Of a DNA stretch of 64,000 nucleotides, positions 1-64,000 are shown piece after piece (position 1 is the first letter of the stretch; every line of letters begins with the position of its first letter). The stretch covers positions 480,001-544,000 of the forward strand of contig CAXXFL010000007.1 in the NCBI GenBank assembly GCA_963674965.2, given 5' to 3'. This stretch comes from a bacterium (GTDB taxonomy: Bacteria; RBG-13-61-14; DATKZS01). Position numbers and translations under genes: made by a program. The notes beneath the pieces were generated by a model that made no database searches, had not been told where the DNA came from, and saw nothing but the letters and a program-made list of their open reading frames with translations.

Positions 1-199
1 TGCCGGTTCCGCGTTTTTTTTATGGATAGCCGGTGGAGGACGAAAAACGGCCGGTCCTCCCGGCGCGGGGCCAACGAGATTACCCGGCCTGGAATAATTC
101 GCGCCTTCTCTTGATATTTCAGGGCGTTCCTTATAATAATGTCATACCCGGCCCGATCGTTTTCAACGCGGCTCGGCAAATCCATACAAGGCGGAAATC

Positions 200-1153
200 A
201 TGGCGCATTCCGGATCCAAGGTAGTAATCTTCGCGGCCATAGCCGGCAACCTGGCTATCGCCATAACCAAGTTCGTGGCGGCGGCCATAACGGGCAGTTC
301 GGCCATGCTCTCGGAGGGCATCCACTCGGTGGTCGATACTGGCAATGGTCTATTGTTGTTGTTCGGCATTAGGCAGAGCCAGAAGCCGGCCAACGAGGAG
401 CACCCCTTTGGCCGGGGCCAGGAGTTATATTTCTGGACACTTATCGTGGCCATCATGATTTTCGCCATTGGCGGAGGCATATCCTTTTACGAGGGGGTCA
501 TGCACGTTTTGCATCCATCCGAGATTCAAAGCGTGATGATCAGTTACGTGGTGCTTGGTTTTTCCATCCTGTTCGAGGGCATATCCTGGACCGTGGCCCT
601 TATCGAATTCAGGAAACTCAAGGGGGACATGGGCTACCTCGAGGCGGTTCGGGCGAGCAAGGACCCGACGACCTTTGCCGTTTTCTTCGAGGACTCGGCC
701 GCCCTGCTCGGGCTTTTGGTGGCCCTCATCGGCATCTCGCTGGGGCACGCGCTCCACGAGCCACGTTTCGACGGGGCCGCCTCGATAGTTATCGGCCTCA
801 TCCTGGCGGGCGTGGCGACTCTTCTGGCCTACGAGACCAAGAGCCTGCTGATCGGCGAGGCCGCGGCCCCCCAGACCGAGGCCGACGTGCGCGCCATCAT
901 CGAGTCCGACGAGACGGTGGCCTGTTTCGTCAAGGCCCGCACCATGCACATGGGACCGAGCCAGGTGCTTCTTAACATGGACCTCCAGTTCCAGCCCCAC
1001 CTCACGGCCCAGGAGGTGGCCGACTCCATCGACCGCATCGAGAAAAAAATCCGGGAGAAACACCCCGAGATCGTTTACATCTACCTCGAGGCCAAGACCA
1101 TGAAGCCCGCGAAAAAGGCCGACTGCCGCGATGAACCAAGGAAAGGCTCCTAA
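200..1153 (+). CDS. Cation diffusion facilitator (CDF) family transporter
   Basis: SAMLSEGIHSVVD, HPFGRGQE and FEDSAALLG CDF motifs; several TM segments plus a C-terminal soluble domain. Confidence 0.93.
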   Translation: MAHSGSKVVIFAAIAGNLAIAITKFVAAAITGSSAMLSEGIHSVVDTGNGLLLLFGIRQSQKPANEEHPFGRGQELYFWTLIVAIMIFAIGGGISFYEGVMHVLHPSEIQSVMISYVVLGFSILFEGISWTVALIEFRKLKGDMGYLEAVRASKDPTTFAVFFEDSAALLGLLVALIGISLGHALHEPRFDGAASIVIGLILAGVATLLAYETKSLLIGEAAAPQTEADVRAIIESDETVACFVKARTMHMGPSQVLLNMDLQFQPHLTAQEVADSIDRIEKKIREKHPEIVYIYLEAKTMKPAKKADCRDEPRKGS

Positions 1154-1351
1154 TGGGAGAACTCCATCGAGGACGGCTGCATGGGGGCGGGCCTGGAAAT
1201 AAAACACGGGACGCCTGACGGCGAGACCCGCGAAATCCATCTCATCAGTTTCTTTTCCCATGACATGGATACCATTTTCAAGGTCGTCAAGGACGGCGTT
1301 GAGAGGTCTCGCCGGGATTAGTAATGGCGGGAACAAGGACTTTTGAACTCG

Positions 1352-2320
1352 TCATCGGGTATCCGGTTTTTCGGGTTTTTCCTTTATCTCTTTCATAAGC
1401 TTCCTGCTCAGGACGCTGGTGAAAAGCCTCGCTCCTTCCTCGTTAAGATGCTGGCCGTCCTTGAACATGTCATCGTCTAAGCCGTTATACTCCCTCATGT
1501 CAATGAGCGTAATCCCCTCACGTTCGAGAATATTTTCAAGTTCATCATCAAGTCGGTAGTCTTGCTTGACGGGCATGGCGACAAGGATCATTTTTATATC
1601 GTTTTCTTTCAATACTTGAATAAATTTCATCAGCCTGGAATAGGAATAATCCAAGGCGGGAGCGTCATCACTCTCGGGCGGCTCGTTCAAATCTCTTTGT
1701 TTTAACCGACCCTCCCGATAATTTGGAACGACCATATCGAGCGCTCTTCTATGGATGCTCTCATTATTGGCGTAGGAAAGTAACAACCAGGATAAAATAA
1801 ACTTTACTCTTTCGTCGAAAGACCTGACCTCGTCCCTCATGGCCTCGGGAACGTCCTCGATACTCACGTCCATCGATCCCAGATGCACGGCGCTGGCCGG
1901 CCTCGAGTCGGAAGCATAATCGTCCTCAAAACCCACGACCAAAACGTCCGGGACCCGGCCCGTCCAGATGAATTGTTTCTTGAACAAATAGTACCACTCC
2001 GCTATGGTAGTACCGTCGGGATTGACTTTTATCGCCCTGACTCGAGTACCGCCAGCTTTCGACGCTTCCTCGTTGAAAACGTCAAGGTCTACTCCGTCGT
2101 GGATCATCGAGTTCCCAAGGAAAACCAGTTTTATCCCGTCAAAACTCGCGAGGCGCCGCGATTCCTCCGGTATCGCTTTAATGTTCCTGATATCCCCGGA
2201 AAGCCTATCCTGATAGAAAAAAATGAACAACTCCACTAAGATAAGCTCCAACGCGAGAATGGCCGCGATTTTCCTCTCGGAGCTAAAACTGGAAATAGAT
2301 AAACTCAACGTTTCCTCCAT
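1352..2320 (-). CDS. SGNH/GDSL-like (DltD/AlgJ-like) acyltransferase partner, N-terminally anchored
   Basis: FLGNSM block I and DGQHLN (DxxH) motifs; N-terminal TM; directly follows the MBOAT gene; start uncertain because it overlaps the MBOAT stop. Confidence 0.7.
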   Translation of the reverse strand: MEETLSLSISSFSSERKIAAILALELILVELFIFFYQDRLSGDIRNIKAIPEESRRLASFDGIKLVFLGNSMIHDGVDLDVFNEEASKAGGTRVRAIKVNPDGTTIAEWYYLFKKQFIWTGRVPDVLVVGFEDDYASDSRPASAVHLGSMDVSIEDVPEAMRDEVRSFDERVKFILSWLLLSYANNESIHRRALDMVVPNYREGRLKQRDLNEPPESDDAPALDYSYSRLMKFIQVLKENDIKMILVAMPVKQDYRLDDELENILEREGITLIDMREYNGLDDDMFKDGQHLNEEGARLFTSVLSRKLMKEIKEKPEKPDTR

Positions 2321-3701
2321 AATGGAAAAAATACATCATGTTGGCGCAATAAATATATACGACGGCCAGCCATATCCAGCTTGACTTAAGGGGCCTTTCC
2401 ATGTCGCCTCCCCGGTAAAGCCAGGTCTCGAACGCCATGAATGGAGCCAGAAAAAATATCATCATGCCCATCATATACCAAGAATAATCAGTCATATGAA
2501 AATCGAAGACCAAAAGTCCCAGCATATCCACGGCCTGAGCGAAATTCTCGGCCCGGAAAAATAGCCATCCGAGCGCGGCCAGATGGAACATGACTATTAT
2601 TTTCACGATACCGGCGGCGCTAAGGATCCTGGTATCAGACCTGAGAACTCCCATCTTTTCCAAAGCCCGGTTCGCCGCCAGCAGAAGTCCATGATAGAAG
2701 CCCCAGAACACGAAGGTCCAGGCGGCCCCGTGCCAAAGGCCGCACAGGGCCATGGTGACGAGGAGGTTGCGATAAGTGGCCGCCCGGCCGCCCCTGTTGC
2801 CGCCGAGGGGGATGTAAAGGTAGTCCCGGAACCACTCCGAGAGGCTGACGTGCCAGCGCCGCCAGAACTCGCTCGGGTCCTTGGAGAAATAGGGCAACCT
2901 GAAGTTGTACATCAGGTCCACCCCCATCCACCGCGAGATACCCTGGGCGATGGAGGAATAACCGGAAAAGTCGCAATAAATCTGGAAGCTGAAACAGTAG
3001 ACCCCCAGGAGGACCTCCGCACCCGTCAGATCGGCGTTGTGGGGCGAAAAGACGGAGTCGACGATGGGGGCCATATTGTCGGCGATCACGATCTTTCGGA
3101 AAAGGCCGGTAACGACGTGGTAAAGACCGATCCGGAAATCGTCGCTTCTCGGAGGTCTGATTTTCGCCAACTGGGGCATGAGACGGTTATAACGCTCGAT
3201 CGGACCGGCCACGAGCTGGGGAAAGAAGCTGACGAACAAGGCGAAGTCAACCAGGCTTTCCGCCGGGATGGAATTTTTCTTATACACGTCTATCGTGTAG
3301 GACATGGATTGAAAGGTGTAAAAACTTATGCCCACCGGCAAGGCGACCTTTAATACCGGAGCGCCAATATGGAGACCGACCCCATTCAACAACTCCACCA
3401 GTTCTCCCGTGAAAAAACCGTAATACTTGAAAACGCCCAGAATGACCAGATTGACCGTGACCGCGCCCGCTAGCAGTCCTTTTCTCACGCCGGGGCTGGC
3501 CGAGGCGTGAATCCTGGCGGCCGCGACGTAGTTGGCGAGAGTTATTATAAGGATGAGGGCGAGATAGCGCCAGTCCCAGGAGCCGTAAAAATAATAGCTC
3601 GCCAGGAGAAGCATCCGTTTCTTCCACTCGCCGGGCAAAAGGCGGTGAAGAACTATTACCACCGGAAAAAATATCCAGAAAGAATACTGATTGAAAAGCA
3701 T
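2283..3701 (-). CDS. MBOAT family O-acyltransferase (AlgI/DltB-like)
   Basis: LPVGISFYTFQ, FFPQLVAGPIER, EFWRRWHVSLS and GLWHGAAW motifs; ends FIYFQF. Confidence 0.95.
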   Translation of the reverse strand: MLFNQYSFWIFFPVVIVLHRLLPGEWKKRMLLLASYYFYGSWDWRYLALILIITLANYVAAARIHASASPGVRKGLLAGAVTVNLVILGVFKYYGFFTGELVELLNGVGLHIGAPVLKVALPVGISFYTFQSMSYTIDVYKKNSIPAESLVDFALFVSFFPQLVAGPIERYNRLMPQLAKIRPPRSDDFRIGLYHVVTGLFRKIVIADNMAPIVDSVFSPHNADLTGAEVLLGVYCFSFQIYCDFSGYSSIAQGISRWMGVDLMYNFRLPYFSKDPSEFWRRWHVSLSEWFRDYLYIPLGGNRGGRAATYRNLLVTMALCGLWHGAAWTFVFWGFYHGLLLAANRALEKMGVLRSDTRILSAAGIVKIIVMFHLAALGWLFFRAENFAQAVDMLGLLVFDFHMTDYSWYMMGMMIFFLAPFMAFETWLYRGGDMERPLKSSWIWLAVVYIYCANMMYFFHYGGNVEFIYFQF

Positions 3702-3864
3702 AATTTACACCGAAGGTGGAGTTTAAAGCCAAGGTGCAATTAAATCACATTATGGCCGCCAAGGAAAACTCCGCGCTAATTCTTAAAGTTGAAAGCCATT
3801 CATGGCGTCCAGGAAGATAGGGGGACACTCGTTTCTAAAACTGAAAATTTACATGGCAATGCTA

Positions 3865-3892
3865 TTGACATTGAATTCGACGCGCATATAAT
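3865..3892 (+). promoter_or_regulatory. Sigma-70 consensus promoter
   Basis: TTGACA-16 nt-TATAAT in the intergenic region, facing the 4183 gene. Confidence 0.6.
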
Positions 3893-4182
3893 GTTGTCAT
3901 TTAATTCAACTCTCCAATCGGGAGATACTTAATATCCGGATGGTAGAAGAGAAAGAAAACGTCAAATTACGCCAAGGTAAAATCTGGCGGGCGCGGCTCA
4001 GCTTGATCGGATACAATATATCTCTTTGTTAATACCCGTTGACTTTGCGGTTAGATCTCGCGGCCCAACGTCAGTGAAAGGAGGTGAATTATATCGGCGC
4101 TCAGGCGGGGAAGACCCAATTTATTCAGGCCGGCTCTTCCCCTAGGAAAAAAACCCAGCACTTATTTAAAAGGAGAAACACC

Positions 4183-4653
4183 ATGGGAATTATTGATGAT
4201 TTGAGAAATGAAATTATCGGCTACGTAGATGACGAGGAAAGGTTCGAGATCAAGATTGAGAACTTTACTTACAGCGGGCCTCATTTAAGCGAAACGAACG
4301 AGCGATTCAATTTCATGCTAAAGGTATATAATAAGGGGCCTCTCGATATGAAAAACGTCAAAATGCGAATAGAGGCAGTCGAAGGGCACGTAAGAATAGG
4401 AATCGGCCCGGCTGAGGCGAGTTATCAATACGCGTACGTCACGAGAGCTTTTAATCTCGACGCCTATCAGCATCAATACATCCTGTTTTTCGGAGTGGCC
4501 GTAAAGGCGACGATAAAAGAAGGCTCCAGAGCCACGGAGAAGCAGGACATCATGAAGGTTAAAGTCCATTCATGGGACGCGAGCCTGGCGTACATCCTAA
4601 ACGATTGCTCTTCATCGAGCCACGCGATTCCATACGCCGAGGAAATTACCTGA
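4183..4653 (+). CDS. Hypothetical protein, possible Ig-like beta-sandwich
   Basis: AGGAG RBS before ATG 4183; beta-strand-rich pattern FNFMLKVYNKGPLDMKNVKMRI; lower GC than neighbours. Confidence 0.65.
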   Translation: MGIIDDLRNEIIGYVDDEERFEIKIENFTYSGPHLSETNERFNFMLKVYNKGPLDMKNVKMRIEAVEGHVRIGIGPAEASYQYAYVTRAFNLDAYQHQYILFFGVAVKATIKEGSRATEKQDIMKVKVHSWDASLAYILNDCSSSSHAIPYAEEIT

Positions 4654-4875
4654 TCAGTATCCAATCGCAAGCCGCCCTGGCAAGGCCCCATGGCCCAAAT
4701 CAAGCTCAGCCTGGGCGGCTTTGCTTTAGCATTACAAATTGATTACAACAATGACGGGCGCGTAGAGATTAAATACTTCACCTGAAATCACCTTCAATAT
4801 AGCTTGCATTCCGCTCCATTTCATTCTCTTTTGCGGCCGGCTCCCTTTTCAGGCTCCCCGCCGGCGGGCCTTGAT

Positions 4876-6222
4876 TCATCCCTTCAGCTTTATCACCGAG
4901 CACGCGGGGTAGGGAGGCTTGGGCAAGGCAATAATTGTCTTTCCTTTTTCCTCGCGGACCAGGAGGGGCGCGGCCCCGGTGGGATTGAGAAGATAGGCCT
5001 TGTAAGAGGAAGCATCCAAGCCCTCGACCACCAGTTCTCCCTCCGGCCAGTCGAAAACGAGGAGGTAAACGTCCGACCCCTTGCGGGTGGTCCGGCCCCA
5101 GGGAGCGTCCTGGATGGGACCGGCCTGGGACCCGTATATGGCCTCGCCGTTTACCCGCGTCCACTCCCCCACCTCGATAAGGCGGGAGACGCTGGGCTCG
5201 GGTATGACCCCCTCCGGCGTGGGCCCCACGTTGAGCAGGAAGTTGCCTCCCTTCGAGCATATGTCGCACAGCTTGCGGATGAGGTCCGAGGTCGGCTTCC
5301 AGTCGTGATCGAAGCTTTTATATCCCCATGACGTGTTCATGGTCATACAGGTTTCCCAGTCGCAATTGGGAAGCTCGTCGGGTATGACCTGCTCGGGAGT
5401 GGCGTAGTCGCCCACCTCCGGCCTGACGATGGGATGAGGAGTGCCCGTCAATACGGACAGGTTGTCCTTGAACTTCCTCTTGTCCAGCCGGTTGTTGATC
5501 ACGACCCCCGGCTGAAAGCGGCGGCAAAGGGTCTCCACCTCGAGGCCCCACTCTTTACTCCACTGGGGCATCCAGTCGCCGTCAAAAAAGAGCGAGCAAA
5601 TGGGGCCGTAATTGGTCAAAAGCTCCTCGATCTGGCCCTTCATGTATCCCATGTACTTTTTGAAATCGGGCGTGTAATAAAGGTAATAAGGATACCTGGA
5701 GCGGCTCCAGTCAAGCTGGGAATAGTAAAGGCCGAACCTTACTCCCTCCTCGGCGCAGGCGCATGCCAGCTCGCCGATCACGTCCCGCTTAAAGGGCGTC
5801 GCGTCCATTATATCGTAGCTTGTCAGACTCGAGTCGAACATGCAAAAGCCGTCATGGTGCTTGCCGGTGATGACCATGTACTTCATGCCCGCTTGCCTGG
5901 CCAGCCTGGCCCAGGCGCGGGCGTCGAACTCGACGGGGTTGAACCGGCCGGCCAGCCTGGCGTACTCTTTTTTGGGTATCTGCTTGTCGAACTGAATCCA
6001 CTCGGCGGGAAAAGTGGTGGACTTCATTCCCCTCCACTCGCCTCCCAGCACGGAGTAAATTCCCCAGTGGATGAACATGCCGAAGCGGGCCTCCCTCCAC
6101 CAGGCCATCCTGGCCTCGAACTCCTCGTCGCTCTCGGAGGGAAGCCTCGCGACCAAAGTCCCCGGCGCCGCCAGGGCCGCCGAGCCGGCGGCCGCCGTCT
6201 TCACGAACTCTCTTCTGTCCAT
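4876..6222 (-). CDS. Alpha-L-fucosidase (GH29), Tat-exported
   Basis: DRREFVK twin-arginine signal; WWREARFGMFIHWG, KHHDGF, WETCMTMN and GGNFLLNVGP motifs. Confidence 0.93.
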   Translation of the reverse strand: MDRREFVKTAAAGSAALAAPGTLVARLPSESDEEFEARMAWWREARFGMFIHWGIYSVLGGEWRGMKSTTFPAEWIQFDKQIPKKEYARLAGRFNPVEFDARAWARLARQAGMKYMVITGKHHDGFCMFDSSLTSYDIMDATPFKRDVIGELACACAEEGVRFGLYYSQLDWSRSRYPYYLYYTPDFKKYMGYMKGQIEELLTNYGPICSLFFDGDWMPQWSKEWGLEVETLCRRFQPGVVINNRLDKRKFKDNLSVLTGTPHPIVRPEVGDYATPEQVIPDELPNCDWETCMTMNTSWGYKSFDHDWKPTSDLIRKLCDICSKGGNFLLNVGPTPEGVIPEPSVSRLIEVGEWTRVNGEAIYGSQAGPIQDAPWGRTTRKGSDVYLLVFDWPEGELVVEGLDASSYKAYLLNPTGAAPLLVREEKGKTIIALPKPPYPACSVIKLKG

Positions 6223-6239
6223 ATCCGCTCGCCTTTCCC

Positions 6240-6770
6240 TTATACTCTTGCTATTTTCCCTATCTCCTGTAGCGAGAGCGCGAAAATCTGCTTGTCCGCC
6301 ACGTCTTTTCCTTCCCGGTAGGTCCGGGCCATGGCCGCGTAAACGAGGGCGTTGTTCACTATCCGCTCGGTCTGTCCGGGCCCGGCCGGCTTGATCCTGG
6401 CCGGAACGCCCATGACCACCGACCCCGGCGGGACCCTCGTCCTCTCAAGCACCACCGCCCCGGCCGCCACGATGCTGCCCTCCCCTATCACCGCCATCTC
6501 CTGGATAACCGCCCCTATCCCGATAATGCACCTGTCCTCCACGATGGCCCCGTCGAGCACCGCGTTATGGGCGATGGTGACGAAGTCTCCCACCTGGGCC
6601 GCGTGGAGAGTCGAGTTGTCCTGGACGCAGGTGAAACGGCCCACCCGGGCCGGCGCGAAGTCCCCCCTTATTACCGAGCCGGGCCAGAGGCTCGAGTGCT
6701 CTCCCACCTCCACGTCGCCGTACTGCACGGACGAGGGGTCGCGAAAAACCGAGTCCGCTATTTTAACCAT
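6240..6770 (-). CDS. Gamma-carbonic anhydrase-like hexapeptide repeat protein
   Basis: VIRGD, VQDNSTLH, VTIAHNA and GVPAR motifs. Confidence 0.88.
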   Translation of the reverse strand: MVKIADSVFRDPSSVQYGDVEVGEHSSLWPGSVIRGDFAPARVGRFTCVQDNSTLHAAQVGDFVTIAHNAVLDGAIVEDRCIIGIGAVIQEMAVIGEGSIVAAGAVVLERTRVPPGSVVMGVPARIKPAGPGQTERIVNNALVYAAMARTYREGKDVADKQIFALSLQEIGKIARV

Positions 6771-6862
6771 CTCCCTTTCCTCCCCGGGGCGGCCCTTACG
6801 ACAAGGCCGGAACTGAATGCACAGTCTACAGGAACAAGGAGGGCCGTATCAAGGCAATGCCA

Positions 6863-7456
6863 CTAAAATGAAGAACCAGGGAGTTTGAGGAATTCTATCT
6901 CCTCGGGCGTGGACTCCCTGCCCAGGACCGAGTTGCGGTGGGGAAAACGCCCGAACCTCTCGATGATGGCCCGGTGCCGCTCGGCGTAATCGAGGAAAAC
7001 AAGGAAAGTTTCCCGGCGCTTATCCGGCGCGTCGCCCGCCAGGGCCGTAAAGAGCTTGACCGACCGCTCCTGCGTTTCCATGTCCTCCGAGTGCTCGAGG
7101 GGAAGGTAGACGAAGGTCCTGGCCATGGGCGGAAGCTCGTGGTCGAAGCCCTTTTCAAGCGCGTGAAACGCGGCGGCCAGTGCCCTCGCGTCCTGGGCGA
7201 AGGCCTCGGGTGAATCGCGGTAAATGTTCCTTGTAAACTGGTCCAGAAGCAGGATCAAAGCCAGGCATGGCCGCGCCGAATCCATCCACTGGTCGCGCTC
7301 GCCCCGAGCCGCGGCCTCCACGTCGCGCTCGAACCTTTCCTTTATATAGGCGTCGGTCTCGGGTTTTTTATGGAACCATATATCGAGGCGGGGCTCGATA
7401 TCTTCCCGATCCAGGTCCTGGAACCAGTATTCGAGAATCTCCTCGTGCCCGCTCAA
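6863..7456 (-). CDS. DUF924 family protein
   Basis: LLDQFTRNIYR, YLPLEHSED and RFGRFPHRN..LGREST motifs. Confidence 0.92.
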   Translation of the reverse strand: MSGHEEILEYWFQDLDREDIEPRLDIWFHKKPETDAYIKERFERDVEAAARGERDQWMDSARPCLALILLLDQFTRNIYRDSPEAFAQDARALAAAFHALEKGFDHELPPMARTFVYLPLEHSEDMETQERSVKLFTALAGDAPDKRRETFLVFLDYAERHRAIIERFGRFPHRNSVLGRESTPEEIEFLKLPGSSF

Positions 7457-7485
7457 GGCGGCTGCCCCCGTTCCAAGTTCCCGGG

Positions 7486-8283
7486 CTAGAGGTCGAACTT
7501 CTTGGCCCGGAAGGCGGCCAGGAGGTCGGCGCAGAAATTATCGTTTCCGGCCAAGGCGTTGGCCACGATGATATTGGCCATCATCCTTTTATCCAGGGGA
7601 TTGATTATGGCCCCGTCCAGTCCTCTGGCTATGGCCATGGCCATAAATATCTGGTTTATCAGCTTGCGCTCGGGCAGGCCGAAGGACACGTTCGACAATC
7701 CGCAAAGGGTATGCACTCCCGGGAACTTGTCCATGATCCGCTCGACCGCCTCCAGGAACTCGACCGCGTACCGGTCATTGGTACCAAGCGGCTGGACCAG
7801 CGGGTCCACGTGGATGTTCTCCACCTTCACGCCGTTCTCGAGCAGCTTTCCCACCAGCCGCTCGGCTATGTCCACCCGGGCGTCGGCCGTTTCCGGCATG
7901 CCATCGTCGCTCATGCAAAGGGCCACCACTTTCAGGTCCGAGTCCTTAAGTATCGGGATTAGCTTTTCGTAACGGTCCTTTTCCAGGGAGATCGAGTTGA
8001 TGACGGGAGTTCCCTTGTGGACGGCCAGGGCCGTCTCGATGGCCGCCGGATTGGGACTGTCTATGCAACACGGAGCGTCCGTCGCTTCCTGTACTAATTT
8101 TACCAGCCACTTCAGGTACTCCGTTTCCTTCTCCACGAAAACCCCGGCGTTGACGTCAATAAAGTCGGCGCCGGCTTCCCTTTGGTCTATGGCCAACTGT
8201 TTTATGGCGTCCGCGTCTCCCGCCTCGATGGCCTGACCTACCGCTTTTCTGCTGGCGTTTATAAGCTCTCCTACAATAATCAT
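7486..8283 (-). CDS. Methyltetrahydrofolate:corrinoid methyltransferase (AcsE-like, pterin-binding domain)
   Basis: MIIVGELINASRK start with GGAGG RBS; IDVNAG, IDSPNP, INSIS and GLSNVSFGLP motifs. Confidence 0.9.
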   Translation of the reverse strand: MIIVGELINASRKAVGQAIEAGDADAIKQLAIDQREAGADFIDVNAGVFVEKETEYLKWLVKLVQEATDAPCCIDSPNPAAIETALAVHKGTPVINSISLEKDRYEKLIPILKDSDLKVVALCMSDDGMPETADARVDIAERLVGKLLENGVKVENIHVDPLVQPLGTNDRYAVEFLEAVERIMDKFPGVHTLCGLSNVSFGLPERKLINQIFMAMAIARGLDGAIINPLDKRMMANIIVANALAGNDNFCADLLAAFRAKKFDL

Positions 8284-8614
8284 GATCCCTCCGGTTTTTT
8301 CATTTCGCTCTCTTTCCTCACCATGGCGTCCGGCCCAGGCCATGACGCTCCCTTTCCCGTCCGCCTGACGGGGCCATCATACTAATGAAACCTTCTCGAT
8401 TCAAATCGGAAGGGGCCAAGGATCGCATAAGCGCGCTTTAAGCGCGTCAAATTGCCCTTATAGTATGCAAAATACCCGAGCATATTTATTTTAGCGCGGT
8501 TTCAAGAGCGCTGTTTTCCATATCCGGCCGGACTCCGGTTGACTCCAATTTGTAATTGTCCGTTTCTTAAACCATTTTTTCAAACCCATTCCGCTTGAAA
8601 CAACCTGCAACATA

Positions 8615-8630
8615 AGGCACGCATATTGCT
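8615..8630 (+). promoter_or_regulatory. Sigma-54 (-24/-12) promoter
   Basis: AGGCACGCATATTGCT matches TGGCACG-N4-TTGCW upstream of the kinase gene. Confidence 0.6.
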
Positions 8631-8650
8631 TAACAAGTATTACGAGTCGG

Positions 8651-10504
8651 GTGGGTATTTCAGCAAATCTTCTTAAAATTGCCAAACCCATCAATTTGGG
8701 CGGTAAAAGGATCAGTAAAATGTCGGGCCAGGAAGAAAGAATTTGGGCGGAACGCGATCTGGTAAAATGCAAGCCGATCGAGTTCATTCCTTTGAAAGAC
8801 CTCATCGCCCGGAGCGAGGAATGGCTTATGCACCGAATCCTTTCCTACGCCAAGGAAAGAGGTTACGTCAAGTATACGTCAACCCTGGCCGAGGCCTGGA
8901 GGATGTCCATTTCCGGCATCAGTTCCTCTCTCATAGGCGCGCTCGAGATAGCGGAGTATTATCCCGAGTTGGCTCCCGACGAGGATTACGAGGAAGACCC
9001 CATTGCAAGTTTCGGTATTGTCGAGGCCAGGCGACACAGGGCGCGCGGCGTGACCCTGGGAATGTACCTGGGCCTTATGAAATATTACCGCCAGAGCTAC
9101 ATGGACCTCATCAGGCAGGCCGACTTCGACAAAGACGCGGAGGAGCACTGCAGGCTTTTCGTCAATCGTTTCTTCGACCGCGTCGAGTTGGGCTTTACCA
9201 CCGAGTGGTCGTCAATGGACGAGAACGAAAAACTCGATGAACTTAAATCCTCAAACCGGTCCATGACCAACGAAAAGAATAAATACCTGACTATTTTCGA
9301 AAGCATACAAGACCCGGCGATCCTGCTTGACAAGCAAAGCAGAATCGAGAATATAAACCACGCGGCGGCAAAAGTTTTTTTCGGCATCGATGCCCCTGGT
9401 AAGGTCTACTACAACCTGTCCCCTACCGAGCGTGCCCTCCCATGGCTGGCGGAAAAGATCGATTTTTTCACGAGGGGAAAAACATCGGAAATAACCTTCG
9501 AGACCACCGTGCCCATAAACGGCCGCGAAAGGCAATTCGTGGTCAAGCTGCAAAAAATGCTCGACGTCAGCGAAAAGTTCGCGGGAACCATGGTCATTTT
9601 CCACGACGTCACGGAACTTAAGGAAACCCAGGCCAGCCTGATTAGACATCGGGACGACCTGATGAGGACCTTGACCGAGCTCAAGATCACCCAGAGCCAG
9701 ATGGTCCAGAACTCGAAACTGGCTTCCCTTGGCAGACTCGCCGGGGGCGTGGCTCACGAGATCAACAACCCCCTGGCTTACGCTTATGGAAACGTTCAGC
9801 TTCTGGAAAAACAACTGGACGACCTGACCGAGTTGCTTAAGGCCTACGCGGAGCTGCAAAACGAGGTGGAAAAGGAGGCGGCCGACCCGGAAAGAGCGCT
9901 GGAACTGGCCGAAAAAGCTAGTAAGCTATTTGAAAAAATTAATAAAAACTTTAACATGGAAGAACTTCCCGATCTTATAAAGGACACCCTGGACGGGCTT
10001 ACGCGCATAAAAAATATCGTCAAGGCCCTTAAGGATTTCGCATCCCCCGGCTCCGGAGAAAAGGTCCTATGCGACCTCAACCAGTGCGTGGGCGCAACCT
10101 TGAAACTCGTCTCCTCGGCCGTTGGGAAAAAAGCCCGCGTTATTACCAACCTCGAGGAAATTCCGCCCATTATGTGTATCTCCCAGGAGCTTAACGAGGC
10201 CCTGGTAAACATGATAATAAACGCGTCTCAGGCCATGGATAAAATGGGCTTTATCGAAATTACGACCGCCTTTAAAGATCCCAACGTCGTCCTCAAAATC
10301 AAGGACGCGGGTCATGGCATACCCCGGGACATTATTGACAGGATTTTCGATCCCTTTTTCACCACCCGGGCCGTGGGGGAAGGCATGGGCCTGGGCCTGT
10401 CCATCACCTACGGAATAGTCAGAAACCATGGAGGAACCATCGAGGTCGAAAGCGAACCTGGATTGGGAACGACCTTTACCGTCAAGCTGCCAGTTCCCGC
10501 CTAG
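8651..10504 (+). CDS. PAS-domain sensor histidine kinase with a soluble N-terminal helical domain
   Basis: GVAHEINNPL H-box, DAGHGI, FDPFFTT and GMGLGLS; true start may be downstream (MSGQEE). Confidence 0.92.
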   Translation: MGISANLLKIAKPINLGGKRISKMSGQEERIWAERDLVKCKPIEFIPLKDLIARSEEWLMHRILSYAKERGYVKYTSTLAEAWRMSISGISSSLIGALEIAEYYPELAPDEDYEEDPIASFGIVEARRHRARGVTLGMYLGLMKYYRQSYMDLIRQADFDKDAEEHCRLFVNRFFDRVELGFTTEWSSMDENEKLDELKSSNRSMTNEKNKYLTIFESIQDPAILLDKQSRIENINHAAAKVFFGIDAPGKVYYNLSPTERALPWLAEKIDFFTRGKTSEITFETTVPINGRERQFVVKLQKMLDVSEKFAGTMVIFHDVTELKETQASLIRHRDDLMRTLTELKITQSQMVQNSKLASLGRLAGGVAHEINNPLAYAYGNVQLLEKQLDDLTELLKAYAELQNEVEKEAADPERALELAEKASKLFEKINKNFNMEELPDLIKDTLDGLTRIKNIVKALKDFASPGSGEKVLCDLNQCVGATLKLVSSAVGKKARVITNLEEIPPIMCISQELNEALVNMIINASQAMDKMGFIEITTAFKDPNVVLKIKDAGHGIPRDIIDRIFDPFFTTRAVGEGMGLGLSITYGIVRNHGGTIEVESEPGLGTTFTVKLPVPA

Positions 10505-10572
10505 AGCCTCGCCCGACTGGCCAGGCCAGGGCAAACCCGGCTTTAACAACGCCGCCGCTAAGCGGACTAATC

Positions 10573-10897
10573 AGAGCTTCTTGCAAAAGTCCTTTTCTTT
10601 GCGGCATAGCCGCTTAGGAGTGCGGCGGCTCGACGCCGCTTTTCTTCCGAGCGGCTTGACGCGAGGCAAGCAGGCGTATTATTAGGCCTTGTCAAGCCAA
10701 GGCCATCGAAAGCGGTCTCAAGCGACCGCACTCCTATGTCCCCATTTGTCAAGTGACCTCGAATTATTATATCGGTCCTGGGCAATCTCTTATTCGAACG
10801 CGTGGTGGTACACGGTTCATTTTATCTTTTCGCTTCCGGACGGATCACACTCCAAAGCGGCTATGCCGCAAAGAAAAGGACTTTTGCAAGAAGCTCT
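10573..10897. mobile_element. MITE-like element with 43-bp perfect terminal inverted repeats and internal REP-like palindromes
   Basis: 10573-10615 is the exact reverse complement of 10855-10897; ATC flanks both sides; no coding capacity. Confidence 0.75.
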
Positions 10898-11085
10898 ATC
10901 CGTGTTGGAGGCCTTCAGCCCGCGGCTTCGCGTCCCACGCAATATTGCGGACAATATTGTGATGGGGCGCTCCGCCCAGGGCGGGCCGGGAAGACGGGAT
11001 TTGTCATGGCCGCAGTCGGCCTTTAATATGTATGTCGGGTCGGCGGCCTGGCCGGCGTAATCTCGAATCGACGGGGGAGACGGTG

Positions 11086-11463
11086 ATGATTGAAATAACG
11101 ATGAATCCTATCGACGTTGGCAAGGAGTTCATGAAGCTGGACCTCACGGGGGCGGGGTCCGTCGTGACGCACGTGGGGGTGGTCAAGCCCGACCCCGAGG
11201 GAGGGCCGAGTCGGGGGATCAGGTTCGCCGACAAGGGCGGCGCCCCGTCCGAGCTCGAGTCCATCGAGAGGGACTTAAGGCAAAGCTATAACCTTATCGA
11301 CGTGGTCCTGGTCAGGCGGATGGGCGAGCTGGAGGTGGGCGACGTGATCCTGGTGGCGGCCATATCGGCCAAGGGAAGGGAGGACGCCTTCGGCGCCTGC
11401 CGCGAGGCGGTCGAGCGCTACAAGAAGATGAAGCTGATCGACAAGGCCGAGCTGTTCGTATAG
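11086..11463 (+). CDS. MoaE-like molybdopterin synthase large subunit
   Basis: GAGSVVTHVGVVK and RRMGELEVGDVILVAAISAKGREDAFGAC..AVE..K pattern; GGAG RBS. Confidence 0.75.
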   Translation: MIEITMNPIDVGKEFMKLDLTGAGSVVTHVGVVKPDPEGGPSRGIRFADKGGAPSELESIERDLRQSYNLIDVVLVRRMGELEVGDVILVAAISAKGREDAFGACREAVERYKKMKLIDKAELFV

Positions 11464-11474
11464 AGGGAAGAAGA

Positions 11475-12434
11475 ATGAGGGAGCCGGCATTTCGAACGAG
11501 GGTATCGGATACGCTGGGCGTCGAGTATCCCATCATCCAGGGGGCCATGGCCTGGGTAAGCTTCGCGCCGCTGGTGGCGGCGGTAAGCGAGGCCGGGGGT
11601 TTCGGCATAATCGGCGGGACCATCATGATGCCGGAGGACTTAAGGCGGGAAATCCGCTCGGTCAAGGAGATGACGGACAAGCCCTTCGGCGTCAACATCA
11701 TCAGCCTCCACCCGCATATAAAGGACATCCTTCAAGTCCTGATCGAGGAGAAGGTCAAGGTGGCCACCTATGGTACGGGCAATCCCAAGAAGATCATCGA
11801 GGTCCTGAAGCCGGGGGGCGTCATGAGCTTTCCCGTCGTGCCTCATATCAAGGGCGCGGTCCGGGCCAGGGATGACGGGGCCGACGGGGTGATCGTCTCG
11901 GGGCTGGAGGGCGGCGGGCACGTGGGCCTTCTTTCCACCATGGTCCTCATACCCCAGGCGCGCGACAAGGTGGACATCCCCCTGGTGGCGGCGGGCGGCA
12001 TAGCCGACGGCAGGGGCATGGCGGCGGCCTTCGCCATGGGCGCCGAGGCCGTCCAGCTCGGCACCCGGTTCATCGTCACCCGCGAGTCCCCGGCCCACGC
12101 CAACGTGAAAAGGAAGATACTCGAGGCCAGGGCCGAGGACACGGCGGTAACGGGCAACATAACCGGGCTTCCCGTCCGGGTGATCAGGAACCGCATGGCT
12201 GAGGAGTTCCTGGCCATGGAGGACACGGGAAGAAGCAAGGCGGAGATGGCCTTGTTCGGATCGGGCAAGATGAAGCTGGCCTTCCAGGAGGGGGACGCGG
12301 AGGACGGCTCGGTCATGTCGGGCCAGATTTCGGGCATGATCGATGACGAGCCAAGCTGCGAGGATTTCATCCAGCGGATGATGGCGGATTTCAGGAGGAC
12401 CGCGCGAGAGCTCGCCCGGACCGCCTCGACCTAG
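11475..12434 (+). CDS. FabK-like enoyl-ACP reductase II / nitronate monooxygenase family
   Basis: YPIIQGAMAWVS, EGGGHVG, AAGGIADGRG and VQLGTRF motifs. Confidence 0.9.
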   Translation: MREPAFRTRVSDTLGVEYPIIQGAMAWVSFAPLVAAVSEAGGFGIIGGTIMMPEDLRREIRSVKEMTDKPFGVNIISLHPHIKDILQVLIEEKVKVATYGTGNPKKIIEVLKPGGVMSFPVVPHIKGAVRARDDGADGVIVSGLEGGGHVGLLSTMVLIPQARDKVDIPLVAAGGIADGRGMAAAFAMGAEAVQLGTRFIVTRESPAHANVKRKILEARAEDTAVTGNITGLPVRVIRNRMAEEFLAMEDTGRSKAEMALFGSGKMKLAFQEGDAEDGSVMSGQISGMIDDEPSCEDFIQRMMADFRRTARELARTAST

Positions 12435-12441
12435 ACGTCGG

Positions 12442-13269
12442 TTACTGGAACGCGACGGAGCCGAAAAACAATCCTATGGCGCCGTGGAGGGCGGCGGCGG
12501 GAAAGACGTTTCCGGCGCGCTCGTAGACGAGGCCCAGTATAAGACCTTCGGCCGCCGTGACCGCCGCGGCGGTCAAGTGGATATCGAACTCGGCCAGGCT
12601 CGAGACAAAGGGATTGAAATACATGATCCCATGGCCCAGCCCGAAAATAAGCGAGGCAATAATAAGTCCCCAACCGAACCTGACTCCCATGACTCGAAAC
12701 GGCCTTCCCAAAGAGCGGTTCAGGCGGCCCTGCAAAAAACCGCGAAAGAAAACCTCCTCCCCCACCCCGCAGAACAGCACCGTGAACGTGACCGTCAAGC
12801 CCCAGCCGATAAAATTCGCCGCCGTCTGCGATATGGTCTTGGTAACGAAAAGGGAATTGGCGAAGGAATAGGGGGGAAGAAGCAGGAACAACCTCCTGCC
12901 CGCCCAAAGGTTGGGTATTAGCATGACCGCGATCCAGACCGCGAAAAGCTCGGCCGCCACGATTCGGCTCAGCCTCCTGGTCTCGGGGTCTTTAAAACCA
13001 GAGGCCGAGACGCCGACCTCGGACAGACCTCCCCTTGATATCAAAACGAAAAACAAAGGTATGGCGAACATCATGAAGTGAGCGAAAAAGTCCCAGCCTA
13101 AAAGCACAAGCTGGATAGACCCCACTATGGTGACTTCCAGGTACTTGATAAAGAGGACCAGGCCGAGAAAAATCGCCATCGCCTCCGCCACCGCCAGGAA
13201 CTTGTCTTTCAATTCCCGCCTCCTTTCTCCTTCGCCTTTTACATGGAGCAAAGGCCGGGCCAAGGGCAT
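12442..13269 (-). CDS. CPBP (CAAX/Abi) intramembrane metalloprotease
   Basis: EEVFFRG, FGLGH and AALHG motifs; multiple TM segments. Confidence 0.88.
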   Translation of the reverse strand: MPLARPLLHVKGEGERRRELKDKFLAVAEAMAIFLGLVLFIKYLEVTIVGSIQLVLLGWDFFAHFMMFAIPLFFVLISRGGLSEVGVSASGFKDPETRRLSRIVAAELFAVWIAVMLIPNLWAGRRLFLLLPPYSFANSLFVTKTISQTAANFIGWGLTVTFTVLFCGVGEEVFFRGFLQGRLNRSLGRPFRVMGVRFGWGLIIASLIFGLGHGIMYFNPFVSSLAEFDIHLTAAAVTAAEGLILGLVYERAGNVFPAAALHGAIGLFFGSVAFQ

Positions 13270-13428
13270 GAAGACGTATAACTATAGGAATCGTATTAAT
13301 AAATTACTATAACGGTCGGACGGAAGGAGACGGGAGTGATATAATTAGTTTCACGAGTATGAAGAATCTTACATAGCCGGGAAAATTCATGTAATACAGT
13401 GATCGACTTTGCCGCCAGAAGGAGAGAC

Positions 13429-13459
13429 AAAAAAGCGAGGCGCCCCAAAGACGCCCCGC
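13429..13459 (-). terminator. Intrinsic terminator after the carboxyltransferase gene
   Basis: GC stem GCGGGGCGTC/GGCGCCTCGC followed by a T-run on the minus strand. Confidence 0.55.
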
Positions 13460-13480
13460 CGAAAGGAATTTGACCTTCAA

Positions 13481-15034
13481 TTAAAGAGGAATATTTCCGT
13501 GTTTTTTGGGCGGCCTGGTTTCCCGCTTGGACATGCAGGCGTTCACGGCGTTAACAATCATGGCCCTTGATTCGCTCGGTTTGATGATCATGTCTATGTA
13601 TCCTCTCGAGGCCGCCACGTAGGGGTTGGCGAAAAGTTCCTCGTACTCGGCTATCTTCTCCGCCAGCTTGGCGCTCGAGTCCTCGGCTTCCTTTATCTCC
13701 TTGCGGAAAATAATTTTCGAGGCCCCCGGGGCCCCCATGACGGCTATCTCGGCGGAGGGCCAGGCCATGACGACGTCCGCTCCCAGGTCCCTCGGGCACA
13801 TGGCCAGATATGACCCTCCGTAGGCTTTCCTGGTGATGAGGGTGATCTTGGGAACGGTGGCCTCGGAATAGACCCACAGCATTTTGGCGCCGTGGCGGAT
13901 GATGCCGGACCATTCCTGGTCCGAGCCCGGCAGGTAGCCGGGAACGTCCTGGATCGTCAAGATGGGCAGGTTGAAAGCGTCGCAGAACCTGATAAAGCGG
14001 GCCGCCTTGTCCGAGGCGTTCACGTCAAGTGACCCGCCGAGATAATTGGGCTGGTTCGCGATTATGCCGATGGAATGTCCACCCATCCTGGCGAAGCCGA
14101 CCACCATGTTGAGGGCGTAAAGAGGCTGGACCTCGTAGAACGTGCCCTGGTCAACCAGCATGTTGATCACGTCCTTCATGTCGTAGCTTTTTTTCGGATC
14201 GTCCGGAATAATCGCGTCGGCCTCGGGGATGGGCCGGTTGGGGTCGTCGCCCGTCTCCAAATAGGGCGGGTCCTCGATGTTGTTCTGAGGAAGGTAAGTC
14301 AAAAGGGTGCGGATTTGCTCGATGCAGTCCTCGTCGTTCTCGGTGGCGAAGTGGGCCACGCCCGACTTCTGGCAATGAGATATGGCCCCTCCCAGGTCCT
14401 CGAAGCTGATCTCCTCGCCCGTGACGGACTTGATGACCTCGGGACCGGTGATGAACATGTAGCTGGTGTTCTTGACCATGAAGATGAAGTCCGTCATGGC
14501 CGGGGAATATACCGCTCCACCCGCGGTGGGGCCCATGATGGCGCTTATCTGGGGAATTACGCCCGAGGCCGCCGAGTTGCGGAAAAAGATATTGCCGTAA
14601 CCCGAAAGCGCGTCCACTCCCTCTTGAATCCTGGCGCCGCCCGAGTCGTTCATGCCCACCATGGGGCACCCGAGCTTGAGGGCCATGTCCATGGCCTTGC
14701 AGATTTTCCGGGCGTGCATCTCGCCCAGGCTGCCGCCCCGGCTGGTAAAGTCCTGGGCATAGGCGCAGGTGACCCGGCCGTTGATCCTGCCAAACCCCGT
14801 GACCACGCCCTCGGCCGGCACGTCGGTCGATTCCATGCCGAAGCTCGTGCACCGATGCTTGACGAACATGTCGAGCTCGGTGAAGGTCCCCGGGTCGAAA
14901 AGCGCCTCGATCCTTTCCCTGGCGGTGAGTTTTCCCTTTTCCTTATGCTTCGCCACCGCCTTCTCGCCGCCCATGGCGCGTTCTTTATCTTGTTTGGCCT
15001 TTAGTTCCGCTATCCTCTCGGCGACGGTCTTCAT
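13481..15034 (-). CDS. Acyl-CoA carboxyltransferase (methylmalonyl-CoA decarboxylase alpha subunit-like)
   Basis: DSGGARIQEG, GGAVYSPA, GIIRHGAK and KKHGNIPL motifs; adjacent to Na+-pump subunits. Confidence 0.93.
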   Translation of the reverse strand: MKTVAERIAELKAKQDKERAMGGEKAVAKHKEKGKLTARERIEALFDPGTFTELDMFVKHRCTSFGMESTDVPAEGVVTGFGRINGRVTCAYAQDFTSRGGSLGEMHARKICKAMDMALKLGCPMVGMNDSGGARIQEGVDALSGYGNIFFRNSAASGVIPQISAIMGPTAGGAVYSPAMTDFIFMVKNTSYMFITGPEVIKSVTGEEISFEDLGGAISHCQKSGVAHFATENDEDCIEQIRTLLTYLPQNNIEDPPYLETGDDPNRPIPEADAIIPDDPKKSYDMKDVINMLVDQGTFYEVQPLYALNMVVGFARMGGHSIGIIANQPNYLGGSLDVNASDKAARFIRFCDAFNLPILTIQDVPGYLPGSDQEWSGIIRHGAKMLWVYSEATVPKITLITRKAYGGSYLAMCPRDLGADVVMAWPSAEIAVMGAPGASKIIFRKEIKEAEDSSAKLAEKIAEYEELFANPYVAASRGYIDMIIKPSESRAMIVNAVNACMSKRETRPPKKHGNIPL

Positions 15035-15244
15035 ATTTGTCCCTCCTGAAAATATCTTGGAAATTCGGTATTTTGTTCTCTATCGTCCCGGCGCGTCATA
15101 TTTTATCCGACTTCTCAGGGCCACATATCGTCCATGGTTTGACTGGTCCGGTCAGCTAAAATATAATACTTTACCGGGCTTTATTGAATAACACCTGTTA
15201 GCCCGCATGTCAAGAAAACCAGGATAACGAGGGGCGTTGATAAT

Positions 15245-15610
15245 ATGAATCCGGAGTTTACAAACGGGGTCACCCTTATGCTGACCGGAATCGTGGTCGT
15301 CATGGCCATACTGGCTCTTCTGGCCTTGTCCATAGAAGCGGTTATCATGGTCGACAATTGGATGAAGGCGAGGGCAAGGGCTAAAGATGGATTCAATAAA
15401 GAGGCAATTCCCTCCGAGACTCGGATGATGGAGTTCTTGTCGGACGAGGAGGCCGCGGCCATCGGACTCGCGCTCCATGAGTACATCGAGATGCAGTACC
15501 GGCAGGCCGGCGTGTTGAACATCTCCGGGCCCGAGGCCAGCCGCTGGTCCGCCTCCGGCCGCCAGGGCATAATGGCATCGCGCCTGAACGTGATACTTCG
15601 AGGAAAATAA
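15245..15610 (+). CDS. OadG/MmdD-type membrane anchor subunit of a Na+-translocating decarboxylase
   Basis: N-terminal TM, AAAIGLAL and SRW..SGR motif; gene context. Confidence 0.78.
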   Translation: MNPEFTNGVTLMLTGIVVVMAILALLALSIEAVIMVDNWMKARARAKDGFNKEAIPSETRMMEFLSDEEAAAIGLALHEYIEMQYRQAGVLNISGPEASRWSASGRQGIMASRLNVILRGK

Positions 15611-15626
15611 AGGTGGTTTCAAGGTC

Positions 15627-16103
15627 ATGAAAGATTACGTTTACGTTATAAACGGCATCGAGTATGAGGTCAAAATAAACCAGGTCCTCGGCGACAGGGC
15701 CATGGTCGAGGTAAACGGCAAGGTCTACCAAGTGGACATTAAAAGCTCGGGACTGCCCTTTATCGTCGCGCCTCAGCCGCCGGCCGGCGCCCAAGGCCGG
15801 ACCGCTCCCCAGGTCGCCCCGGCCGTCGCCGCCGCGCCCGGCGTTAACGGAGCGTCGCCCCAGCCGGTCCAGGGAAAATCTTCCGCCCCCGCGGGCACGG
15901 TCAAGGCCCCCATGCCCGGAACGGTCACGAGAATCCTGGTCGGGGCGGGCGACGAGGTGTCGGTGGGAAGCGTGCTTTTAATCATCGAGGCCATGAAAAT
16001 GGAAAACGAGATCAAGGCGACGGCGGCGGGACGGGTGGAAAAGGTGCTCGTGCATATGGGCGACAACGTGGGAGCGGGAAGCTCGCTTTTAATTATCGCC
16101 TGA
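15627..16103 (+). CDS. Biotin carboxyl carrier subunit
   Basis: APMPG and EAMKM biotinylation motif after an Ala/Pro linker. Confidence 0.93.
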   Translation: MKDYVYVINGIEYEVKINQVLGDRAMVEVNGKVYQVDIKSSGLPFIVAPQPPAGAQGRTAPQVAPAVAAAPGVNGASPQPVQGKSSAPAGTVKAPMPGTVTRILVGAGDEVSVGSVLLIIEAMKMENEIKATAAGRVEKVLVHMGDNVGAGSSLLIIA

Positions 16104-16128
16104 AGCGATATAATTATTCCCGGCTAGA

Positions 16129-17328
16129 GTGATAAAGATGCTTGAGAATTTTCTGGACAACTTCGTAAAAGTCTTCTCCAGTACCGGCTTTTCAGCCATT
16201 ACCGCGCCGAACCTGCTTATGCTCGCGGTTGGATGCGCTTTTATTTATATGGCCATCGTCAAGGAATACGAGCCTTACGAGCTTTTGCCCATCGGCCTTG
16301 GGGCCATCCTGATAAATCTGCCTCTCCATCAGATGGGTAACTTCTTTCCCGTCCTCGAGCTTAACGAGGCGGGGCAGGTGGTAAAAGGGTTCACGCAAAA
16401 CGCCGGGCTTCTCGGATTGGCCAAGGAATACGGCCTGTTTACGTACAACATCCTTCCTCCCCTGATATTCCTGGGACTTGGAGCCATTACGGATTTTAGC
16501 CCTCTCATCGCCAACCCCAAGATGCTGCTCCTGGGAGGAGCCGCGCAAGTAGGCGTTTTCGTGGCGTTCTTCGGATCAATGCTCATGGGGTTCGATTTGA
16601 ACGACTCCGCCGCCATCAGCATTATCGGAGGCGCCGACGGGCCCACGACCATATATATCAACGCCATACTGGCGCCCGAACGGCTGGGTATCACCGCCGT
16701 CACGGCCTATTCCTACATGGGGCTGGTGGCCATCATCCAGCCGCCCATTATCAGGCTCCTGACCTCGAAAAAAGAGCGGATGATGAAAATGGAGCAGCTT
16801 CGTCCGGTCTCGAAAAGGACGAAAATTCTTTTCCCCATCGTGATCATGATTATCAGCATCCTGTTCATTCCCATGAGCGCCCCTCTTATCAGCATGTTCA
16901 TGATAGGAAACGTCTTTCGCGAGTCGGGAGTGGTGGACAGGTTATCGCGCACCTCGGCCAACGAGCTTCTCAATATCGTCACCATCTTTCTTATGCTCTG
17001 CATCGGCATCACCCTGGAGGGAAACGCCGTTTGCAACTGGGAGACCATCAAGATACTAAGTCTGGGACTGGTGGCCTTCGCCGCAGGGACCGCCGGTGGA
17101 ATACTCTTCGCCAAGGTCATGAACCTTTTCACCAAAAACAAGGTCAATCCCATTATTGGCGCGGCCGGCGTTTCCGCCGTGCCCATGGCGGCCCGGGTCG
17201 CGCAGGAAATAGCCCATCACGAGGACCCGGAGAACCACATCCTCATGCACGCCATGGGCCCGAACGTGGCCGGAGTTATCGGGTCCGCCATCGTGGCCGG
17301 ATATTTCCTCAGCATTCTGGCCAAGTAA
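16129..17328 (+). CDS. Na+-translocating decarboxylase beta subunit (OadB/MmdB family)
   Basis: IIGGADGPT, AYSYM, GAAGVSAVPMAARV and HAMGPNVAGVIGSA motifs. Confidence 0.95.
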   Translation: MIKMLENFLDNFVKVFSSTGFSAITAPNLLMLAVGCAFIYMAIVKEYEPYELLPIGLGAILINLPLHQMGNFFPVLELNEAGQVVKGFTQNAGLLGLAKEYGLFTYNILPPLIFLGLGAITDFSPLIANPKMLLLGGAAQVGVFVAFFGSMLMGFDLNDSAAISIIGGADGPTTIYINAILAPERLGITAVTAYSYMGLVAIIQPPIIRLLTSKKERMMKMEQLRPVSKRTKILFPIVIMIISILFIPMSAPLISMFMIGNVFRESGVVDRLSRTSANELLNIVTIFLMLCIGITLEGNAVCNWETIKILSLGLVAFAAGTAGGILFAKVMNLFTKNKVNPIIGAAGVSAVPMAARVAQEIAHHEDPENHILMHAMGPNVAGVIGSAIVAGYFLSILAK

Positions 17329-17468
17329 CCTCGAATCGCGATCCCATCGGGCCAGGTCCGGCGCGGGCCTGGCCGCGCTTTTGTTTCCCGCCATTACGTA
17401 ACGGGGCCCGAAATAAAGCTAAAGTTCGTCTCCCTTTCTCCGATATACATAATAACGGAGGAAGTGAT

Positions 17469-17777
17469 ATGACCCGGCAAAAACAAACGCCCAGCCAAGC
17501 GCCCAAATATTCTTATTCAACCGGGAGTTTAGACATGAAAGGATTGAACATGCCCAAACGCGCCGCCGAAGTTCGAGACGCTCTTAAAAAACTCAGCCAA
17601 GATATCGAAACATTTTCCGGCCAACGCCAAGGGAAGGGCCTGGTATCTCCCCTTCCTTGCCAGTCACTGGCCTCGTGGGACGGAAAGCTCATCCCGGACA
17701 TGTCTTCATATAAAGCCGTCGGACTCGCCTCGGACGAGATCGAACCTCAATTGGCGTTGTCTTTTCTCCAGGGATAA
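17469..17777 (+). CDS. Hypothetical protein
   Basis: GGAGG RBS and ATG; fills an intergenic gap; no motif recognised. Confidence 0.35.
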   Translation: MTRQKQTPSQAPKYSYSTGSLDMKGLNMPKRAAEVRDALKKLSQDIETFSGQRQGKGLVSPLPCQSLASWDGKLIPDMSSYKAVGLASDEIEPQLALSFLQG

Positions 17778-17893
17778 TGCGGACGACGCCGGCGCGGCAA
17801 GAGAAGAGCTCGGCCCCGAGCCGAAAGCCCGCTTGCCCGTCTAGCCAATTTCGCCTTCAAGGGGAAAACCGGCCGTGAGGCCCAAAATCTTGC

Positions 17894-19549
17894 GTGGAGA
17901 AAAAAATGCTCGTGGACCTTCTTTTTAAAGGCGTCACCGTCGTGGACGGGACCGGCCGCCCCGGCTTTCGGGCCTCGGTGGCGGTCAAGGGCGACCGTAT
18001 CGTTGCCGTGGGCGACCTGGCCGGCTGGAAGGCCATGCGGCTTGTAAAGGGCGCCGGGATGGTGCTTTGCCCCGGGTTCGTTGACATGCACGGCCACTCG
18101 GACTATTTCCTTTTGCTTCTCCCGCGCTCGGACAGCAAGATCAGGCAGGGCATTACCACCGAGGTGGGCGGCAACTGCGGCTACAGCGCCGCCCCCATTA
18201 CGGACAAACTGTCCATGGAGTTCTTCGACTTCGACGTTAAATGGAACGGCTTCGGCGATTACCTTGCAAGGCTCGAGGAGGCCTGGCCCGCCATCAACTA
18301 CGCGCCCCTCGTGGGTTTCAATAACGTCCGGGCGCTGGCCATGGGCCACTCGGCCGAGCCTCCGGACCGGGCCCGGCTGGCCTCGATGCGGTCCATCATC
18401 CGCGAGTGCATGGAGGCGGGATGTTTCGGCATGAGCCTGGGGCTCATATATCCGCCGGGCATGTTCGCGGCCATGGACGAGCTGATCGAGTGCGCCAGGG
18501 AGGTGGCCGCGGCCGGTGGCATAATCTCGTCCCATATGAGGAGCGAGGGCAAGGAACTGGTCGAGGCGGTCAAGGAATCCATCGCCATCGCCCGGGGCTC
18601 GGGAGCGCGTTTTCAGATCAGCCACTTAAAGACGGAGGGCAGGGAAAACTGGCATAAACTCGACCAGGTGCTGGACCTGATCGAGGAGGCCAGGGCGGAA
18701 GGGCTGTCGATCACCGCCGACTGCTACCCCTATACCTCGGGGTCGTCTGGCTTGACCGCGCTATTGCCCGAATGGGTCCAGGACGGTGGCCGGGAGGCCA
18801 TGCTGGGCCGGCTGGCCGATCCCGCGGCCAGGCGGGAAATCGAGGAGCAAATCTCCACGCTCGAGTGGGACAAGGTCACCATTGCCCAGGTCTTCAACGC
18901 CGATCATGAAGGACTGGAGGGCATGACCATATTGGAGGCCGCCGCGAAAGTCGGGGTCCCGCCCGCCGGGCTGGCCGCGGAGATGGCGCTTAGGTCAAGG
19001 GGACAGGTGGCGGTAATCTACGAGACGACCTCGGAGGAAAACCTGCGAAGGATCATGACCAGGGAATGGGTCATGGTCGGCTCCGACTCGCCCGTGCGCA
19101 CTCATTACGGCCCGCTGGCCAAGGGAAGACCTCACCCGAGGGCCTACGGGGCCATGCCCAGGATGCTGGCCTGGGTGGCTCGCGAAAAAGGCTGGCTCAG
19201 CCTTCATGCGGCCGTGAAAAAGATGACCCTCGACCCGTGCCGGGTCCTTGGGCTGAGCGACAGGGGAGTGATAAGGCCGGGGGCAGCGGCGGACCTGACC
19301 CTTTTCGATCCCGAGACCGTCCAGGACCTGGCGACATACGCCGACCCCAAACAATACCCCGAGGGCGTCCAGATGGTCGTGGTTAACGGAAGGGTGGCCC
19401 TTCAAGGGCCCGAGTACACGGGAGACAGGTCGGGCAAGGTCATCTCCAGGCCCGACGCCCGGGACGTCGCCGCGCTCGAGAGGGAAGCGGGCTCGAGGTT
19501 CAGGAACGTGCACGGGGGCTGCCTTCCCCAAAAAAGACCGCTCAACTGA
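17894..19549 (+). CDS. N-acyl-D-amino-acid deacylase (amidohydrolase)
   Basis: PGFVDMHGHSD, GNCG, HMRSEG, ISHLK and PHPRAYG motifs. Confidence 0.92.
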   Translation: MEKKMLVDLLFKGVTVVDGTGRPGFRASVAVKGDRIVAVGDLAGWKAMRLVKGAGMVLCPGFVDMHGHSDYFLLLLPRSDSKIRQGITTEVGGNCGYSAAPITDKLSMEFFDFDVKWNGFGDYLARLEEAWPAINYAPLVGFNNVRALAMGHSAEPPDRARLASMRSIIRECMEAGCFGMSLGLIYPPGMFAAMDELIECAREVAAAGGIISSHMRSEGKELVEAVKESIAIARGSGARFQISHLKTEGRENWHKLDQVLDLIEEARAEGLSITADCYPYTSGSSGLTALLPEWVQDGGREAMLGRLADPAARREIEEQISTLEWDKVTIAQVFNADHEGLEGMTILEAAAKVGVPPAGLAAEMALRSRGQVAVIYETTSEENLRRIMTREWVMVGSDSPVRTHYGPLAKGRPHPRAYGAMPRMLAWVAREKGWLSLHAAVKKMTLDPCRVLGLSDRGVIRPGAAADLTLFDPETVQDLATYADPKQYPEGVQMVVVNGRVALQGPEYTGDRSGKVISRPDARDVAALEREAGSRFRNVHGGCLPQKRPLN

Positions 19550-19557
19550 CCGCCGCT

Positions 19558-20379
19558 TTATCGCCAGGTAATCCTTGCCTCCCTGCGCAGAGGAAGCCTG
19601 TGATACCTGAACCTCGGATACCCCGCCATCATGGCCCCGAAACACTTGTGCCCCGCCGGAAGAGAAAGGGCCTCGGAAAGAGGGGCCCAGAATTGGGCCG
19701 CCGCCTCGAAGAACCCCGCCCAGCAGGCCCCCAGCCCCACCGGCCGGGCCATCAACTCGAGATAGGTCATGGCGATGACGCAGGACTTCTCGGCCGTAAG
19801 GTCCGCCTCGTGCCCGTGGACCACGATAAGGCTCGGGGCCGAGCGGAGCACCACGTCGTGACCGAAGCGCCAGGCGAGGGTGATCATGTCCATGTGCATG
19901 GCCTTGCCCATCTCCTTGTCGACCTTCAAGACGCTCTTCATCCAGTCGATCGTCATTTCCGCCAGCTTATGGACCTCGTCCTTGTTATTGATAACCAGCC
20001 AGTGGACCGGCTGAAAATTGTGCCCGGTGGGAGCGTGGCGGGCCGCGTCGATCATCTTCTCCAGCTTCTCGCGCTCCACCGGCTTGTCCTTGTAGACCCG
20101 GATGGACCGCCGCGAGCGGAGGAAATGCTCGGCCTGGTCCGCGCTAAGGTCCCACTCTTCCCTGACGGGCGGACAAGAGTCGGCGGGCATGGTATCAAGG
20201 GACATGGCCCCATGCGGACAAACGGCCACGCAATGCCCGCACCTGATACAAAGCTGGTCCGCCAGCGGCGAAGGCGCCGGATACTTGTCCTCTTGTATCT
20301 GGATCAGGGCCATGGGGCACTCGGCCGAGCAGATACCGTCGCGAGCGCATTTCTCTTTATCAACCAGAATCGGACTCAC
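19558..20379 (-). CDS. Nitroreductase with an N-terminal 4Fe-4S ferredoxin domain
   Basis: CARDGICSAECP and CIRCGHCVAVCP; RRSIRVY; APTGHNFQ. Confidence 0.92.
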   Translation of the reverse strand: MSPILVDKEKCARDGICSAECPMALIQIQEDKYPAPSPLADQLCIRCGHCVAVCPHGAMSLDTMPADSCPPVREEWDLSADQAEHFLRSRRSIRVYKDKPVEREKLEKMIDAARHAPTGHNFQPVHWLVINNKDEVHKLAEMTIDWMKSVLKVDKEMGKAMHMDMITLAWRFGHDVVLRSAPSLIVVHGHEADLTAEKSCVIAMTYLELMARPVGLGACWAGFFEAAAQFWAPLSEALSLPAGHKCFGAMMAGYPRFRYHRLPLRREARITWR

Positions 20380-20415
20380 CGTATTCCTCCCCTTTTGCGG
20401 ATTAGTCCGCCCTTT

Positions 20416-23244
20416 TTATTCTTTCTCACCCCTGGCCGCCAGGGCATCGTACACGGCCTTGAAAAGCGTTTCCAGGTAGAAAGGTTTTCTGATGATGGTG
20501 GTGACGCCCATCTCGTCGAGTTCTTTTTGCTCGTGGATTTTGGTTTTTCCCGTCACGACCATGGGTATGGGCCGGAGGTGCTCGGGTAAAAGGTTCAGTT
20601 CGGCGAGGATTTCCACTCCCTGCATGTCCGGCATCTGGAGGTCGATGAGGGCGACGTCGTAGGTCGAGGTCATGAGTTTCCTTACCCCCTCCTTTCCGCG
20701 GAGGGCGACCTCGACCTGGTATCCCGCTCCTGAAAGGGCCCTTTCCATCATCTGGGCCACGTCGATCTCGTCGTCCACGATGAGTATCCTCGCTCCGACC
20801 ACGACCTCTCCAAAGGAAACCTTCCTGGTGATTACCTTGCCCGCGTCGGCCTGGATGGGTAGGTAGAAGGTCACCTCGGCCCCCCCGCCCCGGGGGCTGT
20901 CGGCCTCGATGTGTCCGCCGTGGTCCCTTATTATGGCCTGCGCCACCGACAGGCCCAAACCGGTCCCGGGTATGGTCGAGCCGCCAAGCGAGCCCTTAGT
21001 GGTATAGAAGGGATCGAAGATGCGCTTTATAGCGTCCGGCGCGATGCCCACCCCGCCGTCAATGACCTTCACGTAGGCCTTGTCCCCCTTCTTTCCCGTC
21101 TCCACGACGATGGTTTTATCGCCGCCAGCCTCGTTGACCGCGTCCCTGGCGTTGAGCATCAGCGCCATCAGCGCCTGTCCGATTCTTCCCGCGTCGAGTT
21201 TTACGAAAACGGGCGCCCCCTCGCTTCGGGCCGAGATTTTGATGCTCTCCTCCTCGAAGTCGCGCTTGACCAGGCCCACGTTCGTCTCCGCCAGTTCCGC
21301 CAAGTTTACGGACTCCTTGTGCAGTTTCTCCCTGCCCGAGAAGGCCTGAAGCTGCTGAGTAATATGGGAAGCTCTCCGGATGAGCTGCCTTATGGCCTGA
21401 AGGTCGTTAACGTCGCCCTCCTCCATTTGAGGCTGCCGGAGCAAAAGCTCGGCGTAACCCTGGATGGCGGCGTGGATATTGTTGAATTCGTGGGCGATGC
21501 CGCCGGCCAGCCGGCCGATGGCGGTCATTTTATCGGCGGCGTAAAGCTGCTCCTGAAGGCTCTTGGTTTCGGAAAGGTCGGAAATGAAAACCGTATAGCC
21601 GGAAAGTTTCCCATCCTCGTCCTTGACGGGACCCGCCGTTATCATGCTCTCGATGGTTTGGCCGCCTTTTTTCTTGAGCTTTATCTCCTCCTGCTCGACG
21701 GCGGCGGTCCTCTTTTTGAGGAATAGCTCCATCATAACCGGCCGCCAGTCGTCGTCGGCCAGGTCGAGAACGTTCGTTCCCGCCAACTCGCCTTTTTCGT
21801 ATCCCAGGATTTGATCGGCCCGTCCGTTGGAGAAAGTGATCTCTCCCTTGGCGTCCAGGGAGACTATTCCCTGGTAGGCCATTTCCACCAGGTCTCGATA
21901 TTTTCTCTCCGAGGCCTCCAGCATCTTCCGATACTGGACCTTGTCGGTCACGTCCCTGGCCACGATCTGGACCATGGGCGAGCCGCCCTCCGGGAAGATG
22001 CTCGAGAAGGAAGCCTCGACCGTGACCTCCTTGCCGCCGGCCGCGAGCAGAGCGAATTGAGCCTCGAGCGGGGCGCTCGAGTTCAGGGCCTCCCGGTGCA
22101 GATATCCCACCTTTTTTCTGGAGGAGGGGACCACGAAATCGAGAGCGTCCATGCCCATGGCCTTGCCTGGCCCCTCGAGGCCAAGCATTTTCAGGCAGGC
22201 GTCGTTAATGAAGAAAATCTTGCCCGCCTGGGTCCAGGCGACTCCCTCGGAGGAGTTCCTGAGGAAATCCATCACCACCCTGCCGGCGGAGGACAGGCTT
22301 TCCCTGTTCTTTTCTCTCTCCCTGGACAGTCTCATGACGTCAAGGACAAGGGAGAACCTTTTCGCCGCTTCTTCCATTATCCTTAAGTCATGGGCGTTAA
22401 AAGCTTTTTCATCCGCCCAGCGCACCGCGATCCCGCCCTGGATGAGAGGGCGTCCACCGCCATTGTCCACCTTGATGGGGACGGATATGGACGAGCCTTC
22501 TCCTGCCCCGTCCCGGACCAGAGCCGGATATAGCGACGCGTCGCTCATGGCGGCGTAAAAAACACCCTCGTCGGCCGGGACCTCGGGCCTGGAATCGCTC
22601 GAGATGACCTCGACCCGCGATTTCGAGTCTTCACCCGGACCCCGGATGGCGGTCAGACGAAGTCCATCTTTTTCCGGGTCCTCGATCCAAAGTCGGCCGC
22701 CGTCGGCGCCAAGGGTCTCCGTCAGCAGGGAGAGCGAGCGTCCGGCAAAGGATATGAGCCCGGCGGACTCGGCCTCCTCGCGGCTGATATGGGCGAGGGC
22801 CCGCATGGCCCTGGCAAGTTTCTCGCCGTCGGCGGACTCGCTGATCGAGATAACGCCGCCGTAACAGGCGCCCTCCGAGTCCTTGATGGGCGTAAATGAA
22901 AGACGTAAAAGGTTTTTATTCTCGCTTCGAAAGGTCAAACAGGAAAGGTCCGCCTCGTCGGCTCCGCTCCGGATGGCCTCGGAGATGGCCTTTCCCGAGG
23001 GGCCTAATCCGTCGGAGAGGGCGGGATCGGAAACCATAAGGCCCATGGCCTCCTCGCGGCCTATCCCCGTCAGCCTCTCGGCGGTCCGGTTCCAGGACAC
23101 GATGACGCCGTCCGCGTCGACCACGGCCACGCCGTGAGCGGGGGCCTTGGTCTCGGGCGCATCCTCCAAGGTCGCGTCCCCGGCTTTATGAGAGTTCTTC
23201 ATTTGGGCCCGTCCGTTCCGCAATTTCTCGCCTTCTTTCCTCAC
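20416..23244 (-). CDS. Hybrid PAS/GAF sensor histidine kinase with a C-terminal receiver
   Basis: GIAHEFNN, FDPFYTTK, GTGLGLS; ILIVDDE and DLQMPD receiver; start uncertain. Confidence 0.92.
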   Translation of the reverse strand: MRKEGEKLRNGRAQMKNSHKAGDATLEDAPETKAPAHGVAVVDADGVIVSWNRTAERLTGIGREEAMGLMVSDPALSDGLGPSGKAISEAIRSGADEADLSCLTFRSENKNLLRLSFTPIKDSEGACYGGVISISESADGEKLARAMRALAHISREEAESAGLISFAGRSLSLLTETLGADGGRLWIEDPEKDGLRLTAIRGPGEDSKSRVEVISSDSRPEVPADEGVFYAAMSDASLYPALVRDGAGEGSSISVPIKVDNGGGRPLIQGGIAVRWADEKAFNAHDLRIMEEAAKRFSLVLDVMRLSREREKNRESLSSAGRVVMDFLRNSSEGVAWTQAGKIFFINDACLKMLGLEGPGKAMGMDALDFVVPSSRKKVGYLHREALNSSAPLEAQFALLAAGGKEVTVEASFSSIFPEGGSPMVQIVARDVTDKVQYRKMLEASERKYRDLVEMAYQGIVSLDAKGEITFSNGRADQILGYEKGELAGTNVLDLADDDWRPVMMELFLKKRTAAVEQEEIKLKKKGGQTIESMITAGPVKDEDGKLSGYTVFISDLSETKSLQEQLYAADKMTAIGRLAGGIAHEFNNIHAAIQGYAELLLRQPQMEEGDVNDLQAIRQLIRRASHITQQLQAFSGREKLHKESVNLAELAETNVGLVKRDFEEESIKISARSEGAPVFVKLDAGRIGQALMALMLNARDAVNEAGGDKTIVVETGKKGDKAYVKVIDGGVGIAPDAIKRIFDPFYTTKGSLGGSTIPGTGLGLSVAQAIIRDHGGHIEADSPRGGGAEVTFYLPIQADAGKVITRKVSFGEVVVGARILIVDDEIDVAQMMERALSGAGYQVEVALRGKEGVRKLMTSTYDVALIDLQMPDMQGVEILAELNLLPEHLRPIPMVVTGKTKIHEQKELDEMGVTTIIRKPFYLETLFKAVYDALAARGEKE

Positions 23245-23512
23245 GGGAGAAAGTCGTAAGAATGTTCTCCGCTTTCAACTGTTTCCAACCGAAACCGCTT
23301 TTTGCCGATAAGACCGAGGATAGACGGTCAACCGCCCCGCCGCCATCCTCGCCCCCTACGGCCGGCAAAGGGACTTTTATCCGCCGAGCCGGGTTACGCG
23401 TTTTCGACGCTTATCCATTATATAACCCTTTGGCCGGAAAATAAACCAAACGACATATCAGTGAGCTTGAAGCGATAATATTGGACGGCCGCCTCGGCGC
23501 GGCGCGGCGGCT

Positions 23513-24898
23513 TCAAGCCTCCGCGGCCTTGCTTTTAAAGGACCTCCGGGGAGGTATGCCGTGCTTTTTCATTTTTCTGTACAGGGTGCTTAAGCCAACG
23601 TCAAGGGTCTTGGCCGCGGCTTCCACGTCCTGGCCGGCTGACGAGAGGGCCCTCTCGATGGCCAGCTTCTCGTAGGCGTCGAAGGAAATTGGAAGCTCGG
23701 AAGGGGCCCCGTCCTGAGATTTCCGACTCGAGGGCACGGGCAAATCGTCCGGGCCTATCTCGAAAGAGTCGTTCAAGGCCAGGACCTGCTCGATCATGTT
23801 CTGCAACTCCCGCACGTTGCCCGGCCAGGCATGGTCCATGAGCCGGCCCAGGGCCTCGGGTTTGAACCGGTGCTCCTTGCCCGCCCGCTGCCGGTACTCC
23901 TCGAGGAAGTGGTCCACCAGGAGGGGGATATCCTCGAGGCGCTCCCGCAGGGGCGGTATCTCGAGGTTGACCACGTTGAGCCGGTAAAACAAGTCCTCCC
24001 TGAACTCGCCCTTTTTGACGCTGTCCTTAAGGGACCGGTGAGAGGCCGCGATCACCCTCACGTCCACCGCTACCGTACGGGGAGCGCCCAGGGGCCTGAC
24101 CTCCCTCTCCTGCAGCGCCCGGAGGAGTTTCGACTGCACGTGAATGGGAAGCTCGCCTATCTCGTCAAGGAAAAGAGTGCCGCCGTCCGCCTCGCGGAAC
24201 AGGCCCTTTACGTCTCTGTAGGCCCCGGTAAAGGCGCCCTTGACGTGCCCGAAAAGCTCGGCCTCGATAAGGGTTTCGGGAAGAGAGCCGCAGTCCACGG
24301 GCACGAACTTCTGAAGCCGGCGCGGACTGTTATAGTGAATGGCCTGAGCCAGAAGCTCCTTGCCGGTGCCGGACTCGCCGTGGATAAGGACGGTGGCCTC
24401 ATTGTCGGCCAACTGCCGGATAACGCGATATATCCTTTGCATGGCGGGGGACTTGCCCACCAGTTTGTCCATTTTGTAGCGGGAGGTCAGGGCCCTTTTC
24501 AGGTCCCAGTTCTCGCGCAGGACCCTCCTTTGTTCCAGGGCTTTCTCCGAGGTGATACGGATAAGGTCCACGTGCTCGAGAGGTTTTCTAAGGAAATCGA
24601 AAGCACCGGCCTTGATAGCCTCGACCGCTCTCTCGATGGTACCGTGCCCGCTGATGATGACCACGGGAAGGTCGGGAGAGTTCTTCTTGATGGTGTAAAG
24701 GAGTTCCATGCCGTTTCCGTCGGGCAAAAAAAGGTCGAGAAAAACCATGTCCACCGGCTGCTTGACCAGGAATTCCTTGCCTTCCTCGATAGTTCCCGCC
24801 GCCAGGACGTTTATTCCCTCCGCGCGCAGGACCCTTTCGAAAAGACTGCATATTGCCGCGTTATCGTCGACTATCAGTATGGTCGAGCCTTCCATCAT
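23513..24898 (-). CDS. NtrC-family sigma-54-dependent response regulator
   Basis: Receiver domain, GESGTGKE, GAFTGA, WPGNVREL and Fis-type HTH. Confidence 0.96.
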   Translation of the reverse strand: MMEGSTILIVDDNAAICSLFERVLRAEGINVLAAGTIEEGKEFLVKQPVDMVFLDLFLPDGNGMELLYTIKKNSPDLPVVIISGHGTIERAVEAIKAGAFDFLRKPLEHVDLIRITSEKALEQRRVLRENWDLKRALTSRYKMDKLVGKSPAMQRIYRVIRQLADNEATVLIHGESGTGKELLAQAIHYNSPRRLQKFVPVDCGSLPETLIEAELFGHVKGAFTGAYRDVKGLFREADGGTLFLDEIGELPIHVQSKLLRALQEREVRPLGAPRTVAVDVRVIAASHRSLKDSVKKGEFREDLFYRLNVVNLEIPPLRERLEDIPLLVDHFLEEYRQRAGKEHRFKPEALGRLMDHAWPGNVRELQNMIEQVLALNDSFEIGPDDLPVPSSRKSQDGAPSELPISFDAYEKLAIERALSSAGQDVEAAAKTLDVGLSTLYRKMKKHGIPPRRSFKSKAAEA

Positions 24899-25088
24899 GG
24901 CCGTTTCCTCTCTTGCAATGCTGAATAAAGGGGCCTTGTCAATCCAATCGTTTGTCCCGTTAAATCAATCCCTTAGAAAATTTTTTCCCTTCGCGCCAAT
25001 TATGGGGCCACGATCGAAAAATTGGCCGATCATTCTTAATAGCACAATTTCCAAAGCTGGTATTAAGTTCGAAGACGATAATCTCCTC

Positions 25089-25688
25089 TTAGTCCGCTTC
25101 TTTTTTCTTCATGGCCAGTTTGATATATTCCTCTACGATTTTATATAGTTCCGTAATCTGTATGTTTTTATCCAGGCACTCGACCGCTCCGGCTCTCATC
25201 ATTTCGTCGCGGATTTCCTCATCCGCTCTTCCAGTTAGGCCGATGACGATTACTTCCGCGGTAGATGGGCGGCTTTTTATGGTTTTGCATAGCTCGATCC
25301 CATCGATTCCCGGCATTACTATATCAAGGAGCATGAGAACCGGCTTGTCCTCCCCCGCTATGAGAAGGGCTTCCATGCCGCTGGTGGTTGTCTCGACCCG
25401 GTAATTGGTCGCCTGCTGGAACCATCTTTTCAAAGCCCTGAGATATGGTTCCTCGTCGTCGACGATAAGAATATATGGTTTGCTCGAGGGATCGAGCTCG
25501 GGAGGAATGGGCATCTCATACTTGACCAGAAAATCGATAAGGTCACCCTCGAGAATACGCCTGTGACCCCCGGGAGTTTTATACGCCTTGAGACGTCCCG
25601 CCCTGACCCAGTTGTTGACCGTGGTGTAGTTGACGCCCAAAAGCTTTCCGATTTCCGTGGTGGTATATTTTTTTGCTTCATTGGCCAT
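25089..25688 (-). CDS. Response regulator with an N-terminal excisionase-like HTH
   Basis: YTTTEIGK..AYKTPGGHRRI followed by a receiver (LIVDDE, LLDIVMPG). Confidence 0.9.
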   Translation of the reverse strand: MANEAKKYTTTEIGKLLGVNYTTVNNWVRAGRLKAYKTPGGHRRILEGDLIDFLVKYEMPIPPELDPSSKPYILIVDDEEPYLRALKRWFQQATNYRVETTTSGMEALLIAGEDKPVLMLLDIVMPGIDGIELCKTIKSRPSTAEVIVIGLTGRADEEIRDEMMRAGAVECLDKNIQITELYKIVEEYIKLAMKKKEAD

Positions 25689-26069
25689 GTTTTTTCCAAC
25701 CCGTTAATGTTCGTGTTTTTTTCATGCAACTATAGTGCCCTAATTGCCATTATTGAAAATACTCGATTTTTCAATCTTCATTATTGAAAAAGCAATCCGA
25801 TTTATTCCCAAATATTATAATTTCCAGTTTCAATTTGCAAATATGGGAAATGGAACGTCGAATCCATCGAGTCAAGCCCAGGAGAGCGGATAGCTTCAAA
25901 TTTCTCCTCTTTCCCTTCACCGGAAAGGATTTTAACTCCCTTGGGATCGATTGCACATCCGGGTTATTTGCCCCATAATGTTACGTCACGCCCGAAAAAG
26001 AAATTATGACTTATGGGGCGCGGATTGTTTTTCTCTAGGAATAAAAGATACGTGGACGAGGAGTAATAA

Positions 26070-27758
26070 ATGAAGTTAGTAATCGTTGGTGGAGTAGCCG
26101 GCGGCGCCAGCGCCGCGGCCCGGGCCCGGCGTCTTAGCGAGGACGCCCACATAATTTTGATCGAGAGGGGCGAGCACGTTTCTTTCGCCAATTGCGGCTT
26201 GCCTTATTATATAGGAGGGGAGATCGAGGAAAAGGACGATCTTCTCGTAAGCACTCCGGAGAAATTAAGGGACAGGTTTCGCATCGACGTGAGGGTTATG
26301 CAGGAAGTGGTTTCCATCGACCTTCTTTCATCCAGCGTCCGCATACGCGACATATCGGGGGGACAAATTTACGACGAAAGTTATGACCGGCTGATTCTGG
26401 CTCCTGGCGCAAGTCCAATTCGTCCTCCTTTTCCCGGCGCCGACCTTGAGGGGGTCCACGTTTTAAGGACCGTGCCGGACTCGGAGAAGATAAAGGAGCG
26501 GGTGGCCCGGGACCGCGTGAAAAGCGCGGTGGTCATAGGCGGCGGCTTCATCGGCCTGGAGATGGCCGAGAACCTGGCCAGGGCGGGCGTCAAGGTCAGC
26601 ATCGTCGAGATGGTCGACCAGGTCATGGCTCCTCTCGACTTCGAGATGGCCTCCCAGATACATGAGCACCTGATGGAAAAGGGGGTTTCGCTCAGGCTGA
26701 GGGACGGCGTAAAGTCGTGCCGCAAGGACGGCGGGTCCCTGGTGGTCGAGACCAACTCGGGTTGCGAGCTCGAGTGCGACATGGTCATCCTTTCCATAGG
26801 GGTCAGGCCGGAGATAGACCTGGCCAGGGCCGCCGGCCTCGAGATAGGATCGAGGGGAGGAATAAAAACCGATCAGACCATGCGGACCTCCGACCCGAGG
26901 GTGTTCGCCGTGGGCGACGCCGTCGAGGTAAGGGACTTCGTTTCGGGCCTGGACGCCCTCATACCCCTGGCCGGTCCGGCCAATCGCCAGGGCCGGGTGG
27001 CGGCCGACAACGCCCTTGGCCGGGCCTCCATGTTCAAGGGGGTGCAGGGCACCAGCGTGGTAAAAATTTTCGAGCTTACGGCCGGGGCGACGGGAATCAA
27101 CGAGAAGCGCCTGAAGTCCATCGGCAGGCCATACCTGGCGTCGTTCATCCATTCCAACCACCACGTAAGCTATTATCCCGGAGCCGAAAGGATGGCGATC
27201 AAGCTCCTTTTCGACCCCGGCGACGGCCGTATCCTCGGGGCCCAGGCCATCGGGAAAAAGGGAGTGGATAAAAGGATCGACGTTCTGGCCACGGCCATCA
27301 GGGCCGGCCTGACCGTGTTCGACCTGGAGGAACTCGAGCTGGCCTACGCTCCTCCCTTCGGGGCGGCCAAGGACCCGATAAACGTCGCGGGCATGGCGGC
27401 GGCCAACGCGCTGAAAAGGGACATGGAGACGATTCATTGGGACGAGATAGCCGGAATGGGCGAGGACTCCCACGTGCTTATCGACCTGCGCGATCCGGAC
27501 GAGCTCGAGGACTCTCCCCCTTTGCCCGGCTCGGTCAATATCCCGCTTAACGACCTCCGGTCAAGGTTGCCCGAGCTTGACAAGGAAAAGACCTATGTCC
27601 TGTACTGCGCCATCGGCCAGAGAGGATACTACGGCTACAGGATCATGGCGATGAACGGATTCAAGGCCAGGAACCTGAGCGGCGGCATGGCCACCAGCGC
27701 TCCGGCCCTCAAGCAAAAGGAATGGATCAACCGGGGCTGCCGGGTCAAGGAAGACTGA
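26070..27758 (+). CDS. CoA-disulfide reductase-rhodanese fusion (persulfide reductase-like)
   Basis: GGVAGG, SFANCGLPY, LAYAPPF; C-terminal rhodanese YCAIGQRG. Confidence 0.93.
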   Translation: MKLVIVGGVAGGASAAARARRLSEDAHIILIERGEHVSFANCGLPYYIGGEIEEKDDLLVSTPEKLRDRFRIDVRVMQEVVSIDLLSSSVRIRDISGGQIYDESYDRLILAPGASPIRPPFPGADLEGVHVLRTVPDSEKIKERVARDRVKSAVVIGGGFIGLEMAENLARAGVKVSIVEMVDQVMAPLDFEMASQIHEHLMEKGVSLRLRDGVKSCRKDGGSLVVETNSGCELECDMVILSIGVRPEIDLARAAGLEIGSRGGIKTDQTMRTSDPRVFAVGDAVEVRDFVSGLDALIPLAGPANRQGRVAADNALGRASMFKGVQGTSVVKIFELTAGATGINEKRLKSIGRPYLASFIHSNHHVSYYPGAERMAIKLLFDPGDGRILGAQAIGKKGVDKRIDVLATAIRAGLTVFDLEELELAYAPPFGAAKDPINVAGMAAANALKRDMETIHWDEIAGMGEDSHVLIDLRDPDELEDSPPLPGSVNIPLNDLRSRLPELDKEKTYVLYCAIGQRGYYGYRIMAMNGFKARNLSGGMATSAPALKQKEWINRGCRVKED

Positions 27759-27800
27759 AGTTATAAGGGAAAGGGCGGTCACGGCCGCCCGCCCGCTTCA

Positions 27801-28727
27801 TTAATCCGCGTCGTTCCTCGAGGCGAGACCCTCCAGTATGGCTTTGATCTCGGGGTCGTCGCCAAGGGAGGACTCGAACCTGGCTAGTCCCATCGAGACG
27901 GCGGGTTTCTTTACTCCCATCGCGCGGGCCACGGCCGAGGCCTCGAAGCCGGCCATCTCCACCAGGTAATGATAAGCGGCCAGCCGGGGCGTGAAAGATC
28001 TTCTTCTGCGCAATAAGTCCCGCGTTTGTACGCCGAAAGCGTCGGCCAGCGCCTCGATTTCCTCCATCAGTTTTCCGCCCTCATTGGCGTCGTTCGTCGC
28101 GATGGGATCGCTCGACGTGGAGGCCGGCCCGGATTTTCTCACGCGAGCCAATATCTTTCTCCAATGTTTCTCGTCCGCCCCCGCCAGGTCCTGGGCCATG
28201 GCGTTATAGGCCCTTCTTCTGGCCAGGTTATCGCCGTCAATATGCCGCATGACCTCGCGGTGGCCCAGCCATTCGCGCCTGGGCTCGGCGAAGGAATAGT
28301 CCCTGAAGCTCGACCACTCGTAATGAGCGGGCAAGGCTACAAGTCCTCGCCTCGTGGGCAGAAGGTGGATGAGAAGGGAAAGATCGATCCACCCGTCTTT
28401 GTCTCCCGCGGGGACGGAGACGAACCTGTCGCGGAAAAGGCCTCCGGACCTGCCCCTCGAGGCGTTTACGTCCTTGGTATAGGACGCGTTCAGCCAGCGC
28501 ATGAAACCGCCCAGGTTGGCGCGGGCGGCGGTGATGAACAAATGGTACTCGTCATCAAGCAGGCAAAAGGCCCGGATCGTGACTTGGAACCTTTTCGTGG
28601 CGCGGCCGAGAAGGCCGAGAAAACGACCCCTCTCGGCGTCGTCGAGAAACACGAGGTCGCCGGAGACTCCGCGGGCCCTTATATAATAAGAGGCCCCGGC
28701 GCGGCATTGGCGGGCGCTTCTGACCAT
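27801..28727 (-). CDS. Y1/RAYT-like transposase homologue with degenerate catalytic motifs and a C-terminal helical domain
   Basis: RSGGLFRDRFVS and YEWSSF are RAYT-like; HUH site reads DDEYHL; Tyr motif reads LIHLLP. Confidence 0.75.
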   Translation of the reverse strand: MVRSARQCRAGASYYIRARGVSGDLVFLDDAERGRFLGLLGRATKRFQVTIRAFCLLDDEYHLFITAARANLGGFMRWLNASYTKDVNASRGRSGGLFRDRFVSVPAGDKDGWIDLSLLIHLLPTRRGLVALPAHYEWSSFRDYSFAEPRREWLGHREVMRHIDGDNLARRRAYNAMAQDLAGADEKHWRKILARVRKSGPASTSSDPIATNDANEGGKLMEEIEALADAFGVQTRDLLRRRRSFTPRLAAYHYLVEMAGFEASAVARAMGVKKPAVSMGLARFESSLGDDPEIKAILEGLASRNDAD

Positions 28728-28751
28728 GGTCCCATTTTAACCAATGGGGAT

Positions 28752-29261
28752 TCAATCTTCAAAATTTTTCTTACCTCTTTGCTCGCGATTTTCAGGTTTT
28801 TCCCATCGCGAGTTCCTTAAAAGAAGAACGGCCGACGCGGCCAGAGTCAACGATATAAGGGCGGGGTAGCTGGTATAGTTGACAAGATAAAGGGCGAAGT
28901 CGGCCTCGGACAAGGGATACAGAAGCCGCAAGGGCCAGTCGCAAAACAGGTCCATGCCCAGATGAACGGCGACGCAAAGGAAGGACAAGGAAAATAGGTA
29001 TAAATACCTCGACCTGATAATGAGCCATCCCGCGAAAGCAGAAAGCGCGGCCAGGAAAGGGGCGGAGAAAATCGAGTGAGTAAAGACCCGGTGATAGCGC
29101 CGGTATAGCTCGAGGTCCACCGGCCACAGCCAAACGTCGGCCACGTCCAGGATGGCCGAGGCGAAGACGCACGCCGTCATGGCCCCCGCGAGGAACTCGC
29201 GCTTTCTCGAGGCCGAGGCCCCGATGAGCGCGCCGCTCATGGCGTGAGTTATGACGTCCAT
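28752..29261 (-). CDS. Membrane metal-dependent hydrolase (YdjM-like)
   Basis: MDVITH, LDVAD, HRVFTHS and HLGMD motifs. Confidence 0.85.
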   Translation of the reverse strand: MDVITHAMSGALIGASASRKREFLAGAMTACVFASAILDVADVWLWPVDLELYRRYHRVFTHSIFSAPFLAALSAFAGWLIIRSRYLYLFSLSFLCVAVHLGMDLFCDWPLRLLYPLSEADFALYLVNYTSYPALISLTLAASAVLLLRNSRWEKPENREQRGKKNFED

Positions 29262-29487
29262 TTTGCCCCGGCCTTTGAGGAATACATTGTCTCAGTGTAG
29301 CTCGCTGGGTTGCAAGGATGCAAGAAACGGAACTTCCCCCAATTTTATCCGTTTCACTCCTGGTTTAATTATTATCCGCAAAGTTATCCGCCGCTCGAAG
29401 TGAAAATCAACCGTCGCCTACTCGAGCGTCCGGTCGCCGACGCCCCTGAAAAGGACGCGGTCGCCTCCCCCCGAAGGGGGGAAATTC

Positions 29488-29660
29488 GAGTAGCCGTAGG
29501 CCTTGGCCTACGGTAAGGATTTGGTAAAATATTCTTCGGCCCTGAACGGGCCGGACCCGCGGCGACCTGGATTGTCGACGCCCGTCAAGGTACGCCCCCC
29601 GCGGGAGCGGGGAAGAAATTTTCGGCCACGCCTCCCGTAGGCTGGCGCCTGCGGCTACTC
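29488..29660. repeat. Inverted pair of GTAG-type REP palindromes (REPIN-like)
   Basis: GAGTAGCCGTAGG-CCTTGG-CCTACGG (29488-29513) and the inverted copy CCGTAGG-CTGGCG-CCTGCGGCTACTC (29635-29660), with more hairpins between and around them. Confidence 0.7.
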
Positions 29661-29991
29661 ATGTCAAAGCCCTTCGGGCTTATCCCTCGATTTGTTTGCA
29701 GATCGCCTCGATCGGTGCATCTTAAGTTTTGCAAAATGGGGGAAATCCACCGCAAGAAAGCAATGGTCAGGGCTGGAGCACGAACTGCCTGAGCATCTTG
29801 ATTTTTTCCGGTCCTTGAAAAACGGGCCATACCAGGCTGCGGTTGAACATCTCCTGGGTGGTTATCCTGAGGCCGAGGAAATTATCGACGTCCTCTCGCG
29901 ACATGAACAGGACCACGGCCTCGAGGTCCTCGTCCGCCGAGAGGTCATTCAGGCCGGGCCGGCAATGGACGAAGATAATCATGGCCCCTAA

Positions 29992-30300
29992 CACTTCGGG
30001 GTCGTTCATTCTTTTGAAAAGCGGATCGAAAAGATCAAGGAGAAGGTCGCCGCGACGGGCGCGATGCGTCCGGGATCGTTAACCATGCAGAAGCGAGGAG
30101 CCGCAAAGACTTACCATCAACTCAGCTACACTCACCGGGGCAAAGGGCGGACCGAATATATTCGCCCGGAATTCGCGCGGGAGATCAAAGCGCAGAACGC
30201 GGCCTATCGACGTTTCAAGAAGCTAATTGACGAGTGGGTGGACCTGGAAATCGAGCGTTCGAAAATCAAGATGAAAATTGAAAAGAGCAAAGAAGGTTGA
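29992..30300 (+). pseudogene. DUF6788-like IS-associated small protein, 5'-truncated
   Basis: EKRIEKIKEKVAATGAMRPGSL..YHQLSYT..GK..TEYIR pattern; the homologous part upstream of ATG 30064 has no start codon. Confidence 0.55.
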
Positions 30301-30417
30301 GAGGGTTAGAAGTCGGTACTCTCAAGTACTTAATTTCTGAAAATCAACTGGGTTCTTCGACGATTCATATTGATGGAATATTCATAAACGCCTCTCTAGC
30401 CGTAAATAAAGGCGAGA

Positions 30418-30439
30418 TAAGTATGCTGTCCCCAGATCT
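30418..30439 (-). repeat. GGGGACA junction motif, copy 1
   Basis: Minus strand AGATCTGGGGACAGCATACTTA. Confidence 0.75.
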
Positions 30440-30494
30440 CCTAAGAATGACCGGCTCGCTATGCTCGCCCACATGAGCGATGAGTTACCTGTTA

Positions 30495-31121
30495 CTACTG
30501 ACAGAATATGTCAAAAAGAAAAATGTCGCAATCATTCTTCTTTTCAAGAAAGCATCCTAATTTCATTTCACGACCTTCTATATACTTATTATATTGACGT
30601 GAATGAGTTTTTAGAAACGTATAAATTTTTATAGCTTCCTCCGGGTTTTTGCGCGTAAGGGAATGGGCGAGTATCATCAGCTTAATCGTCGAAACTTTGT
30701 CTAACTCAGTGCCACACTCTTTCAGCTTATTTATAGTATGTTGTATTTCAATGTCGTCATTTTTTAGTTGCCTGTAGAAATGTCTAATGGATTTGTTACA
30801 GCTGCAATACGCGCAAAACTCACAAGAATCATCCGCCACGGCGTTGCATGGAACAACAAACGATGTCGCATGAGCGGCTTGATTATATTGCATTATATAT
30901 ATTCCCGTTAATACATCTTGACAGTACTCATAAGAAAATAAACTATCTCCGGAAACTTCACCGCAAAAATGTTCCGTTGGATCTAGATAAATTGTGCCTT
31001 GCTCTTGTGATGGATCGTTTCCTGTTTCAGCCCCATCTTTTTTGCAAGCGTCAAAATATACTTGAATTGTGATTATTGTTATAAGAATAACAGTCCACCT
31101 AAGTACATTATACCTCATCAT
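30495..31121 (-). CDS. AT-rich, Cys-rich exported orphan protein (candidate immunity protein)
   Basis: N-terminal hydrophobic segment; low GC; bounded by junction motifs. Confidence 0.65.
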   Translation of the reverse strand: MMRYNVLRWTVILITIITIQVYFDACKKDGAETGNDPSQEQGTIYLDPTEHFCGEVSGDSLFSYEYCQDVLTGIYIMQYNQAAHATSFVVPCNAVADDSCEFCAYCSCNKSIRHFYRQLKNDDIEIQHTINKLKECGTELDKVSTIKLMILAHSLTRKNPEEAIKIYTFLKTHSRQYNKYIEGREMKLGCFLEKKNDCDIFLFDIFCQ

Positions 31122-31232
31122 CTCAGCCCCCTCGGGATATTGCCAGACACATTCACTCGAGATTAATATTCAGTTTCTGGAAAAAACCGCCTGTATCACC
31201 GAACAACCAATCTCCCTTATACCAGTAATTAA

Positions 31233-31458
31233 AATTTAAGTACACTGTCCCCAGAACCCACCAGACTTTATATATTCCAAGAATAACCGCAAGAGAGCGG
31301 CAACCCCCATTCTTGGTACCACGCGACCTACTCGCTATGCTCGCCCACAAGCGGAGCTATGGGTTACGCCGGAGGGCACGCCCCTGAGGGCAATGTGAGT
31401 TACCTGTTGATTTTCAAAATTTAAATACACTGTCCCCAGAACTCCGTGTCCCCGGAAC
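31233..31458 (-). repeat. GGGGACA junction motifs, copies 2-4
   Basis: AATTTAAGTACACTGTCCCCAGAAC (31233), AAAATTTAAATACACTGTCCCCAGAACT (31417), partial GTGTCCCCGGAAC (31446). Confidence 0.75.
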
Positions 31459-31599
31459 CCGGGGTCGCCCACGCATATTGCGTGGGTGAGCGAAGCGAAC
31501 GGGCTGCTGTCTTCGGGGCCGAGGGCGCTTGGAGGCGTTTTACGGCGCGGGGTGGCCCATCTATGAGCAAGCTTGTCAAGTCGGGTACGGGATTTATCA

Positions 31600-31720
31600 C
31601 GGGTTAACTCAACCATCTATTCGGCGTCGCCCATTGACGCGCCATACTTTTTTTTCGAAACCCGGCCTCAGTCATGCGGACGGCGTCGCAATGCGCCAGG
31701 GCCACCCACGAGGTCCGGTA
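31600..31720 (-). ncRNA. Candidate bridge/seek RNA guide loops of the IS1111 element
   Basis: Two parallel TGGCGC..CGACGCCG..ATG units carrying matches to the target (GGGTGGCCC, GCATG) and to the element end (ATAGATG). Confidence 0.65.
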
Positions 31721-31747
31721 CTTTTTCCCGCGTCCCGAAACTAACTA

Positions 31748-33510
31748 GTTCCAGTTGCGTAACTAGAAAAAGCCAATAAAAACAATGTGCTGTAAGCATT
31801 TTTCGCTTCCCTTTTTGGTCTTGATATGATACAATAACTCCTTGAAAAATCAAGGATTGACTTGCCGGGATGCTGTGAAGGGGGCGAAAAATGCGACCGA
31901 AAATTAAAATGCAAATGACCATTGAAGACCACGAATTTTTGAAAGCGGGCCATCTTTTCAAACAAGACACTGAGCTTGAGAAGATGAGCATAGCGCTCGA
32001 CGAGGCCAAGGAAATTCTGGAAGCTGTTGCCGATGATCTCCAAAGCGGACTCAAGGAGACCGGCGCCGAGGGGATGAGCGTCGAGCAGGTCCTTAGGAGC
32101 GCGGTCATCTATCAACTCAAGTGTTATTCCTACCGGGAACTCGGCGACCGCCTCGGTTCCGATTACAATTTCCGCAAGTTCACCAGGTTCTTCGGGCGGG
32201 ACATTCCCCATTTCAGCAGCCTGGAGCGGGCGATAAAACGCATCCGCCCCGAGACCTGGGAGCGGATCAACGAAATGCTCGTGGCCCTGGCCATTAAAAA
32301 AAAAGTAGAAGACGGCGAGGCGGTCCGCGCTGACACCGCGGTGGCCGAGGCCAACATCCACTATCCGACCGACGCTTCGCTTCTTTTTGACAGCATCCGT
32401 GTATTGGACCGGTTGATGAAAGGAGCGCGGAAGGAGCTGCCGGGTCTCGGGTTCGAATATCATGACCGGACTCGGCGGGCCAAGAAGCGCGCTTACCAGA
32501 TCGCCATGGGCAAAGGCAAAGGGATCGAGAAGAAACGGGCGGTCTGGTACCGGGACCTTCTCAAGGTTTCGGCGGAAATCTTGGCCATGGCCCGCTCGGC
32601 GCGGGAGGCGCTGGACGAGGCCCTTAAAGGCGGAGAGCTTTATTTCAGCGATGCGGGCCTGGCAACCATGATCAAGAGCGAACTCGATCATTACCTGCCG
32701 CTTTCTGAGCAGTGCGTCGAGCAGTGCGAGCGGCGGGTTATAAAAGGCGAGAAGGTTCCCGCGCAAGAGAAGGTGGTTTCCGTTTTCGAGCCGCACGTTG
32801 ATATCATCGGAGAGGCAAGACCATGAGCCCGACCGAGTTCGGTCACAAGGTGATGGCGGCGACGGGAAGGTCGGGGATTGTGCTTCAATATAAAGTGTGC
32901 GAGGGCAACCCTTCCGACGCCGACCTTTTCGAGGACATTTTGCAAAAACACGTCCGCCTGTTCGGCAAGGCTCCACGCGAGTTTACCGGCGACCGCCGCT
33001 TCTATCATGAGGACAATGAGAAGCTTGCGACCGAAGGTCCTTATTATATCGAGCGCCTGGCCATTCCCAAGCCCGGCAAAAGGAGTTCGGAGCGGATCGA
33101 GCACGAGCGTCAGCGCTGGTTCAAGAAGCTTCTTCGCTTCCGGGCCGGGATCGAGGGCGGCCTTTCCGCCCTTCTTCGCGGCTTCGGTCTGAGCCGATGC
33201 CTGTGGAGAGGTTTCGAGAGCTTCAAGTCCTGGGTGGGTCTTTCGTTCTTTGCCTGGAACCTTCGAAAACTCGCGCTGCTGACTTAGCCGCCGCCGGGCG
33301 CGCCCCTGTGGGGGCAATGAAAAACGGAAATGAAAAACAGCAAAAGGAGAGGTGTTTTTTGAAAGGATAGAAAAGGGCCGGCTCAGGCATTCAACTCGCC
33401 TGAAAGCGTTAAAATCTTTTCCGTCCTTTATAGACGCCCTGAAAATCTGCATGTCCATATCCTCTCCGCACCGCATAATGAAAGCCATTAAGCAGTTGTG
33501 CAACAGAAAC
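31748..33510 (+). mobile_element. ISNCY/IS5-like insertion sequence
   Basis: IRs GTTCCAGTTGCGTAACT / AGTTGTGCAACAGAAAC; 6-bp TSD TAACTA at 31742-31747 and 33511-33516. Confidence 0.88.
31891..33287 (+). pseudogene. DDE transposase split by a frameshift near 32810
   Basis: RADTAVAEANIHYPTD, EFGHKV, GDRRF and RAGIEG motifs; HVDII(R)RGKTMSPTEFG is restored by adding one base. Confidence 0.85.
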
Positions 33511-33673
33511 TAACTAAGCGTCCACCCCGCCTTCCCCCAATATTCCGTCGCGATGAAATCCCTCTCCTCCTCTCCGGAGCGCTGGTCAAGGGCGGCGCAG
33601 CCGTCCCGCAAAGCGGGATCGCGGACCCTTGACGAGTGTGACGGGAGGAGTACATTTTCTTTCCGCGACGGTA

Positions 33674-34693
33674 TTACGCCGCCTCGCTCCAGCACTCGCC
33701 CGTTCTGAGCATAGCCAGACCGACTCGGGCCAGGTAATGGGCAATGGCGATCACCGCGATCTTTTTACGGTCCGGATCGCCTTTTACTATCCGTTCGAAG
33801 CGCGCCCTGACTTTTTCCGAGCGGCGGATGGCGGCCCAGGCGGCTTCGGTTAAAAGTTTCCTCACGGTTGGAGGGCCTTCTTTGGTGATGTGCCCAAGTC
33901 GGTCGCGTCCGGCGCTGGAATCTAGAACGGGAACCAGCCCCAGGTAAGCGCCGATCTTGGAGGTCTTGTCGAATCTGCCCGGATCGTCGATGTATGCCGC
34001 CAGGGCTTCGGCGGTGCGGATGCCGACGCCGGGGATCGTCATCAGCAACCTCACGCCGGGATGGCGGGAAGCCTCCTTGGCCAGTATTCTTTCCGCGGCC
34101 CTGATGCCGGCTTCGAAAAAATCGAACTCCCCGATCAGAGTCGTGAGTTTATACGCGCTCAAAGGGTCTTCGAAACGAATCGACTTCAGCCAGGCAATGC
34201 CCTTCCTGGTCCACAGTTTGTATGGAGAAGGCAAACCGTTTTCGCGCAGCAGAGAACGGATTTCGTTTTTGGTCCTGGTACGCTTGGCGACAAGGCGTCC
34301 GCGATGCTCGATAATGTTGCGCCATGCCCGGATATGCGGCGAGGGAACGTGGACGGTCGGGACCTGGTCCAGGAACAGGAGTTTTGCCAGCTTTTGGGCG
34401 TCGATGCGGTCGTTCTTGCGCTTGGACTTGAATATCAAACGGACCTTGCCCGGGTTGGCCACCACCACCCGGCGCGCAACTTTTTGGAGGCGGTCGTGAA
34501 GGTGTCCAGCGCCGCAAGAAGCCTCGAAACATATTGACATGTAATCGAGATATTTGTCTCCAATGCGTTTGATCTCCTCCACCGCCTTCTCCCAGTTTCC
34601 TTTCACCTCGCGGGCCATAAGCTGTTTGCCGTTCTCGTCAAGCACGCAAATCGAACTCCTCTTGACATGGACGTCCATTCCAATGTACAACAT
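33674..34693 (-). CDS. IS110 family DEDD recombinase/transposase
   Basis: YIGMDVH, FEAS, KNDRIDA (DEDD), IPGVG and GLVP..DSSAG serine motif; AAGGAGG RBS. Confidence 0.95.
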   Translation of the reverse strand: MLYIGMDVHVKRSSICVLDENGKQLMAREVKGNWEKAVEEIKRIGDKYLDYMSICFEASCGAGHLHDRLQKVARRVVVANPGKVRLIFKSKRKNDRIDAQKLAKLLFLDQVPTVHVPSPHIRAWRNIIEHRGRLVAKRTRTKNEIRSLLRENGLPSPYKLWTRKGIAWLKSIRFEDPLSAYKLTTLIGEFDFFEAGIRAAERILAKEASRHPGVRLLMTIPGVGIRTAEALAAYIDDPGRFDKTSKIGAYLGLVPVLDSSAGRDRLGHITKEGPPTVRKLLTEAAWAAIRRSEKVRARFERIVKGDPDRKKIAVIAIAHYLARVGLAMLRTGECWSEAA

Positions 34694-34815
34694 CTTTAAG
34701 CCTCCTTTCGAGTATGAGTTTGTTGATACTTACACTATACCCGACTGGGGGCTTGCTACATAGAATCATGCATTTTCACAAAATGCATGGGTGGCGTAGC
34801 CACTGGCTGAGTATT

Positions 34816-34851
34816 AGATCTGGGGACTAGATCTGGGGACACCATACTTAA
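34816..34851 (+). repeat. GGGGACA junction motif with partial tandem duplication
   Basis: AGATCTGGGGACT-AGATCTGGGGACACCATACTTAA. Confidence 0.8.
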
Positions 34852-34852
34852 C

Positions 34853-35156
34853 TCACTTCTTTTCGGGCTTTGGGGCCGGCTTTTGGGGGGCGAGGCGGCG
34901 GCCGAGGGCGGTCTCGAGTCCCGCGACGAAGTCCTTTTCTCCGAGGGGGCGCCCGGCGCGCTCGCGCGTTTTTATTCGCGATACCTCGGAGCCAATTACG
35001 GGCAGATTCAAAAAGTCCTCCCATTTATATGGTACCTTGTCTAACAAGCCGGATACTTTGACTAATTCGTCGTCCTTGCCGCGCCGATGGGCCTCCCCGA
35101 TGGCCAGCCGCAGGCCGTCCTCGGTCCCGGGCGCGGCGATGAGGTGCACGTGGTTG
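34853..35156 (-). pseudogene. Duplicated 3' fragment of the RAYT gene
   Basis: 34839-35156 matches 39022-39339 with 3 mismatches seen; starts at NHVH, where it is cut by a junction motif. Confidence 0.85.
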
Positions 35157-35219
35157 AGATCCGGGGACACCTTACTTAATTCACCGTGAGATCCGGGGAC
35201 ACCTTACTTAATTCACCGT
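35156..35219 (+). repeat. Exact 32-bp tandem duplication of the junction motif
   Basis: GAGATCCGGGGACACCTTACTTAATTCACCGT occurs twice in tandem. Confidence 0.9.
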
Positions 35220-35416
35220 TTGCCCAATTATATCTCCTGGTGCCCGAGAAAATATCACGTTTTCTGCTTGCGCTAAGTTATTCATAATCTCGCATATTAA
35301 AGGGCCTCCCTATGTGGTCGACCGTGTAATAATAGGTCCCAAGCTCATTGTAATAAGGCGCCTTGGCCTCGGGCACCGGAATGTGTCAAGCAAAATGAGA
35401 CACGCCTTTCCTGAAT

Positions 35417-36433
35417 TTAGTGTGGCAAACTGTTTGTTTCCTCCGGTTTCTCCGGTGGGTTGATCCACGCTTTGCCGGGCAACTCCGGCGCCGTCGGCGG
35501 TCTTTTCACGAAGCGCTCCGGGTTTTTTTCATAGGCGTGGTCGAGCGTTTTTTGCCGGGCGGCCACGATCTCGCTCGCCATTCCGTAATGGACCATCTCG
35601 GGCGTCATCAGGCCGATCCCGGTGTGCCGATGCTCGCGGTTGTACCAATCGAAAAACTTCACGCAAAAGGCCCTGGCGTCCTCGATGGAGCCGAACCGGC
35701 TCGGGAACTCGGGCCGGTACTTCATGGTCTTGAACTGGCTTTCCGAGTAGGGGTTGTCGTCGGACACGTGGGGCCGCGAGTGGCTCTTGGTCACGCCCAG
35801 GTCGGCCATCAAGAAGGCCACCGGCTTTGATTTCATCGAACTCCCCCGGTCGGCGTGGATTGTGAGTTGTCCCGGCTCGATCTCCTGTTTTCGGATGCTG
35901 TCCCCGATCAGGCGGCGGGCCAGCTCGGCGCTCTCGCGGCGGGCGATCATCCAGCCCACCACGCAGCGGCTGAAGATATCCATGATCACGTAGAGCTGGT
36001 AGCAGGTCCATTTGGCCGGTCCCTTGAGCTTGGTGACGTCCCAGGACCAGACCTGGTTGGGGGCCTCGGCCAGCAACTCGGGTTTTTTGTATCGGGGATG
36101 CCGAAGCTGGTTGCGCCGCTCCCTGACTTCCTTTTCCGAGTCGAGGACGCGGTACATGGTGCGGACCGAGCACAGCCATGTCCCCTCGTCCAGGAGCGTT
36201 GCCCAGACCTCGCGGGGGGCCTTGTCGGCAAAGCGCTCGGAGTGGAGTCCGTCCAGCACCCGGCGCCGCTCGTCCTCGCTCAACGACCTTGCCGGCTTGG
36301 CCGCGCGCCTCGGCGGCGGAGGCCCGAAGGGAATTTTAGCGCGGCGGTCAAACGTTGCCCGCGACAGGCCCAGGGCCTCGCAGGCGGCCTTGACGCCGAC
36401 CCGGGGAGCGGCCGTGCTTGCCGATTCCATCAT
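35417..36433 (-). CDS. IS3-type transposase OrfB (integrase core)
   Basis: WSWDVT, DIFSRCVVGW, HADRGS and DNPYSESQFKT DDE motifs. Confidence 0.93.
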   Translation of the reverse strand: MMESASTAAPRVGVKAACEALGLSRATFDRRAKIPFGPPPPRRAAKPARSLSEDERRRVLDGLHSERFADKAPREVWATLLDEGTWLCSVRTMYRVLDSEKEVRERRNQLRHPRYKKPELLAEAPNQVWSWDVTKLKGPAKWTCYQLYVIMDIFSRCVVGWMIARRESAELARRLIGDSIRKQEIEPGQLTIHADRGSSMKSKPVAFLMADLGVTKSHSRPHVSDDNPYSESQFKTMKYRPEFPSRFGSIEDARAFCVKFFDWYNREHRHTGIGLMTPEMVHYGMASEIVAARQKTLDHAYEKNPERFVKRPPTAPELPGKAWINPPEKPEETNSLPH

Positions 36434-36969
36434 TCGCTCTCTTCGCCGGGCGGCTTGGCCAGGGGTATCCCCAGCAGATCGGCAACTTTTTTTTGGAAGT
36501 CGATTATCATCTCGGCCTGTTCGAGCCGCTTTTGGAGCTTCCGGTTCTCGCGCTCGAGGCGGGCCACTTCATCGGCCAGCGGGTTTTTGGCCTTGGGCTT
36601 GCGGCCCCGCTTTACGGGCGAAAGCGCTTTCAAGGCCCCCTCGTCCCGCTGCTTGCGCCAGGCCGTCAGGTGCGACGAATAAAGGCCCTCCCGGCGCAGC
36701 AGGGCGCCGACCTCGCCATGCCCCGAGCAGGCGTCGGCCTTCCCGAGGATTGCGAGCTTGTAAGCCGCGGTGAAGCGCCGCCGGGCGGGCTTTTCCGGGA
36801 CCTCCGGGTCGGGAAGAATGATCGGCGCCCCTCCCCGCTCGGGCCGCTTGGCCGGAGTGTCCTCCGGCTCGGCCGTCCCGGTTGGGGAGACTCCGGTCGC
36901 CCTACGGGCTCCCTCCGTCTCCCCAACAATCCCTGCCTTCTTCCTGTCTTCATCCATCTCTCTATACAT
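36430..36969 (-). CDS. IS3-type transposase OrfA
   Basis: RRRFTAAYKLAIL, LLRREGLYSSHL and a coiled coil; overlaps the OrfB start (ATGA). Confidence 0.88.
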   Translation of the reverse strand: MYREMDEDRKKAGIVGETEGARRATGVSPTGTAEPEDTPAKRPERGGAPIILPDPEVPEKPARRRFTAAYKLAILGKADACSGHGEVGALLRREGLYSSHLTAWRKQRDEGALKALSPVKRGRKPKAKNPLADEVARLERENRKLQKRLEQAEMIIDFQKKVADLLGIPLAKPPGEESE

Positions 36970-37171
36970 CCTAATACCTCCCCCGCCCTACAGTAATTTA
37001 ACATAGGGGAAGTGTCTCATCTACGTTGGCACAGAGGGCACGTCCAAGATAAGAGAGAACCCAAAGATGAATACGAATGCAACCCCTGCCTCCACGAGGG
37101 CGGACCATATCCATCGAAAGCCGGACCTTTCTGGGTATCCATACGTAGATATGAACCTTGTTCAATAGTTG

Positions 37172-37561
37172 TCAATCACAAGAACAAACGTCTTTATGAA
37201 TCAGGCGATCTTGATCATCGAAATAAAGAAATACAGCTCTGGTATATTCAGGAAAACAAATTAGAGCACTTTCTCCAATCTCCAATGACCGATTTGGATA
37301 ATGACAGCCCTCTAAATATAAGCTTTTTCGTTCTTTTGGACCCTCAAAATATGAAAGATTATTTACAAGTAAAGGATCGGCTTTAAATTGCTCTATAACT
37401 TCTCCCTTTGTCATCCCGATTGTAAAATTTCTTGAAGGTTTATACTCGAAATACCAATAGCATATGGCGACAAATAATAAAATAAAAAAAAGTGAATAAA
37501 CATATAAAAATTTCATTTTTATATCTAATGCCTTTTTTAATAAGAATATCATCTTTTTCAC
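37172..37561 (-). CDS. AT-rich membrane-anchored orphan protein (candidate immunity protein), paralogue of 38490-38843
   Basis: TM segment, IGMTKGEV and LYFDDQDRLI. Confidence 0.7.
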   Translation of the reverse strand: MKKMIFLLKKALDIKMKFLYVYSLFFILLFVAICYWYFEYKPSRNFTIGMTKGEVIEQFKADPLLVNNLSYFEGPKERKSLYLEGCHYPNRSLEIGESALICFPEYTRAVFLYFDDQDRLIHKDVCSCD

Positions 37562-37602
37562 TCCTATTCAGGGATGTCTGTAGTGGCTTCATATTCTAAT
37601 AT

Positions 37603-37653
37603 CAGATCCAGGAACACCTTTACAGATCCGGGGACACCTTACTTAATTCACCG
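37603..37653 (+). repeat. GGGGACA junction motif with degenerate duplication
   Basis: CAGATCCAGGAACACCTTTA-CAGATCCGGGGACACCTTACTTAATTCACCG. Confidence 0.8.
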
Positions 37654-37712
37654 TTTGCCCAATTATATCTCCTGGTGCCCGAGATAATATCACGTTTCCT
37701 GCTTGCGTTAAG

Positions 37713-37930
37713 CTATTTAAAATCTCGCATATTGAAGGGCCTCCCTATGTGGTCGACCGTGTAATAATAGGTCCCAAGCTCGTTGTAATAAGCCGCCTTG
37801 GCCTCGGGCGCGTCCACCATAAAAGAGTACATGAAGATGAACGCGAAGGCAACCCCTATACCGACCGGCAAGGCCCCGCGCCTGGCTGGTTTTGGGCGCC
37901 CGATGACACTAGACGACGCTTCTTTAAAGT
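37713..37930 (-). pseudogene. RHS-like stub (uninterrupted copy)
   Basis: GIGVAFAFIFMYSFMVDAPEAKAAYYNELGTYYYTVDHIGRPFNMRD resembles the YYYxxDHLG entry to the RHS core; stops immediately afterwards. Confidence 0.6.
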
Positions 37931-37959
37931 GGGTTGCTCGTTTTACTACCAGGTTGCCC

Positions 37960-38370
37960 TTATTTGCTATAAGCTCTTGAGGAAAAATATAATAAAGTAT
38001 CGCCATATATAATTGATAAATCTCCATCAAAAGGAGAGGGGCATGTATTTTGTGAGGAAATTAAAACACATTCCGTACCATTAAGATATTTCATTATAAT
38101 TTTAACCTTGGAAAATTTATCGTTAAGCACTTTCATTTTAACTATTTGTTCATGATTCCACTTTCGATAAGTTCGTAGATCAAACTTTTCGTCACAGTCA
38201 AGGTCCCAATCAATAATTAAATAACGATAAGTAGTAAAAACACGCTTATCGACCAATCCATCGCCATTAAAGTCCAATTTAAGAAATTGGTAACAAACAA
38301 AAGGTAATATAATTATTAATGCAAATATACAGATCAAGAAGGCAAATATATTTTTATATCTATTCTTCAT
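37960..38370 (-). CDS. AT-rich membrane-anchored orphan protein (candidate immunity protein)
   Basis: TM segment; DFNGDGLVD and DLDCDEKFD DxDxDG-like loops. Confidence 0.65.
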   Translation of the reverse strand: MKNRYKNIFAFLICIFALIIILPFVCYQFLKLDFNGDGLVDKRVFTTYRYLIIDWDLDCDEKFDLRTYRKWNHEQIVKMKVLNDKFSKVKIIMKYLNGTECVLISSQNTCPSPFDGDLSIIYGDTLLYFSSRAYSK

Positions 38371-38489
38371 CACTATATCCATCCCCATTTAACGCCAGTT
38401 TGAAATCTTTCAAGAGCACTTCCTTCTTCATAGTAGACAAGGTGTCCGTTAGATAGAGGCGCAAGACCTGCTTTGAATCCTTGATGAAT

Positions 38490-38843
38490 CTACCAATCTC
38501 TCGGGCAAGAGTCTTTATAGATGAGATTTCCATTATCATCGAAATATAAATATACTGTAGAGTTTAATATCCCGGTAACTATCATTAAACTTTCATCTTC
38601 TTTAAGGTTGCGCCAAGGGAATCTATATCCGTGAAGAAATATCTCCTTTCTTGATTTAGGGCCATTGTGTTCGGCGATGATATTTCCGCCATCCTTTGAA
38701 TATATTTTAACAACATCGGGCCGACTCATTCCTATTTTATATTTAAAAAGCGGGATAAATTCGTTAGAAAAGAGTAATAATATATAAGGAATGGAACACA
38801 ATATGATTCCTAACAACAACTTGTAAATATCTTTTTTTGTCAT
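38490..38843 (-). CDS. AT-rich membrane-anchored orphan protein (candidate immunity protein), paralogue of 37172-37561
   Basis: TM segment, IGMSRPDV and LYFDDNGNLI. Confidence 0.7.
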   Translation of the reverse strand: MTKKDIYKLLLGIILCSIPYILLLFSNEFIPLFKYKIGMSRPDVVKIYSKDGGNIIAEHNGPKSRKEIFLHGYRFPWRNLKEDESLMIVTGILNSTVYLYFDDNGNLIYKDSCPRDW

Positions 38844-39035
38844 GGGACACCTTCTTGCCAAATAAAGCATCGCCCAGGGATGAATAAATAATGCTACCCT
38901 ACTACTCTCATCCCAAAAAATAAGCCAAACGATAAAAATCAATCAAAATATAAACTATTGATATTACTCTTTATTCCATATTTTAATGATGGGGCCAGAT
39001 AGAACATATGCAACATTTATCACACCATACTTAAC

Positions 39036-39512
39036 TCACTTCTTTTCGGGCTTTGGGCCCGGCTTTTGGGGGGCGAGGCGGCGTCCGAGGGCGGTCTCGA
39101 GTCCCGCGACGAAGTCCTTTTCTCCGAGGGGGCGCCCGGCGCGCTCGCGCGTTTTTATTCGCGATACCTCGGAGCCAATTACGGGCAGATTCAAAAAGTC
39201 CTCCCATTTATATGGTACCTTGTCTAACAAGCCGGATACTTTGACTAATTCGTCGTCCTTGCCGCGCCGATGGGCCTCCCCGATGGCCAGCCGCAGGCCG
39301 TCCTCGGTCCCGGGCGCGGCGATGAGGTGGACGTGGTTGGGCATCAGGCAATAGGCCCAAACCTCGACGCCGCGCTTTCGGGCCCACTCGGACATGAGGG
39401 AGACGTACGCCTCGTAGTCTCCGTCCGTGAAAAAGGTCCGCTACCTCCCGTTTCCCCTCTGAGTGACGTGATGGGGGGCAAAGGGAACAACGGCTCTCGC
39501 CATCCTGACCAC
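39036..39512 (-). pseudogene. REP-associated tyrosine (HUH Y1) transposase, RAYT-like
   Basis: PHHVTQRGN and AYCLMPNHVHL present; in-frame TAG at 39441-39443; central catalytic-Tyr region missing between HRR and GKDD. Confidence 0.88.
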
Positions 39513-39693
39513 GTCGAAATAATGGCACGGAGGAAAAGGCATGTCAATGATTGTTTTGAACAGGTAACCCACGAATGAGCAGGAGGGTTGAAACTCGGAA
39601 CGGTCAATAATATAGTTGCCATGCATCTTTCGCGGTGGAATAACGGCGTGGAAATCCGACTGATTATTATGTCCCGTTTCCAGGAGAGAACCG

Positions 39694-40329
39694 ATGAGAA
39701 ACAGGCAATTTATCGCTTTGGTTTTATTTTTGGCGCTTGGTTTCTTTCCCGCCTATGCCGGCGGGCCCGGCGGCGCGAAGGGGGGAGGGCTGTTGAAAGT
39801 TACTTCAACTATCGCCATGAAAGCCATGGCTTTGGCCGCGAGGAGCGGCAAGACCAAACCCGTGATAGTCGAGCACGAGTTAAAGGACGTCACGCCGGAG
39901 ATGATCACCTGGTGGTGGGACAATATCCGGGACACGGAACGTTACAAGCTGTGGCATCCACAGGACCACATAGCTTTCGAGTGGGTGGTCCCTCCCGACC
40001 GGGGCCACGTGGGGGCCGTGCAGAAGGCCTCGGAAAAGATCGGGGGAGTGCCCATGACTTTCCTGATCAGGTGGGAGGACCCCAAGTCGTTGGCCGGCTC
40101 ATACCAATTCGTCCTGGCCGCGAGCATTATCTCGGATGACGGCGACGTAATCATGCGCTTTTCCCATGAATACGAGGCCGCCCCCTATGGCGCGCGCATG
40201 AGATCGACCTTCCACGTCCCGAGCGGCGTCTACTGGATCATCCACAAAGGCCTGCGCAAGCATAATATCGAGGAGATGGCCCGGTTCAGCGAGTTCCTTC
40301 CCGACCTCTACGAACAACGCGAGCGGTAA
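39694..40329 (+). CDS. DAPG hydrolase PhlG-like protein with a signal peptide
   Basis: VTPEMITWWW, RYKLWHPQDH, MRSTF and HNIEEM..FLPDLY motifs. Confidence 0.8.
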   Translation: MRNRQFIALVLFLALGFFPAYAGGPGGAKGGGLLKVTSTIAMKAMALAARSGKTKPVIVEHELKDVTPEMITWWWDNIRDTERYKLWHPQDHIAFEWVVPPDRGHVGAVQKASEKIGGVPMTFLIRWEDPKSLAGSYQFVLAASIISDDGDVIMRFSHEYEAAPYGARMRSTFHVPSGVYWIIHKGLRKHNIEEMARFSEFLPDLYEQRER

Positions 40330-40417
40330 AGCGACTTTGCATTAGTCGCCGAACCCGTTCGGGCTCGATACCTAGGAGCGTAAGGCGATGGATACATTCC
40401 TTTAAAGAGAACGCGAA

Positions 40418-40443
40418 CGCCTTCCCCACGGGCGGGGAAGGCG
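40418..40443. terminator. Hairpin between convergent genes
   Basis: CGCCTTCCCC-6 nt-GGGGAAGGCG. Confidence 0.45.
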
Positions 40444-40464
40444 CGGCTTGCAAGACGGTCTCGG

Positions 40465-40920
40465 TCAGTTTTCCGTCATGATCTCATCGTCGTAGATCAT
40501 CTCGAAGCGCAGCTTGTGTTTGGCTTCCTCCTGGGCCAGTCCCTTGAAGGCGTCGACCAGGGTGGGCTCGGACACCCGCGAGGCCAGGTCCATATAAAGG
40601 CGGAAGGCGGCCTTTTCCTTTTTCATGGCCACGATAAGGGCCTCCTGGAAGCTCATGTCGGGCTTGGCCTCCACGTCCACCAGGTAGTCGCTCATCTTGA
40701 GGTCCGCCACCTTCTGCTTGGCGTTCATCATGAGCTTTCCGTCCTTGACCGCCTGTAGCTTACCCTTGTGGCCCATCTCCTCGAGGGCGAAGCCCTGGAA
40801 CATGTCCTTCATCGCCTCGCTTTTCGATTTGTCGGCCAGGCCCATGTAGAACTCGTAGGCCTCCTGTTCCCGGGCCATGGCGTAATCCAATATTTCCTCG
40901 ACCGATCCAAAATTTGACAT
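40465..40920 (-). CDS. Ferritin-like (rubrerythrin diiron domain) protein
   Basis: E..A..FY, EEMGH and EEAKH motifs. Confidence 0.9.
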   Translation of the reverse strand: MSNFGSVEEILDYAMAREQEAYEFYMGLADKSKSEAMKDMFQGFALEEMGHKGKLQAVKDGKLMMNAKQKVADLKMSDYLVDVEAKPDMSFQEALIVAMKKEKAAFRLYMDLASRVSEPTLVDAFKGLAQEEAKHKLRFEMIYDDEIMTEN

Positions 40921-41034
40921 TATATTTACCTCCTCAAATAATCCTGGATACTAAGCTTTCACTCCTCGCGCCGGCCGTCGGCGCGGCCATACCAGTGTAG
41001 ACAATACCTCCGGTTCACTCAAACCGGCCCTCGA

Positions 41035-42042
41035 TCAATACCCTTGCTCGCCTTCGACTTTTCCCTTGAAGATGTAGTAGGTCCAGACCTGATAGGCGAT
41101 AACCAGGGGCAGGAGTACCAGGGTCACCCCCAGCATGATCTTCAGGGTGAGGGGGCTGGAGGACGCGTTGTAAATGGTCACGTCATAGTCCCTCGACAGG
41201 CTCGAGGGCAATATAACCGGATACAGCCCGGCCACCCCGAACATGACGCACGATATGATGGCCACGCCCGAGGCCAGCCAGGCCTTGAAGTATTGGCCCT
41301 TCCTCGATAAAAGGAACACGCCCGCGAGGCATCCCGCGGCGAGCAGGGGTATAACGAAAAGGACCTTGCTGGAAAGATAGTTGTCGTAAAGCCGGGTCTG
41401 GAACCAGGTGACGATCAAAAAGGCCACCACTACCGAGACCAGCGCGTACCACAGCTTTCCGGCCAGGGCCGCCGCCCGCTCGGCCATCTCCCCCTCCGTC
41501 TTCACCGCCAGCCAGAGGCAGCCGTGAACCAGGAAGAAAAGCAGGAACAGGAGGCCGCCGAGTAACCCGTAGAAGTTAAGCAGCGTAAGGATCGTGCCGT
41601 CGGATATCCCTTCCCCGTCGATGGGGATGCCCATGAAGATGTTGGCGAAGGCCACGCCCAGGAGCAGGGCGGGAAGGAAACTGCCCGCCACGAACAGGGC
41701 GTCCCAGGCCTTCTTCGCCCAGGCGGACTCGCTTTCCTCGCGCAGGGCCACCGCCGCCCCCCGCAGGATGAGGGCGAACAGGAGCAGCATGAGCGCCGAG
41801 TAAAGGGCGCTGAACATGGTGGCGTAGGCCTCGGGGAAGGCCGCGAAGGTCACGCCTCCCGCGGCTATCAGCCAGACCTCGTTGCCGTCCCAATAGGGAC
41901 CGATGGCCGCGTAGGCGCTCCGTTTTTCCTCCTCGTTTTTGGCCAGGAAGGGAAGCAGGGTACCAACGCCCAGGTCGAAGCCGTCCAGCGCGAAGTAAAC
42001 CGCCCATAACACGCCCCACAGAATAAACCAGATGGTCTGCAT
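41035..42042 (-). CDS. cydB: Cytochrome bd ubiquinol oxidase subunit II
   Basis: LDGFDLGVG and PYWDGNEVWL motifs. Confidence 0.96.
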   Translation of the reverse strand: MQTIWFILWGVLWAVYFALDGFDLGVGTLLPFLAKNEEEKRSAYAAIGPYWDGNEVWLIAAGGVTFAAFPEAYATMFSALYSALMLLLFALILRGAAVALREESESAWAKKAWDALFVAGSFLPALLLGVAFANIFMGIPIDGEGISDGTILTLLNFYGLLGGLLFLLFFLVHGCLWLAVKTEGEMAERAAALAGKLWYALVSVVVAFLIVTWFQTRLYDNYLSSKVLFVIPLLAAGCLAGVFLLSRKGQYFKAWLASGVAIISCVMFGVAGLYPVILPSSLSRDYDVTIYNASSSPLTLKIMLGVTLVLLPLVIAYQVWTYYIFKGKVEGEQGY

Positions 42043-42045
42043 GGC

Positions 42046-43455
42046 TCAGTCCTCCTCTCCCGGCGCCTCGGAGTCGGGTCCGCTCGGGCCGCCCGCCGGC
42101 TCGGGGCCTCTCACGGCGTACTTGTAAAGAAGGAAGAAGTCCGCCAAACCGAGGGCGCCGTAAACCAGCACGAACCCGATGAGGGTGGTCAGCACCTGGG
42201 ACGCGGCGATGGGCGAGACGGCGTCCCCGGTCCTCATCACGCCGTGGACTATCCAGGGCTGCCTGCCCACCTCGGCCAGCATCCATCCGGCCTCGAGGGC
42301 CACGTAGGGGAGGGGAATGGCCAGGACCAGTATCCAGGGCAATCGGGGGAACTTATCCTCGAGCCAGTCCCGGAGCTTAAGGAACGGCCCCAGCCTTCCT
42401 TCCATGAACTCCCGGCTCATGGACATGAACACGCCGTAGGCCGCCAGGGCGGGAAACAGGAAACCCAGCCCCACCATGACCCTGAAGGCCCAGAAGGTCA
42501 AGGCCACGGGCGGCCTGTCCTCCTTGGGCCACTCCTTGAGTCCCTTGACCTCGGCGTCCATCGAGTGGTAAGCGAGAAGGCTCAAGGCCCCGGGTATCCT
42601 GATGGCCTCGATCCGGTTCCTTTCATTGTCCTCGTCCGTAAAAAGGATGAGGGTTTGAGGCGCCCCTTTTTGGGTCTCCCACAGGGCCTCCATGGCCGCC
42701 AGCTTGGCGGGCTGGTGCTGGGCCACCAAGGCCCCGTTGGCGTGCCCGTGGATCACCTCGATCACGGCGAAGACCAGGGCCCATATCGAGGCCAGCTTGA
42801 AGGACCGGCGGAAAAAGTCCTCCTCATTCTTTTTCAAAAGGTGGTACGCGCTTATGCCCATGACGAAGAAAGCCCCCAGAATAAAGGCCCCCGTCACGGT
42901 GTGAATGAACTCGTAGACGGCGTTCTTCTGAGTGATGACGGCGAGGAAGTCGGTCAGCTCGGCCCGTCCCGTCGCTTCATTGAAGGTATAGCCCACGGGA
43001 TGCTGCATCCAGGCGTTGGCCGCCAGTATCCAGAAGGCGGAGATATTCGAGGCCAGGGCCACGAGCCAAATGGAGAGGGCGTGGAACTTGGGGGACACCC
43101 TGTTCCATCCGAAAATCCACACGGCCAAAAAGGTCGATTCCATGAAGAAGGCCAGGGTGGCCTCGATGGCGAGTAGGGACCCGAAGATATCGCCCACGTA
43201 CCTCGAGTATCCGGACCAGTTGGTCCCGAACTGGAACTCGAGGGTTATGCCCGTCACGACTCCCACGGCGAAGTTGATGACGAACAGCCGGCCCCAGAAC
43301 CTGGCCATCCGCTTGTAGGTCTCGTCGCCGGTCCGGACGTAGATGGTTTCCATGATCGCGACCAGAACGGACAGTCCCAGGGTAAGGGGCACGAAAAGGA
43401 AATGGAACATGGCCGCCGCGGCGAACTGCAGTCGGGAAAGCAAAAGGACGTCCAT
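42046..43455 (-). CDS. cydA: Cytochrome bd ubiquinol oxidase subunit I
   Basis: HFLFVPLT, EFQFGTNW, QPAKLAAME and EVGRQPW motifs. Confidence 0.97.
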   Translation of the reverse strand: MDVLLLSRLQFAAAAMFHFLFVPLTLGLSVLVAIMETIYVRTGDETYKRMARFWGRLFVINFAVGVVTGITLEFQFGTNWSGYSRYVGDIFGSLLAIEATLAFFMESTFLAVWIFGWNRVSPKFHALSIWLVALASNISAFWILAANAWMQHPVGYTFNEATGRAELTDFLAVITQKNAVYEFIHTVTGAFILGAFFVMGISAYHLLKKNEEDFFRRSFKLASIWALVFAVIEVIHGHANGALVAQHQPAKLAAMEALWETQKGAPQTLILFTDEDNERNRIEAIRIPGALSLLAYHSMDAEVKGLKEWPKEDRPPVALTFWAFRVMVGLGFLFPALAAYGVFMSMSREFMEGRLGPFLKLRDWLEDKFPRLPWILVLAIPLPYVALEAGWMLAEVGRQPWIVHGVMRTGDAVSPIAASQVLTTLIGFVLVYGALGLADFFLLYKYAVRGPEPAGGPSGPDSEAPGEED

Positions 43456-43486
43456 TAATGATCCTCCCGGTCTCGGGCGGGGGCCT

Positions 43487-44224
43487 TCAAGCCGACTCCC
43501 GCCTCTTGTTGTCTATCGCGGCTAGAGCGGACTTGGCCGCGTCGCCCACCGTCCATCTCCGAAGACGCCCGTCAAGATAGAGATCGAACTCCGAGTCGTC
43601 TCCGGCCAGTTTCCCGAGGGCGTCCCTTTGCTCGATCGCCTCGATAAGACCCAGCGCGAAAGCGGCCAGGCCCCTGGCCTCGGGATCGGGCGAGTCGAGA
43701 AACGCGGCAACGTAAGGCCCGGCGTGGGCCACCAGTCCGGGCCGGTCCAGGGCCACCCGGCCCACGCCCCATAAGGCGCCTTTAAGGAGCGGCTCGTAAT
43801 CAAGATAAAGCCCCTCCGGCGCCAGGAAAGAAACCAGGAGGTGGGAAAACTCCTCGGCCAGCTGATCGTTATTGGCCATGATCTCGGCCATGGACTCGGG
43901 CGCGCCGAAGGCGCAGCCGCCGCACTCCTCGTTGAGGTTCCAGGCCTGGCGGCGAAGGAGGGTCCGCGCCGCCTCGAGGTCGCGGCCGGCAAGCCCGGCG
44001 ACGACCTGGCCGATGGCGGTGACGGCCCGCCACTTGATCCAGGGCTTGTCGCTTACAAGGGCGGACAGGAGGGCCCGGATGACGGGCCGAGGCGAAAGCT
44101 CGGCCATTTCTTTCATGGCCTCATCCTGGTTCGGGGACTCGAGGAGCGCGAGTACTTGTATTCTTACCGGGGCGCTTCCCTCGACGCTTCTCGAGCCGAC
44201 CCCATGGCCGCCGGGCCGATTCAT
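43487..44224 (-). CDS. HEAT-repeat protein (DVU0298-like)
   Basis: WNLNEECGG..FGAPESMAEI and GALWGVGR; start uncertain. Confidence 0.75.
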   Translation of the reverse strand: MNRPGGHGVGSRSVEGSAPVRIQVLALLESPNQDEAMKEMAELSPRPVIRALLSALVSDKPWIKWRAVTAIGQVVAGLAGRDLEAARTLLRRQAWNLNEECGGCAFGAPESMAEIMANNDQLAEEFSHLLVSFLAPEGLYLDYEPLLKGALWGVGRVALDRPGLVAHAGPYVAAFLDSPDPEARGLAAFALGLIEAIEQRDALGKLAGDDSEFDLYLDGRLRRWTVGDAAKSALAAIDNKRRESA

Positions 44225-45417
44225 TTGACCGACTCGTTCACCATTTTCCCTATCTTCCTTCCCAGTTCGACGCAGGGCTTCAAGGCCGCGTGGTCGGGCA
44301 CGTAGTTGACCTTGACCCCCGGGTCCACCACCTCGATTTTCGCTTCCTCGAGGGCCTGGTTGATCATCTTCACCGACTCGCCGCTCCAGCCGTAGGAGCC
44401 GAAGGCCGCGGCTATCTTGTTCCTCGGCCGAAGTCCCCTGCCGTACATGAGGAAGTCCGCCACCAGGGGAAGCATGCCGTTATTGAAGGTGGGCGAACCA
44501 ACGATCAGGGCCTTGGCGTCAAGAAGCTCGGTCATGACGTCGCTTCTGTGAGTGTGCTTCAGGTTCATCATCTTCAGGTTCACGCCCTCCCCCAGCGCTC
44601 CGTCGGCGATGGCCTTGGCCATGATCTCGGTGGAATGCCACATGGTGTCGTAAACGAGAAGGACCTTGCGGGATGGCTCCTGGGCGCTCCATTTCGCGTA
44701 GGCCTCGATTATCTTGCCCGGGTCCCTTCGCCAGGCCAGGCCGTGGTCGCAAAGGATGGTATCGATCTCGAGGCCCATGCCTTGCACGTCGGAGATAAGC
44801 TTTTGCACCTGGGGCGAGAAAAGCAAGAGGATGTTCGCGTAGTACTTGGCCGCGTGCCGGAAAAGCTCGGGCTGGTCGACCTCGTCGTCGAACCTCTCGC
44901 TGGTGGCCCAATGCTGTCCAAAGGCGTCGCTCGAGACGAGAATCCTGTCCTCCTTGATATAGGAGAACATGCTGTCGGGCCAGTGGAGCATGCGGGTTTC
45001 GAGGAAGCTGAGGGTCCGCTTCCCGATGCTTATCTCCTCCCCGCTCTCGACAACGTGGAAGGGCCAGTCCTCGCGATGGAAATGGGCCAAGAGGGCCTTC
45101 TTGCCCAGCTTCGAGCAGATGACCTTCTCCGGCTTGATCGCCTCGATCACCTCGGGCAGGGATCCCGAGTGGTCCATTTCCACGTGGTTGACCACGATGT
45201 AATCTATCTTCGACGGGTCGATCACGCGCCGGATATTGTGCATCAGGTCGCTTTTAAAACCCTTTTTCACCGCGTCGAAAAGGGTGACCTTTTCGTCCAG
45301 CGCCAGATAGGCGTTATAGCTCGTGCCCCTCTCGGTCGAGTAGCCGTGAAAATCGCGCACGTCCCAATCGACGGCGCCTACCCAATACAGATCGTCGGTT
45401 ACCTTAACGGGCGGCAT
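44221..45417 (-). CDS. fprA: A-type flavodiiron protein (FprA/ROO)
   Basis: HVEMDHSG, HWPDSM, DAFGQH; flavodoxin domain AFGSYGWSG. Confidence 0.95.
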   Translation of the reverse strand: MPPVKVTDDLYWVGAVDWDVRDFHGYSTERGTSYNAYLALDEKVTLFDAVKKGFKSDLMHNIRRVIDPSKIDYIVVNHVEMDHSGSLPEVIEAIKPEKVICSKLGKKALLAHFHREDWPFHVVESGEEISIGKRTLSFLETRMLHWPDSMFSYIKEDRILVSSDAFGQHWATSERFDDEVDQPELFRHAAKYYANILLLFSPQVQKLISDVQGMGLEIDTILCDHGLAWRRDPGKIIEAYAKWSAQEPSRKVLLVYDTMWHSTEIMAKAIADGALGEGVNLKMMNLKHTHRSDVMTELLDAKALIVGSPTFNNGMLPLVADFLMYGRGLRPRNKIAAAFGSYGWSGESVKMINQALEEAKIEVVDPGVKVNYVPDHAALKPCVELGRKIGKMVNESVK

Positions 45418-45502
45418 CGGTCCTCCTTACCGTGTTGAATAAATTTGGCCGAGCCACCGGCCGGTCCGCTCTTGGCGGACCTCGCCCAATGGCCCCATGT
45501 CC

Positions 45503-45664
45503 CTACTTCTCGGGATAAAACATCGACTTCTCGGCGCCGCAAACCGGGCAGTGCCAGTCGTCGGGCAGGTCCTCGAACTTAGTCCCCGGAGCCGCGCCCC
45601 CGTCGGGGTCTCCCTTGGCCGGGTCGTAAACGTAACCGCAAACTCCGCATACGTATTTTTCCAT
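45503..45664 (-). CDS. Rubredoxin (absent from the ORF track)
   Basis: Translated by hand: [41 protein letters not shown]. Confidence 0.93.
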
Positions 45665-45726
45665 TACCATAGCTCCTTACTTCAAGTTATTTCGCCCTGG
45701 GCGATAGGGGGTATCCCGACCTCGGG

Positions 45727-45912
45727 TCAGGCCCCCGCGTTATACTCGCATTTGGTAAAGTCCACTTTCTTGCCGCATTTCTTGCAGGAGTGCTCCTTGT
45801 CGAACTCGTCGGAGAAAATCTCCAGCTCGGCGCCGCACTCGGGGCAGGCGCACTTGAAGGACTGAAGCGTTTTAAAGCTTTCGTATCCGGGGCAATGCTT
45901 TGGGGTCCACAT
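45727..45912 (-). CDS. Small Cys-rich Zn/Fe-ribbon protein
   Basis: HCPG, CPECG..EIFSDE and CKKCG; AAGGAGG RBS. Confidence 0.8.
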   Translation of the reverse strand: MWTPKHCPGYESFKTLQSFKCACPECGAELEIFSDEFDKEHSCKKCGKKVDFTKCEYNAGA

Positions 45913-45946
45913 TTTAATCCTCCTTTCGATAGGGTCGGATAAAGCG

Positions 45947-46393
45947 CTATCCGCTTTTTTTCTCCATCTTCTCGCCCACCGACCTTCCGTAATCCTGCGC
46001 CATTTTAATACCGCCCCCCAGGTTGGGGTCCTTGAGGCGGAGAGGGTCGCCGACCATGTCCATTTTAAATACGTTCTTCATGGTGTCGTAAACCCGCTCG
46101 AGTCCCTCCCCGCTCCAGCCGAAGGCGCCGAAGGCCGCGCCGACCTTGCCCTCCAGGTTGGCCTTCTCGGCCAGGAAGAGCATGGTCTTCATGGTCTGTA
46201 TCATCTCGCCGTGGTAAGTGGGAGAGCCCAGGACCAGGGCGTCGTGTCCCTCCAGGTCCTCGGGTTTCTTTATGTCCGCTATGTCCACCACCTTGGCCTG
46301 GTTGCCGGTGAACCTTATCCCCTCCGCTATCAGAGAGGCGATGGCCTTGGTGTTGCCCGTCCTCGTCGCGAAAACCACAAGCGCGCTTCCCAT
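45947..46393 (-). CDS. Flavodoxin-domain protein
   Basis: TRTGNT, GSPTYHG and AFGAFGWSGE motifs. Confidence 0.9.
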   Translation of the reverse strand: MGSALVVFATRTGNTKAIASLIAEGIRFTGNQAKVVDIADIKKPEDLEGHDALVLGSPTYHGEMIQTMKTMLFLAEKANLEGKVGAAFGAFGWSGEGLERVYDTMKNVFKMDMVGDPLRLKDPNLGGGIKMAQDYGRSVGEKMEKKSG

Positions 46394-46990
46394 TCAGTCG
46401 TCCTCCCTCATCGGCTCGCCGGCCGCGGCCCTTTTGCCCAGCTCGAGGGCCTTGGCCAGGGCGTCCGGCATGTCGTTTACGTCAGCTTTTCCCTCGACCT
46501 TCCTGAAGAAGGCCCCGCCCTCGTAGCTCATGTCCAGGGCGTCGTAAAAGTACTTGCCCATCATCTCGTATCCGTCGAAAAGGGTCTTTCCCCGGGTCGC
46601 GCCAACTCCGATCAGGTAGCCCTTGCCGCTATCGTAGCGCTTCCTGTCCTCTCCCTTTTTCCTCAACATGCGGCCGGACCACCGGGCCTGGGACCTGTCC
46701 ACCAGGGCCTTGACCTGGGCCGGGGCCGCGTAAAAAAACATGGGAGCGCTGAGTATAATCGCGTCGGCCTCGTCCAGGAGAGGATACACCTGGTCCATGT
46801 CGTCGCGCTGCACGCACTCGCCCGTCTTGTCGCATCCGCCGCACTCGAGGCAGCCGTTGATTTTCAGCTTGCGGGCGTAGACCTTTTTTATCGTCGCTCC
46901 CGCCTGGGCCGCCCCTTCCAGGGCCTTGTCCAGAAGAAGGTCGCTGTTGCCGCCCTTTCTCGGGCTTCCATAAATTCCAAGTACCACCAT
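46394..46990 (-). CDS. Iron-sulfur flavoprotein / NADPH-dependent FMN reductase family
   Basis: GSPRKGGNS and CLECGGC..GECVQRDDM motifs. Confidence 0.9.
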   Translation of the reverse strand: MVVLGIYGSPRKGGNSDLLLDKALEGAAQAGATIKKVYARKLKINGCLECGGCDKTGECVQRDDMDQVYPLLDEADAIILSAPMFFYAAPAQVKALVDRSQARWSGRMLRKKGEDRKRYDSGKGYLIGVGATRGKTLFDGYEMMGKYFYDALDMSYEGGAFFRKVEGKADVNDMPDALAKALELGKRAAAGEPMREDD

Positions 46991-47013
46991 GTCTGGCTCC
47001 GGAGGATAGCGGC

Positions 47014-47199
47014 TCAACCCAGCCTGGGGTCGCCCGCTCCTCCCTCGGTCCCCCCGCACTCGGGAATATAGCACGTCACGTTAAGAAACTCGCACTCCTG
47101 GCCGCAGGACGGACACTTATTGGGCGGGGCAGGGGCCTCGAGGGTGTAGCCGCAATTGGAACACTTCCACTGTAATTTTTCAGGCGCGTTCTGGTTCAT
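47014..47199 (-). CDS. Small rubredoxin-like protein
   Basis: [16 protein letters not shown] and TCYIPECG. Confidence 0.8.
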
Positions 47200-47213
47200 T
47201 TTTTTCTCCTTCC

Positions 47214-47234
47214 AGATGGTAAAGATTACCATCT
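47214..47234. promoter_or_regulatory. Candidate internal PerR/Fur-type operator
   Basis: Perfect 9-3-9 palindrome AGATGGTAA-AGA-TTACCATCT with the same GTAA-N3-TTAC core as the site at 59451. Confidence 0.6.
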
Positions 47235-47272
47235 ATGGAATTGGTTACAAAACTTAGCCGCTTAGGAGTGGG

Positions 47273-48841
47273 CTATTCTCTATTTGTCTTCTTGTTTTCT
47301 TCCGTCTTCCCCGGCGCGGGAAAAGGGCCATAGATATTATTGAGGGCCTCCTTGATCGCGATTTCATCTTCCATTTCCCTTAAGTTGGAAGAGAGCTTCC
47401 ATCGGCCGTCGGCGAAAACGCCATAATCCGCGCCCATCATGGCCGAGGCGAAGCGGGTGGAATTGGCGTAGAACAGCCACTGCTTAACCCATTTTATCTC
47501 GAGAGTGTCGTTAAAAATCCCGTTGCCCTGGGCCGGTCCTTTTGCCGCTCCCGTCTCCCATCCCTTATAGAGAAGGTCGGCGGCCGTCCGGGTCATGGCG
47601 TTCGAGTACTCGATGGTTTTTTCGAAACGCCCGTAATACCCATCCACCCAATCCTGGGAATGGCAAGCCCGGCAAGCGCGCAACATATTGTTTTTACGGG
47701 CTTCCATTTCTTTGGCGTCGATCAGGAATTCCGTTGCCCTCTCTCCGGTAAGATTGGTGGGAAGCGGAAGCTTTCCCTCCCCCTGGGCCACGGATATAAC
47801 CGAGGTATCCGGGCTTTTGGGATGGGGGTGGGCGTAGGGTAGCCCGAAAATCCGCCACGGTAGCCGGTCATTCATCCGGTGGGTCCTTTCAGCCGCGGTC
47901 TCGCCCTCGGCGTCCACCACCAGGCTCACGTGACAAGCCGCGCAAGTGGGCGCCTTGAAGTCCTCGCCCGCGGTCCAGGGCACGGCCTCGAGGTCCCACT
48001 TGTCGCCACTCGCGTAATAGATCGACCCGTGAACGCTGACCGAGTAGACCTTGGCGGCTGGAACGTCCGGCCCGGTGTGACACTTGGCGCAGGCGTAGGG
48101 CGTCCTGGCAAGCTTCATGGAGAAGCCGTGGCGCGGATGGCAGGCGGTACAGGCGCCCAGGCTCGAGTCGGGGTTCACCCGGCCCACTCCCTGGTTGGGC
48201 CAGCCCTCCAGCGTGGGGAAGGTGAAATCTCCGTAGTCCGTTTCCCGCTCGGCCATGCCCGTGACCTTGAGCCTGGTCCCGTGGCAGCCAAGGCAGGAGT
48301 CCGCGTTGGCCTCCATCGTGGCCGCCGCTCCCTTCAGCGCCCCTCCCGAATATTCCATCAGTCCGTTAATCGAGTCGATTAGCTCGGCGTATAGCTTGTT
48401 GGACATGAGGTTACCATAGGCGTGGGACATGAGGTTTTGGCCGAATTGATCGCGCTCGGCCGCGTGACAAACGGCGCAGTCCTCCGGCGTGGGCACGAGT
48501 TTCACTTGCCGCCCGTTATGCTCGAAGGAGTCCGGGCTCGGCTTCCGGGACATGTGGCATTCCGCGCATCCCACCACGAATCCCTTCACGGCCTCGGGGA
48601 TTTCCACGGATGATACCTTAAGAGCTTTCCCGCTTTTTTGCAGGGCCTTGCCCACCGCGGTACTGGAATGGACCCCGCCCTTCCAGTCGGATACGATCCC
48701 CGGCGTGGCCAGGGAGTGGCAGTCCAGGCACTCCGAGCTGGCCTCGCTAAGCTGGGCCGAGGCGCCAAAGGCCCAAAGGTAAAAGACAACCGCCGCCGCC
48801 GTCATGAGCGGCGCCCGAATCCGGCCTTTCAAGAAAATCAT
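47273..48841 (-). CDS. Octaheme hydroxylamine oxidoreductase-like cytochrome c
   Basis: Eight CxxCH motifs, signal peptide, GWPNQGVGRVNPD and AMMGADY. Confidence 0.88.
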   Translation of the reverse strand: MIFLKGRIRAPLMTAAAVVFYLWAFGASAQLSEASSECLDCHSLATPGIVSDWKGGVHSSTAVGKALQKSGKALKVSSVEIPEAVKGFVVGCAECHMSRKPSPDSFEHNGRQVKLVPTPEDCAVCHAAERDQFGQNLMSHAYGNLMSNKLYAELIDSINGLMEYSGGALKGAAATMEANADSCLGCHGTRLKVTGMAERETDYGDFTFPTLEGWPNQGVGRVNPDSSLGACTACHPRHGFSMKLARTPYACAKCHTGPDVPAAKVYSVSVHGSIYYASGDKWDLEAVPWTAGEDFKAPTCAACHVSLVVDAEGETAAERTHRMNDRLPWRIFGLPYAHPHPKSPDTSVISVAQGEGKLPLPTNLTGERATEFLIDAKEMEARKNNMLRACRACHSQDWVDGYYGRFEKTIEYSNAMTRTAADLLYKGWETGAAKGPAQGNGIFNDTLEIKWVKQWLFYANSTRFASAMMGADYGVFADGRWKLSSNLREMEDEIAIKEALNNIYGPFPAPGKTEENKKTNRE

Positions 48842-48845
48842 TTTT

Positions 48846-49043
48846 TCAGCCGCCCGATCCCCTGTCCATCATGCACTCGAACCTTCCCTTGACGCAGCCG
48901 CAAGAAGGGCAGACCCATTCCTCGGGCAGGTCCTCGAAGCTGGTCCCCTTTTCTATCTTGCCTTTCCTGTCTCCCCGATCGGGATTGTAAATATATCCGC
49001 ACGTTCCCACCGGGCATTGATACATATCTTCCGGGTTGGCCAT
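48846..49043 (-). CDS. Rubredoxin
   Basis: [26 protein letters not shown]. Confidence 0.9.
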
Positions 49044-49141
49044 TTCCCTCTCCTTCTTTAACTTGTTAAAAGAGTTAAGTCGCGTCCAAAGGAATATACC
49101 ATTTAGACGCGGCTTTGGCACGAAAAAATACGAATTTCCAT

Positions 49142-51250
49142 TTACGCGGTCAGGGCCCTGGCCAACTCTTGGGGATCGTGGACCGGGGAGGAGCACTCAC
49201 CGCCCTTGCAGGCGTAGGCCGCCGCCTTGCCGCCGATGCCCTTCATGTGCCTTACAAAATCCGCCAGCCGGATCACGGCGTCCGCTTTTTCCTCGTCCGC
49301 CAGGACCACGGTGCGGGAAGGGTTGAAGCCTTTCCTGGCCTCGGCGATCATGTCCGCCACTTTCCCGTCGGCGTGGGACCCGGTCACCACGACCTCCGTG
49401 GTCGGGCCGAGCCCGTAGTCAAGGGCGCTCATCATCATCGAGTAAGCCATGGGCGCGTTCGAGACGGCCCCTCTAAAGGCCGAGAAAATCCTCCCGGCTT
49501 TTTCCTCGAGGTCCGGGGCGCCCGTCATCCTGCCCAGCCGGAGGAGGTTAAGGGCCGCGACCGAGTTGCCCGAGGGGATGGCCCCGTCGTAGGCGTCCTT
49601 ATGCCGGGCCAGGGCCTCGCCCGCCGGTTCCCTCGAGAGAAAGAAACCTCCCGCCTCTTTGTCCTCGAAGCCCGCGATCACGCGCCGGGTAAGGTCGAGG
49701 GCCGCCTCCAGCCACCTGGGCGAAAAGGTCGCCTGGTAAAGCTCGATAAGACCCCAGCTCAAAAAGGCGTAGTCGTCCAGGAAGCCGGGAATGGCCGCTT
49801 CGCCCTCGCGATAGCGGTGCAATAGACCGCCGTCACTGGAGCGCGTCGTATCCAGAAGAAAGTCCGCCGCCCGGGCCGCGGCCGCCGAGTAGGTTTCATC
49901 GTTCAGGGCCACCGCGGCCTTGGCCAGGGCGGCTATCATAAGGCCGTTCCAGTCGGTAAGGATTTTGTCGTCCTTATGGGGACGGGGCCTTTTTGACCTT
50001 TTAGCCAGGAGTTTTCGCCTGGCCTCTTCCATCTTTATCTTCAAGTCCTCGAGGGGAGTTCCCAGGTCCGGGGCCAACTCGGAAAGCGGCTTTTTAAGGT
50101 GGAGGATATTGGCTCCCGAGCCGGCCCCGGTTGTCTCGTCCTTGAAGTTGCCCGCCTCGGAGACGTTCCAAATCCGGGCCATCAACTTCGCGTCTTCCTC
50201 GCCCAGGATTTCTTCCATCTCACGCGTGGTCCAGACGTAAAACTTTCCCTCTTCGCCCTCGCTGTCGGCGTCCTCGGCGGAATGGAAGGCCCCCTCCGGC
50301 GAGGTCATGTCCCGCGAGACGTACTCGAGGACCTCCCGCGTGACCTGGGCGTATTCCTCCTTGCCCGTAAGCTGGAAGGCCTCGGCATAGGCCATGGCCA
50401 GCATGGCCTGGTCGTAGAGCATCTTCTCGAAATGGGGCACGAGCCACTCGCGGTCGGTCGAGTAGCGATGGAAGCCGAAGCCCAGGTGGTCGTACACGCC
50501 GCCCAGTCGCATGGCCTGGAGGGTCGCCTCGGCCATGGACAAGGCCCCCCGGCCTCCGGTCCTTTTATGGTAACGCAGGAGGAACGTCAGGTTGTGCGGA
50601 CTGGGGAACTTGGGCGCCATTCCGAAACCCGCGAAGACGTTGTCAAAAGCCCTGGTCAGTTGGGACTCGGCCCCGTGGAGTGACGCGAGGCCGAGCTCGG
50701 GACCGGACGCCGCCCTGGAGCCTTCTTTCATGGCCTCGAGGAGATTTTTCGTAAGCGGTTCGATCTTGTGCTTTTCCTCTTTCCAGGCCCTGGCCACGCG
50801 GGGCACGAGCTCGATCATGCCGATCCTTCCAAAGCGGGAGCGCTTGGGGAAATAGGTCCCCCCGAAAAAGGGCTTCTTGTCGGGAGTCATGATTATGGTA
50901 AGGGGCCAGCCGCCCTGGCCGCTGAGCAGTTGGCAAGCCTCCATGTACACGGCGTCCAGGTCGGGCCTTTCCTCGCGGTCCACTTTAATGGGAACGAAGG
51001 AATCGTTAATAAGGGCCGCCACCTCAGGGTCCTCGAAGGATTCCCGCTCCATCACGTGGCACCAGTGACAGGTTGAGTAGCCGATGGAAAGAAAGACGGG
51101 CTTGTCCAGTTCCCGCGCCATCTTGAAGGCTTCCTCTCCCCAGGGCATCCAGTTCACGGGGTTGTAAGCGTGCTGAAGAAGATATGGACTCTTCTCGCCC
51201 ATAAGGCGGTTGGCCCTTTTCCCGTCATTGCCATTTTCCGGTCCGCTCAT
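49142..51250 (-). CDS. Thioredoxin-domain protein, YyaL/DUF255 family
   Basis: [19 protein letters not shown] and PHFEKMLYD motifs. Confidence 0.93.
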
Positions 51251-51363
51251 GGTTTCCCCCTTAAAGGAGATGTAATCACGTTTCCGCGAATGGCAACTTT
51301 CAGGAGCGGAAAACTTGCAATCGGACGGCCAAGCTCTAAGTGACGTAAGTTCCATGGCCCGCG

Positions 51364-52212
51364 TTACGCGAATGACTCCATGAATTTTTTCAGCGCCTCG
51401 AGGTCAACGGGCTTGTTCACGAGCGGTCCCTTTTTCAGCGCGGGGAAATGGTCGGCGAAGGTCGGTTTCTCCCGCTTAAAGATAACCCCTATTGGTATCT
51501 CGTCGCCCCATTGGCGGGCGAGGCGCATGGCTTTTTCCCAGTCCGCCGGGTCGTGGTCCTTGATCTCGACGCACCTTTCCTGGTAGAAGCGCCAGGTATT
51601 TATCCGGTTGAAGGTCACGCAGGGCTGGAGCACGTCGAGGAGGGCGAAGCCGCGGTGGGTCACGGCCCGTACCATGAGGTCGGCCAGGCTTTCCTGGTTT
51701 CCCGCGAAGCCCCTGGCCACGAAGGACGCCTCCATGGCCACGGCGACGGCCAGGGGGTTGAAGGGGCTCGAGGTGGCTCCCAGCGGCTGGGCCTTGGTCA
51801 CGAATCCCTCGGGCGAGGTGGGACTGGCCTGTCCCTTGGTCAGGCCGTAGACCTGGTTGTCGTGGACGATGAGCGTTATATCCGGGTTGCGCCGGATGGC
51901 GGCAAGGAAATGGTTCCCCCCCTCCCCGTAACTGCACCCGTCTCCGCTCTCGGCTATCACGGTAAGGGCCGGGTTGGCGGCCTTGGCCGCCGCGGCCGCG
52001 GGAAGAGACCGCCCGTGCAGCCCGTTAAAGAAGTTGCAGTCAAGGTAATGGGGCGTCTTGGCGGCCTGCCCGATGCCGGAGACCAAAAGCACGTCCCTCG
52101 CCGCCAGGTCCATGCGAGCCAGGGCGCTCTTAAGCGCGGCGAGGATGGAGTGGTTCCCGCAACCGGGACACCAGGCGGTCTCGTATTGGCCGTAATCTCG
52201 AGTCTCAGGCAT
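51364..52212 (-). CDS. 2-oxoacid:ferredoxin oxidoreductase beta subunit
   Basis: [22 protein letters not shown] and QPCVTFN motifs. Confidence 0.93.
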
Positions 52213-52220
52213 AAGTCCCC

Positions 52221-53900
52221 CTAACCCAGTTCCCGAAGAACGTACTCGGGAGTGATCGGATAACCGTCGTACCTTAAGATAAAGTCCTTGATTTCGACGC
52301 CCGTCTCCCTCCTTAGAAGCCGAGCGAACTGGGCCGTCGCGTTTCCCTCGAGGGCCACTATTCTCCGGGCCTTGCCCATGGCCGAGATTATTTCATCCTT
52401 TCGCAAGGGCCATACTTGCGAGAAGTGCATAACGGCCGCGCTCACGCCCTTATCTCGCGCCATGCTTGCCGCCTCGATCGCGCTTCCCAGGGTTGATCCC
52501 CAGCAGACGAGGAGAAGGTCCGCGTCCGGCGGGCCATGGTAGTCGGGGCCTATGGCCTCTCCCAGCATGCCCTCGCCCTTCTTAAGGCGTTTATCCGCCA
52601 TTTGTCTCCTGACTTCCGGGTCCTCGCTGATGTGTCCGAACTCGTCGTGCTCGTCGCTGTCCGCGCCGACCAGGGCGTCGCTCATTCCGGGAAGCAGGCG
52701 GGGCGAGGCGCCCGACTCGGTGAGGGCGTAGCTTTTATAAGGAGAGGAGTCCGCCCGGTTCCCCATGCCAACGCTGATGGGAGGACAACGGTCCAGGTCG
52801 AAGGGCAAGACGGCGCGGAAGGAATCGGCCAGGAACTGGTCGGTCAGAATTATAACGGGTCCTCTGAATTTTTCGGCCGTCTGGAAGGCGGCGCGGGTGA
52901 GATGGAAACACTGCTCGACCGTGCCCGGCGCGTACACGGCGCGGGGGAACTCCCCGTGTCCGGCGTGAAGCGCGAACTCGAGGTCGGCCTGCTCGGTACT
53001 GGCGGGCAGTCCGGTGGCGGGTCCCGGCCGCTGGGAGATGGCGATCACCGCCGGTATCTCGGCCATGGCCGCCAGGCTTACTCCCTCCGTCATGAGGGCG
53101 AAGCCTCCGCCCGAGGTCCCGACCATGGCGGGCGCTCCCGTAAAGGACGCTCCCAGGGCCATATTAATGGCGGCTATCTCGTCCTCGGCCTGCTCGACGA
53201 CGACGTCCATGGTCTTCATGGCCGAGGCCAGGGTCAGCCCGATCGAGGTGGCCGGGGTCATGGGATAAAAGGAGTAGAACTTAAGCCCGGAGCTCAAGGC
53301 CCCCAGGGCGATGGCCTGGTTTCCGTTTAAAAGGAGTCGTTTTTCTTTCACCTCGGGGGCGGGAAGCTTTTTTCCCTCGAGGCCCGCGGCCGAGGCGGCC
53401 CATTTAAAGGCTTTGCCGATGGCCTCGGCGTTGCCGTCGGCGGCCTCGGGAGCCTTGGCAAAGCGGTCCCTCGCCGCCCGGGTCAGGATTTCCCGGCCGA
53501 GTCCGATAGCCGCGGCGAGGACCGCGAGGGCGGCAACGTTGCGGTATCTTGCCTCGGCCAGTTCCTGGAGGGGGATTTTGACGATCCGGTCCGACTCGGC
53601 GTTTGTTTTTTCGTCGACCAGGATGAGGCCGTTGTCTTTGAGGGCGGGGCCGTCAATAGCCGCGGTCTCTTCGTTCATGGCGAGTATGAGGTCGAACTTC
53701 TCGCGGGGGGCCAGTATCCGTCCCGTTCCGGTCCTTACGTCGTAAGTGTTGTGGCCTCCCCTTATCCGGGACTGGTAGTCCCGGGTCACGACCACTTCGC
53801 TGCCTTGCCTCACGAGCGCCCTGGCAAGGATTTCTCCCATGGCGTCGAGACCCTGGCCGGCCTCGCCGCCGACGCGCAGGTTGATACTCTTGTCCGTCAT
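52221..53900 (-). CDS. 2-oxoacid:acceptor oxidoreductase alpha subunit (gamma-alpha fusion)
   Basis: GGEAGQG, SRIRGGHN, YPMTPAT, QAEDEIA and RPGPATG motifs. Confidence 0.94.
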   Translation of the reverse strand: MTDKSINLRVGGEAGQGLDAMGEILARALVRQGSEVVVTRDYQSRIRGGHNTYDVRTGTGRILAPREKFDLILAMNEETAAIDGPALKDNGLILVDEKTNAESDRIVKIPLQELAEARYRNVAALAVLAAAIGLGREILTRAARDRFAKAPEAADGNAEAIGKAFKWAASAAGLEGKKLPAPEVKEKRLLLNGNQAIALGALSSGLKFYSFYPMTPATSIGLTLASAMKTMDVVVEQAEDEIAAINMALGASFTGAPAMVGTSGGGFALMTEGVSLAAMAEIPAVIAISQRPGPATGLPASTEQADLEFALHAGHGEFPRAVYAPGTVEQCFHLTRAAFQTAEKFRGPVIILTDQFLADSFRAVLPFDLDRCPPISVGMGNRADSSPYKSYALTESGASPRLLPGMSDALVGADSDEHDEFGHISEDPEVRRQMADKRLKKGEGMLGEAIGPDYHGPPDADLLLVCWGSTLGSAIEAASMARDKGVSAAVMHFSQVWPLRKDEIISAMGKARRIVALEGNATAQFARLLRRETGVEIKDFILRYDGYPITPEYVLRELG

Positions 53901-53918
53901 GACGCTCCTCTAAAATCG

Positions 53919-54449
53919 TTACGCCCCGTCCAGCCTTCCTCCCTCTTTCTCCCTGAACCATCCGTCGGGGTCGGTCAGGTAGAACTTGACGTCGTTAAGG
54001 GCCGCGTGATGGGATTTTTCCTCGGCGATCATTTTTTTGAGAAAGGCCTTCTCGATCTCATCGATGGCCTTATCGAGATGTTCCTTGTAAAATTTTATGG
54101 ACGCCATCTCGAACTCGATGCCCATGTCCAGGGCCTCGACGTCCTCGGTCCGGCAGGAGACCTCTTTTCCCTTCTCGATGGCCATGGCGTGGAAGGCCTG
54201 GCCCAGGTCGGGCCCGGCCGTTTTTTCCTCCCAGTCCGAGCACCAGGTCTCGCCGCTCGAGAGTTCGTCGAAAATCTGGTTAATACGCTCGATATGGATC
54301 GTCTCGTCCTTGGCCAGCATTTCGAAAACCTGTTTCACCTGCGGGCTCGAGCAGGACTTGGCGGACTTCTCGTAAAAGTCCCTTCCCTTCTCCTCCATCT
54401 CGAGCGCGGTGGACAGCATGTCACACGCTCTTTCGCTTTCAACGGTCAT
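53919..54449 (-). CDS. Ferritin-like (rubrerythrin diiron domain) protein
   Basis: EEKGRDFY, DETIH and EEKSH motifs. Confidence 0.88.
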   Translation of the reverse strand: MTVESERACDMLSTALEMEEKGRDFYEKSAKSCSSPQVKQVFEMLAKDETIHIERINQIFDELSSGETWCSDWEEKTAGPDLGQAFHAMAIEKGKEVSCRTEDVEALDMGIEFEMASIKFYKEHLDKAIDEIEKAFLKKMIAEEKSHHAALNDVKFYLTDPDGWFREKEGGRLDGA

Positions 54450-54475
54450 GTCGCCTTCCTTCCTTTGTTAAATTT

Positions 54476-55264
54476 TCAGTCTTCATGGTCGTGGTCATGA
54501 TCGTGGTCATGGTCATGGTCGTGGTCGTGATCATGAGCCGGTACCATGTTCTCGAGGAATTCCTTGGGCACGTCCTTGCCGATGGTCATGAGGATGGCGT
54601 AGGCCAGGTCCAACTCGTCCACCGGTCCCACCAGCGCCATCTGCTCGTTGATTACCGTGTGCGGCACTCCGTGCACGTCGTATTTCTGCACGATAAAGGG
54701 GAATTCCTGGCTCTCGATCATGTCCGCCTGGATGTAATCGTTGGCCATGGCGAAACGATGGGCGGTCCTTACCGCCTTGGGGCAGAGAGGGCAAGTGGGG
54801 GCTATCACCACCTCGATATCCACCGGCTGGTCGATCTTGTCCAGTTCCGCCATAACTTCCTCGCTTAGCCCGTGATGGCCGGTACCCACCATGACCACGT
54901 CCTCGATCAGGGAGGTGAACTCGTATCCGGCGGGCACGCCGAAATAACGGACGCCGTAATCCTCGTTCTCCCCGAGGATGATGGTGGCGGGTATCTTGTC
55001 CACGCCGAACTCGATGGCCGCGTCGGAAAGCTCGGGCTCGTCCGCCACCTTGAGCTTGTCGTCCTCGGCCCGGGGAGCCAGGAAGTCCTTGACCTCGAGG
55101 TCGATATTGTCGGACAGGGCCGCAACCTCCTCGAGCATTTCCCTCGTCACCTTGCAGTGCTGGCATTCCATTTCCTGGGTGAACATGAGAATCTTCACCC
55201 GCTTGGAAAGGGAGCCGAATAGCTGTTTTAGCTGTTCCTTTTGCTTGTCTTTCAGGACCGTCAT
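54476..55264 (-). CDS. Protein disulfide oxidoreductase (AhpF-N-like, two thioredoxin folds) with a His-Asp tail
   Basis: CQHC and CPLC sites; G.PAGYEFTSL; C-terminal (HD)n run. Confidence 0.9.
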   Translation of the reverse strand: MTVLKDKQKEQLKQLFGSLSKRVKILMFTQEMECQHCKVTREMLEEVAALSDNIDLEVKDFLAPRAEDDKLKVADEPELSDAAIEFGVDKIPATIILGENEDYGVRYFGVPAGYEFTSLIEDVVMVGTGHHGLSEEVMAELDKIDQPVDIEVVIAPTCPLCPKAVRTAHRFAMANDYIQADMIESQEFPFIVQKYDVHGVPHTVINEQMALVGPVDELDLAYAILMTIGKDVPKEFLENMVPAHDHDHDHDHDHDHDHDHED

Positions 55265-55273
55265 TTTTTCACC

Positions 55274-56263
55274 TCAAATCCAGTTTTTTTGCATCAGATA
55301 CTCGTAAGCTGAGAGGGCGGCCTTGGCCCCCTCCCCGGCGGATATGACAATCTGCTTGTAGGGAACGGTGGTCACGTCGCCCGCGGCGAAAAGTCCCTCG
55401 ACGCTGGTCCGGCAGGCGCAGTCAACGATGACCTCGCCGGCGGCGTTCAGGGCCGCCAGGTCCGCCGCCAACTCGGAGTTGGATAAAAGCCCTATCTCCA
55501 CGAAGACGCCGTCCGCGGCCATGACCTTTTCCTCGCCGCTCAGGCGGTCATGGACCTTCACTCCCGTGACCCTTTGCTTGCCCTCGATGGCGAGGACCTC
55601 GTGGTTTTCCAGCAGCCGGGCCTTGCCCAGGGACTTGACCTTTTCCACCAGGGCCTCGTCCGCCTGCCACCCTTCCCCGTAGTTGACGAGGAATACCTCG
55701 GCGTTGACCTTTAAAAGATCGAGCGCCGTGGTAAAGGCCGAGTTGCCGCCGCCCGCCACCAGGGCCTTCTTGTCCCGGAACAGGGGAGCGTCGCAGGTGG
55801 CGCAATAGGCCACGCCCTTGCCCGAGAGCTCTTTTTCGCCGGGCACGTTCAGGTGGCGGTGCCGCTTGCCGGTGCTGAGTATGATCGTCCGGGCCTGGTA
55901 AATCTTATTATCGTCGGTCCGGACCACGAACCGGCCGCCGTCTTTCTCGACCTTTTTCGCCGCCGGTCCCAGGCCGATGGGGATATCGAAGCTCTTGGCG
56001 TGTTCCTCGAAGCGCGAGACCAGGTCCTTGGCGTTAACGCTCTGGTACCCGAGCCAGTTCTCGACTTCCGAGGTCTCGAGCATCTGGCCGCCGAAGTCCT
56101 TGGTCAGGATGGCCAGCTCGAGGGTCTTTCTGGCCGCGTACACGGCGGCGCTCATCGAGGCCGGGCCGCCGCCCAGTATGATGAGGTCGTAGAGTTTTTC
56201 CGGCTCAGGCTTCCTGGCCGATTTAAAGGCGGCCATGTCCAGTTCGAACCCGGGAAATTCCAT
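55274..56263 (-). CDS. Thioredoxin reductase / AhpF C-terminal-like flavoprotein
   Basis: GGGPA, YCATCD, GGGNSA and FAAGDVT..YKQ; start set at MEFPG after a GGAG RBS. Confidence 0.92.
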   Translation of the reverse strand: MEFPGFELDMAAFKSARKPEPEKLYDLIILGGGPASMSAAVYAARKTLELAILTKDFGGQMLETSEVENWLGYQSVNAKDLVSRFEEHAKSFDIPIGLGPAAKKVEKDGGRFVVRTDDNKIYQARTIILSTGKRHRHLNVPGEKELSGKGVAYCATCDAPLFRDKKALVAGGGNSAFTTALDLLKVNAEVFLVNYGEGWQADEALVEKVKSLGKARLLENHEVLAIEGKQRVTGVKVHDRLSGEEKVMAADGVFVEIGLLSNSELAADLAALNAAGEVIVDCACRTSVEGLFAAGDVTTVPYKQIVISAGEGAKAALSAYEYLMQKNWI

Positions 56264-56285
56264 GCGCGATCGACTCCTTACCGGA

Positions 56286-56633
56286 TCAGAAGGTGTAAAC
56301 GGAGTAGCCTTCTTCCTCGAAGGCGGCGATGGAGGGATGGCCGGACATCTCGTCGCGAAACTCGACGCCCTGGGCCTCGAGTCCCTCCAGTGCCCCCGTC
56401 TTGACCGAGCAGGCCTTGCAGGCGCAGCATATAAGGCCCGCGTCCCTGACCTTCTTATAGATGGGAGCAAAGGGTTTGGTCTCGTCCTCCCCCAGCTCCT
56501 TGGCCAATTTCGTGGCCAGGCCCTCCAGGACCACCACGGCCTCGTGGCCCCTCTCCTTCATGTCCAGGGCGTTCAGAAGAACGTGGACGAAACACATGGG
56601 CTCGCCGTTGAAGGCGAACAAAGCGGCTTTCAT
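56286..56633 (-). CDS. DsrE-like small protein
   Basis: GEPMCFVHVLLNALD, CKACS and MSGHPS motifs. Confidence 0.75.
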   Translation of the reverse strand: MKAALFAFNGEPMCFVHVLLNALDMKERGHEAVVVLEGLATKLAKELGEDETKPFAPIYKKVRDAGLICCACKACSVKTGALEGLEAQGVEFRDEMSGHPSIAAFEEEGYSVYTF

Positions 56634-56675
56634 GACTTCCCCCTTCACGCGGACGGACGCGGCCGTTTTACAGGA

Positions 56676-57209
56676 TCAGGCCTTGGTGGCGTTAATCACT
56701 ATCTTGAGGTCGATGGGAAGGTTCATCACCCTGGCGCCCATCTCCCGGTCGAGCATGAACATGCCGCCCTTGTTGTCCACCAGCTTGAGGTTCTGGACCG
56801 CCGTATTGGCCGAGTCCTCCTCCTCCACCTGCTCCTTAACGAACCACTGGAGGAAGTTGTTGGTCGCGTGGTCCTTTTCCTGGATGGCCAGGTTGACGAG
56901 GTCGTTGATAAGTCCCGTCACCTTGGCCTCGTGGGCGGCGACCGCCTCGAACGCGGCCAGGGGTGAGTCCCACTGGGTGGGCGGCTGGCCTATGGCCCCG
57001 AGCTTGACGCGGCCTCCCCTCTCCTCGACGAAGTTGTAAAACTTCATGGCGTGGTACATCTCCTCGAGGGCCTGGATTTTCATCCAGTTCTCGAACCCGG
57101 CCAGGCCCAGGCTCGCCAGGTAGGCCCCCATGGAAAGATATAAGTAGGACGAGTACATCTCGGCGTTGATCTGATCGTTCAGCGCCTTTTCCATTTTTTC
57201 ACCGATCAT
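56676..57209 (-). CDS. ftnA: Non-heme ferritin
   Basis: [18 protein letters not shown] and [12 protein letters not shown] motifs. Confidence 0.95.
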
Positions 57210-57286
57210 GGCTTTCTCCGTTCCGGGCGCCGGCCTCGCCGCCCCGACTATTATCGGGGCGGCCGGCGGCTGTTAGCTGAATTGCT

Positions 57287-57664
57287 TTACGAGCTTTTCC
57301 ACAATCCGTGGAGGTTGCAGTACTCGAGGGCCGTGACCTTCGAGGCCTTGGTCACGAACTCGAACTCGGGCTTTTGTCCCGGCTCGAGGAAGGCGCTCAT
57401 GCACACTCCGTCGGCCATGAGCTGAATCCACTCGATGTAATGTTTTTCCTCCATGGGGTGGGGAACGTCACCCACCTTGACCTTGAATCCGTCGGCCGTT
57501 TTCTCGAGCACGGGCACGTGCTTTTCCACCGCCGCGTCCACGGTGTTGGCCTTCTTAAGCTCCATGGGCTGGCCGCAGCACACCAACTCGCCGCCTCCGG
57601 CGTGGACCACGATTACCATATTGCCGCACACGTTGCACTTGTAAACCTGCATTCTCTCGGTCAT
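57287..57664 (-). CDS. dfx: Desulfoferrodoxin (superoxide reductase)
   Basis: CNVCGN..CCG, EKHVP, HPM..HYIEWI and CNLHGLW motifs. Confidence 0.96.
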
Positions 57665-57740
57665 GATTTTTCCTCCTAGCGTTAAGGGTTGCGGTCACGA
57701 GCGCCCGCCCGGCCCTCATGGGCCTCGCCGGGCGCGAAAA

Positions 57741-58238
57741 CTAGTCGAATTGAAAAAAGGCTTCCTTTTTGGCGCCGCAGACGGGGCAGGCGTCGGGGGC
57801 GTTCCCGTCCTCGATGTAGCCGCAAACTTTACAGATGAAGTAGGTGGTCTCCCTTTCCTCCATCAGATGGTTCATGGCCTCCTTATATATCTTGGCGTGG
57901 AAGTCCTCCACGTCCCTGGACTGGCTGAAAATATTGGCCGACAACTCGTCGCCCGCCTCGTTGGCCAGCTTGATGAAGTTGTCATAGGCCACCTCGGCCA
58001 CTTTCTTCTCGCTCTCGAAGCTTTCCTGGAGGTTTTCCTCGGTGCTCTTTATCTCGCGAAGGGCCCGAAGGCCACGCTCCCCATGTATCTCCTCCGAGCG
58101 GGAAATGGCGCGGAAAAGCTTGGCCATCTGAGGATAACCGTCATCCTCGGCCCGCCTGGCGAAAAGCTTCAGACGGAGCGCCGCCTTGGCCTCGCCCACG
58201 TAAGCCTGATAAAAAGCGTCCTTTACCTTGTCGTCCAT
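57741..58238 (-). CDS. Rubrerythrin-like protein
   Basis: GEAKA, EEIH, EDFH; C-terminal CKVCG..CPVCG. Confidence 0.9.
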   Translation of the reverse strand: MDDKVKDAFYQAYVGEAKAALRLKLFARRAEDDGYPQMAKLFRAISRSEEIHGERGLRALREIKSTEENLQESFESEKKVAEVAYDNFIKLANEAGDELSANIFSQSRDVEDFHAKIYKEAMNHLMEERETTYFICKVCGYIEDGNAPDACPVCGAKKEAFFQFD

Positions 58239-58365
58239 GTCAGATGATCTCCAGTCGAAGTTCTATTTCCCCTTGCCCGGCGGCCGCCGGAGCGGCGCGA
58301 TCCTTAGCCGACCACGCCTATATTCATACTTGCCGGCGGCCGTTTTTGCAAGGGAAAAATTTGGG

Positions 58366-58941
58366 CTACCAGTTCTCTCCCAGTATCTCGAAATGGGCCT
58401 GGGGATGCTTGCAGGCCGGGCACTCGTTGGGGGCCTCGGTCCCCTCGTGCAGGTAACCGCAGTTGCGGCAACGCCAGGTAACGGGCTTGTCCCGCTTGAA
58501 TACGCGGCCGTTCTCGATGTTGGCGGCCAGGTCCTTGTAGCGCTTCATGTGCTGTTTCTCGGCCACGGAGACCTTCTCGAAGCAGGTGGCGATCTCGTCG
58601 AACCCCTCCTCGCGGGCCACCTTGGCGAACTCGGGATACATGACCGTCCACTCGTGCTCCTCGCCGGCGGCCGCCGCCTTGAGGTTGGCCAGGGTGTCGC
58701 CGACCACGCCGGCCGGGAAAGCCGCGTTGACCTCCACGTCTCCCCCCTCGAGGAACTTGAAAAAGCGCTTGGCGTGTTCTTTTTCCTGGTCGGCCGTCTC
58801 CGCGAAAATGTCCGATATCTGCACGTAGCCGTCCTTTCTGGCCTTCGAGGCGAAATAGGTGTAACGGTTCCTGGCCTGGGACTCGCCCGCGAAAGCGGTG
58901 ATCAGGTTCTTCTCGGTTTTGCTTCCTTTCAATTGCGGCAT
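58366..58941 (-). CDS. rbr: Rubrerythrin
   Basis: AFAGESQARNRY, EKEHA and WRCRNCGY..CPAC.HP motifs. Confidence 0.96.
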   Translation of the reverse strand: MPQLKGSKTEKNLITAFAGESQARNRYTYFASKARKDGYVQISDIFAETADQEKEHAKRFFKFLEGGDVEVNAAFPAGVVGDTLANLKAAAAGEEHEWTVMYPEFAKVAREEGFDEIATCFEKVSVAEKQHMKRYKDLAANIENGRVFKRDKPVTWRCRNCGYLHEGTEAPNECPACKHPQAHFEILGENW

Positions 58942-59042
58942 TTTTTTTCCTCCCTTTTCAAATTATGATTTTTTCTCGCCTTATGGGCGAGCGATTACTT
59001 TCTATTCATTTTCGCGGGGAATTGCCCGCGACCCCTTGCCTA

Positions 59043-59438
59043 TCATTTGCCTTGACATTCCGGGCAGATACCGGAAAACTCAAGCTGGTGATCGATGATT
59101 TTATAGCCGCTCGTCTCCCCGGCGGTCCTTTCCACCGCTTCCATGGGATCGAGTTTCAAGTCCTCCACTTTTCCGCATCTCGTACATTTTACGTGGTAAT
59201 GCCGCGAAAGACGGCCGTCGTAGCGGCGCTTGCTCTCGGGAAGCTCGAGTCGCCTTATAACGCCGTTCTCGGATAGCGTTTCGAGATTTCTGTATACGGT
59301 ACCGAGACTTATATTGGGCAGCCTCTTTCTTACCGACTCGTAGACCTCATAAGCCGTGGGATGATTACGCGAGGTCCTGACGTCCTCGAGGATGATTTTT
59401 CGTTGCCGGGTCATTCTTATTTTTTCTGGTTCTGACAT
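59043..59438 (-). CDS. Fur-family repressor, PerR-like
   Basis: HPTA, SLGTVYRNL, HYHVKCTRCG and CPEC; heads the oxidative-stress cluster. Confidence 0.92.
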   Translation of the reverse strand: MSEPEKIRMTRQRKIILEDVRTSRNHPTAYEVYESVRKRLPNISLGTVYRNLETLSENGVIRRLELPESKRRYDGRLSRHYHVKCTRCGKVEDLKLDPMEAVERTAGETSGYKIIDHQLEFSGICPECQGK

Positions 59439-59450
59439 AATTTAATTTTC

Positions 59451-59496
59451 AGTAATAATTACTATTATTAATTAATTACTATTTCCCGGTTGTCAA
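59451..59496 (-). promoter_or_regulatory. perR promoter region with PerR/Fur-type operator(s)
   Basis: AGTAAT-A-ATTACT palindrome (59451-59463), a second ATTACTAT half-site, and TTGACA on the minus strand at 59491-59496. Confidence 0.65.
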
Positions 59497-59814
59497 GACA
59501 TATTAGGTTATTTTTTTGTCAGCAATGACGCGTCTAATCAAATTTATCCTTTATATCAGCTATTTAAACTTTATTATCCCCTGGCGGACAAGTCCTTTTT
59601 CAATTAGCGGAGAAAAGATTACCATTTTTGCTTAGCATAGATTTTTCGCTAAAAGCCATGATCACGATATCTTTAGAGCCGATCCGCGGCGCAAAGTTAC
59701 GACTTTCGAAAAAATTCTTTTTTTTCGTTCCTCTCATTTTTTCAGAGAACTTGACACCGGCCAAATGATGTCTCTTAATAATATGAACCTAAAAAACTCG
59801 ATAAGGGGGAAGTA

Positions 59815-60645
59815 ATGACGAAGAAGCTGTATAACTTGATTGTTTTATGTTCGTTCTCGCTCGTCCTCGCCCTGGGCGGATGCACGGCCAACATGTCGGA
59901 CAAGGGTGAGGATCACGGCTCGGACGGACAGTCACGCGCGGCGACCGATACGGCGCATGGGTCTCCCCGCGGCGCGGCGGCGGCCACTCACGAAGAAAGC
60001 CCCGCGACGCCCGCCGCGACGCCGGGACATGAGAAACCCGCGAGCGAGCCGGCCGCAGAGAAACCGGGCGAGGCCAAACCAGCCGAGGCGGCGGCTATGA
60101 AAACCTACACCAAGGAGGAGAAACAGGCGATGATGAAGGAATGGGACGAAAAGGTAAAGGCCATGTCGGTGGAGGACATGGAGAAGGTCACGGCGGTCAT
60201 CGAGACCAATCAGGGGACCATCAAGATCGAGTTTTTCCCCGACAAGGCCCCGGGCCACGTCAGGAACTTCATCAAGCTGGCCCAGTCCCATTTTTACGAC
60301 GGTCTTATCTTCCACCGCGTGATAAAGGGTTTCATGATCCAGGGCGGATGCCCCGACGGCACGGGCACGGGCGGCCCGGGCTATAACATCGACGCCGAGT
60401 TCAACGACGTGAAGCACGTGGAGGGCGTGCTTTCCATGGCCCGCTCGAGCAACCCCAACTCGGCCGGCAGCCAGTTCTTCATCTGCCTGGGGTCCCATCC
60501 CCATCTCGATCACAACTACACGGCCTTCGGCAAGGTCATCGAGGGCATGGACGTGGTAAGGAAGATCGGCACAACCCCCACCGGCCGAGGCGACCGCCCC
60601 GTCGAGGAGCAGGTGATGGAAAAGGTTTACATCGAGGGACTCTGA
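59815..60645 (+). CDS. Cyclophilin-type peptidyl-prolyl isomerase, lipoprotein
   Basis: LGGC lipobox; FHRVIKGFMIQGG, SAGSQFFI and YTAFGKV motifs. Confidence 0.95.
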   Translation: MTKKLYNLIVLCSFSLVLALGGCTANMSDKGEDHGSDGQSRAATDTAHGSPRGAAAATHEESPATPAATPGHEKPASEPAAEKPGEAKPAEAAAMKTYTKEEKQAMMKEWDEKVKAMSVEDMEKVTAVIETNQGTIKIEFFPDKAPGHVRNFIKLAQSHFYDGLIFHRVIKGFMIQGGCPDGTGTGGPGYNIDAEFNDVKHVEGVLSMARSSNPNSAGSQFFICLGSHPHLDHNYTAFGKVIEGMDVVRKIGTTPTGRGDRPVEEQVMEKVYIEGL

Positions 60646-60671
60646 GTCCGAACCGAACTCGAAGGACAATT

Positions 60672-60711
60672 ATCCCCCGGGTCGGTGTGACGGCCCGGGG
60701 GATTTTTTTTT
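60672..60711 (+). terminator. Intrinsic terminator
   Basis: ATCCCCCGGGTCG/CGGCCCGGGGGAT stem followed by a T-run. Confidence 0.85.
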
Positions 60712-60731
60712 GGGGAAGTGATAATAACATC

Positions 60732-60760
60732 TTTACATCGTATACAATTTGGTGTATAGT
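60732..60760 (+). promoter_or_regulatory. Sigma-70 promoter
   Basis: TTTACA-17 nt-TATAGT, ending 10 nt before ATG 60771. Confidence 0.55.
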
Positions 60761-61328
60761 TATTTAAGATATGACGATGAAAGATGACTATTGGACTGAG
60801 GAACGTTTACAGCTTAAAGCCTGGTTTGAAAGGAACGCTCCTTCCCTGGGGGAATTGTACGAAGGGTCCCTAAGGATGATGTTTGATACAACTTTTCCAG
60901 GAAGATCGACGCTAATTTCTCACGCCGTTCGTGAAATAAGGAACAGATTGCCCGATGTAGTTTCTGGTGAAAGAGGTAAGCCGACTTTTCAATATAAGAA
61001 TCGACTTAATAAATTATTAAAACAATGGAGAATGAATGGATTCCTATTAGATGACTCATTGCCGGAAAGCTTCACCTCACAAGGCTCCAACCTAACAAAT
61101 AATATTCCAATTCCAAGATGTCTTTTTATAGAAATTTCTACTATGCTAAAAGATTATGATGACATCAAGGGGTCAAAAAAGGAAGCAGCGATGCGCCTTT
61201 ATAGGTCGCTTTCACCAGACGAAGTCAATAGTCGTAAATTTCTTGATCAAGTTGTTAATATGTGGTTGAATATAACCAGTAGGTTTGAAGGCAAAGCGCA
61301 TGACTCACTGACCCCCGATAATAAAGTT

Positions 61329-62677
61329 GGCTCCTCACGCAAATCTGTGGGTGGATTCCGGCATGGGCATTTGACCCAGGCAATGTAATTGTATCAGGGT
61401 GAACCATTTTTCGCTCCTGTAACCTCTGGCTCGGTGACTGATGGCCTTGGCGTTGTTGTTCATTGCCTCCACCGCCCCATTATCGATCGGAACGTTGAAC
61501 CAATTAAGGACGTCTTCCTCATGACGGCGAAGAAGCCAGGCAAAATCACGCATCGGTTCCAGGCGAGAGTGGGTCGCCCACCAGAACCACTTGTTCAAAT
61601 AACGCTTGGCCCAACCCTTGCTCTGATAGGACCACAATTCACGGAAGCTCTCCTTGAGAAGGTAAGCGCGGTTGATCTTAAGGTTCATGCTCTCCAGGTA
61701 ACCAAGCCGCTGTTTCTGTTTGGGCGTCAGGTTCCAGGGGTTTTTGAGCCAGATGTATTTCGTGCCCTTCAAAAGCTCCGGGTCCTTTTCCTTGAGCTTC
61801 TCGGCTTCCTTTTTTCTCACCTTGTCCACGGCGTCGTTCAAGTGGCGGACAAGGTGGAATTTGTCAAAAACAAGGACCGCCTTGGGCGCCTTCTCCTTGA
61901 TGACGTCCACGTAAGGCGCCCACATGTCGCAACAGACGCCCTGGATGGCGGCAACCCCCTCCTCGCCAAGTTCATCGAAAAAACGTTCCAGCGTCTCTTT
62001 CTTGCGCCCCTCTCCGGACCACAAAAGACGCCGCCTCTTGCCGATCTCGTAAACCTGGGTGTGATAGACGTGGCCTTTTTTGCGAGAGACCTCGTCGATC
62101 CCGATGTAAAGCACGCCGGAAACGTCGCGGTGTTCGAGGCCGTAAGCCACCGCGTGCTTGACCGCCGCCCCCACCGTGGACCAACTCAAGCCGAAAAGGT
62201 CGGCCACGACGCCGACGGCCAGGAGCCTGGCCCAGGCGGCGAGCACGATGATCAGCGGCAGGGAGAGCCGACTTTTGCCCATTCCCCACGGGACCTGCTC
62301 GACCTTGACGCCGCAATTTGGGCAGTTCACCCGGCGCGGGCTGTAAACGATGGTCACGGGGATGCCCCACAACGGAACATGACGCCAGGTCCTCTCGGCA
62401 AGCGTGTCGTAAACCCAAGATCGAGAGCCGCAACAAGAGCAGGTGAGCTTCCGAAGCTTCTTGCGATCCATAAGAACCGTAAGCCCCGCCGCGTCTCCGC
62501 TGACGCTCTTAACCTTGTGATCCTTGACGCCAAGCGTTTCTCGTACAAGACTCTCTACAAGCACGGTCGACTCCTTCAGGCTTCAGGATTGTTTTCGCAT
62601 AACCCTATTAGCCTGAAACGACCGTGCTTTTCAACTAAACTATGTCAAAGAACACCCACAGATTCTTGGGAAGACCC
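61329..62677 (-). mobile_element. ISL3 family insertion sequence
   Basis: 8-bp TSD ATAAAGTT (61321 and 62678); IRs GGCTCCTCACGCAAATCTGTGGGTG / CACCCACAGATTCTTGGGAAGACCC. Confidence 0.93.
61335..62564 (-). CDS. ISL3 transposase
   Basis: Zn ribbon, IGIDE, CCDMW, FDKFHLV and NGAVEAMNN motifs. Confidence 0.95.
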   Translation of the reverse strand: MLVESLVRETLGVKDHKVKSVSGDAAGLTVLMDRKKLRKLTCSCCGSRSWVYDTLAERTWRHVPLWGIPVTIVYSPRRVNCPNCGVKVEQVPWGMGKSRLSLPLIIVLAAWARLLAVGVVADLFGLSWSTVGAAVKHAVAYGLEHRDVSGVLYIGIDEVSRKKGHVYHTQVYEIGKRRRLLWSGEGRKKETLERFFDELGEEGVAAIQGVCCDMWAPYVDVIKEKAPKAVLVFDKFHLVRHLNDAVDKVRKKEAEKLKEKDPELLKGTKYIWLKNPWNLTPKQKQRLGYLESMNLKINRAYLLKESFRELWSYQSKGWAKRYLNKWFWWATHSRLEPMRDFAWLLRRHEEDVLNWFNVPIDNGAVEAMNNNAKAISHRARGYRSEKWFTLIQLHCLGQMPMPESTHRFA

Positions 62678-62776
62678 ATAAAGTTATTACTGATGATTTC
62701 ATCAATGACTTTTACCTTTTTGAAATATATTTAATTGCTCTAATTGGAACCTTTTATCAATGTATGGATGAATTAG

Positions 62777-64000
62777 ATGAAATCCTGGAAGAAACCAACT
62801 CCTAATCAAGTACAACAGGCGATAGCTTTATTGGCACGTCCGAACACTACCGTTATTTTTTTGACAGATTGGATAATCCCGAATGGATAGAGCCTTTATA
62901 CAAGAAAAAATATTTCAGTAATCCTCCTGAACCAGATCATGATGCAGATAAAGGTTCAATTGCCTTTCCACCTTGGCCGGAATCACGTTATATATTCAGA
63001 ATGGCCCCACTCAAGCCTGAAGTAATTTGCAGGATAATTATTAAGATACCAGAAACAGATAACGTAAGAGTTTATGAAGATTTGGTTGATGCTATTTATA
63101 GCATGCCTATTGATATTGCTGTTACTTTAGAAAGAAAGCTCAAGGAATACGCTCAGGCTAAGTATATCTATGCCTCCTCATTACTACCGAAAAAGCTAGG
63201 GAATATAATTTCTAAATTTTCTAAAGGGGGCCATACAAAAGAGGCAATTAATTTAGCTAAAATTATATTGCCAGTATTGCGCGATCAAACAGAGCATCAC
63301 GATAATCTCAATTACAACAAGCCTCAACCCAGGCTTAAGATTCAATTATGGCAATATCAAGAGATACTAGGGGAAAACATCCCTGATCTTGTAGATTTCG
63401 CTGGATTTGAAGCATTTAACCTCTTATGCAATTTTCTTAATAACGCGATACTCTTTTCTATGCGGGATAATACATACAAAGGAGCCGATGACCATTCCTA
63501 TATATGGAGGCCCGCAATTGAGGAACATGAACAGAACCGGTATGAAGATATACAAGGAGTACTTGTTACAGCCATCAGGGAAGCGGCGGAACAGATAGCC
63601 AGAAAAGACCTTAACTCAATAGAAGATTTGATTTCAAACCTGGAACAAAAAAGATGGGTGGTTTTCAGGAGAATTTCTCTTCATTTATTGCGCGTGTTTT
63701 CCGATCAGGTCCCAGGATTGGTGTCTGAACAGCTAATTGATAATAACCTGTTTAATGACGTAAATTGCAGGCATGAATATGCCCGCCTTCTTGGTGAGTG
63801 CTTTTCAAAGCTCGATCAGGAGCATCAGAGAATTATTTTAAATTGGGTTGAAGATGGTCCAGATCTCAACCTCTACAAAGAAATCAGGGAGCAAAGGGAT
63901 GGCAATTTTCCTACTTCTCAAGAATTAAACCATTATAAAAAACTATGGCAAAGAAGCCGCCTTGCTTGGTTTGAGGATAGTCTGCCTGAAAAATGGAAAA
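62777..64000 (+). pseudogene. Large helical protein, frameshifted near 62840 and running off the window (absent from the ORF track)
   Basis: MKSWKKPTPNQV.. then a shifted frame EHYRYFFDRLDNPEWI..WPESRY..SYIWRPAIEEHEQN that stays open to 64000. Confidence 0.7.

Follow-up and report, generated by a model that had tools for sequence, protein, structure and literature searches.

Among the IS1111 elements described as carrying seekRNAs are ISEc11, ISKpn4 and ISPst6, together with ISPa11, whose targets are REP sequences of Pseudomonas aeruginosa; in the account given in PMC11187229, the guide that matches the top strand lies 5' of the guide that matches the bottom strand in these RNAs. For the bridge RNAs of IS1111 elements, donor nucleotides are reported in the multiloop (PMC11208160).

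The locus analyzed here lies within a window of 64,000 nt (the whole stretch of DNA that was analyzed, to which positions refer unless another contig is named). Like the elements of PMC11187229, and above all ISPa11, it has a transposase of ~340 aa, subterminal inverted repeats and a long non-coding region downstream of the gene, and it shares with them, as they are described in that paper, the guide order, a hairpin/REP target and the lack of any duplication beyond the shared core. It may differ from the same description in its terminal extensions, which are 3 and 1 nt here when counted outside the TG core and usually 7 and 3 nt, and it differs in its serine motif, which is S-A instead of S/T-G (PMC11187229), and in that this copy, unlike the named elements of PMC11187229, is interrupted by another element. 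The closest relatives that we found, from Planctomycetota MAGs and metagenomes, are only 48 to 57% identical; the named IS1111 elements were compared by description.

The locus also resembles IS621, which is described as having a DEDD plus Ser active site and a REP target (PMC11208160, PMC11208158; PDB 8wt6), and the IS621 bridge RNA, in which each of the two loops reads two strands of DNA and a core dinucleotide is common to target and donor (PMC11208160, PMC11208158). In contrast to that description of IS621 and the IS110 group, the predicted RNA is encoded in the right end instead of the left, the guide order is reversed, the putative donor guides flank a hairpin in a multiloop instead of lying in an internal loop, and the core is TG instead of CT (PMC11208160, PMC11208158). 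The likeness of the two proteins is weak (E = 1e-11) and falls mainly in the C-terminal domain. A third comparison is with ISPpu9 and ISPpu10 of Pseudomonas putida, described as IS110-family elements in REPs with separate copies of the downstream RNA gene elsewhere in the genome (PMC12288879). Unlike the element studied here, ISPpu9 belongs to the IS110 group, its downstream Ssr9 RNA is described as neither a guide nor needed for transposition, and its solo copies have end boxes of their own and form circles (PMC12288879); the solo copies found here are truncated relics without a left end.

An earlier note on this DNA had reported an IS1111-type element inside a repeated hairpin. That observation is confirmed, and its interpretation as an RNA-guided element is supported. 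We consider it very probable that this is an IS1111-group (IS110 family) insertion sequence that is guided by an RNA from its own downstream non-coding end.

RESULTS

Borders, core and target site

The borders of the element and of the site that it occupies are as follows.

31560 to 34766, minus strand: whole IS1111-type element, interrupted (ends read and compared with relatives' ends and with unoccupied sites)
34764 to 34766, minus strand: 3-nt left-end extension ATT, preceding the left subterminal repeat in RNA sense
34750 to 34763, minus strand: left subterminal inverted repeat, CTATGTAGCAAGCC in RNA sense (relatives compared)
31574 to 31579, minus strand: invariant TTGACA in the right end (identical in 24/24 aligned sequences)
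31561 to 31573, minus strand: right subterminal inverted repeat, AGCTTGCTCATAG in RNA sense (relatives compared)
31560, minus strand: the element's terminal A, following the right subterminal repeat in RNA sense
31558 to 31559, minus strand: core copy at the right-end junction, CA on the plus strand and TG in RNA sense
34767 to 34768, minus strand: core copy at the left-end junction (same evidence from relatives)
31550 to 31559, plus strand: left part of the target, GGGTGGCCCA
34767 to 34791, plus strand: right part of the target hairpin, CATGCATTTTCACAAAATGCATGGG
31462 to 31487, plus strand: neighboring hairpin of the same repeat family, GGGTCGCCCACGCA-TAT-TGCGTGGG
Target form, written around the core: GGGTGGCC-CA-TGC

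The sequence GGGTGGCCCAT ends at 31560, and CATGCATTTTCACAAAATGCATGGG begins at 34767, right after the element. Removal of the element with one CAT brings back a hairpin whose 12-bp stem is perfect and whose loop has 3 nt, as the earlier note had stated, and the related hairpin that it placed at 31462 is present. Across the junction, this restored sequence can be aligned with three sites elsewhere in the genome that are unoccupied and carry the TG core once: 58/64 letters are identical at C5:557317, 57/61 in one ungapped block at C7:694185 and 53/57 at C1:676. The genome contains 52 sites with no more than 1 mismatch to the 13-nt target, 41 of which have the inverted arm within 45 nt, and we counted 46 full units of the hairpin family, with tandem 209-bp arrays also occurring. 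When the other copies were mapped, as had been proposed, all five of the genome's right-end junctions for this type of element were found to abut [G/C]GCCACCC. The description of the target as a REP family holds insofar as it is a repeated extragenic palindrome with many copies; the RAYT link of strict REPs, a Y1 (RAYT) transposase gene flanked by the repeat, was not found, the repeat's head motif being absent within 1.5 kb of each of the genome's 5 PF01797 matches. We therefore use "REP-like" as a descriptive term only.

The ATG core proposed earlier has to be shortened, because relatives have only TG common to both junctions (CG in L034 and GG in L046); the repeated CAT/ATG is the TG core plus the element's own terminal A. 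In the two relatives with CG and GG, there are matching changes in both loops of the predicted RNA.

The two subterminal repeats have the length of those of the IS1111 group (~11 to 13 bp), and CTATGTAGCAAGCC matches the reverse complement of AGCTTGCTCATAG at 13/14 positions with a one-base bulge; relatives are alike. Counted without the TG core, the left extension has 3 nt and the right one 1 nt, figures that become 5/1 or 3/3 if the element is counted with one core copy, the count depending on where the repeat is taken to start. Insertion is site specific, with the core at both junctions and no further duplication, as in the IS110 family. The element is now 3207 bp long, or ~1438 bp once the nested element and one of the two duplication copies are subtracted. 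Its non-coding ends measure 73 nt upstream of the transposase gene versus ~345 nt downstream (the nested element and one duplication copy discounted), so the longer non-coding region is 3' of the gene, as it is in the IS1111 group. Inspection by eye of the left end, here and in relatives, found no good -10 sequence at 17 ± 1 nt that would complete a junction promoter.

Transposase

33674 to 34693, minus strand: DEDD/Ser transposase, 339 aa, reading frame intact (Pfam, NCBIfam, IS621 alignment)

The protein has an N-terminal DEDD RuvC-like domain (PF01548; E = 3.5e-19) and a C-terminal Tnp domain (PF02371; E = 6e-23), and NCBIfam model NF033542 places it in the IS110 family with 224 bits versus a cut-off of 140. 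The DEDD and Ser residues are intact, as previously claimed: D7, E57, D95, D98 and S260 align to IS621 D11, E60, D102, D105 and S241 (the 8wt6 chain numbering is offset by 2, counted from the alignment). The serine motif, GLVPVLDSSA at residue 252, has A and not G as the second residue of the pair; among 34 members of the clade, the second pair is SA in 20, SG in 7, TG in 1 and unmatched in 6. The protein thus has the length (330 to 350 aa) and, as an SA variant, the GL-P----S(t)G motif of the IS1111 group, for which an occasional TA is noted in PMC11187229. By analogy with the family, the recombinase would be active and programmable.

Predicted RNA module

31561 to 31737, minus strand: predicted bridge/seekRNA module (fold, consensus structure, guide covariation)
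31726 to 31737 with 31583 to 31593, minus strand: outer helix (own versus cross energies)
31710 to 31718 with 31663 to 31670, minus strand: target-loop helix
31699 to 31707, minus strand: right target guide, 9 nt, GGGTGGCCC, complementary to the right flank
31681 to 31698, minus strand: target-unit hairpin
31673 to 31677, minus strand: left target guide, 5 nt, GCATG, identical to the left flank
31645 to 31649, minus strand: candidate right donor guide, 5 nt, directly 5' of the donor hairpin
31622 to 31644, minus strand: donor hairpin, followed by A
31614 to 31620, minus strand: left donor guide, ATAGATG, predicted to read the element's right end

In RNA sense, the two parallel units have exactly the letters quoted in the earlier note. 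The CCGG/CCTC stem said to enclose the target guides corresponds to a loop closed by CCGGACCTC/GAGGCCGG, in which TCC precedes GCATG. Folding of the non-coding end across relatives yields a consensus structure with compensatory changes in 18 of the 29 pairs, and the outer helix is more stable with its own partner strands than with those of other loci (-20.9 versus -16.4 kcal/mol; 0/2000 permutations). The consensus pairs and the outer helix give this region the conserved secondary structure of a bridge RNA or seekRNA. Folded alone, the module is not unusually stable (z = -0.55; 56/200 shuffles are equally stable). A search of positions 31300 to 35000 on both strands against Rfam 15, with E up to 1, gave no matches; Rfam may hold no such family. 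The RNA run (X7) contributed one contig, which lies inside the nested element (33113 to 33378), and none over the RNA module.

Guide segments and their DNA partners

A close homologue is present in only 1 of 100 related genomes, so relatives of the host gave almost no comparison. The comparison set consists of 5 loci from genome contigs and 45 from metagenome contigs, about 31 of the latter being close. L022, L039, L044 and L045, whose contigs end before the RNA, were left out of the counts. In ~20 related elements from MAGs and metagenomes, the guides change together with the flanks. The right target guide matches the reverse complement of its own right flank over at least 7 nt in 17/18 distinct lineages, versus 17/306 mismatched pairings, and the left target guide matches its own left flank over at least 4 nt in 21/25, versus 51/600 mismatched pairings. 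These matches exceed chance. The observed mean was reached by 0/5000 permutations for the right target guide and 0/5000 for the left; like the other permutation counts given here, these overstate the case, since the sequences compared are related and hence not independent of one another. The flank-match count used a stricter anchor that missed L015 and L016, which match over 8 nt each with a looser one; the right target guide of L034 does not fit its own flank (4 nt). The locus thus has guide segments of 9 and 5 nt, in the order of IS1111 seekRNAs and covarying with their flanks, as expected of a bridge RNA or seekRNA.

The three letters after AUAG in the left donor guide are those after CATAG in 29/33 loci, an agreement that takes in the non-ATG variants ACG, GTG and AGG; in the other 4/33, the core differs from the donor guide (six loci without a right end are left out of this count). 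The earlier note had found no clear right donor guide. A candidate is now apparent at 31645 to 31649, which covaries with the 3-nt left-end extension: it pairs with extension position 2 in 18/20 loci and with position 3 in 17/20, with three pair types at each of the two positions (0/10000 permutations). At this locus it is only 5 nt long, with a G opposite A and one U-G pair. Donor guides for both ends, as in bridge RNAs and seekRNAs, are therefore found, the right one being short and a candidate. Two other forms of donor guide were sought: a right guide that is the full reverse complement of the left end is absent, and by eye the letters after AUAGAUG do not fit a continuation along the circle junction. 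Taken together, the sequence comparisons show that all four guide segments covary with their DNA partners.

Nested element and other copies in the genome

31748 to 33510, plus strand: nested ISNCY-family element, 1763 bp (genome copies, NF033593 on both ORFs)
31742 to 31747 and 33511 to 33516: TAACTA duplications flanking the nested element

The nested element is unrelated to the IS1111-type element, which it splits at a point between the gene for the transposase and the non-coding 3' end. The genome has 15 or more near-identical copies of it, among which only the nested one is missing a C after 32807. It leaves the RNA module uninterrupted, all of the module being to one side of the insertion. 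The solo copies of the IS1111-type element include a 147-bp relic at C1:591189, which has the same right-end junction and whose 100% identity to the full copy indicates that the lineage was active recently. In a diverged relic at C5:502832-503011, the guide GGTGGCG adjoins the flank CGCCACC.

DISCUSSION

Under the mechanism that we propose, the long non-coding end that follows the gene would give rise to an RNA that guides the 339-aa DEDD/serine recombinase. This RNA is predicted to fold as a three-way junction closed by the outer helix. In its target loop, the 9-nt guide would pair with the top strand of the target's right half (G+GGCCACCC) and, after the hairpin, the 5-nt guide ending in the TG core would pair, in the left half (GCATG), with the bottom strand. 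The second hairpin would bear the donor guides in the same layout, with AAGUA on its 5' side reading the core and the 3-nt left-end extension and AUAGAUG on its 3' side reading the right end and the core. Strand exchange at the TG core would then join a circular copy of the element to the site GCA-TG-GGCCACCC at the foot of the repeated hairpin. That the RNA is made, is bound by the protein and directs recombination is inferred from the published family.

Whether the interrupted copy can still move is, in our judgment, evenly balanced. If it cannot, its identity is as above and the copy is immobile, with the nested ISNCY element parting the RNA from the transposase transcript, and the guide matches are the mere record of a past insertion. 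The genome has one full copy and one left end versus four right-end relics, the perfect target at C5:557317 is still free, and the nested element lies 4 nt 5' of the RNA's outer helix; an inactive copy would account both for the single copy despite a free target and for the severing of the RNA from the transcript of the transposase. Neither a circle junction nor an emptied site was seen in the contigs of 4 runs, which cannot show rare forms. However, the transposase frame is intact, as are the two ends and the entire RNA module, and PMC11187229 describes an ISEc11 seekRNA that worked when supplied from a plasmid promoter. An RNA here with its own promoter or produced by read-through could therefore still serve.

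Another explanation is that the protein recognizes the shape of the hairpin, as REP-specific DDE elements do, that the RNA of the non-coding end has a regulatory or structural role, and that its likeness to the flanks is a by-product. As this would predict, many relatives likewise have a hairpin that ends in GTG and lie at its 3' foot. However, the flanks of relatives vary widely, each matching its own element's guides on both strands, and core changes occur jointly in both loops in L034, L040 and L046. Moreover, capture of flanking sequence would not give a right target guide that is the flank's reverse complement instead of a copy of it. We regard this explanation as highly improbable. Less probable still is that the borders or the nested structure are assembly artefacts in what is a nest of repeats: although run X1 contigs end 11 to 30 letters past the junctions (our rule asks for 31 letters on each side), X1 contigs 31550-31771 and 33488-34796 carry every junction unchanged (X1 may be the source sample), a run X3 contig spans 31459-31606 across the right-end junction, and the same right-end junction recurs at C1:591189.

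Within the RNA-guided reading, the observations can be joined into a broader scheme, which we put forward tentatively and think rather unlikely to hold in full. The clade would read target and donor by two identically built units on one three-way-junction RNA, its programmable donor code having shrunk to the TG core and two of the three letters of the left extension, with a fixed unpaired A, so that the "terminal extension" of IS1111 elements would be the donor address. Because the target is repeated in the guide DNA, a copy inserted in a palindromic repeat would hold a direct repeat that could delete the transposase and leave RNA-only relics such as that at C1:591189, and the complete diverged relic at C5:502832-503011 could steer the remaining transposase to a second site.

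Elements of this kind are already described in the bridge RNA and seekRNA papers of 2024, and REP targeting is known; the new element leaves the mechanism as known unchanged. It adds a well-resolved natural example of an RNA-guided IS1111 element from a poorly sampled lineage. The ~20 related elements in which guides and flanks change together could define the guide rules of this clade, including guide lengths, the TG core and where the donor guides lie, and such rules would be useful for reprogramming recombinases of this type.

RESULTS

The IS1111-type element, on the minus strand of the window (C7:480001-544000 of the source genome, G000, whose contigs carry designations such as C1 and C7), has the following features.

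Features of the IS1111-type element (window positions; ends in RNA sense)
33674-34693, minus strand: transposase, 339 aa (Pfam DEDD_Tnp_IS110 and Transposase_20)
starts at 34766, minus strand: left end, ATT-CTATGTAGCAAGCC
stops at 31560, minus strand: right end, AGCTTGCTCATAG-A
31748-33510, between transposase gene and right end: nested ISNCY-family element, 1763 bp, TAACTA duplications
31726-31737 with 31583-31593, minus strand: outer helix of the RNA module (predicted fold)
within the RNA module: target arm (predicted fold), closing helix CCGGACCUC/GAGGCCGG, loop of GGGUGGCCC, hairpin, UCC and GCAUG
after the target arm: second hairpin (predicted fold), AAGUA on its 5' side, A-AUAGAUG on its 3' side

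The transposase scores 224 bits against NCBIfam NF033542 ("IS110 family RNA-guided transposase"; cut-off, 140), and in an alignment to the solved recombinase of IS621 (8wt6), its D7, E57, D95, D98, and S260 correspond to D11, E60, D102, D105, and S241, which the IS621 structure paper names as catalytic. Together with the Pfam matches, this supports the proposal in the earlier note of an RNA-guided recombinase with apparently intact catalytic residues. Both element ends are subterminal inverted repeats, matched at 13/14 positions with a one-base bulge. Without the nested element, the IS1111-type element is ~1438 bp, with noncoding ends of 73 nt (left) and ~345 nt (right).

The nested element has at least 15 near-identical copies elsewhere in the genome. 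The window copy lacks one C after 32807, and its transposase is thereby divided between the ORFs 31891-32826 and 32823-33287; of 16 genomic copies covering the stretch, 15 have this C, as do contigs of three public sequencing runs. Other insertion sequence material lies nearby: the IS1111-type element and the hairpin segment are enclosed by inverted repeats with TGTCCCC-type ends (31421-31443 and 34829-34851), whose end sequences are found again at several loci, and 35417-36433 encodes an IS3-family transposase. Insertion sequences of at least three types are nested here. At ~39315-39452, a weak match to Y1_Tnp (PF01797) that contains an in-frame TAG probably represents part of an IS200/IS605-type or RAYT gene. 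In the noncoding region of the IS1111-type element, ~65 to 90 nt past the stop codon, a 26-nt stretch (33585-33610) is 100% identical at 9 other loci (L002 to L010). In L002, the sole locus checked, it directly follows an IS481-family transposase gene and has the same orientation. In both elements, a GTCAAGGG...CCCTTGAC stem takes its 5' half from this stretch, which may act as a terminator or processing site common to the two.

On the plus strand, the left flank of the element ends in GGGTGGCCCAT and the right flank begins with CATGCATTTTCACAAAATGCATGGG. Once the element and one CAT are removed, a 3-nt loop on a perfect 12-bp stem remains. This restored site is real: it aligns over the junction with unoccupied genomic sites.

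Unoccupied sites aligned to the restored site
C5:557317: 58/64 letters, with all 13 guide-read letters
C7:694185: 57/61 letters, in a single block
C1:676: 53/57 letters, with one extra CAT

An unoccupied site at C1:675950-676150 reads GGGTGGCCCAT-CAT-GCATTTTT, with CAT doubled as if an element had left minus one flanking triplet; this may reflect either natural variation or a footprint. The genome contains 52 sites with at most 1 mismatch from the 13-nt target, most of the form GGGTCGCCCATGC, and 41 of these have an inverted arm within 45 nt. Hairpins of the family also occur in tandem arrays of a ~209-bp unit (C5:347900-350300, with ~nine units in series; C2:361300-362500; C7:767200-767900), each unit with two different family hairpins. 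REP-like repeats do not usually form arrays this regular. None of the five Y1-transposase matches in the whole genome has the hairpin repeat within 1.5 kb, so of the REP-family target previously proposed, the repeated hairpin stands, but "REP-like" is a description and not membership.

The RNA module (31561-31737, minus strand) is not broken by the nested element, which is 4 nt upstream of it. The fold energy of the single module is nothing special (z, -0.55), and support for the predicted fold comes from comparison rather than energy. Among 100 genomes of host relatives, only 1 has a close homologue; scans of genome and metagenome contigs yielded ~35 elements with transposases 48 to 57% identical and right ends of the same build; the titled ones among them come from Planctomycetota MAGs. 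When 24 RNA modules were aligned, compensatory changes were present in 18 of the 29 pairs of the consensus structure. The outer helix could not be lined up, and we therefore compared duplex energies: the mean is -20.9 kcal/mol for an element's own 5' and 3' segments and -16.4 kcal/mol with those of other elements (0/2000 permutations as extreme).

The guides change together with the DNA that they match. For the right target guide, we took the 15 nt immediately 3' of the target-loop helix's 5' strand and compared them with the right flank in reverse complement. The two fit by at least 7 nt in 17/18 distinct lineages (the exception is locus L034), compared with 17/306 mismatched pairings (0/5000 permutations). 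The left target guide, 5' of the helix's 3' strand, equals the left-flank end over at least 4 nt in 21/25 lineages, compared with 51/600 (0/5000 permutations). In a relic that is 71% identical (C5:502832-503011), the guide is GGTGGCG rather than the window's GGGTGGCC, and the flank is CGCCACC rather than GGCCACC. For the left donor guide, the three letters 3' of AUAG equal the three 3' of the element's CATAG in 29/33 loci, including the variants ACG (L034), GTG (L040), and AGG (L046, twice). With these letters, the left target guide also changes in L034 and L046, where it ends in the matching CG or GG; this shows that the core common to both loops is a dinucleotide, usually TG. Thus, of the ATG core described earlier, the sharing between loops holds, but the A is the element's final base; the window repeat looks like ATG because the target happens to hold A there too.

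The earlier note had found no clear right donor guide. By analogy with the target loop, its expected place is directly 5' of the second hairpin, where it would complement the left end's top strand. Across 20 loci, we compared the 5 nt at this place with the core and 3-nt extension of the left end. The core positions are paired in 14/20 and 16/20, extension position 1 (always A, mostly facing G) in 2/20, position 2 in 18/20 (T-A, A-T, G-C), and position 3 in 17/20 (T-A, A-T, C-G). For positions 2 and 3, 27 of 32 cells from 16 distinct combinations are paired, with 0/10000 permutations as high; several extension types recur in otherwise distant lineages, and kinship still inflates the pairing counts. 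The window's AAGUA (31645-31649), opposite TG-ATT, is a candidate right donor guide, not a finding. The supplements of the 2024 papers may already show one in other IS1111 elements.

In this genome, the element type is represented by a single left end, a single transposase gene, and five right-end junctions (the window, C1:591189, C1:191361, C5:503011, and C7:31444), four of which were recovered by an RNA-module profile search. All five adjoin [G/C]GCCACCC, and three adjoin exactly ATGGGCCACCC. At C7:31420-31470 (L067), the ATGGGCCACCC is adjoined by a right-end-like scrap of ~25 nt (GGCTTGCTTATAG), upstream of which there is neither RNA module nor transposase. The relic at C1:591189-591335 (L065; 147 bp, 100% identical to the window) is cut precisely where the right target guide has its 5' edge. 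An inverted repeat of 17 nt flanks the relic, and 9 of these nt are the guide itself. In the simplest reading of this one case, the element would have inserted in one arm of a paired repeat, and a deletion would then have run from the guide DNA to the identical 9 nt in the opposite arm. On metagenome contig L032 (2309-2516), a right end (...CATAG-A) runs directly into a second, truncated RNA module at the point where that module's right target guide starts, which is also the breakpoint of the C1 relic; this junction may be an assembly artifact or a recurrent rearrangement at the guide.

In public-run contigs, the element junctions are present and unchanged. The sole contig to bridge a junction with 31 letters on either side is from run X3 (31459-31606, right-end junction); run X1 may be the source sample. 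No RNA, circle, or emptied site was seen in these contigs, in which rare forms are not visible. The window copy has intact parts but is split by the nested element, and it is a single copy despite a free perfect target. We consider it equally probable that this copy is active and that it is inactive.

DISCUSSION

The earlier note, which described an element in a hairpin with parallel guide units, was right in both observation and reading. IS1111 hallmarks are described as subterminal repeats, a downstream noncoding region, a GL-P----S(t)G motif in a transposase of 330 to 350 aa, and an RNA that has its match to the top strand 5' of its match to the bottom strand; REP-targeting ISPa11 is counted among these elements (PMC11187229). 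Bridge RNAs are predicted in 93% of IS1111 elements, and donor nucleotides in a multiloop are noted (PMC11208160). The window element has the IS1111 traits described in these seekRNA and bridge RNA papers, with an S-A motif and shorter terminal extensions as small departures. ISPpu9 is less close: it is an IS110-group element, and the RNA downstream of it is described as not being the guide (PMC12288879). The window element is a further member of the already known RNA-guided IS1111 elements, and it brings with it a set of relatives useful for comparison and two leads of modest weight.
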